Below, one piece after another: positions 1 through 64,000 of a stretch of DNA of 64,000 nucleotides. Position numbers and translations under genes: made by a program. This DNA comes from Octopus vulgaris (Eukaryota). The notes beneath the pieces are model-generated. The model searched no databases, was not told the DNA's origin, and worked only from the letters and a program-made list of their open reading frames with translations. Each line of letters opens with the position of its first letter. Position 1 is the first letter of the stretch. The stretch spans positions 102,238,001 to 102,302,000 of the forward strand of contig OX597817.1 in NCBI GenBank assembly GCA_951406725.2. The letters are read 5' to 3'.

Positions 1-285
1 AGAATCTCGTGATCTGAATCTCACACATCTGAATTGGACATACTTATGTACATAGTTACTTCACGTTTGATAGAACTCTAAATAATAATACATTTCTCAT
101 ATCAAATCAAACAAAATCTTCCAAAAATAACTTTCTATTAACCTACACCCTACAGGCACATTTTCCTCTTATCCTCTTCTATCACACTTTCAACATATCT
201 ACTCTCGTATTCCACGCCCAATAATCACTTCAGATAGCTCCACTTGCCGAAGGCTGCATAAAGACAAAAAGAGCCTAAGTGTAGC

Positions 286-329
286 ACAGTCTAACGAAGG
301 CTTGCAAGCCGAAACTTTAAGGCCACTGT
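286..329 (+). ncRNA. Degenerate type I hammerhead ribozyme motif (Penelope pLTR-like)
   Basis: acagt-CTAACGA-a-ggcttgcaagcc-GAAAC-tttaag-GCC-actgt. Stem I is acagt/actgt and stem II is palindromic. The core deviates from consensus at CUGANGA and at GUC. Confidence 0.65.
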
Positions 330-1329
330 CATTCTTCCGGTAAAAGTTTAATAAACATGTACTGTACTATAAATTATTGGGTAATCCTTCCGTTTAACAC
401 TAAATTGTTTTTATAAATAAATCGACATGTTTTATAATGTTTGCTTAAACATTTTGAGAAAACAACATTTCTTCATAAAAGCAACGCAACTGAACAAAAC
501 GTAAATACAAAATGTTTTTGAGTTTTCTGAGCGTGGGTGGACGTACAGAGAGAGCATGCGCGCGTGTGCATATCGACGTGTGTGCGCATAAGTTTATGGG
601 TGTGTGTTCATATCTATAGCCATATATTTTTGAGCATGGGTGTCCATGCGCATGTGTTTATGGGAGTGCATTCATCTGTATATCTGTGTATGTACGCGCG
701 CATGGAAGGGCGAGTGAATGTGTGTAAGGGGACGGCTTCATGTGTATATCTGTGTATGTATGAATGGATGTGAGATAGTGTGTATGTGCTTAAGTTACTC
801 TTTATTATTTAATTTTCTTTATTTATTTCGACGTGCCTTTTCATTTGCAGATGCTTCCCATTTGGTGACTGAGTTACATAATTTTCATTTAGTTTCATGT
901 AAAACGAGACTATTGCTCGGCAAGGTCTCGTCCTATATAAAGTGGCGAGAAAAACGAATTAACGCCACAAAGTACGTTACACAGAGAGTAACACTCTTTG
1001 ATATTGTAGACAAACTTTAAGCTCTAATTAGTGGAGGATTAAAATAACCGGCAGAGAATATAAAAAATTAAAAGATATTCCTCAAAAGCTTTCAAACCCT
1101 AGCCTGCTTTGCTTTTTTTTTTCAAGTTTATAATTTTGTTTTAATTTGCTCTTTTGCACTGGTTAAATTTGTGCTATCTCAAGCTATAGCTGGTTCTTAA
1201 ATGCAGAATAATAAGTTCCTTGTTGAACTTGAAAAATACAGAGTTAGAAGGTTGATTTGCACTTTACATTGTGCCTAATGGAAGGACTCGACTGATTCAA
1301 CAAGAATAAATCAATTAGTTAATAATAAG

Positions 1330-1598
1330 CGCGCGCAAGTGTGGCTGTGTGGTAAGAAACTTGCTTCCCAACCACGTGGTTCCGGGTTCAGTCACACTGG
1401 CGGCACCTTGGGCAGGTGTCTTCTACTATAGCCTTTAGTCGACCAAAGCGTCATGAGTGGATTTGGTAGATGAAAACCGAAAGAAGCCCGTCGGATTTAT
1501 GTATGTGTGTGTGTGATGCACGACCGGTATTGATGTGTTTATGTCCTCGTAAGCGGCACTCAGCATGACCGCAGTCAAATGACTGAAACAAGTAAAGG
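1330..1598 (+). mobile_element. tRNA-derived CORE-type SINE (family B, OR2-like), internally deleted
   Basis: A/B-box head (gtggctgtgtggtaag...gggttcagtc), CORE-like ccttgggcaggtgtctt and tail gactgaaacaagtaaa. Matches other copies in the window. Confidence 0.85.
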
Positions 1599-2159
1599 AT
1601 TTAAGATAGAAGAATGGACATCTGGAAAAAGTAAATTCTGGCTGTGATGTATCATGTATATCTTAGTGTTCTCAGTCCTTAGATGGTGGCCATGCTTTGG
1701 TTTAATTGATTATATTGAGCCCAGTAATTATTTTATCAACCTCTAAAAGATGGAAAGCAAAGGGTAACTGGGAAGAACCTGAACTCAGAACTTGAAGGGA
1801 CATAAACAACACCACAAAATATTTTCCAAAGTTTTGCTGATTTCATCATCCAACTAACATAAACTAATTATCCAATTAAGGAATAATCGTTTTGGAACCA
1901 CTTCAAATCACGACAGGTACATCATCGATTTTCTGGATCCTTTGTTTCTAAAGACTTTCCAGATTACTATTTTTTGAAGAGGAGATGGTCACTTCTAAAC
2001 TAAACAAATATTAAATTTACTGACCTGACACAATAGTAAACCATGATCACCAAAGTGATTCCCCCAAAGTTAGGCCCTTCCACTGCACAAATGTGGGCGA
2101 CTCGGGTGAGCTATTTCTAATGAAATACATGTACGTATATACATTATTATAAATGATAC

Positions 2160-3320
2160 AACTTTAATATTACTGTACTGTGTAAGTTACCCCAAAGTAG
2201 TCCCCTTCTGAAGCCAACACGTTAACGAGTCGTTTGAATTGATGGAATCATTCCTGGAGTACCTTTTAGGGATAGTGAGCAACTGCTTCGTCACATTCTC
2301 TTGGATTCCCTCGACGTTTTGAAATCTTCTTCCTTTCAAGTGGGATTTGATTTTTGGAAAGTGGGAAAAGCTGCAAGGGACAAGATCTGGGGTTGTTGGA
2401 CCTAGGAATGTTGTACTCGGCCAAAAACTGTTGTAAAATTGCGTTGTCATGATGGAGTTGCCATTCCGCGGACGCACGCAGTTGTCCTTTTCTGACGAAC
2501 AGCAACCCACAAATTCTGCAACACGCCACGGTGGTACACTTTGTTTACTCTCTGACAAGGTGGAGCATACTTATGATGAGCAATGCCTTCACATTGACTT
2601 AACTCATTCGTGCTTTCTTCGGTCTCAGAGAATATGAGGTTTTTCACTGCGAAGACTGAGCTTTCGTTTAGAGGTCATAGCCATTGTCTCACGATTCGCC
2701 ACCGGTCATGACCATTTTCAAACAGTTTTCGTCTTCCTCGACACAATCAAGGAAATCCTGCACAGCTGAAACCTGATCTTTTGGTCACCTCAAAGCAATT
2801 TTGACACAAACTTGGCAGACACGCGTCTCAATCAAATCTTCTGTGAAAATGAACTGAACTGAGCCATAACTAATATTCACATCCCTCAACAACTCACACG
2901 CAGCGATACCGAACAGCTGCACGTACATTTGCGACATTTTCACCATTTCTGCTGGTTGCGGGTCTCCCAGAATGTGAACCAAATCGGCCATCTTGGAAAC
3001 GTTTGAACCACTCATACACTTGTGTCTGGATCTTACACGCCTCTCCATACTTTTGAGTAGGCCTCTACACAGGTATTACCAAGCTCTTGACAAAATTTGA
3101 TGCAGATTCTCTGCTCAATTTTTTCTGCCATAGTCACTGATGGAATCTCTGTGGTGTGGTGAGACGACCACACTCTATATACTTTATTTCCAAGCACTGC
3201 TATAAACAACGGAAGTGAACGAGAACATTATTACTTAGTGTGCATGCGCGACAGAGTTCAAGGTAAAGCTGTGCCAAGCGACTTTGCTCTGCGCTTTTAG
3301 CTTCGTTATCATAGCAATAA
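2160..3320 (-). mobile_element. Decayed mariner transposon
   Basis: Frameshifted motifs TG(G)ES*, WQLHHDNA and PDLVPCSFSHFPKIKSHLKGRRF (mariner SPDLAP.DF.LFP). Confidence 0.9.
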
Positions 3321-3339
3321 ATTATGTACAAAGAGACAT

Positions 3340-4030
3340 TGTATGAAGAAGATGCTTCGTGGGAAAATTTACTGGTGCTCCCGAAAAGGATGCAACGAGT
3401 GTGTGTCTGTCAGAAAAGATTCAAGGTAGGAAAGTGGCACTCTTCCTCTTAAGACTGTACTGCCTTCCCTTTACTCGTGGGTCAAGAATTGACTTTAGTC
3501 TGGTTCTGTGTTGAAGAACAGGGGATGAGCCACTGCACAACCGTTGATTACAACAGCTATGTTCATAAAATATGTCCAAAGGACCTCCTCGCAACCCATT
3601 TCACCTAGGCATTCATGGGTAGATTACTGAGATAGACGAAATAGTCTTCTAAACGTAAAACTCAACCGAGGGATGGTGCTATCGGGACTGTGGATCTTCG
3701 GAGGAGTGTGTTGTGAGACCGGACATGCTTCATTATGCTGTGCCATATCAGAGTAGCGACACACTAGAGGAATGCATACGTCAGACGATTCTTACAGGAA
3801 CCACAATTTTCATTCGCTTGTGAAGGGCTTACTCTCACATTCCTGAAACTGATGGTTATAATCTTCGACATAGAACAGTGTACCACAGCGTTGAGCTTAT
3901 TAACTCGATAGATGGTACCCACGCACAACAAGTAGAAAAAAGTACATAGGCCTGTGTAAAACGAGGCAAAAAGCTACGCTGTGGGATCCATCATTCTATG
4001 GTTGATTCGTATCTCTGGCGCAGGAGATAT
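3340..4030 (+). pseudogene. Merlin (IS1595/ISXO2-like) transposase remnant
   Basis: Manual translation across frameshifts gives WCSRKGCNECVSVRKDS, EIDE, KRKLNRG, WIFGGV, GTTIF, HRTVYHS and GTHAQQVE in the Merlin order. Confidence 0.8.
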
Positions 4031-4932
4031 GAAAATTGTAATTTGTTTGTGAAACTCCTAGAGTGTACCTCAAACTTTCGGTTTTAACTTTTCACAAAAA
4101 AAAAAATGTATTAATTACTTACATGAACCGAACTATTAAAACAGTAGTGTAACGTACAATTTAGTTAATAAAAATTCGCCGTTGTAATGTTGTGATAGAA
4201 AACTATCACGCAGAAAATGACAATTTCCAAATCCTGTTTTCTGATTGGGTACAAATTATCAAACTTTAAACCTCTGTGATATTTTTCTAAAATTTTTATG
4301 GAACAAATGAATAAGAAAATTGGATTCAGGATGAAAAATTACATGACTATACTAAATTTGAAAATTTTCACTAAATTTTAAAATGTCAAAAACTGTGACA
4401 GCAACAGAAAAGATTCGACTAACTCCCTGCCCCCAACACATTGTAATGAGGTGAACAATACAACCGAGATATTTCGGTGACTTCAGTATACATTAAGGCA
4501 CTAATGTTATTAATACCTATTGAGTTACTTGTAATTTCAATCTCATATAAAATTTGTTTCAGAAATCGATTTGAAATCCTTGCCACTTCCGTCTATTATG
4601 ATCCTGACTTTTTCAAGACACCTACAAACATTTACAGTTCGATTGTTGATGTAGTTTGGATTTCCACGTGCCCATCTCGCTGTCTTTTTTTAATATGGTC
4701 CTCATGATGAGCTTTTGTCTTCTTGTACAAGTATGTCACCATTACGACAAGCTTTCATGAATTTTTTTTTCCATAAATATTGTAAATTCGGTATGGTCAG
4801 AAACTGAGGCTCAGCTTATTGCGCCACGGCGTTTTATTCTGGTCTGTCGAAAATCTATCTTCTTATATCAAATAGTATGGGCTTTATGTTTTCGCTATTT
4901 TAAAAGATAACCCGTTCAAAGCAATGTAATAC

Positions 4933-4974
4933 GAGAGAGAGAGAGAGGAGGAGAAAGAGAGAGAGAGAGAGTGA

Positions 4975-5034
<60 letters not shown>

Positions 5035-5035
5035 G
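4933..5035. repeat. (GA)n microsatellite
   Basis: Direct reading. Confidence 0.95.
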
Positions 5036-5801
5036 AACCCCGAAAGCGCTATTAATACGTTCTACGACCTTGTTGCGTTGCGGGATGTCTACGTATTTTA
5101 AAACACTCACGGACGCACGCCACCATGAAAAACAAAAGACGAAAAAATTAATTTCAAATATTTTTTTACCTGACTAAAACATACAAATGAATTGGCTGTT
5201 AAATTAATTTTTTTTAAGAATATATTTAGATAACCTAGTCTGGACAAGTGACTTTATTTATTTTTTTCTTTATACGTGTCTTTGTGACATTTAAATGAAC
5301 TTTGCAAAGCTTGCTTAACTTTCATGTTCTTTATTGTTTTCTTACTTTGTTTTTCAATGTTAATTCATAATTTTCTCGTAAAGAGCGTCTAAATCACAAA
5401 TAATAGAGTACATTTTATGTATTGTAAATTGTTTCGGATTTGTATTAAAATTTTCTTACTCTTCTTCATTACCACCTTACTCGTCCGTTTCAAAAAGTGT
5501 TTTACCGTTGTGGTCCTTTGATGGAGAGCCAACGCACCAACATACATGAGCTGTATCAGAAGTTTCAATTCGTAGGGCATTTCGTTTTCGGAACGATCCT
5601 TTCTGTAATTGTCTAAAACTATGGTTGAAAGCTTAGGAAATCATTAACCAAGTGCAATGAAAAAAAAAACAGGTTGACTAAGACTACTTTTGATTACATC
5701 TCAAAATGAGGAAAGGGAAAGTCGATCTTATCGGAATTTGAACTCAGAACATAAAGATGGACGAAATGCTGTTAAGCATTTCGCTCTGCGTGCTAACTGG
5801 C

Positions 5802-6360
5802 ACAATCCCAGAAAGTCCTTGAGGTCAATTGCAAAAGATCTCCATGTGTTAGAAGGAGCAGTCAAAAATGTTGTCCACGAAGACATCAGATATAAGTCTT
5901 ATACGATGAGAAAAGGTCAATCTGTCAGAAAAAGCAAAAGAAAATCACTACGTCAGATCTAAAAGGCTCTTAAACAAACTGAAAAATCCAGCAGAAGATT
6001 TGATTTGTTTTTTGTTTTTTTTCAAACGTGAAAAACTTCGACCAAGATCAAAAAGTTAACAGAAGAAATGACAGATGGTTATGTGCAGACTCTTCTGAAG
6101 TTTCAAGTGTTATGCATACAAAATTTCCTGCAACTGTCATGGTTTTAGGGGTTGTCAGCAATGAAGGACATGTGCTGCTTCCTTACTTCTTTCCACAAGG
6201 CCTTAAAGTTAACTCTGCCGCTTACATTGAAGTCTTGGAAATAATTGTTAAGCCCTGGTTAGACAGTGTATGCAGTGAAAGACCATATGTGTTTCAGTAA
6301 GACTCTGCACTATCATACATGGCTCTAGTAAAACAGGAATAGATGGCTTAAAATTTTCAT
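5802..6360 (+). pseudogene. Tc1/mariner-superfamily (maT/DD37D-like) transposase fragment
   Basis: NPRKSLRSIAKDL, KNFDQDQKVNRRNDRW, TKFPATVMVLGVVSNEG and PYVFQ*DSA (FQQDSAP). Confidence 0.85.
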
Positions 6361-7340
6361 CCCGCCGAATATATTATTTGTGCTGTTTCTCAGAGAAATA
6401 TTAATTTTACGATTCTTGTAAAAATAATCTAATTTTGTATTATTAATGGAAAATATGATATATATCTAAATAAATTCTTAGTGAAAACCCAAATCATATA
6501 AATTTACTTTTAATAACATCGCTATATTTATTACAAGTGAAGTGTTTGTTTATCAGTCTACGCATAACTTTGATTAAATTTGTTTTTATTTGTTTAGCAA
6601 AAGGTACAATTAGACAAATAGTATTATCATCTACTTTATTAGTATAGTAATTCCCAGTGTTTATTTTGGTGGATTTTATACAAGGTGTATATTTTTTATT
6701 CGTTTTTGTGTTGTAATTACCATTTTTATTATCATTATTATCATCAGATCTTAAGTTATTAATCTGGGTCAATTATTTTTATGTTTCCTATTTCCATCCT
6801 AATTTGTGTTTCTTTTATTAGGTTTGATGTGTTATGTATCTAGATTTACATCTTTTTTTATCGTTATGTGAATATACATTAGTGTTTTGGTCTGTTTTAT
6901 CTGTTTACAACTCTGTTATTCTTACTATATTTCTACAGTGTATTCTATAGCCTGTTTCATTTTTATTTATATTATTCATTTTAATTCTAGTCGTTATCTT
7001 AAGTTTTTTTCATATTATTATTATATTTTTTATTTCTTGATCTATATTCACATTATTAACGATATGTCTATTATATTCGATTTTCTGCTTATATCCTATC
7101 TTTTCCAATAGAATGTTGTAGTCTTTATTTCCCTCAAAAATCTCATATGAGAGGTAATTAATTCTTTTTTCTATATTTTTAATCAAAAATTAGTAATTGA
7201 CTTTGGATGATTACTTCTAATATTAATATAAGTTATTTTAGAATTCGGTTTATGGTAAAGTGCATATTTTCCTGTTTTTAGGTTAAAATTCACATCTAAA
7301 AAGTTAACAGAATTGGGCTCCTTTTCTATTGAAATATATA

Positions 7341-7747
7341 CTCTTTACTCTTTACTCTTTTACTTGTTTCAGTCATTTTGACTGCGGCCATGCTGGAGCA
7401 CCGCCTTTAGTCGAGCAAATCGACCCCGGGACTTATTCTTTGTAAGCCCAGTACTTATTCTATCGGTCTCTTTTGCCGAACCGCTAAGTGACGGGAACGT
7501 AAACACACCAACATCGGTTGTCAAGCAATGCTAGAGGGACAAACACAGACACACAAACATATACACACACATACATATATATATACATATATACGATAGG
7601 CTTCTTTCAGTTTCTGTCTACCAAATCCACTCACAAGGCTTTGGTCGGCCCGAGGCTATAGCAGAAGACACTTGCCCAAGATGCCACGCAGTGGGACTGA
7701 ACCCGAAACCATGTGGTTGGTTAGCAAGCTACTTACCACACAGCCAC
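7341..7747 (-). mobile_element. CORE-type SINE (family B), full length, inserted in the Penelope-like RT
   Basis: Complete head, core and tail ending in (agtaaaag)n on the minus strand. Confidence 0.9.
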
Positions 7748-8854
7748 ACAACCAATAGTCTAAATCTATTGAAGAACTTATGCAATTTTTCTTATATGAA
7801 TCCATTTTTCTATTAGAAGGATTTTTGATGATAAACAGTGCATCATCCCTATATAAACCACCCCTTATTTCTGGAAATTCTCTATTAAACTTAGGTAAAA
7901 TGTATATCTAACAAAATGAGTTGCCTGAGCGGAATCTGTGGAACCTATAGCGATATCGAAACAGTCAGGTGTCTTTTCTAGACTATAATTTATCATCAAA
8001 CGTTATTATAGATTTTCTGGGTGTTAATACAACTTTTATTTCATTCATAGTCATTTTTGTATTATTCTTAGCAAATATAAGTGCACTATTAAGAACTGTT
8101 GGGTTAATAGATGAGTAATAATCATTAATGTCTACCTGCAAGCATTTACATCTATCTTTCTTATCAATTTTGTTGAACCAACTAATTGCCTCTTGTGTAT
8201 TTGACCATAGTTCCAATTTAATTTTATTCTTCAGTTCATCTATATATTTGTCCATAATAAATTTGCTCAATTTGCCTAGGTCTGATTTAGCTGGGCAAAT
8301 TAATCTCGCGTTAGGGCCTGTTTCAAAATTATCTTTGTGGTCCTTCAAAAATATTCTTGGTCTTAATGGAACAAAAGGTTCCGTCCTATCGTCTGTAGTG
8401 TATACTGTCATTATTCCTTTAGATTCAAGATTTATTGATCTTAGTATATTTTTGTTAACTGTCTTATATTTTCTAGTGATTTCTTTCTTAAGAAGATCAT
8501 GATATAAATCAATATTTAAATTATGAATATTTCCCGTTTTGTCCGAGTGAACTAAAATATTTTAAATCCGAGATTATGGATCTTAATTTCCTCCTCAGAT
8601 GTTCATTCCTAAGTGGGTACTTGACAAATTTAATGTTCCTTACTATATCCCATATATCATCTTCAAAACCCTCCAATGTCTGTTAGGTGGTGGATATCTT
8701 CTTGTTTTAAAATCATTCTTTATTAATTCTGTTTCCATGTTTCTATATTCATTTTTCCCATTATTTTCTTCTAATCTTTTGTCAAAATGGTACGCCTTCC
8801 ATCTTCTTTTTATGACTTGTTTAATTTTATTTATCAATTCCTTCAAGTATTCCT

Positions 8855-8858
<4 letters not shown>

Positions 8859-8921
<63 letters not shown>

Positions 8922-8930
8922 TAAGAATAT

Positions 8931-9003
<73 letters not shown>

Positions 9004-9008
9004 AAGAA
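8859..9008. repeat. Compound (TAA)n/(GAA)n microsatellite within the PLE ORF N-terminus
   Basis: Direct reading. Confidence 0.95.
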
Positions 9009-9240
9009 TATTCGGGAGTATGACTCCAAACTTGCAGGGAAAAATTCAGTTTAGTATTAAATCAAATTTCACAATATAAATGTATAATATATATAAATTA
9101 GAGGAAAACCACTATTATGCAATTCAAAGAATGATAGACATAAACCAGATTATAAAGAAAAAATAAAATATATTATAAAACATATAACTAGATCACAAAA
9201 AGTACAAAAAAATGAATAAACAATGTATAAGAAGTAAAAA

Positions 9241-9342
9241 GACTACGTACGTTTCGTGGCTGTAACTTCAATTCGAATTCCAATTAAATTTAAATTTAAT
9301 CGAAACACAATTCAATTTAAAAGTATAATCACTCCTCAGGTC
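9241..9342 (-). ncRNA. Type I hammerhead ribozyme with intact core and long stem II
   Basis: Minus strand reads gac-CUGAGGA-gtgattatac..(long AT insert)..gttacagccac-GAAAC-gtac-GUA-gtc, with palindromic stem III (acgtacgt). Confidence 0.75.
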
Positions 9343-9697
9343 AACAATAATAACAATAATAGTAGTAGTAATAATAATAATAATAATAGTTAAATAAATA
9401 ATATTTCTGAAAGAAATAAAATCATGATTGTTCTTATAGAAGAAACTCCGTTAACTAAATTTGAAACATAAAGAGTAGGACCAGGCGTCTATAATACATT
9501 TATCATGTTGAAAACCTAAGGTAAAAAATAGAGTAAATAGATAGAAAAATGTATTTATCTGTGAAGATATATTTTAGCTTTGAGAATAACATTAACAAAC
9601 TATAGAATATCTTTTCATTAACTATACTCCTAATATTTTACGTTACAAACTATTTACAAAACAATCACACTTAATACTTTTAGATTTTAGTTCACGC

Positions 9698-9752
<55 letters not shown>

Positions 9753-9755
<3 letters not shown>

Positions 9756-9993
9756 GACCGTAGGAGTGACTATAATTTTAAATTGAATTGTTTTTCGATT
9801 AAATTTAAATTTAATTGTAATTCGAATTGAAGTTATAGCCACAAATCAAACGTAGTCTTTTTATTTATTATATATTGTTTATTCATTTTTTGTGATCTAG
9901 TTATATGTTTTGTCATATATTTTATTTTTTCTTTATAATTTGGTTTATGTCTATCATTATTTGAATTGTATAATAGTGGTTTTTCTCTAATTT
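9753..9993 (+). mobile_element. Inverted second copy of the PLE pLTR with degenerate hammerhead
   Basis: Reverse-complement match to 9095-9345. Core mutated (cgtagga; aaatc). Confidence 0.85.
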
Positions 9994-10067
<74 letters not shown>

Positions 10068-11140
10068 GTACGTGTATGTGTGTGTGTACATATATCCACA
10101 GAAATATGTATACATATATACATATACATACAGATACATATACACATACACGCACATGCCATATTTACAGGAATATAACGCTTCTCCCCTTTAAAATGCT
10201 CGTTATACGTATGTTACTTGTTTGTGCAAAAATCAAATATTTTGATAATATTTTTGTTTATCAATGAAGTATAAGAAAAGCAGTCAAACTTGGAGCCTCA
10301 TTTTACAATAACAGCCTTTGGTTGTTTTTATAAACAAGTATTTATGCATGATGAATGAAATAGCTATAGGAATGATTTAACTCTGCATGAATATATCAAT
10401 AATGGCTGCATTAAGAATCCCAGTGTTGCGAAAGAGTTGCCAGGGAGTTAAGAAATGCTGGCGTGAGTCATCTCTTTTTGTCATCTCTTTTTCATGAAGC
10501 GTGCTATCAATTATGCTTTAGATTACACGGCGAGAGCAGCAGAGAAGAAGAATCTGAAGGTTTCCAACATAGTAGTGAAGAGAAAATTAAAATCTTTGAA
10601 GATAAGAAGTGAATAAAAATCAAACTACACAGCCTTGTACTTATTCGTAATTTCAAAATATATGAAAGATAATCACTTAGCTTTAGTGTTCAATAAAAAA
10701 AAATACAATTTTTGCCAATGTTATCCCCAATTTTTTTTTTATACAGTACTTTATTTAAGTGAAATTTATTTTATATTTTGTTTTATTTTCATCCGAAGTA
10801 CTGAAACGCCAAATTTTTTGTTCTGTCGATATAGTTTACTCACAATAGATATTTGGCACAAATATTCAATTTTTAAAGAAGGGTATTTGCTTGAATTTAA
10901 ATATAATGTTTTACCTCAGATTTCTCTCTTATAATTGGGCAAATACGTTACACACACACACACACACACATTGATAGATAAATATAGATATATGAGTGTC
11001 TATATATATATGTATGTGTGTATATATGTATATATATTTATATATATATGTATGTATGTATATATACATACATACATATTCTTACATACACATACACACA
11101 CACTCACACGCACACACGCACGCACACGCACACACACACA

Positions 11141-11203
<63 letters not shown>

Positions 11204-12035
11204 GCAAATTTACTGTATTCTTTAATAACTCAAAGGTTCATAATTGCAATCCACTTTCCCATTCTTTCAGTTTGTAATCTCTTGAATTATCTGTTGTTTG
11301 AATGTATTTTGAAATATTACACGAAAACATTCAAAAATATTTTAAAACATTTAATATTTAATATTTTAAAATATTTTTTAAAAAAAGAGGGAAATCATTT
11401 ATCTTTGTATTTTTTTCAAAAAATCGTGTGAACGGCGCATGTAAAAACCACTATTTAACGCTTATATCATTCATTTCATTTGTGGATCTCCTGAAAATAC
11501 TTAAACGTCTTTTTTTTAAACTTACCAATGCATTTTGATTTTAAACATCTAAGAAATTTCCTCTTATGAAATTGCATTGTTTAAGCTAAACTTTATGGGA
11601 TTTTTTTTAAAAACAATTTGATACCAACGTTTCTTTCCCTCCCCACCCACGTCAAAAGTCACACAGGCTGGCACTCAGACAAAAGTTACTCAGCTTAGTG
11701 ATTACAAGTTGCTAACATCTCAGTTCTTTTATTCAAACTGTTGCTAACTCAAAGCAGATATTAATTTTTCAATCAAAGGTCTGTCAGCGCTTTTGTTATA
11801 AAGCTGCCGCTCTTGTATGGTTGTTCCTAATTTACAACCGACCAGAAAATTCTGAATTTGTAAGAATTATCCCCACATGAGAACCATGTAAATTTCGACA
11901 AAGTTGTAGCGCTTTTTTATCACGACTGACAAAAAATGTTTAAGGTTATAAAAAAAGCTATTCGAAAGTTCAATTCGGTTGCCCCAGTATATATTTTAGA
12001 CTGATTTCTATTGTTAGTTTCTATTTTAGTTCTGT

Positions 12036-12126
<91 letters not shown>

Positions 12127-12129
12127 TCC

Positions 12130-12250
12130 TTAATAAGTCTTCCTTTATATATTCTCTCGCAGCAGCACAGTTGTCATGTGACTTGACGTATGGCACAACT
12201 TTCAGCTTAAAACCAGCTTCATATTTCCTTTGTTTGTCACTTGGAGCCAT
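12130..12250 (-). pseudogene. pogo-type transposase N-terminus (Brinker-like HTH) fragment
   Basis: MAPSDKQRKYEAGFKLKVVPYVKSHDNCAAAREY resembles pogo R.Y...FKL.VV.YA....N.AAAR.F. Confidence 0.7.
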
Positions 12251-12639
12251 GAGGGGGTTTTACAGTTGCTGGAAATTAATGTCCCCCCAGTGAGAGTACT
12301 GCTGCTTATGAAGGTGTGACAACATGAACCTTTTCAAGAAACCCTGTCTGTAAATGTTTAAAAGTAACCGGTAACTGTAAGGTTTATTGGGATTAGTCTA
12401 ACTGACACAAGCTGACCAGTCACAGAATGTATCGGTATATGCAGCTAATCTGCCGTAAACTACACTTGTCCTGAAAGCCCACGGTTGGCTGAGCTCTGTG
12501 CGAGAGAGCGCTCTAACGAGGCAGTGTGAACAGAACAAACTGGGTCCGGCTGAACGGGCTGATAGTTTACATTTTCTGTTCTTCAGCTGTTGCAAATGGT
12601 GACTGGTGTCTATCCGCTAAGTTTGTTGTGAAGGCTGTG

Positions 12640-12860
12640 ATAAGAGATTTGCATGTGACCTCGTGTGTACCGTTGGCGATTTTTTTCCCTCTGTCTTCCC
12701 TTCTCTGGATCTTTCCTTCTCCTATGTTTCCGACGAAGAGCTTCGCTCGAAACGTTAAACCCTCCTTCTTCCTTTCTTTCCTGAGCGTCCAATAATACTA
12801 TATTTGTTCCACGTCCTCGCGTTGTTGTGTTTTTTTTGTGTTTTCTTGTTTGGATTAACT
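12640..12860 (+). mobile_element. Short pLTR-like repeat with minimal hammerhead motif (12726-12760), ending at (TA)n
   Basis: gttt-CCGACGA-a-gagc(ttc)gctc-GAAAC-GTT-aaac, with palindromic aacgtt. Confidence 0.65.
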
Positions 12861-13629
12861 ATATATATATATATATGTGTGTGTACTAACCGACAAACGA
12901 ATATATATATTGTATGTACGAACCGACAAACGAAACCTCTACGTGGTAGCTAGACATGTTCGAAATACCAGCCAATTCTCAAATTGCTCCTTTCTAGCTT
13001 GTATTACAACACAGCGGGTTCTTCTACAAGTCAATAGATATGCAACAAATTCAGAATGCTTTATATGTGAATTTGCACATGCATTGGTGTATATGTACCA
13101 GTACACATGCGTGCACACATACAGGCACCTACACACACCCACACACGCGCGCACACACATGAATATGTATGCAAGTGTGCGTGTGTGTGTGTGTGTTATC
13201 TCCTGTCTGGCTCTAAGGCCGTATCCTCTGTATTTCACTTCGTTCGTATGTCCATATGTCATCCTGTTTGTTTTCGTCTTTGTCCATCGCCTTTCCACGA
13301 ATTATCTCGTCTTGAATTATATTTATTCCACATTTGTATGTTCACTTTCTGTATCGCATAGTTGTTTATTTCTTGTTTGTTTGTTAATTTTCTGTTATGT
13401 TTGGTCCCATACTCGTTGGCTCGCCATTTTCCGGCGGTTTCGCGTCGTCAGCGCCACCAGAGGGGATTCGATATTATTGTTATGGCACAAAATTGCGTTT
13501 GACCTTCTGGCTGATAACTGATGAGCACTTGGTGAACTTCTGTGTCTGTTTCCGTTTGATTGTGCATTTATCACATGCTTTTAAACTTATATATATAAAA
13601 GAAAAAGGAAATTTCAGGTGTGGAAGTAA

Positions 13630-14185
13630 GTTCCAGAATCAAAGGGCCTTATAGTTAATTTAGCAAAAACCAAAGTCTTAGTAAGTAGTAAAGCAGACAA
13701 ATCACAAATTCTTTCAGGTAGATGGCTCTGTAGATGTAGAAAAGGCCTAGGTAGAAACTCCATAAGATTACCCAGTGCAAGTTATGGACACATCAGTGGT
13801 GCAGCAATATCAGAGGAAGGTTAACAGGGAAAATAGTTTTTGTGTGTGGCAGATGTGCTGGTACATCAAACACTAGAAATGGACAGAAGATAGACTCCAT
13901 CAAATACCAGAGGGGATACCTAGAAGTAGTTGATAGCTTCCGTTCTCTAGGTGACAAAGTCAGCAGCGGAATTGGATGCTCTGAGAGCATAGCTGTTAGA
14001 ATAACAATGGTCTGGGCAAAGTTCAAAGAGCTTCTACGTTTGTTGGTAACAAAAAGCCTCTCCCTCAGAGTGAAAGGTAGATTGTATGATGCCTGTATGT
14101 GAACAGCCATTGCTACACGGCAGTGAAATATGGGTTGTGACCTCAAAGGATATCGAAGGCTTGAAAGAAATGAAGCTAATATATA
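13630..14185 (+). pseudogene. RTE-clade LINE fragment (RT C-terminus with Cys-rich insert)
   Basis: GL.VNLAKTKVL, CRKG.GRNSI, VCGRC, EVVDSFRSLGD, WAKFKEL, KGRLYDAC and LHGSEIW. Confidence 0.85.
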
Positions 14186-14219
14186 TACGGAAGGTTGAAA
14201 AGGAACACACGAGTTGATA

Positions 14220-14920
14220 TGTATAAGGAAAATAAGACAAGGTAGAAAATGCTAAAATAATTTTATCATGAAGAACATTTTAGTACTGGTTTCAGCCTTT
14301 GCAACTTTTTCAACTTAGAGTAAAGCATGAAAAACAATTAAATTGTGGAAAAATTAAATTAAATGTTTTTAAAAAATATTTTCATAGTTTTTAAATACGA
14401 GAGACATTTTCCCTTTTCTGTCTGTCTGTATCTCTTTCTTACTCTTGTGAAATCTTGGTAGTAGGTAGTAGCAGTCCTAAAAGAATATTTGATATGAGTT
14501 CTTGGTTTTGATTGTTTAAGCAGCAGTAGCCGAGGAAGGTGGCGAAGAAGAAGAAGAAGAAGAAGGAGGAGGAGGAGGAGGAGGAGGAGGGGGAAAAGAA
14601 GAGAAAGAATTTAGAAAAATACGGGAGCGGTATGATAGTTGTAGGATGTTGGTGGAATCCTCTTAAATGGTCAAGTGACCTAAAAGTGACCTGTTGTGCT
14701 TGTAACAGTGGTGATTGAAAATGTTCTGAATAAATTCATGGGTAGTGACTGTTCTGAATATATCGTTTTTAATATTTGCGTGGGTATTTGCAGTAGTGAC
14801 ATTTGTGGTGGATGCATTCAAAAGAGATTTATATTTTGTGATAAAATTTGACTCTGTGCGAATGCGCTGATTATAGGTTTCATCTAATTTTTCCACAATT
14901 TAATTGTTTTTCAGGCTTTT
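14220..14920 (-). mobile_element. Penelope-like 3' end (GIY-YIG C-terminus plus pLTR with decayed hammerhead)
   Basis: QRIRTESNFITKYKSLLN resembles the end of the PLE endonuclease. Remnant ttgaaaa..ggct-GAAAC-ca-GTA-cta at ~14279-14318. Confidence 0.55.
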
Positions 14921-15006
14921 TTTATTCTCAATTTCTGAATTGCTTTTATTTCTGTAATTTCTGCAATAGGCTTAGTTCTGTCTATATTTCTCTATAGAAA
15001 AGTCGA

Positions 15007-15048
<42 letters not shown>

Positions 15049-15159
15049 ACTCTCTCTCTTATATTTCCACAAATTATGTTTGTATGATTTATTCCATATT
15101 CCAATTATCCCCATCAATTTTGAAAAATAGCCCTAAAATATGTGTGTGTATGCGTGTGT

Positions 15160-15260
15160 TTAATAAATAACATTAAAAATTTCATTAATAGGATGAAATG
15201 GAAAGCATACTATATATATGTAAATATAAATGACAACAATAATAATCCTTGGATGGAATT
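15160..15260 (+). pseudogene. Naiad-like PLE N-terminal fragment
   Basis: LINNIKNFINRMKWKAYY, homologous to ~8780-8850. Confidence 0.6.
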
Positions 15261-16096
15261 TATAAATATTAGCGGGACCCGTGAATATTACACGGAATTA
15301 ATGGTGAACTTATTGGGTTATTTCTGAAAACTTTATCCAAAAGACCTGAAAGTGTGTCTGTATCAAAAGATAGTCGCTCATCTGTTACTCACTGAAAAGT
15401 GAAGGAAATCGGAATACAATGATTACTTAATGCACTTTATATATACACATTATACACTTTCTTTACAATTTTATAGACTTAATGGACAGCACTCCTCTTC
15501 TTTCTCTCTCACTCTTCGCCTCACTCTCTCTCTCTCCCCTTTCTCTTTCGCTCTTCGCCATTCCTTTCAACTAATCACGTGAAGGCATTACAGACGAGCT
15601 AAGTAACAGAGAAAAAAAGATCGTTTAAAAATTTGTACATTTTACTCACTGTCACGTCTTCCCTCCTCCCTACCCTTCAACTAATCCCATGGAAGCGTTA
15701 CAGATGGGCTAAGTAACGGTGTGACTAGCAGAATTACTATGAGGTTTTATTACATCGCTGCGTGCGTTTCCACAAATTATGTTTCCTAAGATCATAGTCC
15801 GCATTCGTGGGATGATTACAGGGTAGTCCGTAATATCCATGGACATCGGATAGATGTCCTAATGATAACAGTTGGCATCATTAGGCTATAGCCGGCATAA
15901 GAGAATAGAAGCTTTTATATGCATATTCAAAACGTCTCCCATAAGAACAAGTGTATTGAAATATTTATTATAGAAGATTAGCAAAAAGTTGAGACACGAT
16001 ATTTTACACATATTTAGATATATCTATCTTTCGTGAAAATTTCAAGTGAATGAAATATTTCGTAAGTTTGATGTTAAAATGAGATGCATACTAAAA

Positions 16097-16260
16097 GGTA
16101 AGCTGGCAGAATTGTTAGCCCGCCGGACACAATGCTTAGCGGCATTCCTTCTGCCTTTATGTTCTGAGTTCAAATCAACCGGGGTCAACTTTACTTTTCA
16201 CTCTTGGTGGGGTCAATAAAACAAGTACCAGTCGAGTACTGGGGTTAATGTCATCGACCT
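16097..16260 (+). mobile_element. tRNA-derived SINE family A (Meta/MESC-like central domain)
   Basis: agctggcagaattgttag...ctgagttcaaat...tttcactcttggtggggtcaataaa. Confidence 0.8.
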
Positions 16261-17079
16261 TGTGCTTATAGTAAAAAATTATTATTATCGCGGTACCAGA
16301 ATTAGGAACGATATTTTTGTGATAACTATATAAGCTAGCGTTATGTATGTACACACACGCGCAAACACACACACACTCACGTTCGGAAACTAGAGAGAGT
16401 GGTGGGAGAGGAGAGAGTCGTTATATTTTTTTCTGTTGCTAAGAAAAGTGTCAAAATGGGTCGTATCTCGTGAGAGATGACCTAAAATTGATACAATTAA
16501 TAGCGGTGTGTAATATATGTTGCAACTATGATATTTCTTGGTCGTATACACCTGCAAAATTGTTCAGGTGTCTTCGTAAAACTTCATAGTGTATTTGTTA
16601 TCTATAGTGCGTCACTCTGAAGACATATTAATGTGAATAAGGTATCGTTGAAGATTTAATCACCATTACTGTAGCTATTTGATTTGGTTTCGCTTACATG
16701 TTTTTTTTTAAATTTTTATTTACAGTTTACCACTGGCGAGTAATTCAGGATTGGTCAATTTCAAAAGTAAATGAACACTCACGATATTAGCGCAGCACCA
16801 TACCTCCGTGTACTTTTTTAAAAGAATAAACTAACGAAGTAAAAATTGTGGTATCAAATGAGTCTAAGTCCAGAAACTAATCGATAAAGAAGCTTTATCC
16901 AAGGATTCTGGCAGGTAACTGACCTAGATTGGTACTTTTTTTATCGATTCATAAACATGAAAGGTAAAGTTGATCTCAGCAGGATTTGAACTCTAAATGC
17001 AAAGATTCGAAATGAATACCGCAAGGCATTTTGTCTGAAGGTCTAACGACGTAACTAAATCGGAGCTTTGGACTCTGAA

Positions 17080-17570
17080 TATATTCTTGTTTTTGTTGAC
17101 GATATTAAGTATCTGGTGAACTCCGATGACGCAGATAAATAATGAAAGACACTCAAACTGTTTTCCAGGTTTATGCCGGATCACATTGTCTAATGTGTCC
17201 TTTAGTTTGTATGATGGCTACATATAAAACTTCCTCGTCGACCACATATAAAACTCGACCGACCACATATAAAACTTCCTCGTCGATCTATTTTGTCCTT
17301 TTTAAGAAGACAATTGCCATAGTAGAAAGTTTTAATAGGGTCCATGATGAGATGATACACATGTGCCACCTTGTACTGCATTTATAAGCGTCATCAGTCG
17401 AGTATTTCTTATTCGCTCAGTGAAAGCAGAATTTTCTATTTATGATGGCTTGACTACTCGTGACACTCTGAATCGTAAAAATACCCACCCGACTGGGTAG
17501 TAAGCCTCCATTCAACAGTATGTTACAACCATTTAATTGTTGATTCTCTGCATTTTCCATTTATCTCTTC
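17080..17570 (+). pseudogene. Highly decayed CR1/Jockey-type LINE RT fragment
   Basis: ILVFVDDIKY (like LFADDTK), then YKT..RP.....SSI....KKTIAIVES (like YK.YVRP.LEY.S.VW.P..KKDI..LE). Confidence 0.55.
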
Positions 17571-17587
17571 TGTCTATTACTACTATA

Positions 17588-17800
17588 TTGGTCTCAAATT
17601 CTGGCACAATGCTAGTGATTTTGGGGGTGGCGGTAAGTCGATGACATAAACCCTAGTGTTCAAGTGGTACTTATTTTATCGGCTCTGAAAGAACGAAAGA
17701 CAAAGTCGACCGCGGTGGAATTCGAACTCAGAACGTAAAGTCGAAATAAATCCTGTTCAGCATTTTTGCCGGCGCGGTAACGATTTTGTCAGCTCACCTG
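17588..17800 (-). mobile_element. SINE family A
   Basis: Reverse-complement match to family A head, core and tail. Confidence 0.85.
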
Positions 17801-18199
17801 CTTATCTATAACAGCAATATTAGTTCTTATTAACATGAACTACCTAGATATGTACATTAGCGATATCAACCAGCCATATTTGCATTATTCTTGCAATGTT
17901 TCATTAATCAGACGGTCAAATAATCCCTTCAACCAAATCATTCAAATCCACCGTAACGACCTTTTTCTTTTCTTTTCTTTTTCTTTTTTTCTGGAACATC
18001 TTTATTCTGCGTGTTTTTCCAAGACATGTCAGTTTAATCTAAATATCAACTACATTAATGCTCCCTATGGGAGGATAGGATTTTACAAGGGTTGTTCACA
18101 TATGTATATACAAATTACATATATTTATGTCCACAGATATTACTGTGTGTACATATAAATGTGTGTGTGAGTGTATGTATGTGTATGTATGTATGTATG

Positions 18200-18283
<84 letters not shown>

Positions 18284-18740
18284 AAACACACTCTTACACA
18301 CATTGCTCGCTAGCTAGCTAGACAGACAAGCCGACAGACTAACAAACTGATAAATAGATAGACAGCCATATAGATAGATAGATAGATAGATACTGTAGAT
18401 GGATAGATAGTCACTAGTATGTCGATCATAAAAATAGTTTTTTACATGAATATTATGTGTGCAAACGCATACGTACGCATGCACATGCGTACGCGCACTC
18501 ACACACATGTAATATCCAATTTGTAAACGATCCGTTCATTCGTTCTGGTTGTTGAGAGATATGTAGCTTAACCACGGAGTGTATTTCCACACCAAAACAT
18601 GTCTATTAAACATAAGGTTGTAACTCTATTTACACATTAAATCTAAACACTCTTTCAGTGTCCTAATCATCATCATCATCATCATCGTTATTGTTATTAT
18701 TATTATTATTATCATTATTATTATTATTATTATTATTATT

Positions 18741-18952
18741 AAGGCGGCGAGCTAGTAGAATCGTTAGCTCGCTTCACGAAACGCTTATCAGTATTTCGCC
18801 CGTTGCTACGTTCTGAGTTCAAATTTCACCGAGGTCGACTTTGCCTTTTATCATTTCGAGGTCGATAAATTAAGTACCAGTAAAACACTGGGTCAATGTA
18901 ACCGACTAGTCCCCTCCCCAACATTTCAGGCTCTGTGCCTTTGGTAGAAAGG

Positions 18953-18960
<8 letters not shown>
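18741..18960 (+). mobile_element. SINE family A with (TTA)n tail; host site of the Tx1 insertion
   Basis: aaggcggcgagctagtagaatcgttag...gtagaaaggattatt. Confidence 0.9.
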
Positions 18961-18984
<24 letters not shown>

Positions 18985-19259
18985 CATTATTATTATTATC
19001 ACTATTATTATTATTATTATTATTATTATATTTGCTGCGGAACAGGACAGACGTATTCTCAAACGCCCGAAGTAAGTCCTGTTTAAAATTTTAGTTTACA
19101 CCCGTTTGTTACCGTTTTTTTTTTCGTTTAAACAGTGTTCTAGTTTGTTAATAGAAACACCAAGAACCTGTCATGGATTTTCTGTGTTTGTTAAGCCTCT
19201 AGCATGGGTATATTCGGCCCCAAATAAATTCGGTGGGCATTTTAATCCAATATAAATAA

Positions 19260-19471
19260 ACAAGATGGCGGGGAAAAAAACTACCCCTCCTGAAAAAAAT
19301 TTTTTTGAATGCTGAAGATTTCCCTTTTCTTCCCTCCGTTTCTGACATTATAGGAGAGGTGGAGGAGAAAAGGAAGGGTGGAAAAGTTCAAAGTAGTAGC
19401 AGCAGTGAAAACATTGGCGACAGCAGTGACGGCAATGATAGCAGCGACGGCGGCGGCGGAAACAGCGACGT

Positions 19472-19536
<65 letters not shown>

Positions 19537-21020
19537 TTGCAACAGCAACAGCAACGCAATTCAGAACACAATGGATTTTAGCGGAGAAAATAATACTACA
19601 ATTGAAGGTGGTGACGGTGGTGTGGAGAGTGATAACGGTGGAACTGGCCACAACTCCACCACCATCACCACTAACATCTACAGCAGTAACAACAGCAACG
19701 TCGACTACATCAATAACAAAAACAAGAGGTTTGCTCATGTAGCAAATACAAAGAAAGAAATGTTTATAATTCTTCTCGAGAACAAAATTCGAGAACTTTC
19801 AAAAGCAAAAGACATCATCAAAGTTGACGGGGGTAAGGCATCAGTGCTCGTACCTCCCGAAATAATAGGGGCAAAAGAAAAAAAGGATATTTTAAATGCG
19901 TATCACAGAAAAGTAGGAGATCTGAAATAGCTTCCATCAGTCTCGTCGAGAAGGCCCTCAGCGAAATTTTAATAGATGTGACTCACATACAGAGGGGGAG
20001 GAAGTTTTCCAGCATTAAAAGTGAGGACCTCGCTGAAGACACGCAGTGTCACCCCGGTGGACTGAGGAGTGGGTCCTGTATCCCACCTATCTCTCGAAGA
20101 GAACGACGAGAATTAGGGTAAACGGTGTGCCACCAGATGTAAACGACTGGTGGATTGTTGCTTGTGCGGTGCAGGACCCAGAGTCCTTCTTGGATGTAAA
20201 AAAGAAGCAGCAGGGAGAACTGGTTCAGGATCAACTTAGAAATATTCATCTATATGAAACCAGAGAATTTCGTCAATATCTCGGACCTGATCCTGCTGCC
20301 TAACGGGTGGAACTGCATGTCATCGTGTAAAGCAGGAAGCCCAATTGTGACACTTGTTGGGTCACAAGCCATCTGAGATCCTTCCGCCTCCAAAAGTCAG
20401 GGGCTGCGCGGCAACACCTGCAGCCTACAGCAACCTCCAACAACAAATACCTTTTAATAGAACTGCAGCCTCACCCACAATAACATCAACAGAGCTACAT
20501 GAACTCCATACAGCGGGGGAAACCATCCAGAGTATCTGTCTACCAACCTCACTCATCACTCTCTCAAGCATACACTGACACAGGCACACCCACACTATCA
20601 CAGACACACTCACACTCCTATAGACAGACCATACAGACACTATCTACTACACATCCTGTCGTAAGGACGAGGAAAACCCCACAAAGTAATAAAAAAAACG
20701 AAAAGACAAAGGAAACAGAAAACAAAAGAGCCTACATCAACAGACGAAAACACAGAAACCTTCAACACATCGAACATAGACACAGCAAAAACAACACCAG
20801 CACTATCTTCCCCACTATGCCAACCAAAGCCACCAATGCATCTACAAACATACACAGCCCCCAAAAGAGAGCTCACAGTCAATACAGAAACACCGAATTA
20901 TATGCTCGTGAGGAGAACCAACAAAATTTTGTTGACTCTTATAGCCCAAAACAAGCAAATTGAGAGAGAGGGTGCAACTTATGACACCAGTAACCTTAGG
21001 GTTTTGGATAATTTAATGTA
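19260..21020 (+). pseudogene. Tx1 ORF1 (gag-like), frameshifted
   Basis: PTYLSKRTTRIRVNGVPP, knuckle PNCDTCWVTSHLRSF(R) at ~20341, and a low-complexity T/K/P tail. Confidence 0.75.
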
Positions 21021-21203
21021 AATTCGGTTACCCCTCACACTATAGAATGAAATTGAGAGGGACTTCCCGCAAGACGTTGGAAGACCAAACGTCCGCGCCA
21101 CCAAGAGGCATTTAGCCGGCTTTTCAGAGGCACCATATCCAGAACCCGGGTCACCGGGCTGCCAACAGCATATTTTTCTTTTCCTCAGCCTTTTCGAGCC
21201 GTC

Positions 21204-24200
21204 ATGGCGATTGTCAAAGTGGGCTGCATAAATGTTCGCGGCCTGAGGTCACTCGCTCAATGACTTCAGGTAGCTAGGTGTGGATTTGATAGCAACCAAT
21301 AAAACCAGGATTTCCGACACTCGCGATCTTGCACCCAATATTCGACGTAATGGGAGGCAGAGTAGTAGCACTGTTTAGGAAAGGCCTGAATCTCGAAGCT
21401 CGGACGATTTTCCTGGATCCGGGGGTAAATTGGTGGTCCTGGACGTGAGCGACATGAAGGTGGAGCCTTTAGACTAGTCGTTCTTTATGCCCCCACGGGG
21501 GCGGGCCAGCCAGATTTCTTCAGACGTTTATAGGTTTTCGTTGAGACGTCACGCTCTTTAATGTTAGTGAGTGACTGGAACGCCATCTTGGACGCACGCC
21601 TGGATAGGGTGGGGAGAGGTGATAGGAGAAGGGAGTAAAAGTCTCACAAACCTGCTCAGTCGTTTTCAGTTGGCTGACAGGTACCGACTGGATTTCCCGA
21701 ATGTGCCAATGTGGACATGGGCGAACCGCATCAAGTCTTCTAGATCGTTCCTACATAGAGTATTATGTAGGCCTGCAGATAGTAGTATAAGTTGTCCACG
21801 TTTCAAAGTCGTCGGCCACACGGACCATAAATTTGTGATTTGCACGGTCAACATAGATAGGATCCATAGGTAGAGCCCTGGATACTGGAAGTTGAACACG
21901 TCCTTCCCGGCGCGCCAAGCTTTCAGAGACCGGGTTAGCGAGTAAGTCCATCGAGAACTGATGAGCGCAATCGTCAACAGCCGTTGCGGATAGCCCTGGA
22001 AAGGACTATTAGAATAGAGGCGGTAAGTTTTAGTAAGGAAGCGTGCACTGAGATGGGAGGGATGAAAGCCGTTCGCTGGGCCTGGGTGGTAGAGGCGCTT
22101 CGTGGAAACAAAGCAAGAATTTGCTCTTTGGCGAACTGTGATGGGTGCATGATAACCGAGTCAAAGCAAATGTATGCGGAATTTCAGTGGTACTTCGCCG
22201 AACTGTATGGGACGCGCGGTGGTTCTGGGACAGTGGTGGATTTCACCTCCTATCTCAGTGGAATGCTGCGCTTCCCGGGCAGAGATGCGGAGTCCTGCGA
22301 AATACCGATAACAGTTGAAGATATACAGAATGCGATGAAGGCCTGCGCAAGAGAGAAGTCACTGGAGCGAGATGGTCTGCCCTTCGAGCCTTATTTTTAT
22401 ACATCAGACTTGTCAGGTGGTCTCTTGGCAGACGTCTATCAAAATTGGCAGCAGAACGGGAGAACTCCCAGTGCTGTGAGGCGTGGAATGGTGGTGCTGT
22501 TGAAGAAGGACCCGAACAAGGGGGACCAATTAGATAATTTTAGGCCTATAACTCTGCTGAATGCAGATTATAAGATTTTGGCCAAGGTGCTAGCCAAGAG
22601 GTTGGCCTTGTCGATAAGCTGGTTGGTGACGAGCAGACATGCGCTATCCCAAACAACCTATCCATGACAACCTCCACCTCACACGCAACATCATAGATAG
22701 GATGGATAAGGAACCTGGCATGGGTGGGGTCCTGATCAATTTGGATCAGTCGAAACCTATTGATAAGGTCGACCACCAATACTCGGAAGCTGTTCTCGCG
22801 GTAGCAGGTTTCGATCCCATTTTCAGAGGCTGGATCGCTGCAGTGTACAGCGACATCTGTTCGGCGGTCAAAGTAAATGGCCACCTTTCAGAATCGCTTA
22901 GCATCGCTTGTTCGGTCCATCAAAGGTGCTCATTCTCGCCTCTTCTGTACGTACTGACTCTCGAATCAGTGCTGCGGTAGCTGGTGGTTTCGGGGAGCAC
23001 TAGAAGGTTCGTGTCGGCTTACGTGGACGACGTCACTGTAATAGTGTCGGAAATCGAGGTGGTCGGCACCGTTCTAAGGGAGTACGAAGCGGTAACAGGA
23101 GCAAGTATCAACCAGGAGAGGTCGGTGGGCTTGCAGCTCAGCACCTGGAGAGGCAAGTCCATGCCAACCGACAGCAAGGTAGAGTATTAGACGGAAGGAC
23201 CGGTTAAATTGCTCGGGGTCTGGTTTAGTCTAGATCTTTAGGTAGATAAGAACTTGGGGGAGGTGACGAATAGGGTTGCCAATCTCACCCAGAAATAGGC
23301 AGAGAGGAAGCTGTCCCTGAAGGGTCGGGTGGAGTCACGAATGAGTACATCGCTTCTGTCATCTACTACTGTCTGACTGTCGTCCCTTGCTCCACTTCGT
23401 GCCTGATAAAGCTGGAACGCTTGCTCTTCCACTTCCTATGGAAGAGATATGTTCCATTCGTCAGATGGTCCAACTGTTGTCAACAGTCGCTGAGTAGAAG
23501 ACTGGGTACACCGTGGCTACCAATGCGCAAGCATGCGCTGAGACTGCGACATTGCCAGAGTTTCCTTAAATGTGAGCAGGTGTGGTCGCCACTCATCAAA
23601 AGGGACTTTCTGCAGCTCGTCTCATTGATGGAGCTACATTTGTGGGTCAAGCGTAGACCAAGAAAGGGCGCTTAGCACTTGGAGTGTCGGCAAGCGCTCA
23701 CGGCCTTCTACCAGTCGGGCAACGCGCTCAGTGGAAATTCCACCATGGTGTTCTATAGGGAATTAGTGGAGGGAAAGAGACCTGACATACTCAGGGAAGC
23801 TCTGGGCGTCGAGAGGGATCAACTAACTGGTCTTTTTCGGAGGACTTTTGGGCCAGGGACTATGGATAACCTCCAGAAATCCCTGACCTAACAGTGCTAC
23901 CGGTTTGAGACAGGCTCTACAGACACGGAAGTGCTGTCATACGGACCTTTCCGAGATGTGCGTAGGGTGATGAAACCGTCTTGCATGCACTCGTCCAGTG
24001 CCCGTGCGTTACTGACCCGTGGAGCTTTGTCGAACAGCTGTCGTTATGTGTAGGACGGATCCGGTTATCAGCCGAGTCCACTGTGAGGATCGCCCCGTCA
24101 CCTTCTTTTGGCCGGGAGGGAAAGGCAGTTTTCCTCTGCCTGGTGGCTATAGTGAAGGAAGAAGTGTGGTGGACAGGGTTTAAAGGACTGAAGACACACT

Positions 24201-24364
24201 TTCCTCTTTGGCCGCGCCCTCATTGACTTTTACAAGTTCCACTTGAAAAGGAAAGTGAGGGTAGAGAGGAAAGTACTGTTCCCACCAGTAAGTTTGTTGA
24301 AAGGTGAGTGAATGTTACGAAGATGGCTCGTGTGAATGGGCCTACTCTGAATATTCGTCTGTAA
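21204..24364 (+). pseudogene. Tx1 ORF2 (APE endonuclease, reverse transcriptase, C-terminal Zn motif), disrupted
   Basis: MAIVKVGCINVRGL, DWNA, TDHK, PGYWKLN, NFRPITLLNADYKILAK, LDQSK..DKVDH, SAYVDDVT and ETVLHALVQC. Confidence 0.92.
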
Positions 24365-24629
24365 GCCGGAGCAGCTGAGGGGAAGGGGGTGCCTACCTGG
24401 CGTGTCCTTAGCAGTCTGGGTGATCAGAGGTACCCTGGTTGTCCCTGGGTGGAACTCACCCCTGTTGGGGAGTTTTGTTGTTTAAATGTTTTTGTTAACT
24501 GATTTTGTTTTTATTGTTTACAAGTTTTTGACTTTTAAGTCCCACTCATCCCTTGTTTTGTATTGTCCCTAATTGTTTTCGTGTTCGGCCCTTTTGGTCA
24601 ATAAAGAAAGGATTATTATTATTAGTAGT

Positions 24630-24845
24630 AAGGCTGCGAGCAGGCAGAATCGTTAGCACGCCGGGTAAAATACTTAGCGGCATTTCGCCCGTCACTATGT
24701 TTTGAGTTCAAATTCCGCCGAGGTCGGCTTTGCTTTTTATCCTCTCGGAGTCGATAAAATAAGTATCAGTTGAACACTGGGGTCGATGTAATTGACTCAT
24801 TCTTTCCCACCAAATCGTTGCTCTTGTAGCAAAATTCGAAACCAT
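24630..24845 (+). mobile_element. SINE family A
   Basis: Matches the family A pattern. Confidence 0.9.
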
Positions 24846-25068
24846 TATTATTATCATTATTGCCATTAAGACCACCTTTGCCTTTCACCCCTATGGAGTC
24901 AATATAATAAAGTACCAGTTAAGTTGATTTAATGGACTTATCTCTCTCCACAAATCTGTAATTTTATGCCCGTTAGACACAATTATTATCGCTATTATCA
25001 TTACGTTTTATATACATACATATATACATACGTACATACATACATACATACATACATACATACATACA

Positions 25069-25099
<31 letters not shown>

Positions 25100-25329
25100 G
25101 CACGCACACACACACACACACATATATATATATAACACGCACATACACTTACACACATCTATAGATATAAACAGATGGAAACACATGTAGAATATTAATA
25201 AAATGATGAAGATATACACATATGTAGACATATGTATAAGTATTACCTGCCTTAACTCACCTACTGGAAAATGTGTAGCAGATCGTCTGGGAATGTTAAT
25301 GTTAATTGCAATAAATGGTGGTGGGGCTG

Positions 25330-25408
<79 letters not shown>

Positions 25409-25735
25409 CATCTTTCATCATCAGTTTAACACAACTGAATCTAGGATATAATATATATATATCTTTATTTTAAAAAATGCTTTCACAAGCTTGATTCCCT
25501 TTAAACGTAGCCCCACGTACTAAGCTTACAATAAGAATTAAGGTTAATAAATTTCTTGTTGGAAACATTTTTCTGTTGTCCTATCAAGCATTTGGTAATC
25601 ATTGTTGAAGTCGTTGATGACGTGAGTAAGCCAGATTACATATTTTTGTCTCCTACAGCCTGTCTGACATTGACAGGAAAATGTCTGTCTTACAATATTT
25701 TCCATTGCAATGTGATCATATCTAGATTCTTTCCT

Positions 25736-25767
<32 letters not shown>

Positions 25768-25980
25768 TTTTCCAGCGGGATGGTTGAGAATCTTCTAACT
25801 TCCTCCCGACCAACTCAAAATTTAATTAACTGCAGGCGTTTACCTTAGCTAGAAAGCAAAGTAACTGACATCTTCCACACATCCTTTTCCCCACTTCCCT
25901 TCTGTCGTCGTCGTCATCGTCTTCCTCATCATGATCTGCTTTATTACGTGATATCTTCGTAACAACAACAATAATAATAA

Positions 25981-26415
25981 GTCTTTCTACTATAGGCACA
26001 AGGTCTGAAATTTGGAGGGGATAGGGCTAGCCGATTACGTCGAACCCATTGCTTGCTGGTACTTAATTTATTGACATCGAAAACGATGAAAGGCCAAGTC
26101 GACCTCGGCGGAATTTGAACTCAAAACGTAAGAAACGTTACAAAGAATTTGCCCGGCGTGCTAACGATTCTGCCAGCTAACAGCCCTAATGGCAATAATG
26201 GTAGTAGTTTCTAATTTTGGCACAAGGATAGCAATTTCGGGGAAGACTAAGTCAATTACATAGACCACAATACTCTTCTGGTATTAATTTTATCGACCCA
26301 CCCACCGCGAAAAGTTGAAAAGCAAAAATCAGCATCTAAACTCAGAACATAAAGACAGACGAAATGCCGCTAAGCAGTTTGTCTGGTGTTCTAACAATTC
26401 TACCACCTCGCCACT
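25981..26415 (-). mobile_element. Two tandem SINE family A copies (25981-26188, 26211-26415)
   Basis: Two reverse-complement matches with different tails. Confidence 0.85.
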
Positions 26416-26448
26416 CTGATAATAGTAGTAGTAGTATTAGTAATACTG

Positions 26449-26850
26449 GGGCGGCGAGCTGTCAGAATCGTTAGCACGCCGGGCGAAATGCTTAGGGGTA
26501 TTTCGTCTGCGGCTACGTTCTGAGTTCAAATTCCGCCGAGGTCGACTTTACCTTTCATCCTTCCGGGGTCAATTAAATAAGTACCAGTTACGCACTGGGG
26601 TCAATGTAATCGACTCAATCCGTTTGTCTGTCCTTGTTTGTCCCCTCTGTGTTTAGCCCCTTGTGGGTAGTAAAGAAATAGGTATTTCATCTGTCTTTAT
26701 GTTCTGAGTTCAAATTCCGCCGAGGCTGACTTTGCCTTTCATCCTTTTGGGGTCGATAAATTAAGTACCAGTTGCGTACTGAGGTCGATCTAATCGACTG
26801 GCCCCTTCCCCCAAAATTTCGGGCCTTGTACCTAGAGTAGAAGAGAATAT
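26449..26850 (+). mobile_element. Dimeric SINE A: full monomer with Tx1-like tail plus a headless monomer
   Basis: ...gtgggtagtaaagaaata is joined directly to ggtatttc...gagttcaaattccgccgagg... Confidence 0.9.
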
Positions 26851-28129
26851 TATAATAATACTAGTTTCTTCCTATAACACCACCGCCACCATTCCCGCTA
26901 ACATACAGCTACTATCACTATGACCATTATTACACCACTATACAACCATTACTACTACTGCTGTTGTTGTTGCTGCTGCTACTACTACTACTACTACTAC
27001 TACTAAAATTATCACTGGTGTTATACTACTACTACAGTGACTGCCACCAACATTAATATGCTTCTGATCAAAGTCCATCTGGATACCTCTACGTGGTGAC
27101 GCAACCTGCAAGAAAGAGTAACTAAATCTCTAATTTACACAGCTTTTCTGGTTTTTTTTTTCTTTTCTAAATCCATATTGGATAAACTATTCTTGAAAAA
27201 ATAACGCGTTGGTCACTACTAGAATCACTTTAAAAAACATTTTGTCGGTTTCTTTTGAAGACCGGTGACATTGACACTCAACTGTTGTTAAGTCAACAGC
27301 TGCGGGAACAAAAGCGTGTATTGGACATAAAGAACTGGGTGTATTGGTTACTACGAGGTCAGGGGTGGACACAGAATGGTTGATGAGAGAAGAGACAAGT
27401 GTATTAAGAATGTGTGAGTGGACGTGGCATGACACTAACCATGTCTGGGAAGCAGAGTTGCAAAAGAAAAGACGTAGAGAGAAGACAGTACGTTTGCGGA
27501 ACAGAAGTTAGAGTGTATTAAGCGGCTTTTCATTGGTTGAAGTCCAAAGAATAAAAGTAAGCAATTTTTCCAGCACTGAAAAAAAAAAAAAAATCAAGCA
27601 ACGCGTTGTACCTCACTACTTTTATGGACACAAGCCCATTTGAAGATGTGGTTTTCGCAATTCATAAACACACCTTTTAAGCTAACTTCAAGAATTTTTG
27701 TTTAGCACCTGCCCTCAGTTCAGCCATAAGTACTGCGTTATCATATTCTTGGCCGCGAATCATTGATAGAAATGAGTCTTTCTCCAATTCCTTTTTGATT
27801 TCAAATCCCGTCGAGGTTAACTTTACTTTTCAGTCCTCCAGGTTAGATAAAATAAAGTATCAACCAAGTTTTAGGGTATGTGTCAACTTAGGATTAAACG
27901 GCAAGTCTAATTATTACAGCTGAAAGAGAAACGAACAGATAAAAAAATAAACAGAAAATCAGAATGTAAAATCCCAAACATTTCCCTTTTATATGAAATG
28001 TAAATCATATATGACGACACACTACTAATGAACATCAATTTGAGTTATTACAACTAAGCGAGAGCATAACGTGTGAAATTCTACGACAGTGTTAAGGGGT
28101 ATCTGTTAATGTATAATCGGTTTTACTGT

Positions 28130-28450
28130 TGATTTGATACTGTAGTATCCAGCTAGAGATTTTCAGTTTGATATCACAATATTTGTATTTTGTAAATGAA
28201 TACGTGTCATTTTAAAATGAAAAACACGATTTCAAATTGAGCACTCTTCACTTAAACAAAACTTAACCTGACTTCATCTGATAATTCTCCAAACAGGTTT
28301 TACTTTCAGTGCCTTGGGATTGAGGTTTCCATTCAAGATATTCAAGTTGCCGTTTGAATCATCTATCGGTGTATTTGTCAGTACTTAGTCTCAAAGAGGA
28401 ATTACTTTCTGTATATAAAGTAAGGCCACCAGACCTGAACTTACTCTACC
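28130..28450 (-). pseudogene. Highly decayed RTE-like LINE 3' fragment
   Basis: PKAL..LFGELSDEVR resembles RTE IPK.LLYGEL..G.R. Confidence 0.4.
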
Positions 28451-29049
28451 AAATATTCATGCAGAGGTAGCGATCAGTCCTGTTGGTGCAACAAAAGTCG
28501 TATACCGAGTTACTATTCTCAGATAATTAGAACTGGACTTTTGTTATAGCCAACCCACCACCGCTAGAAATAAAAAAAAATGTATTACAACTATATGATT
28601 AGCTTATTGTTTCATTGCTTAACTGGTGTAATTAATCAGAAAAGTTCACTTAGTTGACGTTGCAAATGATGTCATGAATGTGGTGATGCTATATTTTCTA
28701 TCAAATTCGATGTCAGTCCCAACTTAAAAACTGCTGCTCCTACTTTGAGATGGTTATTCTCACTATGAAATCGGTATTCTAACGTTAAAGTGGCGAAGCG
28801 TCATTTTGAAGTAAAATCTGCTCATTTATAATCAGAAATATTCTATTTATATGATTTAAGCTAAAGTTTAACGTGTATGTGTATATGATGACGAATCAGT
28901 CTAGTGGAATGGGAATGAGTACTTTTGGGAAGCTTTATTTAATTTCCAATTGCCGATAAATAGAAGCCATAAGGTGATGTAGTTAATCGTTATGAGCTGG
29001 CACAGATTGAAAATTGAGGAAATTGCCTGTAGATTAGTACCACATCCTA

Positions 29050-29265
29050 AAGCGGCGAGCTAGCAGAATCGTTAACTCGTCGGACAAAAACTGCTTAGCG
29101 GCATTTTGTCTGTCTTTACGTTCTGTGTCCAAATTCTGCCGAGGTCGACCTTGCTTTCATCTTTTCGGGGTTAATAAAAATAGGTATCAGTTGAGCACTG
29201 GGGTCGATGTAATCGACTTACATCTTTCTCCGAAATTGCTGGCCTTGTGCTAAAATTTAAAGCCA
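29050..29265 (+). mobile_element. SINE family A
   Basis: Matches the family A pattern. Confidence 0.9.
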
Positions 29266-29350
29266 ATATTAATGTCATATCCAGGAAGTGATGTGTCTAT
29301 CATCCGTTAATGATGAGAGATATATTTCTTCCTGGATGTGACACAAATAT
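29266..29350 (+). ncRNA. Pre-miRNA-like hairpin candidate
   Basis: 32-position stem (26 Watson-Crick, 4 G-U, 2 mismatches), 7-nt loop and 5-bp basal extension. Confidence 0.35.
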
Positions 29351-30621
29351 GAAAATGCTAAGGAACCAGAGACGAGCGGTGGGTTACTATATTCCTGTAA
29401 AAAATACAATAGTTTCTTAAATTATCATAAGGTCATATCGAATAAATCAACCCTAGTATTTGACTGATTTTATTCAATTGATCCTTGAAGGGTGAAGGGT
29501 AAATTCTAACAATGGGCGCGATCGAAATGAATTCGAAAGACATTTATTTCTGTCATCTGACAACCATGTGGACTGCATCTCCTCAAATAAAATATCCATC
29601 AGAAACACTGCAAAATGTTTTGAACTGATTTAAACTCAGAACATTTGAGTCCGTAGTTCTTGATTGAGTCGTTCATTTTGTCTTGATAAAACTACATCTA
29701 TGTTACATTTTCAGTTACGAACATTCTTACAAATTCCATTGTAAATTATAGTTAATACTGTAATTTCCTCTAATTATCCGCCAAGAAAATGATTAAAAAT
29801 TAAATACAAGCAAAAATAAGGAAGAAAGGGGAAAAGAAAAAAAAAACGATATGCCACAAAGACGAAACAGAAGAAAAGTGGGACCATACTTGAATGTTTG
29901 AAAATTGGTTTGTAAATAAAAAATATATATATAAATAGACACAAATTTACAAATAAACGAACCACTACCGTTGGTTTCTCTTGATGCAGTTTAATGTATT
30001 GCCAGCTTTCGAACCATGTCTTCGTCCGGTCTAAAGATCACCTCTTTCTTGATATGATGTTTCCTATTGCAATAACCTGTGTACTGTATTTTTCTTCTAT
30101 TTCTCCACCAAGTCTGAGAGGTCCTGCAGAAGGTCACGAAACTTGTGAAAGGTCATGGGGCCCTACCCCTCCTCCTTCAGTAAAACGTAAGAAATGTAAA
30201 CATATATTTCGTACAAACACAATATATGGCATCCAACACAATCATACTCATACAGCTGATGATGATAGGTGTCATTGAAGGTCCGAAGAAGACCATGACT
30301 GACTGTTTATGTGCAGATCGGTGACTACGTGCGTTCCAATCGTCAGGTTTGCATCCATCGGCATATTCCTGTCGCTGTAGGACATTAAAAAAGAAGAACG
30401 TCGGCTATACGTATACAGAACTTAGATCCAAATCGACTTTCATAACTCCTGGTAGACCCTCTCCCCTTTACTGGCACGATCCAGAAAAATGCTGAGACAA
30501 AATATCTAAGGCTTCGGCTCAGGAATGTGAGAGGTCTTATCATTTTCAACTAGTAGTGAATATTTACATAATGGATGAAATCATTTCTTGTGTGAGTGTG
30601 CATGCATGTGTATATGTGCAT

Positions 30622-30847
30622 GCGAGCTGGCAGACACGTTAGCGCGCCGGGCGAAATGCTTAGCGGTATTTCGTCTGTCGTTACGTTCTAAGTTCAAATT
30701 CCGCCGAGGTCGACTTTGCCTTTCATCCTTTCGGGGTCGATAAATAAAGTACCAGTTTCGCACTGGGGTCGATGTAATCGACTTAATCCGTTTGTCTGTC
30801 TTTGTTTGTCCCCTCTATGTTTAGCCCTCTGTGGGTAGTAAAGAAAT
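30622..30847 (+). mobile_element. SINE family A with Tx1-like tail
   Basis: Ends ttgtcccctctatgtttagccctctgtgggtagtaaagaaata. Confidence 0.9.
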
Positions 30848-30872
30848 ATATATATGCGAGCATGCGTGTATA

Positions 30873-30923
<51 letters not shown>

Positions 30924-31364
30924 CGATTTGTAATAAAGCATGTTCATCCCATCTTCTCGTATTGAAATTCTTTTGTACAGACTCAACTAATATTCGCAAA
31001 TTTTCACAAGTATATCCAATAAAAGGAGAAGTCCTACAGTATGAAAGCCTCTGGTAGCCGATACCTGAAGCGGCGCTTTGGAATGCACGCTATAAGGTTA
31101 TTACCCAGATAGTATTAAATAACAGAGACTTTAATTCAACACCCGAATAAAGTCGCTATCACAATGCTGCTTGAAAGAAGGAAAAGATCATATTTGATGT
31201 TTCCCTTAAGGACATACCTATATTAAACAAAAAGGAGTACCTGAAATAAGCTAAAGGTCAGTAAAAACTCCTTTATCCATAGAATGAGATGGAAGCGTTC
31301 TTCTCTGGCAAGAGAATTAAAGCGAGCGATATCAATGAATTTGAAGAAACGCTCCAGCGGGTAC

Positions 31365-31510
31365 TTAATTCTCTGAGGAGTACCCCCCACCTACCCATTT
31401 GATACATGGCACCGTTTGAGGAGGAACTCTATAACATAATTAAGAATATAAAATTTAGGAAACTTCCTAAGAGACACAACCAGCACCAGAAAAAAATGTA
31501 AAAAAGTAAA
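31365..31510 (+). pseudogene. Naiad-like PLE N-terminal fragment
   Basis: EYPPP...APFEEELYNIIKNIKFRK..NQHQKKM, homologous to ~8590-8700. Confidence 0.65.
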
Positions 31511-32001
31511 AAATGTTTGAGGAACTGAAAGCAGCAACTGGCAAACCAGTATTGTTACAATTTTTCCGGGTGGGAATTTTTGCGTTTAACACTCACACGC
31601 GCACACACAACTGAATGGATTTCGGTCAGAATATTTCATTGCATGTTCTCAGCTGTTCGATCAATTCAATTGCTTGCTCATTGAATTAATATTCGAATTG
31701 GCTGAGTATACCACTGACACGTGCACACTTGATTAATTCGCAAGTAGAGGGCGCGTGATGCAGTGCGACGTAGCTAGACCTTTGAATTACAATGTCAATC
31801 TATCCGACTATCTTCCACAGTTTCCGTGTATCCAATTTCAATCACATGAATTGTACTGACTAGAGGTTAAAACCAAAAATGTAAAAATATTGCCGACAAG
31901 CGCAGAGCAAAAAGATCCGACACGCAAATTCCAAAATATATAGTTTTGCCTCTAAAGTGTAAATATTAAGGAATAATGGATTGTATAGCGTTTCAGCAAG
32001 C

Positions 32002-32073
<72 letters not shown>

Positions 32074-32479
32074 CCACTAATTCAAAAGCCGAAGTATAAG
32101 TGGATATCAAGCGACGCAGCAAAGATAAAGTACAAGCATTTAGTAACTATCCAAATGCGGTAATCTCTGCTTTACTGAGAAACTCTACTTCATTCCTTAT
32201 TTTGGGATAATGCTAAACTAAAAAGTGAACAAATTGCAATTTGTTGACATATACCAAAATTCTTTCTCAATAACAACATAAAAATACCTTCTGATGCATG
32301 ATAAATATATCAAAAAATTCTTTTTGTTGATACCTACGATCACGTAATCATTTTAATATGCAGGATCTCAATTTTCGCCATGGTCTGGAAGTGTAATTTC
32401 TATGCACCTTATACTCAAATAAATATATGCTTAAATACATACATACATACATAATTAAATAGATATATAGATAGATAAG

Positions 32480-32527
<48 letters not shown>

Positions 32528-32532
32528 GATAC

Positions 32533-32567
<35 letters not shown>

Positions 32568-32663
32568 TATATATATATATATAGAGAGAGAGATAAATAG
32601 ATATGTGTGTGTAAGTATCTCGGATATATAAATATAGGGAAACAAATTTACCGTACGGATAAT

Positions 32664-35110
32664 CTCTTTACTTGTTTCAGTCATGTGAATGTGATCATGC
32701 TGGAGCACCGCCTTCAGTCGAGCAAATCGACCCTAGAACTTATTCTTTGTAAGCCTAGTACTTATTCTATCGGTCTCTTTTCGCTACACCGCTAAGTTAC
32801 GGGGACGTAAACACACCAGCATCGGTTGTCAAGCGATGTTGGGGGACAAACACAGGCACCCAAACATATACGCACACACATACAAATATATATATATATA
32901 TATACCTATATACGACGGGCTTCTTTCAGTTTCCGTCTACCAAATCCACTCACAAGGCTTTGGTCGGCCCGAGGCTATAGTAGAAGACACTTGCCCAAGG
33001 TGCCACGCAGTGGGACTGAACCCGGAACTATGTGGTTCGTAAGCAAGCTACTTTATTTCATTAAGATTTGCCATAAAGGCATTACAAAGAGTAGCTTGCG
33101 GGCTGGACATATACATTGATGAAGTGAATGATGAAACAAGGATGATATTGATGAGAGAAGGCAGAAAACGTCCGCCGCTTTTCTGCTTCTCTAAAACATT
33201 GTTCTTTTTTTGCCATCAAAAACGACAATTATTGGACTTAATAGTCCATTACAAATATATATAATAAATTATTCAATATACAAACAATCTATAAGATCAT
33301 TCCTCCTCATCGGAGCCCCCAAGCAAATGACATGCCGCCTGCAGGAAAGCCTGCATCAGCAGGTCGGGACCCGGAAAGAGGAAAGCAAAGTCTTTCTTAT
33401 TACAGGTCACCATGACCTTGAACAGTTCCTTCTGACTCACGACGTCCGCAGCCACCTGCGGAGGCCAGTCTGGACAGTCTATACAAACTGAGTCCAATCG
33501 TTCTCGGCCTGGAAGACCGTCCAAGCACTTCTCGATAGGCCCTTCCCTGAGATAGAAAACGACGGGTTTCACGTCCTCCTCACGGGGAGGGGTCTCAGCC
33601 CACTCTGTTAGTGGCACAATTCCTACTGACAGAGCCTCTCGCTCCGGTGGCTCACGTTCCACCGAAGGGGTTTCGGAACATGCCGTCGGTGCACCAGCAA
33701 CCCCCGGCGATGCCCCGTTTTTCTTTCTTTTCTTTTTTTCCCCCTTTTTCGCGTCGGGAGAGCGAGGTTCCTCCGGCTTGTCCCTCCCGCCGCCACGGGA
33801 TCCATCGGTGGGCAACCATTGTTGTCCACCTTCTTTCTTTTTTCCTTTCGAGGGGGTTACCTCCTCCTCGACTTTTTCTACACCTCCCTGCTTTTTATGC
33901 CCAGGAGGCTCCGTTGGAGGAAAAACATCCTCCTCTATTAATTTTTCCAGTGCTCTTGCATGGTTGTTGGGGCACTTCCTCTTAATGACCCGATTCCTGG
34001 CACAGGTGACACTTGGGGGGGGGCGTCCCTCAAGAGTCACCGGATACCTAGAACCGGCCATCTTTAGAAAATCTGGGAAGACCAGATCTTTGGCTGATTG
34101 GGTCGATAGGGTCAAAATTGCGTTCGACCCCACCCAATCAGCCACAGGAAGCATTCTAACATTCAAGAGCCTGGCTCCGCTGCCACCCAGATCCCGGCGG
34201 ATAGTGTTCTCTATCCACTCAGGCTCTATTCAGGTTGGCAGGCTACTCACCCAGCCTCTTGTCAATTTCCTTCCACGATATGTGGGGAGAAACAAAATTT
34301 TTCCCCTTCCAGGGGCTGACTAGCAAACAAGCTAGTGTCAAACAGTAAACACACTGTTGCAAATTTGACACCCCTTGCAATATACTTGATAGTTGGTAGG
34401 TATTCTGCCAACTCTTTTTCAATTTCGTCCTGAGAGAACACAGTGATGGTGTCGAGTGACTTGGAGTATGTCCTCAACACCACCATTTTCTCATTTCGGT
34501 CCTCTTGGAGGGTACAATTTCCACTCCAGCACAGTAGTGTTCTTTGTTGCCATGATTTAAAACCACAAAGAAACAAAAAAGAGGTCAACAAAAGTTCAAA
34601 TGTTCTAAATAAAAGTTCAGTAATAAACACAAAAAAAGAACGGAAAGAGAAAAGACGAAGGAGGACAGTTCAATCAACGGCAACACAATTCCACAAGTCC
34701 GATACAGGTACTCCAGCTGCAAAAATAGTCCTTCCTGCCTTGGTACTCCTTGGTAATCCAGTAGAAATTCACAGACACGAAGACAATTTTCGTAAACAAA
34801 TTAATTTTTGCATAGGGGCTACGCCTCTTCAAAAAAATACAATTCTCACTGCAAAGTGAGTCTTTATGCATGACCACAGACAGGCAAATGTCTGGAGCAG
34901 AGTGGAGGCTGTTGCTCACCAAAAAATATTAAATACAAGGCAACAAACTCCACTAAGCCCTAAAAAAATACAACAAACACATACCTGTAGTCGAGCCTCA
35001 AAGTTCAATATTTCACGACGAAAGACGTGACATCAAGCAGCCGAAAAAAAGACGTCCGTTTACAACAAGCGTAAGGAAGCTGCTTACCACACAGCCACAC
35101 CTACGCCTAT
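32664..35110 (-). mobile_element. CORE-type SINE (family B) split by the 33054-35069 insertion
   Basis: The SINE stops at aagcaagctactt (33053) and resumes as aaggaagctgcttaccacacagccac (from 35070). Confidence 0.9.
33054..35069 (-). mobile_element. Complete ORF1-only (half-LINE) non-autonomous Tx1-related retroelement
   Basis: 16-bp TSD with 2 mismatches, 5' UTR, disrupted ORF1 (34553-33297) with CHLCQESGH-KRKC knuckle, ~240-bp 3' UTR ending aaataaag, and no endonuclease or RT. Confidence 0.8.
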
Positions 35111-35633
35111 AAACACATTTCTTTAGAAATATATTCTAGAATTGGAAAGGATTTTCAATAGTTGATCGTTAAAGGTGTAACGAAGATCTATTCGAGGATT
35201 CACCCTCCTAGTTTCTTGAGTTGATTATTAAAAAACTCAAAGTTGTTTGGACTTACCTTATCTACTTCTCTATCCTGATTTATGCTTGCGCATGTGTGTG
35301 TGTGTGTACGCGTGTGTGCGTGCGCGCGTGCGTATGTGTACGCGTGCGTGTGTGTGCGTGTGTGAATGTGTGCGGGTGCGTGCACGCACGAGTGTATGAC
35401 TTTATATATGTCAAAGTATTCCTACGTATTTGTATTTTACGCCCATGTATAGAAATATACTATGCCTATTTTAAAATTCAAAAGTTAAAATTTAAAAGTT
35501 TAAAAAAAATTGTTTTACACACACACTCACACACACACACTCTCTCACACACACACTCTCTCTCACTCTCACTCTCTCACATACATATAATATATACATA
35601 CATACATACAGACAGACAGACACACACACACAC

Positions 35634-35668
<35 letters not shown>

Positions 35669-36020
35669 TGTATGTATGTATGTATGTATGCATGCATGTA
35701 TGTGTAGTGTATGTATATAGACATGCATATATACCCGTATTCACGCTGATCGTTAAGTACAAGCAAATGTGCTCAGATATCAACACGCCCAAAGAGTTAA
35801 ATAATACTATATGAATTAAGAATGCCTCCTTAAGTGAATCTAGGAATTTCTGTTGAATATCAAAAAAGTGGACACACCTAGAGAGCACTCTCTATGGTAT
35901 GGAATACATTAACTGATATGAAACAATAGTTTCATATCAGTATTTCAAATTCAATACAAATGGAATATTTCAAAGTGAAAGACAAAGGCAATTTGAAGTT
36001 AATATAATTAATGAAGAAAT

Positions 36021-36088
<68 letters not shown>

Positions 36089-36123
36089 ACACACATGTAT
36101 GTATGCGTGTATGTATGTATATA

Positions 36124-37369
36124 CGAAGGTGGGTTGGAAAGATCATAGGCTGGCTTTGAAGGAGTGCTAGAACTACGAAATCTTGCATGCATTGATTTTA
36201 ACTTTTCTTAATAATTGCATTTTTTTCCAGGTAAGTTAGCATCTGACTGCTCAAAGAAGACTTCAAAAGTAACTAGTAGCAACAGCAGATATGACGTTAT
36301 CATCACTGAGATACTGGTTCCTAGCCAAGTCTTTTTTCATGTTGGCTAATGGATAATAGATAGGGCCAAATCAAGAGAATAGGGAGGCTGATCAACCAGT
36401 TCAAAGTCAGTCACGTAGAGCAGCCATTTAACCCAAAGACTTATATGCTGGAAGATTGCCCTGATGAAACAGGATCCCTTTCACCAGTGTCCCTGGGTGT
36501 CTGATAGCCTTTTGTAACTGACTAAGCAATTTTGCATAACACTCGCCATTGATGGTGTGGTCCTTTTTAAGATAGTCAATAAACACAATGCCTTTTGCTT
36601 GCCAAAAACTGAGGCAGTACGTTCCCTGCAGATGAAATGACCTTGGCCTTCTTTAGAACAGGTGAGGGGTGTTTTCACTGCATGGATTGTCTGTCTCTGG
36701 CTCAAAGAGATAAACCCAACGCTCATCCTGGGTTAAAAATCGTTCCAGGAAACCATCTGGATCTGCCCGAAACAATGTCCGATTTTCCCCTAATGTGATC
36801 AGCCGGGTGTGCTTTTGATCAGGTGTCAGAAAATATGGCACCCACCAAGAAGAAACCTTCGTCATGCCAAGTTCATTGCGCAGAATATTCTCAACTCTCT
36901 CGCGGGATATACTAATAGCTTTGGCGATTTGATTTATAGACAATTACCTGTCATCCATCATCATGTGGTGAACATGATCAATGTATTCCTTGGTGGTGGC
37001 AGTTGCAGGACGTCCAGAGCTTCAGTCATCTTCAAGACTCTCCCTACCCGTCCTAAATTCAGCTGACTTGCACTGTCGCTAAATCTGGAACGTCACTCCT
37101 AATCTAACAATCATGTCAGCATGACTGTCCTTGGGGGTTACACCTTTTTTCTGCAGGTACTTGATAACAACACGATGCCAAGTTTTGTCAATTTTCAACA
37201 GAAGTTGCTACTAATTACTTTTGAAATCTTCTTTGAAGAATCAGAAATGAGTTTACCTGAAAAGAAACAATTTAGTTATTAATAAGATTTCAAATTAATA
37301 CATGGAAGATTTTACAGATCTAGATTTTTTCTTTCATAGTCAGCATATGAACCTTTTAGTCCACCATCG
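36124..37369 (-). mobile_element. Mariner transposon with ~160-bp inverted ends and TA TSD
   Basis: TA-cgaaggtgggttggaaag...tagtccaccatcg-TA. Motifs KVSSWWVP, FLTQDERWV and QPPYSLDLA. Confidence 0.92.
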
Positions 37370-37593
37370 TAAATGTATTAGTTAATTAATTAACCAATAT
37401 ATAAATATATTGAGTGAATGATTGATAGACAGAGACGATTGGGTTGAAGAAGAGAAAAATAGAGAAAATAAGGGCGGTGGGAGTAGTATTAAATCTATGT
37501 AAGGTATGCGTGCATGTTTGGATGCGATAATGAGTGCGTGTGATAGAGAATGTAGAAAGAAAGTGGGATTTCTGATAGACAGGCAAATCGGCT

Positions 37594-37665
<72 letters not shown>

Positions 37666-37671
37666 AACAGG

Positions 37672-37743
<72 letters not shown>

Positions 37744-37908
37744 TAGATATCGTTGCTGACTCTAGTATAGAAATATGGAAGAAATGTAATACATGCGAGC
37801 TATGCAATCGAATGAGCCTAATTTCAAACCCAATAGCTCTCTATCTCTCCCTCTCTCCACCCTCTCCACCCTCTCACGATATATATATATATAAATATGT
37901 GTGTGTGA

Positions 37909-37940
<32 letters not shown>

Positions 37941-38887
37941 ATGTATGTATGTATGTATGTATGTATGTATGTACGTATGAATTAAGCGGGCGGGCGCACA
38001 TACACACACATTTTGTAACATACTTTCTGACACTCAGACAACACCACCACGCCATTCCTTTCCGTTAAACCGGCTTCCAGATCCCTTCCTTAACATCGTT
38101 ACATCGTACACCCACTCATTGCAGAAAGAAGCTATCGCCATTCTAATACTTACTACCCATACCACAGTTCACATCCTGTAATTCTTACGTCAGTTATTCT
38201 ACGGTCACGCAGATCTTTGTTGGAAGTAAGATTAACATAACCGAGTAATAAATGAATGAACGAAGAAGAAGAAAAAGAAGAGTGATAAAATATAAATAAA
38301 CAAATAAATAAATAACTAAATAGATGGATAAACGAAAGGTGTCAGCAAGTTGCGGGGGCGTAACTATTTCAGTCTGGCACTTTCCATTGCCGAATCAGCG
38401 ATAAATAAATACATAGTATATTGTGCGGCGAAAGTTACCTGCCATTTAAGAAAATGAGTGGTCGTCATTATAATTACTAGCTTCTTTTCCACAGGCTATG
38501 TTGTTTCATCTGAATGAAAACGTACACCTTATATACATAGACACACGCATAAGGTATTAGTAAGCAAACGCAAGCTCGTATACACACGCATTAATATAAA
38601 TATATACACCGTACTACGCAGACGCAAACTAGCACACAGAAACACATAACCGCACACAAATGCACTCATATATATTCCCTGTATAGAAAAGCATACAATA
38701 TGTACGGCTCACGCTATTATGATCGCAAGTACGCACAGATTTACTTACACACTCGCACACACTCGTCAAATATGATGCAGAAAACGAAAAACAGATGATA
38801 CATACAAGTAACATATATATATATATACACAGAAATACGCAGACACACATATCCATATGCACACTAAACAAGTAGAAAGTTCGCAGA

Positions 38888-38959
<72 letters not shown>

Positions 38960-39197
38960 ACAATTATCAGAGATATTGTATGAACACGCATATACACAAT
39001 CGCACAGTCACATATATTCACTGAGTAACTAAAAAAGTAGACGATTTTACAACATTTTACACACACGCGCGCACGCACGCATTCCACCCCACCACCACCA
39101 CCACCACCACAGAAATACATACACACATTCATATATTCACAGAAAATCAGGCAGGAAGGAAGTAAACGATAATGCTAAGATATTACTGCACGCACAT

Positions 39198-39252
<55 letters not shown>

Positions 39253-39803
39253 TACACATACATGTACCTTGATACTAACCCTCACACTCACCCACACACA
39301 CATACTCCACTCACTCCAAACTCCCACACATAAACACCGGAACAACAATGAAAAATAAACAAAAAAACAAAACAAAACTAAGCGAAAGGAAGCCGTCGGC
39401 AATAGCATGATATTAGTGGTCATTAATGTTTTAATAAAAGGGTGGACACGATATCTTATGGGTTGCTCGTTCCATGGCTGGTCGACCAACAAACTGACAG
39501 GAAATGGATATATTTACCTATTTATGAATAAAATATTTGTTCTGGTCCCGCAGCACATGACTGATCTGTAACGGAGACAACAACAACAACAACAACAACA
39601 GTTTAGTAAAGTTTTTAATTCTGCATCATATCAGATGGAACAGCTTGATTTCAACAAAAGAGCCAAAGTGAAACAAAGAGCTAAGTACTAACAAGAAATA
39701 ACAGCTAAATCTTCCTCAGCACATCCTTTTGTGCCCTATGCTATCTGGTGGAAGAACGACCCCTGGAGACTTTTTCAGTCAGCGTTCGTCATTATAATTG
39801 GTA

Positions 39804-40331
39804 TTGGGCAGTTCTCAGTACATGGTTTGTTCAAACTGAGCCCCGCGCACACACACGAGCGGAAGAAGCTATGATGGATTAAACATTTCCTAATGTTTTT
39901 TATTGCTTTGAAGATTTACTTAACAATGCCCATAACAGTTGCATCAGGTGGGAGAAGTTTCTCAAAACTAAAACTGATTAAAACATACCTACAGTCAACA
40001 ATTTCACAAGAGAGATTAACTAATTTGAAGATGTTATCTAAAGAAACCCTTGACTTTGAAATGATTTTGAAAGATTTCTCAGATAAGAGAGCCAGAAAAG
40101 TCTGTTTGTCAATAATTATCTTGACCTGTAAAAAAATATTAAAACTTTCATCTGAGCTTTCAGTTTTTAGCGTATCATTGTGGCTATCGGTGGAGCCACA
40201 AGCCCTCAACGCTTTTTGGCTGAGTCTGGCGTACTATACGAAGCATAAAACATCAATCTTCAGCTTTTGTAGAGTAGAGGGCCCCACTAACAATTCTCTA
40301 ATTGGGAACCGTACGTCCTGCTGAAGCCCTG
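39804..40331 (+). mobile_element. Internally deleted hAT (Tip100-like) element retaining the dimerisation-domain coding region
   Basis: FPNVFIALKIYLTMPITVASGGRSFSKLKLIKTYLQSTISQERL. Ends gccctg and is homologous to 54034-54266. Confidence 0.85.
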
Positions 40332-40962
40332 CACACAATAGTAATTAGAATTAACATACCACTATATTATGTAACTCAATCCTTTATAGATGAAGTTAAA
40401 AAGGAGCATATCTACGGAATATAAATATATCTCTTGTGACAGTTAAATATTTTAAAAAAATACGAGCTATAAGGTGCAGATGATGTGATGAGTTTTGAAA
40501 CGGATTATATGTTTAACAATGTTTTGGAAACCCGTAAACCATGTCAATTCATATTAACTACATTCATATGGTTGAATAGCTTTGATGAATAGCAAAGAAG
40601 TGATTCTTTCTACCACAAATCTCTAGAGAAAAGGTCATACTGAAAAATGAATTATAACTTATTCTAAATGAGCTTGAAGAAGAAAAAGAAAGGTTACAGA
40701 TTAAACATTTGTTGACTAGGTTTTGGACACAAGCATTTATTTTGCTTTATTTTGTTGAATGGAATTGGTTGCTTTAACCAATATTTATGATGTATCGTTT
40801 ATAGCTCAAAAAACTTATTTTAAAAGAATTCAAGAAACAATCTTTACGAATTAATATCTAATACCGCCAATCTGAATAAGAAGCAAGATATCTTCACTTT
40901 ATGGTGAAAGCTATTAAAGCAAGAGAAGAAATGATGAAATGTTCCCTTGAACTCCTTATTAT

Positions 40963-41177
40963 CGGTTTCAAATTTTGGCACGAGGCCAGCAAGTTCGGGG
41001 AAGAGGTTAAGTCGGTTACATTGACCCCAGTGTTCAACTGGTTCTTATTTTATCAACCCGAAATGATGAAAGACAGAGTTTACGTCGGTGGAATTTGAAC
41101 TCAAAATATAAAAAACGGACGAAATGCTGCAAAGCATTTTCCCCAGCGTGCAAACGATTCTGCCAGCATACCGGCTT
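40963..41177 (-). mobile_element. SINE family A
   Basis: Reverse-complement match. Confidence 0.85.
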
Positions 41178-41227
41178 AACTTGTTCTCCTTAATATAACA
41201 ACTAATCACCATTCAGCTATCTTCTAA

Positions 41228-41530
41228 TTACCTTCGCCTTAGCGAAGGTGGAGGTATTGTTCTCAGTCGTGTTTGTTTGTTTGTCCGTGGACACAATATC
41301 TCAAAAACTGCTGGATGGATTCGGATCAAATTTTCAGGGATGTTTGGCCTTGTGACTGGCACGAACTGATTAGATTTTGAGGTCGATCCGATACCGGACA
41401 AGGATTCCGGATTATTTTTTCCTATTTTTTTTTATACTTAATTTTTGATAGCAGTCGGGTTCATTTTGATATTCTCGTTTGTGAGAGCAGTCGAGTTTAT
41501 TTCAGATATTCTCATTTTAAAAGTCATCTC
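41228..41530 (+). mobile_element. Non-autonomous Helentron/DINE-like element (HINE)
   Basis: 5' ttaccttcgcc-ttag-cgaaggt palindrome, a (gttt)n tract, then atatctcaaaaactgctggatggattcggatcaaattttc. Confidence 0.6.
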
Positions 41531-41860
41531 TAGTTGTCTTTAAGATGTGGACATAATATTTTAATTTTAAATCTTAGGGAGCTACGCCAACTTTAAAGAC
41601 GCGATAGATTCAGAACGTGGTTAGAATAGAGTAGTTCAACCGAAATTGATATAATGAACATTTAGCATCCAAAAGACCATAATGTTAAACTGGCAAATGT
41701 TGGGCAGCGTTAGATCCTAAGGGCTATTTAAATAGAGTATATTGAAATAACTGATTGACAACGATTAGACATTGTCGGAATTGGTTGTCATCTTAATATT
41801 CAGGAAAAAATTACAGAGAATTAGAATATAATACTATATAATATCATTATAAAGATGTGT

Positions 41861-42067
41861 AAGGCTGCGAGCTGGCAGAATAGTTAGCTAGCCGGACAAA
41901 ATGCTTTGTGGCATTTCGTCCGTCTTTACTTTCTGAGTTCAAATTCCGCCGAGGTCGACTTTGCCTTTCATCCTTTCGGAATCGAAGTGCCAGTTGAGCA
42001 CTGGAGTCGATGCAGTCGGCCTACAACCTACCCCAGAATTGCTGACCTTGTGCCAAAATTTGAAACC
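41861..42067 (+). mobile_element. SINE family A
   Basis: Matches the family A pattern. Confidence 0.9.
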
Positions 42068-42334
42068 TATATAATTATAATAATTTCTTACATAGATGTT
42101 TCATGTAGCCATAATTGTTATTAGCATAAGATATTTTTTCTAATTTAAGCAGAAGGGCCAACAGTTTTGAAGATAGGGGGCTAGTGGACTGGTACTTTAT
42201 TTTATTGAACCCGGAGTACTGGAAGGCAAAGTTGATCTCGGCGGGATATGGATTCAGAATGTAAAGAGTAGGAACACTACAAGCCATTATTTCACTCTAA
42301 CGATTCTGCTAAGTTTACTACCCTTTATAATATC

Positions 42335-42563
42335 TATTTCTTTATTGTCTACAAGAGACTAAACATAGAGAGGAGAGACAAGGACAGACAAAGCGATTAA
42401 GTCGATTACATCGACCCCAGTGCCTAACTGGTACTTATTTAATCGACCCCGAGAAGATGAAAGGCAAAGTCGGCCTCGGCAGCATTTGAACCCAGAACGT
42501 AACGGCAGCCGAAATTCCGCTAAGCCTTCCGGCCGATTCGCTAGCGATTCTGCCAGCTCGTCG
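42335..42563 (-). mobile_element. SINE family A with Tx1-like tail (an older copy lies at ~42135-42320)
   Basis: tatttctttattgtctacaag...ctaaacatagag is the reverse complement of the tail. Confidence 0.88.
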
Positions 42564-42754
42564 CTACACTTTAAAAATATAATTATGATAGTTTCTTACA
42601 AAGATAACAGCCACAAATAACTGAGGAACAGAATAAAATTAATGAAACAGTAATCATAGTTGTGGAAAAAGATTTTTAAAAAAATTATTTTATCAATCCT
42701 TTTGTATGCTGAATGAGTATCATGCAAAAGATAGAAAGTTATTGATGACATATC

Positions 42755-42946
42755 TGTTTCAGTCATTAGACTGCAGTCATGCTGGGGCACCGCCTTGAAG
42801 AATTTTTCTTCGAATGAATCGACTCCAGTACTTATTTTTTTAAAGCCTGGTCTTTATTCTATTCATCTCTTTTTACGGTGACGTAAACAAACCAACATCG
42901 GTTGTCAAGCACTGGTGGGACACACACATACACACACACGCGCGCG

Positions 42947-43020
<74 letters not shown>

Positions 43021-43190
43021 CACACACAACGAGTTTCTTTCAGTTTCCGTCTACCAAATCCACTCACAAGGCTTTGGTCGACCCGGGGCTATAGTAGAAG
43101 ACACTTACCCAAAGTACCACGCAGTGAGACCGAACTCGGAACCATGTGGTTTGGAAGAAAACTGCTTACCATACAGCCACGCCTGCGCCT
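42755..43190 (-). mobile_element. CORE-type SINE (family B)
   Basis: Matches the family B pattern. Confidence 0.9.
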
Positions 43191-45959
43191 AAGTTGCAAA
43201 TTGTTATTTATTGAGGCCAGATATTTGACCAAAATGCTTATGTAAACAGTAATGTATTACTAATGTTTATTAGAGTAGTCTTAAGTATATAATTCCTTTA
43301 AAAATTATAATTACAATTCAAATATTTGTAAAACATCCTACGTCGATATATAGAATATTTTGCGAACAAGCAAATGTAATTATATTTCTGAGAGTGATTT
43401 GTGAAAATATATATTTGCTCTATGTGTAAGAAGATTAAATTTTGAAAACGAAAGTTAATAGTTTTGTTTTAAAATATTAGAATTCTCCAAATAATTAAGA
43501 ATCAGCAACTGACATGGGTTTTTTTTTCTTTAAATATTAATCAGAAAGAGATTTGGGGATTTATAGCTTCCATGCAGTTTTTGTAAAAAATGCATTTCAT
43601 TTGTATTGAAGAAATATATTTTGTTTGCATTTGAAACAATCGTTTCAACTTTTGAAAAGTTAAGGTACTTCTGTTTCAGTTACATTGCTTTAAGGATGAG
43701 CATATAACTATAGATACTAACAAAGTGCAAAAGAAATATATCTAAATACACAAAAAATACAAAACAAAAACGCCCTAACGTTAATCAGTCATTGTTTATT
43801 AAAAAATTGATCTATTTTTTTATTGATAAAAAAGTTGTCTATTTTTTTTATTGATGATAAGACTTTTTGAAGATTCTGAATTTCAGATGTCAAAAAGCAA
43901 ATCTGAAGACCGTCCATTAAAACAAACAAACGAAAAAAAAACAAAAAGAAATAAAGAAATAAAGAAATTAGTGACAGATTTTAAATTAAAATAGCTAAAA
44001 AGAATAAGTACCATTTATTTTACCTATGTTTTACCAACATTGTTGTTTTTTGTGTTTTATCTAAATTGTTGATTTCTAAATTTTTACCAAAAGATGGTTT
44101 CGAAATAAAGAAGATATACTGAAAAATATTTTTTAGGTAAATCACATTACGAAAATAAAATAGTTTTAATCTCATGGCATTTTACAGCCTTTGAGAAAAG
44201 ATAAAATAGGAATTTTCGCTTATCTTTGTATTTCTTTACAGTGCTAAATGAAGTTATTGGATAATTCCCTCCAAACATTCTAACTCCTCTAAAAGACAAG
44301 AAACACAGCATATTTCCACTCCCTTAAAAAGAGCTCTTCTGAAGCAGTATCAGTTTGTAAACACTTGGTTTTTCGTAAACGCTTTTCCAACGCTTGGCTT
44401 GTTACCATGGAAGAGGTATCTCTATGTCTTGGTTTCGATTGGCTAAAATTATCCAAAATTTGCAAATTTTAAAAGCTATTAACTCTTTATTTATTGATTT
44501 ATGGTGAAAATGAATTTCATGTCAATGTTTACTTTACAAAACTACATAATTACATCAAATATGAAATCAATTGGAACAAAAATTGAAGAAAATGAAAAGT
44601 GGCAGCCAAACATAAAAGATCCATATCTTTAGCTCTAACCGTGTATAACTATCATAAACAAATACAATTGAAGAATCTCCTGCAGTCTTGTTTATCTAAA
44701 GAATATGGATCCAAAGATCAAACTCATTGAAAATAATCACGAACTTTTATCATATATATATATATATATATATAAAACCTACCATCATCATCCCGTTTAT
44801 TCACTAACCACTGTCTTTCTCATATTTAATCTTTCTATCCTGTTTATACGTATTTTATATACCTTCGCATCTTTTCCTTATCCCTCCCTATCTCTTGCTA
44901 TCCACCCTTAGTGACCAAAAGTCTAGAAGTACTGGGTGTGTACCTTCCTACGTGACACGCATACATAATGTTTATGCACTGCGTGGCACTCGATAGCATG
45001 GAATACGTTAACACAATTTTGGCATGAGGACCTGCTAACAGCACCCTCTTCCAATTTATAACATCTGGAACCATATCAACTGGTGTTGATACCCTTCCAT
45101 CAATCGTCCACTTTATCATCTCTGACATCTTCAAGGATTCTGTTATCTAACAGAGATTCTTTCTCTTTTCCATCAGTAAAAGACAACCTACGAACTTTCA
45201 CCAACCACTTCGCTCGTCACTGCAGAAAATACAATCTTTTATTCCACCATTTTATCTGCTTTTAATATCAACAGCACTAGCTAATTCGGGTATCTTTTAT
45301 ATGTTCACCCGATCTGCTAGAAATAGCAGCCAAAACACTCAAACTACACTCTATCGTCTTAAAAAGAAACGGATTTTGGTCCCGAACACACATAGCCGGC
45401 ATAAAAGATGGGAAGATCACGGTTTGAACGACACCTTTGTTCTGTCAGGGCATACCTGGAATCTAAAAACAAGAGAAATACTTCTAGCAATGAATACGTT
45501 TAATGATGAAGATTTACCATTTCGCAATCCAAGAACACAAAGAACGAAAATCGCATTTGCTTTCACACATCGTGAATAATAGTCATTGTCATCATTATTA
45601 ACATGGTCATGACAACATCACTACTAGCATCACTATGAGCAATCTCACTCTCACCACTGTTGAAGTCATCTTCAATATTACCATTCATTACTACTGTCAT
45701 AACCACCGCTCCTATCAACACCTTCAGTATCACTATCAACACTATCATCATCGCCATCACTTCTGCTACTATCAGCAATAACAACCTCAAAACAACCTTT
45801 CTCTTCATCGGCATTATAAAAAAATCTGTCAACGCTGACGTGTCAGTCTTCTTCCACACATGAGGAATTACATATTGGAGAGATTGATAAGCGATCAATA
45901 TGTTATTAAACTAATGCTTTATCTGTCATTCAGTAGCTCGATCGATCAATCCATCCGTC

Positions 45960-46031
<72 letters not shown>

Positions 46032-46033
<2 letters not shown>

Positions 46034-47495
46034 GAACACGTACATCGCGTCCGTCATCTACTACCGCCTGACCGTCGTGCCTTGTCCCGACCCTACCATC
46101 ACCAAACTAGAACGCATTCTCTTTCGCTTCTTGTGGAAAGGATGCGTCCCGATGGTCAGGCGATCCATTTGCTGACAACACCCGTTAAAAGGAGGACTGG
46201 GTATGCCGTGGTTGATGATGCGCAGACACGCGCTGAGACTGCGACATTTCAGGCTCTTCGTAGACGACGGTGAACAGGTGTGGTCGCCGTTTGTGGGGCA
46301 CGCTTTCCTGCAGCTCGTCTCTATGACCGAACTGCAGTCGTGGATCAAAAAGAGGCCGAGGAAGGGCGAATGGCACCGCGAGTGTCGCGTTTTTCTCAAG
46401 CAACTCTGCCGTCCTGGGTCGACCTTGAGTGACTCCATCACAACCAAAGCATTCTATAGGGGATTAGTGGAGGGAGGTACGACGACGAGCTCGGGGCGAA
46501 CCTGGACGTCGACGAGGAATACCTGACCCGCCTGTTCGGGACGACTTTCGGGCCAGGGTCCATGGACAACTTCCAGAGATCCCTGGCCTGGCAGTGCTAC
46601 CGAGAAGCGCTACCCGTTCGGGATAAGCTCTACAGACACGGCTCGAGAAACACGGGGCCGACCTGCCCGAGATGCGGTCAGAGCGACGAAACCGTTCTGC
46701 ACGCACTCGTGCAGTGTCCAACAATTTCCGACCTGTGGGCTTATGTCGAACAACTGCTGTCACGTATGGGACGAGTCGGTTTATCAGCTGAGTCTATCGT
46801 CAATATTGTCACGCCTCCTTCCTTCAAACACGAAGGAAGAGCTATTTTCATCATCCTTGTGGCTATGGCGAAAGAATGTATCTGGTGGACGCGTCTGAAA
46901 GGATTGGAGACAAACACTTTCCTCTCTGGTCAATCTCTCATCAACTTCTTCAAGTACCACTTGAAAAGGAAAGTGAGAGTAGAGAGGCAAGTTTTGTCTA
47001 GCGAATGTTTTAAAAAAAGATGGGTGAATGTAGCAAGGATGGCACGTATGAATGACGAAGCCACCTTGAGCATAATCCTATGAACCCAGAAATTGAAAAC
47101 AGAGGGTTACCCACTTGCAAACAAATGTGGTAACATATAACAATATTGACCGAGGTTACCGTGGTCTTTTTCGTAGGCTTTTCTTCCCACGGATAAACCT
47201 TATCTGCTTCCCCCTCTACACCGTACATCATGACACTGTGATACATGATCCCTATTGATCGTTTTTTTTACTCCTTCCCCTTTTTTCCTCTTTTTTCTTT
47301 TTTTCCTTTTTCTTTTCTTTTGTTTCTTTCCCATTTTTTCTTTTTCTTTTTTCCCTTTTACGATCCCTTTTGATCGAAAACCTACGCCACATTTTTTTTG
47401 TTTGTTTTGTTTGTTTGTTTTGCATCCCCCAAAAGAAAAGCTCTACCTTGTAATTTGTCCTATCTGTGTGCAGCCCTGTGTAGCCAATAAAGAAA
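46032..47495 (+). mobile_element. 5'-truncated, well-preserved Tx1 LINE in a (TATC)n tract
   Basis: Homologous to 23340-24610. GGLGMPWL and CPRCGQSDETVLHALVQC motifs. Ends ccaataaagaaa. Confidence 0.92.
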
Positions 47496-47742
47496 CTTAT
47501 CTATCTATCTGTCTGTCTGTCTTTCTGTTTGACTGTATGTATGTATGTATGTATGTATGTATGTATGTATGTATGTATGTATGTATGTATGTATGCATGT
47601 TAGTCTCTCTGTCCGTCCGTCTGTCTGCATGTCTGTTAGTCTGTCTGCTTGTCTGTCCGTCCGTCTATCTGTCTGCTTCCTGTCTATCAGTCCATCTGCC
47701 CGTCCGTCTGCCCGTCTGTCCGTCAGTCCGTCCGTCTGTCTG

Positions 47743-47827
<85 letters not shown>

Positions 47828-47940
47828 ATTCTAAGCCGAGTCGGTAAGAAAGTGTACATCTAACTAAAGAATATTAAGATAAAATCCTGTTACAGGTCTA
47901 TGCTTGAAACAATGGGTTCAAGAGTTGGCTATCAAGAATA

Positions 47941-48134
47941 GGTGCCCGATTTCTGGGGGCTACTTTAGCGTGCATTCTGCTACAGTATTCGCAGTCTATA
48001 CTGTGAAATTATCTGATCTGGATTAAGATTAGGATTGAGATTAGGGCTTTAGGTTAGGGTTAGCGTTAGGTTTAGGGTTAGGGTTAGACTGCACGCTAAA
48101 CTGTAAATGCCCAAGGAGGCAAAAAAGTAGCACC
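47941..48134. mobile_element. MITE-like element with an internal TTAGGG-type array
   Basis: ggtgc...gcacc ends, 11-bp inverted repeat tttagcgtgca/tgcacgctaaa, and degenerate (TTAGGG)n at ~48020-48087. Confidence 0.55.
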
Positions 48135-48394
48135 GACCGTTGTTCTAACCAGAGGACATATTTTTCTTATTTGTTAAATGGCAGGAAACAATCGTCTGAA
48201 GACAGTAGCGATAGTGTTCGTGACGGCAGTAGTGAGGTGGTTGCCAGTGATTATAATAGTTGTTAGTAGTGAGGAGGGTCAATTGCGATAACAATTCTGT
48301 AACTCAGTTTTAATTGCAAATATTTGAGGAATGACACTAATATGTTTGTTAAAGATGAAGAACACAAGTTTTATAACATTGAAAGTTTATGTTT

Positions 48395-48449
<55 letters not shown>

Positions 48450-48536
48450 CTTACATCGATCATAAAAAGTTTGATCTTGCAGCTTCAAATAATCAAACTG
48501 CCTGATAGTTTCATATTTGTTCAGCGTTCCCTTGCT

Positions 48537-48596
<60 letters not shown>

Positions 48597-49465
48597 CTCT
48601 CTCCTATTGTATTTTGTCTGCTAGCAAATTAGTAAAGTCGTATAAGCATCGACTATCACAAGAGCTCTGTTTCATTAACAAGGTCAATCACCTTCACTTA
48701 ACCACAAGAAACAATACTGCATCTTTATATTCACCATAGCTCTTCAACGCCCACTCTTACACTCCAAAAGGTACTAGTTCTCTGGCACACTTGTATAGCT
48801 TTTATTATATTTCTATAGCTTCTGCAAACAATAGTGTGTCATCTACTAACTAATACAGTATTCAGAGTCCCTTGTAGATACTAACACACCTTTATATTTC
48901 TACCACACTACTAGTCATCCCCAACCAACTCTATTGCTGCGAGGTATGAAGAATATGAAATTTAAGGGCTTCCTCCTAACACTGCTCAACGACGGTGATA
49001 GGATGCGAACTAACGATACATTAATGTCTTGGTCACTGCGACACAGCAGTAGTATGATGACAGTTGTTGTGACAAACGATGAGGGACGATGTAGGCAAAA
49101 CGACGAAGATAGCAGCAATGGTGATAGTGTTTCTCTTCTTGTTGTCAGAGAGCCCTATCAACTTTACCAACAATTGTATTAGAGTTGGGAGAGATAAATG
49201 TCCAGTATTGATTTCACATCTGTCATCTCCGATTAAATAAGATGACTTCTCTCAGATCTAATCTTGATAAAACGTTCGTTTGGGAAATTTTAACGTACAG
49301 TGGAATCCATCATTCTGGAGTATTATTGATATCTTGTTTTGTTGGTGTCATTGTTATTGCTGTTCTGTTTGATGTTGTGACTGTTACTGTTTTGGTACGA
49401 GGACTAAAAACAAAAGGTTGGATGGTTAGCACAGTAATAGAGTATTGAAGTATGTTTTCTTTACC

Positions 49466-49531
<66 letters not shown>

Positions 49532-49925
49532 TGTTGTTGTTGTTGTATTTCCCCACTAAGATAAGAACTACGACATTCACATTTGCAGGAATTATGTTTT
49601 ATATATTAGGTGGTCTCTTAAAAACTAAAAAATAGAAAAGGTGTGACTTCTATTTCGGGTAAAGAATATACAGTGGAAATGAGAAGGGAATCTACTGGCT
49701 AGTTCGAGTAGTATTATTTGCAAGAGGCGCGATAGATGTCGCTAGTTGAAAGATGATTCTGTAGAGATGGAAAAAGATGTAACTCAATATTAGTATTTAT
49801 GATGGCGACTGTCTGAGAAATGATGGAGGGTGTGGAGAAAAAGTAACAAAGAGGGAAAGAAGCAAAGTAAAGGGGTGGGGAAGACAGATGAGTGATTTAT
49901 AACTCAGTAGATGGCTTTGGTTCTG

Positions 49926-50157
49926 AAGGCGGCGAGATGGTAGAAACGTTAGCACGCCGGGCGAAATGCTTAGAGGTATTTCGTCTGTCTTTTCGTTCTG
50001 AGTCCAAATTCCGCCGAGGTCGACTTGCGTTTCATCCTTTCGAGGTCGATAAATTAAGTACCTGTTGCGTACTGGGGTAGATCTAATCGACTTAATCCCT
50101 TTGTCTGTCCTTGTTTGTCTTCTCTATGTTTAGCCCCCTGTGGGCAATAAAGAAATA
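49926..50157 (+). mobile_element. SINE family A with Tx1-like tail
   Basis: Ends tagccccctgtgggcaataaagaaataa. Confidence 0.9.
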
Positions 50158-51133
50158 AGATAACTTTGGTCCTGAGGAATATAATCAAAGAACTTCAGAC
50201 CAAAGCAATCAGTTCAATAATTTATTTCTCTTCATTTATACCACTAATGTACCGAGGAAGGTGAGAACACTTCAACAACGCCGCATCAGTGTATTCGATA
50301 GCCAACTATAAAGCTAAGGAGAAATGCCTCTGTTTAACGATCACTTCGTTCTATTTAGGTTTCCAAACAAAAGGCAGTATTTGTTTTGGTAACTTTAAAA
50401 AGCAATGTTTAGATAGGAGTATTAATCGCCACAAAACTTCGACACGCAAGAGATGGGAGGTTGAAAAGCAATAATTTCCCTGTTATCACCCTTCATAAAG
50501 TTTAACCGTCAGAGAGACAATTACATAATATCCAGCCACTGGTGCAAGCTAGCTGAAGTCATAGTTCGAAGAGAAGGCCGTAGCAATATGAAATATAACT
50601 GTATGCACCAACATACCGAATGCGAAACATCCTATTTGTTTCTATAAAGTTATAAGTTAAGTGGTTGCTGGTGTACTACATAAACCTGACACTGACAGTA
50701 GACGGTAAATAAATAAATAAATAAATACATAAAAGCTCGAGCAACTAGAGAAGTGTTAGCAAACAAAAGATTGGGCCTGTCTGACTCAATGTATCATTTC
50801 TTCTTTAGATTCATGTCTGGTAGAGAAAAATATGAGAGTAACTGTAATAAAACACCTCTATTATTGGAAGGAAGCTGGAGTAGTAAATGCAATAGGAATG
50901 TAAACTTTTGTATAAATGTTGCTCTCGACGTTAACCAACTGAGTGGACTTAGGTTCAGTCCCACCGTGCGGCACCGGACCAACAAAAGGCTTGTGAGTGG
51001 ATTTGTTGGACGGAAACTGAAAGAAGAAGTCGTATATATACATATACATGACGGGCTTCTTTGTGTGTGTATGTGCGTGTGTGCGTACGCGTGCATATGT
51101 ATGTGCGAGTGCGTATGTGTGTGTGTGTACATA

Positions 51134-51195
<62 letters not shown>

Positions 51196-52788
51196 GTAAT
51201 GTTGTCCTACATCTTCAATAAAAATACCGAATGGCTCATTCTGGCCTGACCTGGGTTTAAACTGACCGGCATTTGTTGCAAACATTGCGAGTGTACCGCT
51301 AATACAAATTCCCACGAACCGCTTTCTTGCTCATGTTGTGCCTAGATTTACTGCACTTTTTTTTTTGTAGGGATAACACCGTTTTCTTGCAAATAATTTA
51401 CTGCATCCACTTCTGTTTTCAAAATCTCCTTCAGAGTGGTACAATTAAATGGCTTCAATGTGGATAAGAACAAAAATAAAAACACAAAAAAATATGTAAA
51501 ATATTAAGACAGTTGATGAAAAATATCTAATTGATAAATATAAATTTTTATTAAAACAAAACACGCGAGTGAAGTGAATCTCGTGGTGTGAAGAATCAAC
51601 ACAAAACAAGGTACGGATAAAGTGAAACACAACACAACATGCGGTCGGCATAGTAACAAGCTGTTAATGCCACGCTGTCTGTTGATAGGCTAAACTTACC
51701 CAATTTTTCCCAACTTCAGTTCCAAATAACATCAAATTCTTTAATTTACAAGACAAAGTGATTGGTTGAGCGAAATTAAAATTCAGAATTGCATCGATAC
51801 ATCAAAATTGAAAACAATCTGAGCAAAATTAAAGGGGGTTGATTTTGTGAATGAATTTAACTAGATTCGGTTTTGGTGGTAATGGTGGCAGGGTAATGGT
51901 TTTGGTGGTGGTGCTGCTGCTGCTACTGCTGCTGCTACTGCTGCTGCTGTCTTTGCTAACGGTGATGGAGTGATGATGGTGAGTGTTGCAGCAGCAGCAG
52001 CTGATGATGATGACGACGACGGCGATGATGATCAAAACGAGAAAACATTTGCAATTTACTTTGCTCTGAACGATAGGAAAAAAGAAAAGGACGAAAGAAA
52101 AAGAAAAGAAAAACGGGAGTAAAGTTTACCCAGTTCTAGTTCTTTTGAACTGAAAGTGCTTCCGAAAGTAACAATATCTAGTGGCTAGAGAGAAAGGATA
52201 GGAAATAGAGGGGTAGTGCGAACAGGGTTGAGAGCAAGCGAGTGTGGATGAAAGAGAGAGAGGAGGGAGAGAGGAAGAGAAGGAGAGAGAGAGAGTGTGT
52301 TTAGTAGACAGAGGAGTGTAGACGGAGAAGGAGCGGAGTACGGGGAAAAAAATATCTAAGAGAGATGGAGGTGAAGGTGGAGAAAGTTGAAGGAGAGCAT
52401 ATCCGAGAAAAAGTGGGTGAGAAGGTGAGTGTAGTAGAAGAAAATAACTGAAAGAAAGGAGAATGAGGAATGAAGAAAGACAGATAATAGAAAGAAAGGA
52501 CAGAAGGAAAGAAAGAAAATGAGAAAGAAAAAGTAACGAAAAGTAAGGGAAAGAGAAATGGGGAGACGGGACAACCGCTTTGAAAATAATGTCGTTCAAA
52601 CAAGAATTTCGTAAACATAAAAATCTAAGGGAATACAAGTTGTGTGCGTATATGTGTGCGCACGCGTATGAGTTTTGTCTTTGCGCTCTCTCATATTCTC
52701 CCTTTCACCTCCTTTATTCTCTCTCTCTCTCTCCCTCTGTCTGTCTGTATGTCTGTCTGTCTATCTATCTAGCAATCTATATAATATA

Positions 52789-52865
<77 letters not shown>

Positions 52866-52885
52866 TGTCTCTCTGTATATATACA

Positions 52886-53267
52886 CTAGCAGTATCGCCC
52901 GGCGTTGCTCAGGTTTGTAAGGGAAATAACTATAAAGCATTTTTAGAGAGTTATAGCCAAAAAATAGCAAAAAAAAGGAAAAAAATGATGGTAATTTTTT
53001 TTTTAGTTAAAAATGGTGGAGTTGCGTCTCCTAGACAGTTTATGGTTTGTGTTTCTGATTCTCGACCCCATGTCGAATTTATCGATTTTTTTGAGAACTG
53101 GGGGAACTTTTCAAAATTTTCGCTGCGTTAGTTTTGAATTATGACATTGGGCTATGTGTGTGTCAAGTTTCATCAGAATCAGTTGAAAGCCGTGGTCAGG
53201 GTGAGGGTACAAGCAAACAGACGCACAGAAACACGCACAGACAAACTGCCGTTTATATATAGAGAGA
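52886..53267 (-). mobile_element. Non-autonomous Helitron
   Basis: Minus strand has an A|TC start, a subterminal hairpin (cctgagcaacgccggg) and a CTAG|T end. Confidence 0.85.
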
Positions 53268-54033
53268 TATGTATGTAAATGTATAAATATTACGTATATT
53301 ACATCTGTATATATATATGTATGAATTTACGTATACATGCATGTATGTGTGTGTGTGTGTGTGTGTATTACCTTTTGTGTATTTTTCATCCCTCCGACAT
53401 GCCAATAGAACCGTGTTGACACATGTATAGATGTAGGTTCCTTTCTGGGTAAGCTGATGAAAGTTTAAGAACTTTCTAACTACAGGACCTGCCTGAATGA
53501 TATCTCAGATACATACAGGAAAAAGCGAAAAGAGAATGCAAAAATAAACGTAAAGAGGCTAAATTGTTGAGCGGATTAAGTTGGAGTATTAGCTGTAGAT
53601 GAGATACGAATAGTAGATATAGAGGAAGGTGGGGAGGCAAGGAGCAGTGTTATGGTGGGGAGCAAGAACAAGAAAAGGAGAAGATTTCGTTCCGCAGTAA
53701 AAAAGTGTTTAACTACAAACATTTTGTCCGTCGATCAAGCACCTGTGATCAATCCATCACTGTAGATGTGACCCAATAACAAAACTCGCTGGAGTTACCT
53801 TTAACTTTCATCCATTCGAGATCGATAAAGTAAAGCACTAGGCAAATTATAATTTGGGGGGAGACATATAGATAGAATATGTACTCCCACAAAGATTTCT
53901 GTTAATATACTTATGTTATAGACACTGATGAGCGAATACCAGTAAACGATAAATATCAGAAGAAATGTAAGACAACTACGTTTCACATTTTCTTTCTTGG
54001 CAGTTTTTGAACAATAGCTTAGATGGTTACAGG

Positions 54034-54266
54034 CAGAGCCGGCGCTTGGAAGAGTGGGGCACAATTAGAGAATTGTCAGTGGGGCTCTCTACTCTACAAA
54101 CGCTGAAGATTGGTATTTTATGCTTCGTGTAGTACACCAGTCCCAGCCAAAAAGCGTTGAGGGCTTGAGATTCCACCGTTAGCCACAATTATAGCATCCT
54201 CTGCTGGAACCTGTGTGCGGGGCCCAGTTTGAACAAATCTATCTAATTGGTTTAAAACCGGCCCTG
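54034..54266. mobile_element. hAT MITE
   Basis: TIRs cagagccgg/ccggccctg and a perfect 8-bp TSD gttacagg (54026-54033, 54267-54274). Confidence 0.92.
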
Positions 54267-54398
54267 GTTACAGGTTTTTCAACTAACCAAAGATAGAACA
54301 AATATCATGTTGGATATTTTGGAAAACACTGGTTTTCCGTTTCCTTATCGTTGTTTATATCTTTCGCCAATACATATTGACGAAATACGCGCGCGCAT

Positions 54399-54657
<259 letters not shown>

Positions 54658-54719
54658 CTTGTGACCAAAGAATATTTAACTTGCAATAAATATGACAGTC
54701 GGAGCTTGCAAGACGATAT

Positions 54720-54990
54720 TTCACAATACACATGCAGTACCTCTGTTTACTGGATTGGTCCGTAGAGGAATTTCGTTCCATAGATATCTTGACATCAGCT
54801 GAAAGTTTCTACAGAAGCGGTGATGTTGTTTATGTCAGAGAAAAGAGCGGGAAGAGAGGATTAAAATCTGTCAGACAGACAGACATTGAACGCCGTGTAA
54901 TATCTCTTAAGCAACATCTATTCGACAACAGACGCAAAAATAAATACATCAGTCAAGTGATCAGAAATGTAGAGAACAAGATCATGTGAA
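54720..54990 (+). pseudogene. R4/Dong-like (RLE-type) LINE fragment
   Basis: LDWSVEEFRSIDILT..GDVVYVREKSGKRGL resembles W...EL..LD..TRK....DV.RLY..R..GGRGL. Confidence 0.65.
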
Positions 54991-55069
54991 CTGGTAGTGA
55001 TGATCTTCCATACAGCTCCGGAATTACTGGATTAGAAAAACTTATACCTACAAATAAAGTTATGCATAC

Positions 55070-55437
55070 CGCAGGAATGGTAAGAATTTAGCTTCCCAAA
55101 CACATGGCTCAGGGTTCAGTCTCACAGCAAGGCACTTCGGTGCCAACCAAAACTTTGTGAGTGGATTTGGTAGACCAGAAACTGAAAAAAGCTGGTCGTA
55201 TATATTTATGTGTGTGTGTGTGTGTATCTTTGTGTCTGTGTTTGTCCCCTACGACCGTTGATAGTGTGCTTATGTCTCTGTAACTTGGCAGTTCGGCAAA
55301 AGTAACCGATAGAATAATTATCAGGCTTTAAGAAAAATAAGTACTAGGGTCGATACAGTGGACTAATTCCCTAATTCGGTGCCCCAGCATAGCTACCACA
55401 GTCTAATGTTTGAACAAGCAAAGGAAAAGATAAAAGA
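55070..55437 (+). mobile_element. CORE-type SINE (family B)
   Basis: Diverged match to the family B pattern. Confidence 0.85.
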
Positions 55438-55637
55438 TATTGTTACATCATTTCACATTTCGAAAGTTATGTTTCTGCAGTCTAAGAGCATGAACAAAAG
55501 AGGCAGTAAAACTAAGATGTGAGCGAAAACGTTGATTCTGTTACATTCTGTTACATTTTTATTGAAGATATAAAGTAAGCAGCTGCTACTTCCAAAAAGT
55601 ATTGTTTTCTATTGCGGCAGGTCTGCACTGGAAGGAA

Positions 55638-55705
55638 TATAGAGAATACTGCTGTTATTGAAAACATACTTATGTATGTGCTCAATAACAGGAGTATTCT
55701 CTATA
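55638..55705. ncRNA. Long near-perfect hairpin (pre-miRNA-like candidate)
   Basis: tatagagaatactgctgttattgaaaacatac-ttat-gtatgtgctcaataacaggagtattctctata, with 29 of 32 positions paired. Confidence 0.3.
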
Positions 55706-55873
55706 GTTATCCCAAAGTAGCTCTTAGCCCGCGAACCACCTCCTTGCTCACCTTGATAGGGGCAAAGATTGTATGTGCAGAAAGGAGCGTTGCCAAATGA
55801 AATGACTCTTTCTGTGATCTCCTTCACCATTCTTCAGAGTAAAGCATGTGCCATTTTGTCAATTGACAATATT

Positions 55874-56291
55874 CTTTTATTCTTTTACTTGTTTCAGTCC
55901 TTTGACTGCGGCCATGCTGGAGCGCCACCTTAAACGTTTTTTTTAGTCGAAGAAATAGGCCTCAGGACTTATTCTATTCTTTGTGAGCCTAGTACTTATC
56001 CTATCGGTCTCTTTGCCGAACTGCTTAGTTTTGGACACGTAATCACACCAACATCGGTTGCCAAACGATGACGGAGAGTCAAACACAGACACAGAGACAC
56101 ACACGTATAAATATATACATATATATATGACAGGCTTCTTTCAGTTTCCGAGTACCAAATCCACTCACAAGGCTTTAGAAGGCTCGAGGCTATAATTGAA
56201 GATACTTGCCTAAATGTGTCATGCAGTGGGACTGAACCCGGAACAATGTGGTTGAGAAGCAAGCTTCTTACCATAGAGCCACGCCTGCGCC
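55874..56291 (-). mobile_element. CORE-type SINE (family B)
   Basis: Matches the family B pattern. Confidence 0.9.
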
Positions 56292-57243
56292 TTCTTACCA
56301 CACAATCATGCCTGATTTGTTGTAATATAATTCTCAATAAACAAAAGATTACATGTTACAGTCTTTTATAAAGCAAATAAGATTCGTGGATATGTATTCA
56401 TGATTGCTGAACTTATTACTTCATATGTGTTCGTACCAGATATAACGTGAACAGGACATCGCTTTCTCGAAATGTCGAAGTCACGGAATAATTTTCTCTG
56501 TGGTTTTAGTTGCTGGAAATATTGTCTTGAAGTGGTGTGCTATTTCAGCTGCTATATCCGCAACACTTAATGAAAATGAAATAATATGAAATTCACTGAC
56601 ACTTCTTTCCTAGTATGCTGTCCTCGTTACCATTCTTTCTATTTTATTTTTAACCTTCATTACTTTCACATTTTACTTCTGGTTATTTCACTGAAAAATC
56701 CATTGAATATTGATTTATATAATTTTAATGACTTTTACAAGTACGGGGAAATCTACGGGCATGTTTTGATCTTATTATGACTTTATCAGTGAAGTATACT
56801 CTTCACAGGAATTGCAGAAGTAACGATACGAGAATCATTAAGTAAAAGTAGAAGAAAGTACAGCCGCTGCAGTAGAAAAATAAAATTGTTTATAGAATGA
56901 ATTACTAAGACACGCAGAAAGGCACAGCCTTTACTAGGCCAATCAGCTTACTAGAAAAAGCAGTCATATTTTCGTCATGGCATCCAACTAGATCGCGGTT
57001 TAAATGCATTTGATAATAGGTCTACTCTTTCATTGCTGACCTGGCGCTAATAAACATCAAACTCAACAAAAATATTATGAAGTCAGCGCTGATTCAGCCC
57101 GATGAAATATCTGCGGGTGTTATCCTGCTTAGTGCATTTCCGCCCCTACTCCTTGTCATACTTTATCCAGTAACACAGATTCAAGATGGAAAGAATCGAT
57201 TCAGGTAAAAAGGAAAAAAAAAAAAAAAACTATTTTACGTCCC

Positions 57244-57356
57244 TCTTCTTCTTCTTCTTCTTCTTCTTCTTCTTCTTCTTCTTCTTCTTCTTCTTCTTCT
57301 TCTTCTTCTTCTTCTTCTTCTTCTTCTTCTTCTTCTTCTTCTTCTTCTTCTTCTTC
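57244..57356. repeat. (CTT)n microsatellite
   Basis: Direct reading. Confidence 0.95.
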
Positions 57357-57628
57357 GTCATTGTCGCCATAGTGATGGCGGTGTTATCTATATTTCTTTC
57401 TTCCCTCCTTTCTTTCTTTTATTTTTCTTTCTTTCTTTTTCTTCTATTAGTTTCGACATTCCACTAATGAAATCAATCTTTATTGAGTACACCGTCTCTT
57501 TGATCTTCCACAACCGGATACTGTCATCTTTGGGGGATGTTTCAAAGTTTACAGTTGGGTGCGAGTTATCGGGAGTGCTTGCAGCATATTGCTGTGCATT
57601 CAGAAAATGCACCACAAGCAATTACCTA

Positions 57629-57663
<35 letters not shown>

Positions 57664-57730
57664 ACTCATGCAAACTTAGGAAATATTATGGGTGATATGT
57701 TTGTATAATCGTGTCTACATAACTGTATAT

Positions 57731-58064
57731 TCTTTTATTTTTTAATTTGTTTCAGTCATTTGACTGCGGTCATGCTGGAGTACCGCCTTTAGTCGAAACA
57801 AATCGAACCCAGGACTTATTCTTTGTAAGTTTAGTACTTATTTTTGCCGAACCGCTAAGTTACGGGAACGTAAACAAACACAGACATACAAACATATATA
57901 CGACAGGCTTCTTTCAGTTTCAGTCTACCAAATCCACTCACAATGCTTTGGTCGGCCCGAGGCTATAGAAGAAGACACTTGTCCAAGGTGCCACGCAGTG
58001 GGACTGAACCCGCAACCATGTGGTTGGTAAGCAAGCTACTTATCATAAAGCCACTCCTGCGCCT
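57731..58064 (-). mobile_element. CORE-type SINE (family B)
   Basis: Matches the family B pattern. Confidence 0.9.
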
Positions 58065-58092
58065 ATATGTGAATGGTATTTATATATGCGTA

Positions 58093-58131
<39 letters not shown>

Positions 58132-59489
58132 TCACTCCACCTTTCTGTCTGTCTATCTGCCTCTGTCTGTCTGTCGGTCTGTCTACATCTCTATTTGCCT
58201 CTGTCTGTCTGTCTGTCTGTCTCTGTCTCTCTCTCTATCTCCGTATCTCTCTCCCTTTCTCATGCATCATCTTTTGTTAGTATCTATTCTTCGTTAAATG
58301 ATGCCGTTTGTAAAAATAGCTTTAAAATATAATTGCAAACTTGCAAACTATGCTGTCACTCCGACTACAACTGATGATGATGATGAGTTTATATCAACAA
58401 CTTTGGGCTTTCTGTGAGACAAGAAATATTGTAAGACGTTCATATTTTACTCCAAAATATTAACAACGTAAGATGAAATGGCGACCCCGGGGAAGCTACT
58501 GACTTATGGACTTGGTTCACGGAGACTTACTTTTAAGAATTTCTATGACTTGACACAATTCTCTCCCACACCACATTCCAACCCCATTTGTTTCTTGAAT
58601 ATAATAGATTCACACATCTCATTAAACATTAATCAAGAATTCAGTACTTATCTGTCCGGCGGTTGTATCTTGCCTGATTAGACACACGCATTCCTTATTT
58701 GAGCCCCGTAGCCAAGGTAAGAAGATAGCTATCGATGTTCTCGTGAAAGGTATTAAAGGATTTATAACTGTAGAATAAATACTCTTAATGATCTTTCTTC
58801 AAAGCTAAGTAGAGAACATTATTCTCAGTACGATTATCTCCAAACTAAAGTTATATACACAGTATTCACAGTCCGAGTTGGTAATTAGAATTTTATGTAG
58901 TTTCCTGTAAATCCAGATGAAAGTTAAGAATTGTAATTGTATTATATGAACGAGATAGGATTTATTTTAAGTCATGAAACACTTGAAAACGATCAAAACA
59001 GGATTAGGTTAAGGTTTTTTCCCCCCAGTATATATTTTTAAGACTATATAAATCTATAAAGATTTATGTAGCGATATCAAAATCGTAAGCGCAGCAACAG
59101 ATACAAAATCGAAAACAAGACACTGGATAATTTTTCAAACAACTTATCCCGAGAAATATACTGCTGGTTACAAGCATACATACGGCGGAAAGATTTTCTT
59201 TCATAATCCCATACTTTCACAGAATACTAAATTTTTACAGAATCAAGAAAAATGGGATCAAATATAGTGTGTGTGCATGTGTGTGTGCATGTGTGTGTGT
59301 GTTTAAGAGGTACCAGATAAACCACCTATACCTGGATAAATCTCAGTCAGTAACAACTCCCCGCTTCCATGAACCATGATACCACAAAACTTGACTTAAA
59401 AATAACTTAACAGATCCTATCCTAGTAAGTTAAACATGGCCTGGGCCAACCTTTGGCCGACACATATCTAAGATATTTAGGTTTATATA

Positions 59490-59690
59490 TATAGTGAGAA
59501 TTTAAAAAAAAAACAACAAGAGACGAAGACGGATGTGTAAACAACAAACAGATGTATTAGTTTACCGTTCGGGAAATGAGAAAGTCTTTTACGTTTCGAG
59601 CCTATGCTCTTCGACAGAAAGGAACACAGAAATAAATAGGGAGAGAAAATAGAAAAAGGTTTAGTGGCTAGCAATCTATTATGGCGAAAA
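59490..59690 (-). mobile_element. Short pLTR-like repeat with minimal hammerhead motif (59586-59621), ending at (TA)n
   Basis: Minus strand reads cttt-CTGTCGA-a-gagc(atag)gctc-GAAAC-GTA-aaag. Confidence 0.7.
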
Positions 59691-59726
59691 TGCGCGCGCG
59701 CGTGTGTGTGTGTAATTTTCATATTG

Positions 59727-59933
59727 GATTCAATTTTGGCACAAGGCCAGCAATTTCGAGGGAGGGGCTGAGTCAATTAAATCAACCCCAGGGCTCAATT
59801 GCTACTTATTTTACCGAGTCCGAAAGAGATGAAAGGCAAAAATCAACTGCGGCGGCATTTGAACCCAGAACGTAAGGACGAGCGAAATGCTGCTAAGCAT
59901 TTTTCCCGGTATGCTAACGATCCCGTCAGCTCA
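59727..59933 (-). mobile_element. SINE family A
   Basis: Reverse-complement match. Confidence 0.85.
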
Positions 59934-60129
59934 CAGTCTTATGTATGTTTCTATATTAATATTAAATATAGGGGTGCCAGTAAAAATGCTTAGCGGCATT
60001 TCGTCCGTCTTTACGTTCTGGGTTCAAATTTCGTCTTGGAGAATGTTTGGCAGTTACTTTCCTTTTTTCTTGGAAGAAAACAAAAAAACAAATGGAACAC
60101 GAGTGGATATGGTTTTGACAATAATGTCA

Positions 60130-60340
60130 TGACTTATGCGGATATAGTAGGAAGATTGTTGCTGATTGTGTGTGATATCTTCCTCATCGTTATGGCAATA
60201 TTGTCATTTTCTATCACAACGCAGAGGTCTGGGAGTATTCCTACCTCTCGTATGCTCTAGTAATTAAAATTTTTTCAACGATTCGTTATTTTGGAATCTC
60301 TTTCGTCCATATGTGAGACGTAGAGGTTAAATATTGCACA
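60130..60340 (-). pseudogene. Highly decayed CR1-like LINE 3' fragment
   Basis: TKEIP...NESLKKF*LLEHTR resembles TKMIP...Y.ERL..L.L.SLE.RR. Confidence 0.35.
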
Positions 60341-60434
60341 GAGCTGAGTCTGAAAGACACTTTCTAACAATGATTAGTCAATCATAACATAGATACCTAC
60401 TACTTTAATGGTTTTCATTTGTGAATCTACCTCC

Positions 60435-60532
<98 letters not shown>

Positions 60533-60546
60533 ATCTATCTGTCCCC

Positions 60547-60583
<37 letters not shown>

Positions 60584-60772
60584 ATTAAGATTTTATTTAT
60601 TTCAGTCATTATACTGCAGCCGTGCTAGGACACCGCCTTCAAGTATGTAGTTGATCAAATCAACCCCATACTTTTTTTTAAAGTCTGGTACTTATTCTAT
60701 CGATCTCTTTCTACCGGCCCACTAAATTACGAGGTACGTAAACGAACACCTATCGTCGAGCTGTGAGGTGAA

Positions 60773-60843
<71 letters not shown>

Positions 60844-61027
60844 ATTCGAATATATATGCATATATATGTGTGTATATATATATAATTATACATATAAAAG
60901 TAGATAAATGGTACAACAAGGCACCAATATTTACTGGAAAATAGCAATCGTAATAAATACGACGCTATTGTATAGCTTCACTGCGTATATACTAGCAAAA
61001 CCGCGTGTGTGCAACAAACATGAAAAA

Positions 61028-61193
<166 letters not shown>

Positions 61194-63374
61194 GGAGGTA
61201 TATATATATTTATATATATACGGCTATGGGCACAACATTATTAGTGAAAGATTATGAACTTCTAAGCTCTCGGATTGTTGTCCACAACTCTATTAACCCT
61301 GAGCTCTATATTCTCAGCCATATAAACAATGAAATTTAGTTCCAATTTGAAGTTTATATAAAATTTGCAAAACTCTAATATAACAGGTAAATTTTGTGAA
61401 CAAGGTCTCTGCTCCACATGTTGTTTCTTGATATTCACTTGTTAATCCGTTCTTTATAAATTCTTTCTCCATTCTCTTTGATATCTTTTTATATTTAATG
61501 TTTTAAAATTTATCTTCTACGCCTCAATTTCTCATGATGAACTTATTTCTTCACCTATTTTTATGAAGTCCCACATTTTTTCACTCTTCTTACACAGATC
61601 TGCCCCTTACCATATATCCTCTCCTTATTCTTATACTTATTTTCTCCTAATATATATCTTATAATCATCTTCTGTCATTAAGCTTCGCTAATTCTTCCTC
61701 TTACAGCTGTTATATCGATATAATCTACTCTTTACACAAGAGACCATCTTGCTATAATTGTTAGATTCAGAGAGATACTCATTTTCTCTCGCCCTCGTTC
61801 GTTTGTTTTACCTGTCGGAACGGTTTAGCATTGGTGGGCTATCAGCCAATATTCTCGCACATCTAGACTAAACAAAATATATTTTCAATGTTATGGACAT
61901 AAGCCGAATTTACCAAGCACTAGAGACATATTTATGTCTGGAGAGAAACATAACAATAAAACAATCTTATTTTTTGTTAGACTGAAATATTTTATTACAT
62001 CTTTCAATTATTGAGTTCCTATTTTGTAGCCCCATTTTGCAAACAACACTTATAAACTACACTACAGCAACAGATGTTAACTAGATATGTAACCAAATTA
62101 TAGAAGATAAATCGTCGTATGGCTAAGTTATAGCACTATATGATTTTCATCTTTCTTTCAAGAAATGCGGTAAATACCCCCATTCACTTTAATTTATCTA
62201 ACAGAGTAGCATAATTATTTTCTTCGTAACTATTCTGTCGTTTCGGTTTCGGATTCGATCATATATTAAAGTAAGCGACTCGGGTTGATCTTAGCCTTGT
62301 GTCGACCCGAGTCACTTTATGAGAAAGGCTTTATGAGAGAAATTTAGTAGAGGAAAGCTGTGTGAAAGTCCGTTGGAGGAAAGTTCTTGTTCTTTGAATA
62401 GTAAACTTAATGCATCACCCGGTTTAACACCACAACTGTCTGTCTTTCGGATAACTTTAGTGAAGTTCTTTCTGTTGCAAGGATTTGGGACGGGTCTGCT
62501 GTCTAAGTATAACTTCCATGCAGCAGTCTAAAAATATCACAGGCAGTGTCTTTCTTTTTCTAATTATCATTAAAAACAGAAGTACTCATGTTGTTTAAAT
62601 CGATTGTAACCTTTCATAACATTTGTAACATTGTGTTAAAGTTAGAAATCATTATTGTTTTCTTTTTGTTGATGACATTGTAGATATCTTAACTGAACTC
62701 GATTCGAAACAACAAGGTCGGTCGGACGTTAATCAGCTTTTTAAGAGTTCTTAAGATAGTGATAACATCTCATTTAAGTAACTTCACATATGCCGTAATG
62801 ACAGGCACAAGTGTATGACAAATAAATTGAGTGATGTAGTGATCAAGTTTCAAGATCTTATTATCAAGATACTAGTTTGCAAGTATCCATAGAGCATATG
62901 TAGATGTAGTTATGTTATTTTGACAGTCGTTGTTAATTGTAATGCATCACTTGGTCACAGTTATTCAGCTGCTATAATACGTTTGTATACAAAGTTCTAT
63001 CCAATTAAAAATTCCCAGTTTAAAATGTTTGTTATACGTAATGTGTAGGTAACTTACTCTGGAAGGGGAAGAGGATGTTATTATCATGGTGATGACAGCT
63101 TCTCCAGAAAAATGTTTGAAAGTCTTATCAAGTTACTGCGGCTGCACTTAACTATATTGGTACCATCGTTGTTCTTTGATGTCTTTTTGTCAATGCTTTT
63201 CTTTCATTGGTATACATAATCAATAATCTCTCTACAGTCATTTTACAATTTATTTCCAAAATGCTAAATCTGTTCTTTTGGCAGTGTGTATTTTAGAGAA
63301 AACACTACATTGAATACTCTGTATATCTTATTCACTGTTTCTTCTTTTTACATAGCATCTCGACATTTTACCCT

Positions 63375-63606
63375 AATAACAATAATAATAACAACAACAA
63401 CAACAACAACATCATCAAGAAGAAGAAGAAGAAGAAGAAGAAGAAGAAGAAGAAGGAGGAGGAGGAGGAGAAGAAGAAGAAGAAGAAGAAGAAGAAGAAG
63501 AAGAAGAAGAAGAAGAAGAAGAAGAAGAAGAAGAAGAAGAAGAAGAAGAAGAAGAAGAAGAAGAAGAAGAAGAAGAAGAAGAAGAAGAAGAAGAAGAAGA
63601 AGAAGA
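63375..63606. repeat. (TAA)(CAA)(GAA)n compound microsatellite
   Basis: Direct reading. Confidence 0.95.
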
Positions 63607-63878
63607 GGACTGCGACACATTTGATGAAACAATAGATCATCTAGTCTCGGGATGTCCTGTGCTGACATCAAACGAATACAAAAATCGCCACGATAGGATA
63701 GGACAATATTCATATTGGAAAATAGACAAATACTTCAAAATCAGCACTCTTGCTTACTGGTATGAACATCATCCTGAGCCAGTCGTTCAAGATAAAAATG
63801 TCACTGTCCTCTGAGATTTTTCAGTCAACACTGACAGAACGACCCAGGCAACTCGACCAGACATAATTATTAAAGACA
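63607..63878 (+). pseudogene. R4/Dong-like LINE fragment: Zn knuckle and start of the restriction-like endonuclease
   Basis: CDTFDETIDHLVSGCPVL..EYKNRHDRIG..WYEHHPEPV..VL*DF..TD....RPDIIIKD. Confidence 0.85.
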
Positions 63879-64000
63879 GGTGTCTTGCAAACAACTTGCA
63901 CATGCAAGCGCTACCAGTTAAAAGCTCCGTATACCGGAAGCTAGCAAGTGTACGGGGTCATCAGGAGAGAATGCGCGCCGTTTCGGGGCCTACCTCTCGA

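Follow-up and report, generated by a model that had tools for sequence, protein, structure and literature searches.

The 64-kb stretch of Octopus vulgaris DNA analyzed here (the window) harbors, on its minus strand at 33054-35069, a 2,016-bp insert that splits a SINE within the tRNA-like head and that we take, at a probability of about two in three, to be a decayed copy of a multi-copy, HAL1-like, ORF1-only non-autonomous family, mobilized in trans by the ORF2 protein of an autonomous Tx1 element. It is a real feature and probably a further kind of ORF1-only LINE. The initial annotation had proposed an ORF1-only lineage that borrows its ORF2, and this stands as a probable rather than a settled reading: the insert has a Tx1-type ORF1, lacks ORF2, was inserted with a target-site duplication (TSD), is not derived from the neighboring Tx1 family and has an octopus ORF1 relative, and k-mers suggest that it exists in more than one copy.

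Insertion into a SINE head

BLASTN within the window detects SINE homology at 32667-33053 that resumes at 35071-35109, while the 2,016 bp between the two halves find nothing else in the window (E<=1e-3), in agreement with the earlier description of a SINE split by the insert. The features of the insertion site are as follows.

33054-35069, minus strand: inserted element, 2,016 bp
35070-35085, no strand: TSD copy at the element 5' end, with 2 mismatches to the other copy
33038-33053, no strand: TSD copy at the element 3' end; read on the element strand, it opens with the AAG that finishes the terminal AATAAAG
35070-35109, minus strand: 5' head of the host SINE, A-box-like TGGCTGTGTGG, cut off from the SINE body by the insert
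32667-33053, minus strand: rest of the host SINE (B-box-like part, body and microsatellite), differing from the majority of window copies at 3/140 positions

The TSD reads CGTAAGCAAGCTACTT (33038-33053) and CGTAAGGAAGCTGCTT (35070-35085), 16 bp that are identical at 14/16 positions, and in the five other SINE copies of the window this stretch is single and continues directly into ACCACACAGCC. Because both flanks carry a private C at TSD position 1 that is absent from all five of these copies (0/5), the duplication was made from this very SINE copy, and the 16-bp target duplication claimed at the outset is upheld by the 14/16 identity together with the shared C, judged against the five empty copies. 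Two mismatches are somewhat many for the age of the insert but compatible with it (P 0.14-0.37). The insert and its host SINE share the minus orientation, with the insert lying between the A-box-like and B-box-like motifs, both called by eye; ARAGORN predicts no tRNA in the SINE. The element is likely complete, its 5' end being judged from one copy. As for the 3' end, earlier described as a terminal aaataaag, AATAAA does stand there, but the last AAG belongs to the TSD, such that the insert proper ends GAAATA and carries no poly(A).

Anatomy, missing ORF2 and the reading of ORF1

Within the window, the insert can be compared with two other Tx1-type elements, which are given below after its own parts.

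34554-35069, minus strand: leader (5' UTR), 516 nt, T-rich (42% T), with four upstream ATGs
33297-34553, minus strand: ORF1, ~418 codons, with breaks near 34503, 34295, 34015 and 33985 and an in-frame TGA at 34232-34230
34295-34501, minus strand: predicted RRM-like domain 1, 53/67 identical to P0001 (an O. sinensis protein, see below)
34020-34298, minus strand: predicted RRM-like domain 2, 71/93 identical to P0001 and 24/91 to P0002 (likewise)
33972-34011, minus strand: CCHC zinc knuckle, split by a frame break
33300-33596, minus strand: C-terminal segment of ORF1, frame open, no recognized relative
33054-33296, minus strand: trailer (3' UTR), 243 nt, 32% GC, AT-rich, 2-6 stops per frame, no poly(A)
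19030-24606, plus strand: decayed full-length Tx1-type element of a different family, with an ORF1 of ~640 codons, an APE-RT-zf ORF2 and a 245-nt 3' UTR ending AATAAAG
46035-47492, plus strand: 5'-truncated Tx1-type element of a third subfamily, ending AATAAAG

The minus-strand layout thus comprises a 516-nt leader (35069-34554), an ORF running from the ATG at 34553 to the TGA at 33299-33297, and a 243-nt trailer (33296-33054), which confirms the 5' UTR, single disrupted ORF and ~240-bp 3' UTR recognized previously. We infer that the leader harbors an internal promoter; an Rfam search of 34500-35200 returned nothing meaningful. The leader may also contain an intron (34984-34606, minus strand), with a donor-like CAG|GTATGT at 34984 and, as a candidate acceptor picked by eye near 34606, a pyrimidine tract with TACTGAAC...TTTAG; a scripted acceptor filter passed none. 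The trailer is not predicted to form a stable 3' structure (z -0.76), and its length compares with the 245 nt of the neighbor's 3' UTR.

Neither APE nor RT had been noted in the insert, and further searches concur. With both neighboring ORF2s as queries, tblastx yields no ORF2 remnant (best E 0.025, unrelated frames), and Pfam recovers no APE or RT family in any of the six frames of the UTRs. The same Pfam search retrieves RVT_1 (E 2e-9) and zf-RVT (E 1.9e-8) from the neighboring Tx1 pieces and misses two neighbor APE pieces, so that short decayed APE remnants could escape it. The GC content steps from 0.57 to 0.31 at 33302 (range 33293-33312), coinciding with the stop codon at 33299-33297, and the neighbor Tx1 ORF2 has a GC content of 50-51%. 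ORF2 is cleanly absent, because GC falls exactly at the stop. In simulated random deletions of at least 1 kb, only 0.03-0.14% strike both ORF2 borders this cleanly while leaving ORF1 whole, in a post hoc simulation that assumes uniform breakpoints. An ATG overlaps the ORF1 stop at 33300-33298 (minus strand; ATGA) and opens a 3-codon frame (MIL*); this candidate remnant of an ORF2 start was rejected, as it is not significantly like the start of the neighbor's APE (P 0.13).

Alignment to P0001 locates one stop and at least four frame breaks in ORF1, and a further compensating frame pair is possible in the linker, in either the insert ORF or P0001. The CX2CX4HX4C knuckle pointed out earlier is present (34011-33972); it can, however, be read only across a frame break, and its in-frame part stays below the Pfam cut-off (zf-CCHC_2, E 0.076). 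The protein is a Tx1-type (type I) ORF1p with a predicted RRM-RRM plus CCHC knuckle arrangement, a label that rests on the ORF1 type and the architecture of the neighbors rather than on an RT tree, the insert having no RT, and that should be read with the occurrence of type I ORF1p also outside Tx1 in mind (PMC5203782, partial text). The AlphaFold model, of low confidence at a pLDDT of 40, suggests two beta-alpha-beta-beta-alpha-beta (RRM-like) repeats. The best PDB structure rows are tandem RRMs at E 0.001 or worse, with none at E<0.001, and the PDB sequence matches are zinc knuckles. Atlas look-alikes of P0001 are RRM/ZCCHC3-RBD and zf-CCHC clusters (score 0.90-0.92). Transposase_22, the type II ORF1p family, gives no match, which places the insert outside mammalian HAL1 proper.

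The C-terminal segment has no Pfam family, an Atlas best score of 0.78 (below the bar), no similarity to the P0002 C-terminus (P 0.31), a best P of 0.028 among three frames against the end of the neighbor ORF1, and a model with a pLDDT of 45. Its frame is open, with 0 stops in the last 120 ORF1 codons (P 0.0065 by shuffles) and 0 in the last 310, as against 13 and 17 in the other frames. One nonsense change is seen where 1-2 are expected at 2-4% drift. Since the stop-free 310 codons and this nonsense count both fit such drift, the source ORF1 was probably open when the copy landed. The host SINE itself lies ~2% from its siblings (3/140 positions).

A full scan of 1.84 billion protein representatives produced three matches, P0001 (E 1.2e-53), P0002 (2e-6) and P0003 (2e-4), the first two being Octopus sinensis RefSeq proteins. 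P0001, the only close relative among these representatives, is the uncharacterized protein XP_029652367 of LOC115225585, a gene with three protein accessions. It has the same start and the same short N-terminus as the insert ORF; the alignment of the two begins at the initial Met (P 0.0005) and extends across both domains and the knuckle, at 76-79% identity in the RRM-like domains. Like the insert ORF, P0001 is damaged: the first knuckle Cys is Phe, and the protein ends at 281 aa without the C-terminal segment. LOC115225585 carries a host-gene annotation but resembles a damaged copy from a sister subfamily of the retroelement. P0002 (623 aa) matches the neighbor full-length Tx1 ORF1 at several places (E 1e-12) as well as the insert (tblastn E 8e-13; identity ~25%); it bridges the two, and the insert ORF is therefore a distant ORF1 of the same group. 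Word-index protein searches gave 0 matches among 3,351 candidates for the window piece and, for P0001, itself alone among 684. Set against proteins of 1,092-3,115 aa, alignment A1 gave 0 of 5,677, which speaks weakly against fusions of ORF1 with ORF2. No relatives turned up among prokaryote genomes or viral contigs, and one metagenome locus (L001), found in the 22 of 64 parts of the metagenome scan covered, was rejected as a chance match in a glycosyltransferase-like bacterial ORF.

Direct comparison with the neighbor Tx1 ORF1 supports the very divergent homology near 20070 that had been aligned by eye: tblastx within the window gives E 0.002, and the two domains reach shuffle z values of 6.3 and 8.1. 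Type I ORF1 homology is common to the insert, the element at 19030-24606 and the Tx1 clade (z 6-18). Also shared with the clade (Tx1L, Keno, Kibi, Koshi and crocodilian Tx1; PMC4494074 and PMC5203782, both in partial text) and with the window Tx1 are a TSD of ~16 bp and insertion into another repeat. In contrast to the clade, the insert has no ORF2, and its ORF1 spans ~418 rather than ~620-640 codons, without ~140 N-terminal residues; its C-terminal segment is unrelated to that of Tx1, and the UTRs do not align. The leader bears no significant likeness to the Tx1 leader (P 0.39). The trailer is not significantly like either of the two window Tx1 tails (P 0.07-0.76, one comparison having the Tx1a tail offset by 2 nt), whereas those tails resemble each other (P 0.003), and the derivation of the trailer from a Tx1 3' UTR is accordingly unproven. 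All three Tx1-type elements of the window end in AATAAAG without poly(A), a 7-mer that occurs 34 times on the two strands of the window, and this terminal motif is all that the 3' ends of the insert and the window Tx1 have in common, 2 of about 80 families having been compared.

Copy number and competing origins

Sequencing runs, of unspecified library types, give an indirect view of how often the insert is repeated. In 12 of the 24 listed runs (6 studies, 4 organism labels), 27-44% of 199 sampled 31-mers are present in each run, with none reaching half; these runs are the top of a ranking and carry its selection bias, a 2.7-Gb genome is assumed, and the shares count words rather than alignments to the insert. 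In four small runs (519-699 million letters; 2 studies, 3 samples) the share is 27-37%, nearly equal to that of the deep runs. A single copy would be expected to yield 0.5-0.8% in them if their sizes are raw bases, or 9-11% if they are contig totals, and the observed shares would need 30-49 or 6-10 copies, respectively. The 3' UTR supplies 11% of the words. More than one copy is suggested by the small runs, which exceed both the single-copy expectation and the 11% of the 3' UTR. If differences are evenly spread, the best shares of 0.27-0.44 correspond to a divergence of 2.6-4.1%, which suggests several copies, ~3% diverged, with most of the 2 kb repeated and the runs holding the family majority rather than this copy. 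Of the remaining listed runs, X13-X20 (seven of them presumed to be RNA) have shares of 0.07-0.19 and do not enter the counts, and X21-X24 have shares of 0.00-0.04; no RNA holders are listed.

Common 31-mers fit an ORF1-only family and an autonomous family with one deleted member equally well, and it is conceivable that the insert arose once, or rarely, by internal deletion from an autonomous Tx1 subfamily not seen in the window, its ORF2 having been skipped by a template jump or deleted later and the product never amplified. An autonomous parent would be equally expected to leave its 31-mers in other runs, the 80 L1-Tx1 consensus families in O. vulgaris (PMC13282606, partial text) make an unseen parent plausible, and no second ORF1-only copy was found in the window or in the metagenome, prokaryote and viral collections searched. 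We still regard this origin as unlikely, considering that both breakpoints must meet the ORF2 borders, as so few random deletions do, with a GC step at the stop and no ORF2 remnant, and that the small runs carry more words than the 3' end supplies, whereas in 6-kb LINE families 5'-truncated copies usually dominate. Were the insert a lone deletion copy, it would be ordinary.

Truncation from the other side, whereby the RNA of an autonomous element ended early, cleaved at an AATAAA within a long post-ORF1 spacer, and was inserted by its own or a sibling ORF2, would suit a trailer that ends AATAAA(G) and does not align to the window Tx1 tails. Cleavage and polyadenylation should, however, leave a poly(A) tail 10-30 nt downstream of the signal, and this tail is absent; moreover, in the neighbor Tx1 ORF2 follows ORF1 immediately, without a long spacer between them, and the MIL* frame fails to resemble the neighbor APE start significantly, all of which makes such a cut quite improbable. 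Equally, the UTR-ORF-UTR anatomy with a TSD, an O. sinensis relative whose gene annotation lists three RefSeq protein accessions, and ZCCHC3-type domains among the look-alikes would be in keeping with a processed retrocopy, mobilized once in trans, of a host gene domesticated from an ORF1. L1TD1 is such a domesticated gene in mammals. Yet the insert lacks the poly(A) of a processed pseudogene, its AATAAA running into the TSD, and it ends AATAAAG as the two Tx1 elements do; P0001 is damaged and not conserved, the 1.84 billion representatives include no conserved orthologue in other molluscs, and the words found in the small runs far exceed the yield of a single-copy parent. A retrocopy origin is hence very improbable, and the multi-copy ORF1-only family remains the preferred reading.

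Proposed mobilization in trans and place among ORF1-only LINEs

For an ORF1-only family, the route to the SINE can be pictured from the observed anatomy, ORF1 homology and absence of ORF2, with transcription and co-assembly modeled on what is proposed for HAL1 and HeT-A (PMC5786205, partial text). An active master copy would be transcribed from a promoter in the 516-nt leader, and its ORF1 protein (predicted RRM-RRM-CCHC) would coat its own RNA and co-assemble with autonomous Tx1 proteins. With an RNA already devoid of ORF2, mobilization in trans is required; only post-insertion deletion avoids it. The borrowed endonuclease would nick the SINE head at 5'-CTACTT/ACCA-3', a TT/A site resembling that of the L1 endonuclease. 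The freed CTT-3' end may then pair with the AAG at the RNA end, a 3-nt match observed in the sequence, and prime reverse transcription, a second nick 16 nt away giving rise to the observed TSD. Subsequently, the copy would have drifted by about 2-4%, acquiring one stop and at least four frame breaks. It is tempting, if doubtful, to go beyond this and see an old, independently evolved parasite of octopus Tx1 that encodes ORF1 alone, has a trimmed N-terminus and a new C-terminal domain, comprises at least two sublineages whose RNA-binding domains are 76-79% identical, recruits ORF2 without a recognizable common 3' tail, and prefers SINE tRNA-like heads at TGGT|AAG.

The insert works like HAL1 but is not HAL1, its ORF1p not being of type II. 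HAL1, ~2 kb long and flanked by a TSD, ends in a poly(A) tail and resembles L1 at its 3' end. It carries the vertebrate type II ORF1p (coiled coil-RRM-CTD), whereas the molluscan insert has type I (RRM plus CCHC) and no poly(A). On the preferred reading, both are non-autonomous, derived from the L1 group and encode ORF1p alone (PMC5753468, PMC5786205, partial texts), and HAL1 arose several times in mammals (PMC5753468, partial text). HeT-A (Drosophila) and Ag-Sponge (Anopheles) belong to other clades than the insert. HeT-A inserts specifically at telomeres; its 3' UTR is very long, and its Gag carries CCHC knuckles. Like the insert, these two are ORF1-present bipartite non-autonomous LINEs, and their protein is thought to multimerize with that of the autonomous partner (PMC5786205, partial text). 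The same source names HeT-A (Jockey), HAL1 (mammalian L1) and Ag-Sponge (CR1) as ORF1-present non-autonomous LINEs, three lineages for a kind of element that is rare. Type I ORF1p has been linked to Tx1 in non-mammalian animals (PMC5203782, partial text), and target preferences of the Tx1 clade have been described (PMC4494074, partial text). Most internally deleted LINEs stay low-copy (PMC6740152, partial text). In O. vulgaris, the available text of PMC13282606 reports 80 L1-Tx1 families with no mention of ORF1 or non-autonomous LINEs, and that of PMC10294476 has nothing on ORF1-only or non-autonomous LINEs. No ORF1-only Tx1 or molluscan case was found in the literature covered, which lies for the most part outside subscription journals, Repbase Reports and Dfam; the family may already be catalogued.

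Should the reading as an old, independent parasite hold, the element would be the first ORF1-only LINE reported to derive from Tx1 and the first reported from a mollusc, and would offer a natural experiment on the way in which ORF1p by itself gets past cis preference. An additional molluscan origin, out of Tx1 and with another type of ORF1p, would show that parasites of LINEs arise repeatedly by retaining the RNA chaperone and shedding the enzymes. A young (~3%) family would further permit tests of selection on ORF1p and of the recruitment of ORF2p without a common tail. Such elements are missed by RT-based annotation pipelines.

Several minor observations concern the surroundings of the window's retroelements. 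On the element strand, TGGT precedes both the insert target (35086-35089, TGGT|AAG) and the possible target of the neighbor Tx1 (18942-18945, TGGT|AGA), a post hoc observation on two sites. The element at 19030-24606 (plus strand) is flanked by two SINE copies and sits in an (ATT)n tail; the end of the left-hand SINE, GCCTTTGGTAGAAAGGATT, is similar to that of the element, CCCTTTTGGTCAATAAAGAAAGGATT, so that AGAAAGGATT... is either a TSD or a tail common to SINE and LINE. An (AGT)n microsatellite (19470-19535, plus strand) in the 5' part of its ORF1 gives a poly-Ser tract in one frame. The copy at 46035-47492 (plus strand) lies in an (ATCT)n microsatellite; the end of its ORF2 is open over 207 codons (zf-RVT, E 1.9e-8), and its 3' UTR is 407 nt long. 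Finally, a 192-codon open frame at 7983-8561 (minus strand) with the RT-like motif VDINDYYSSI appears, by eye, to be a fragment of a Penelope-like retroelement.
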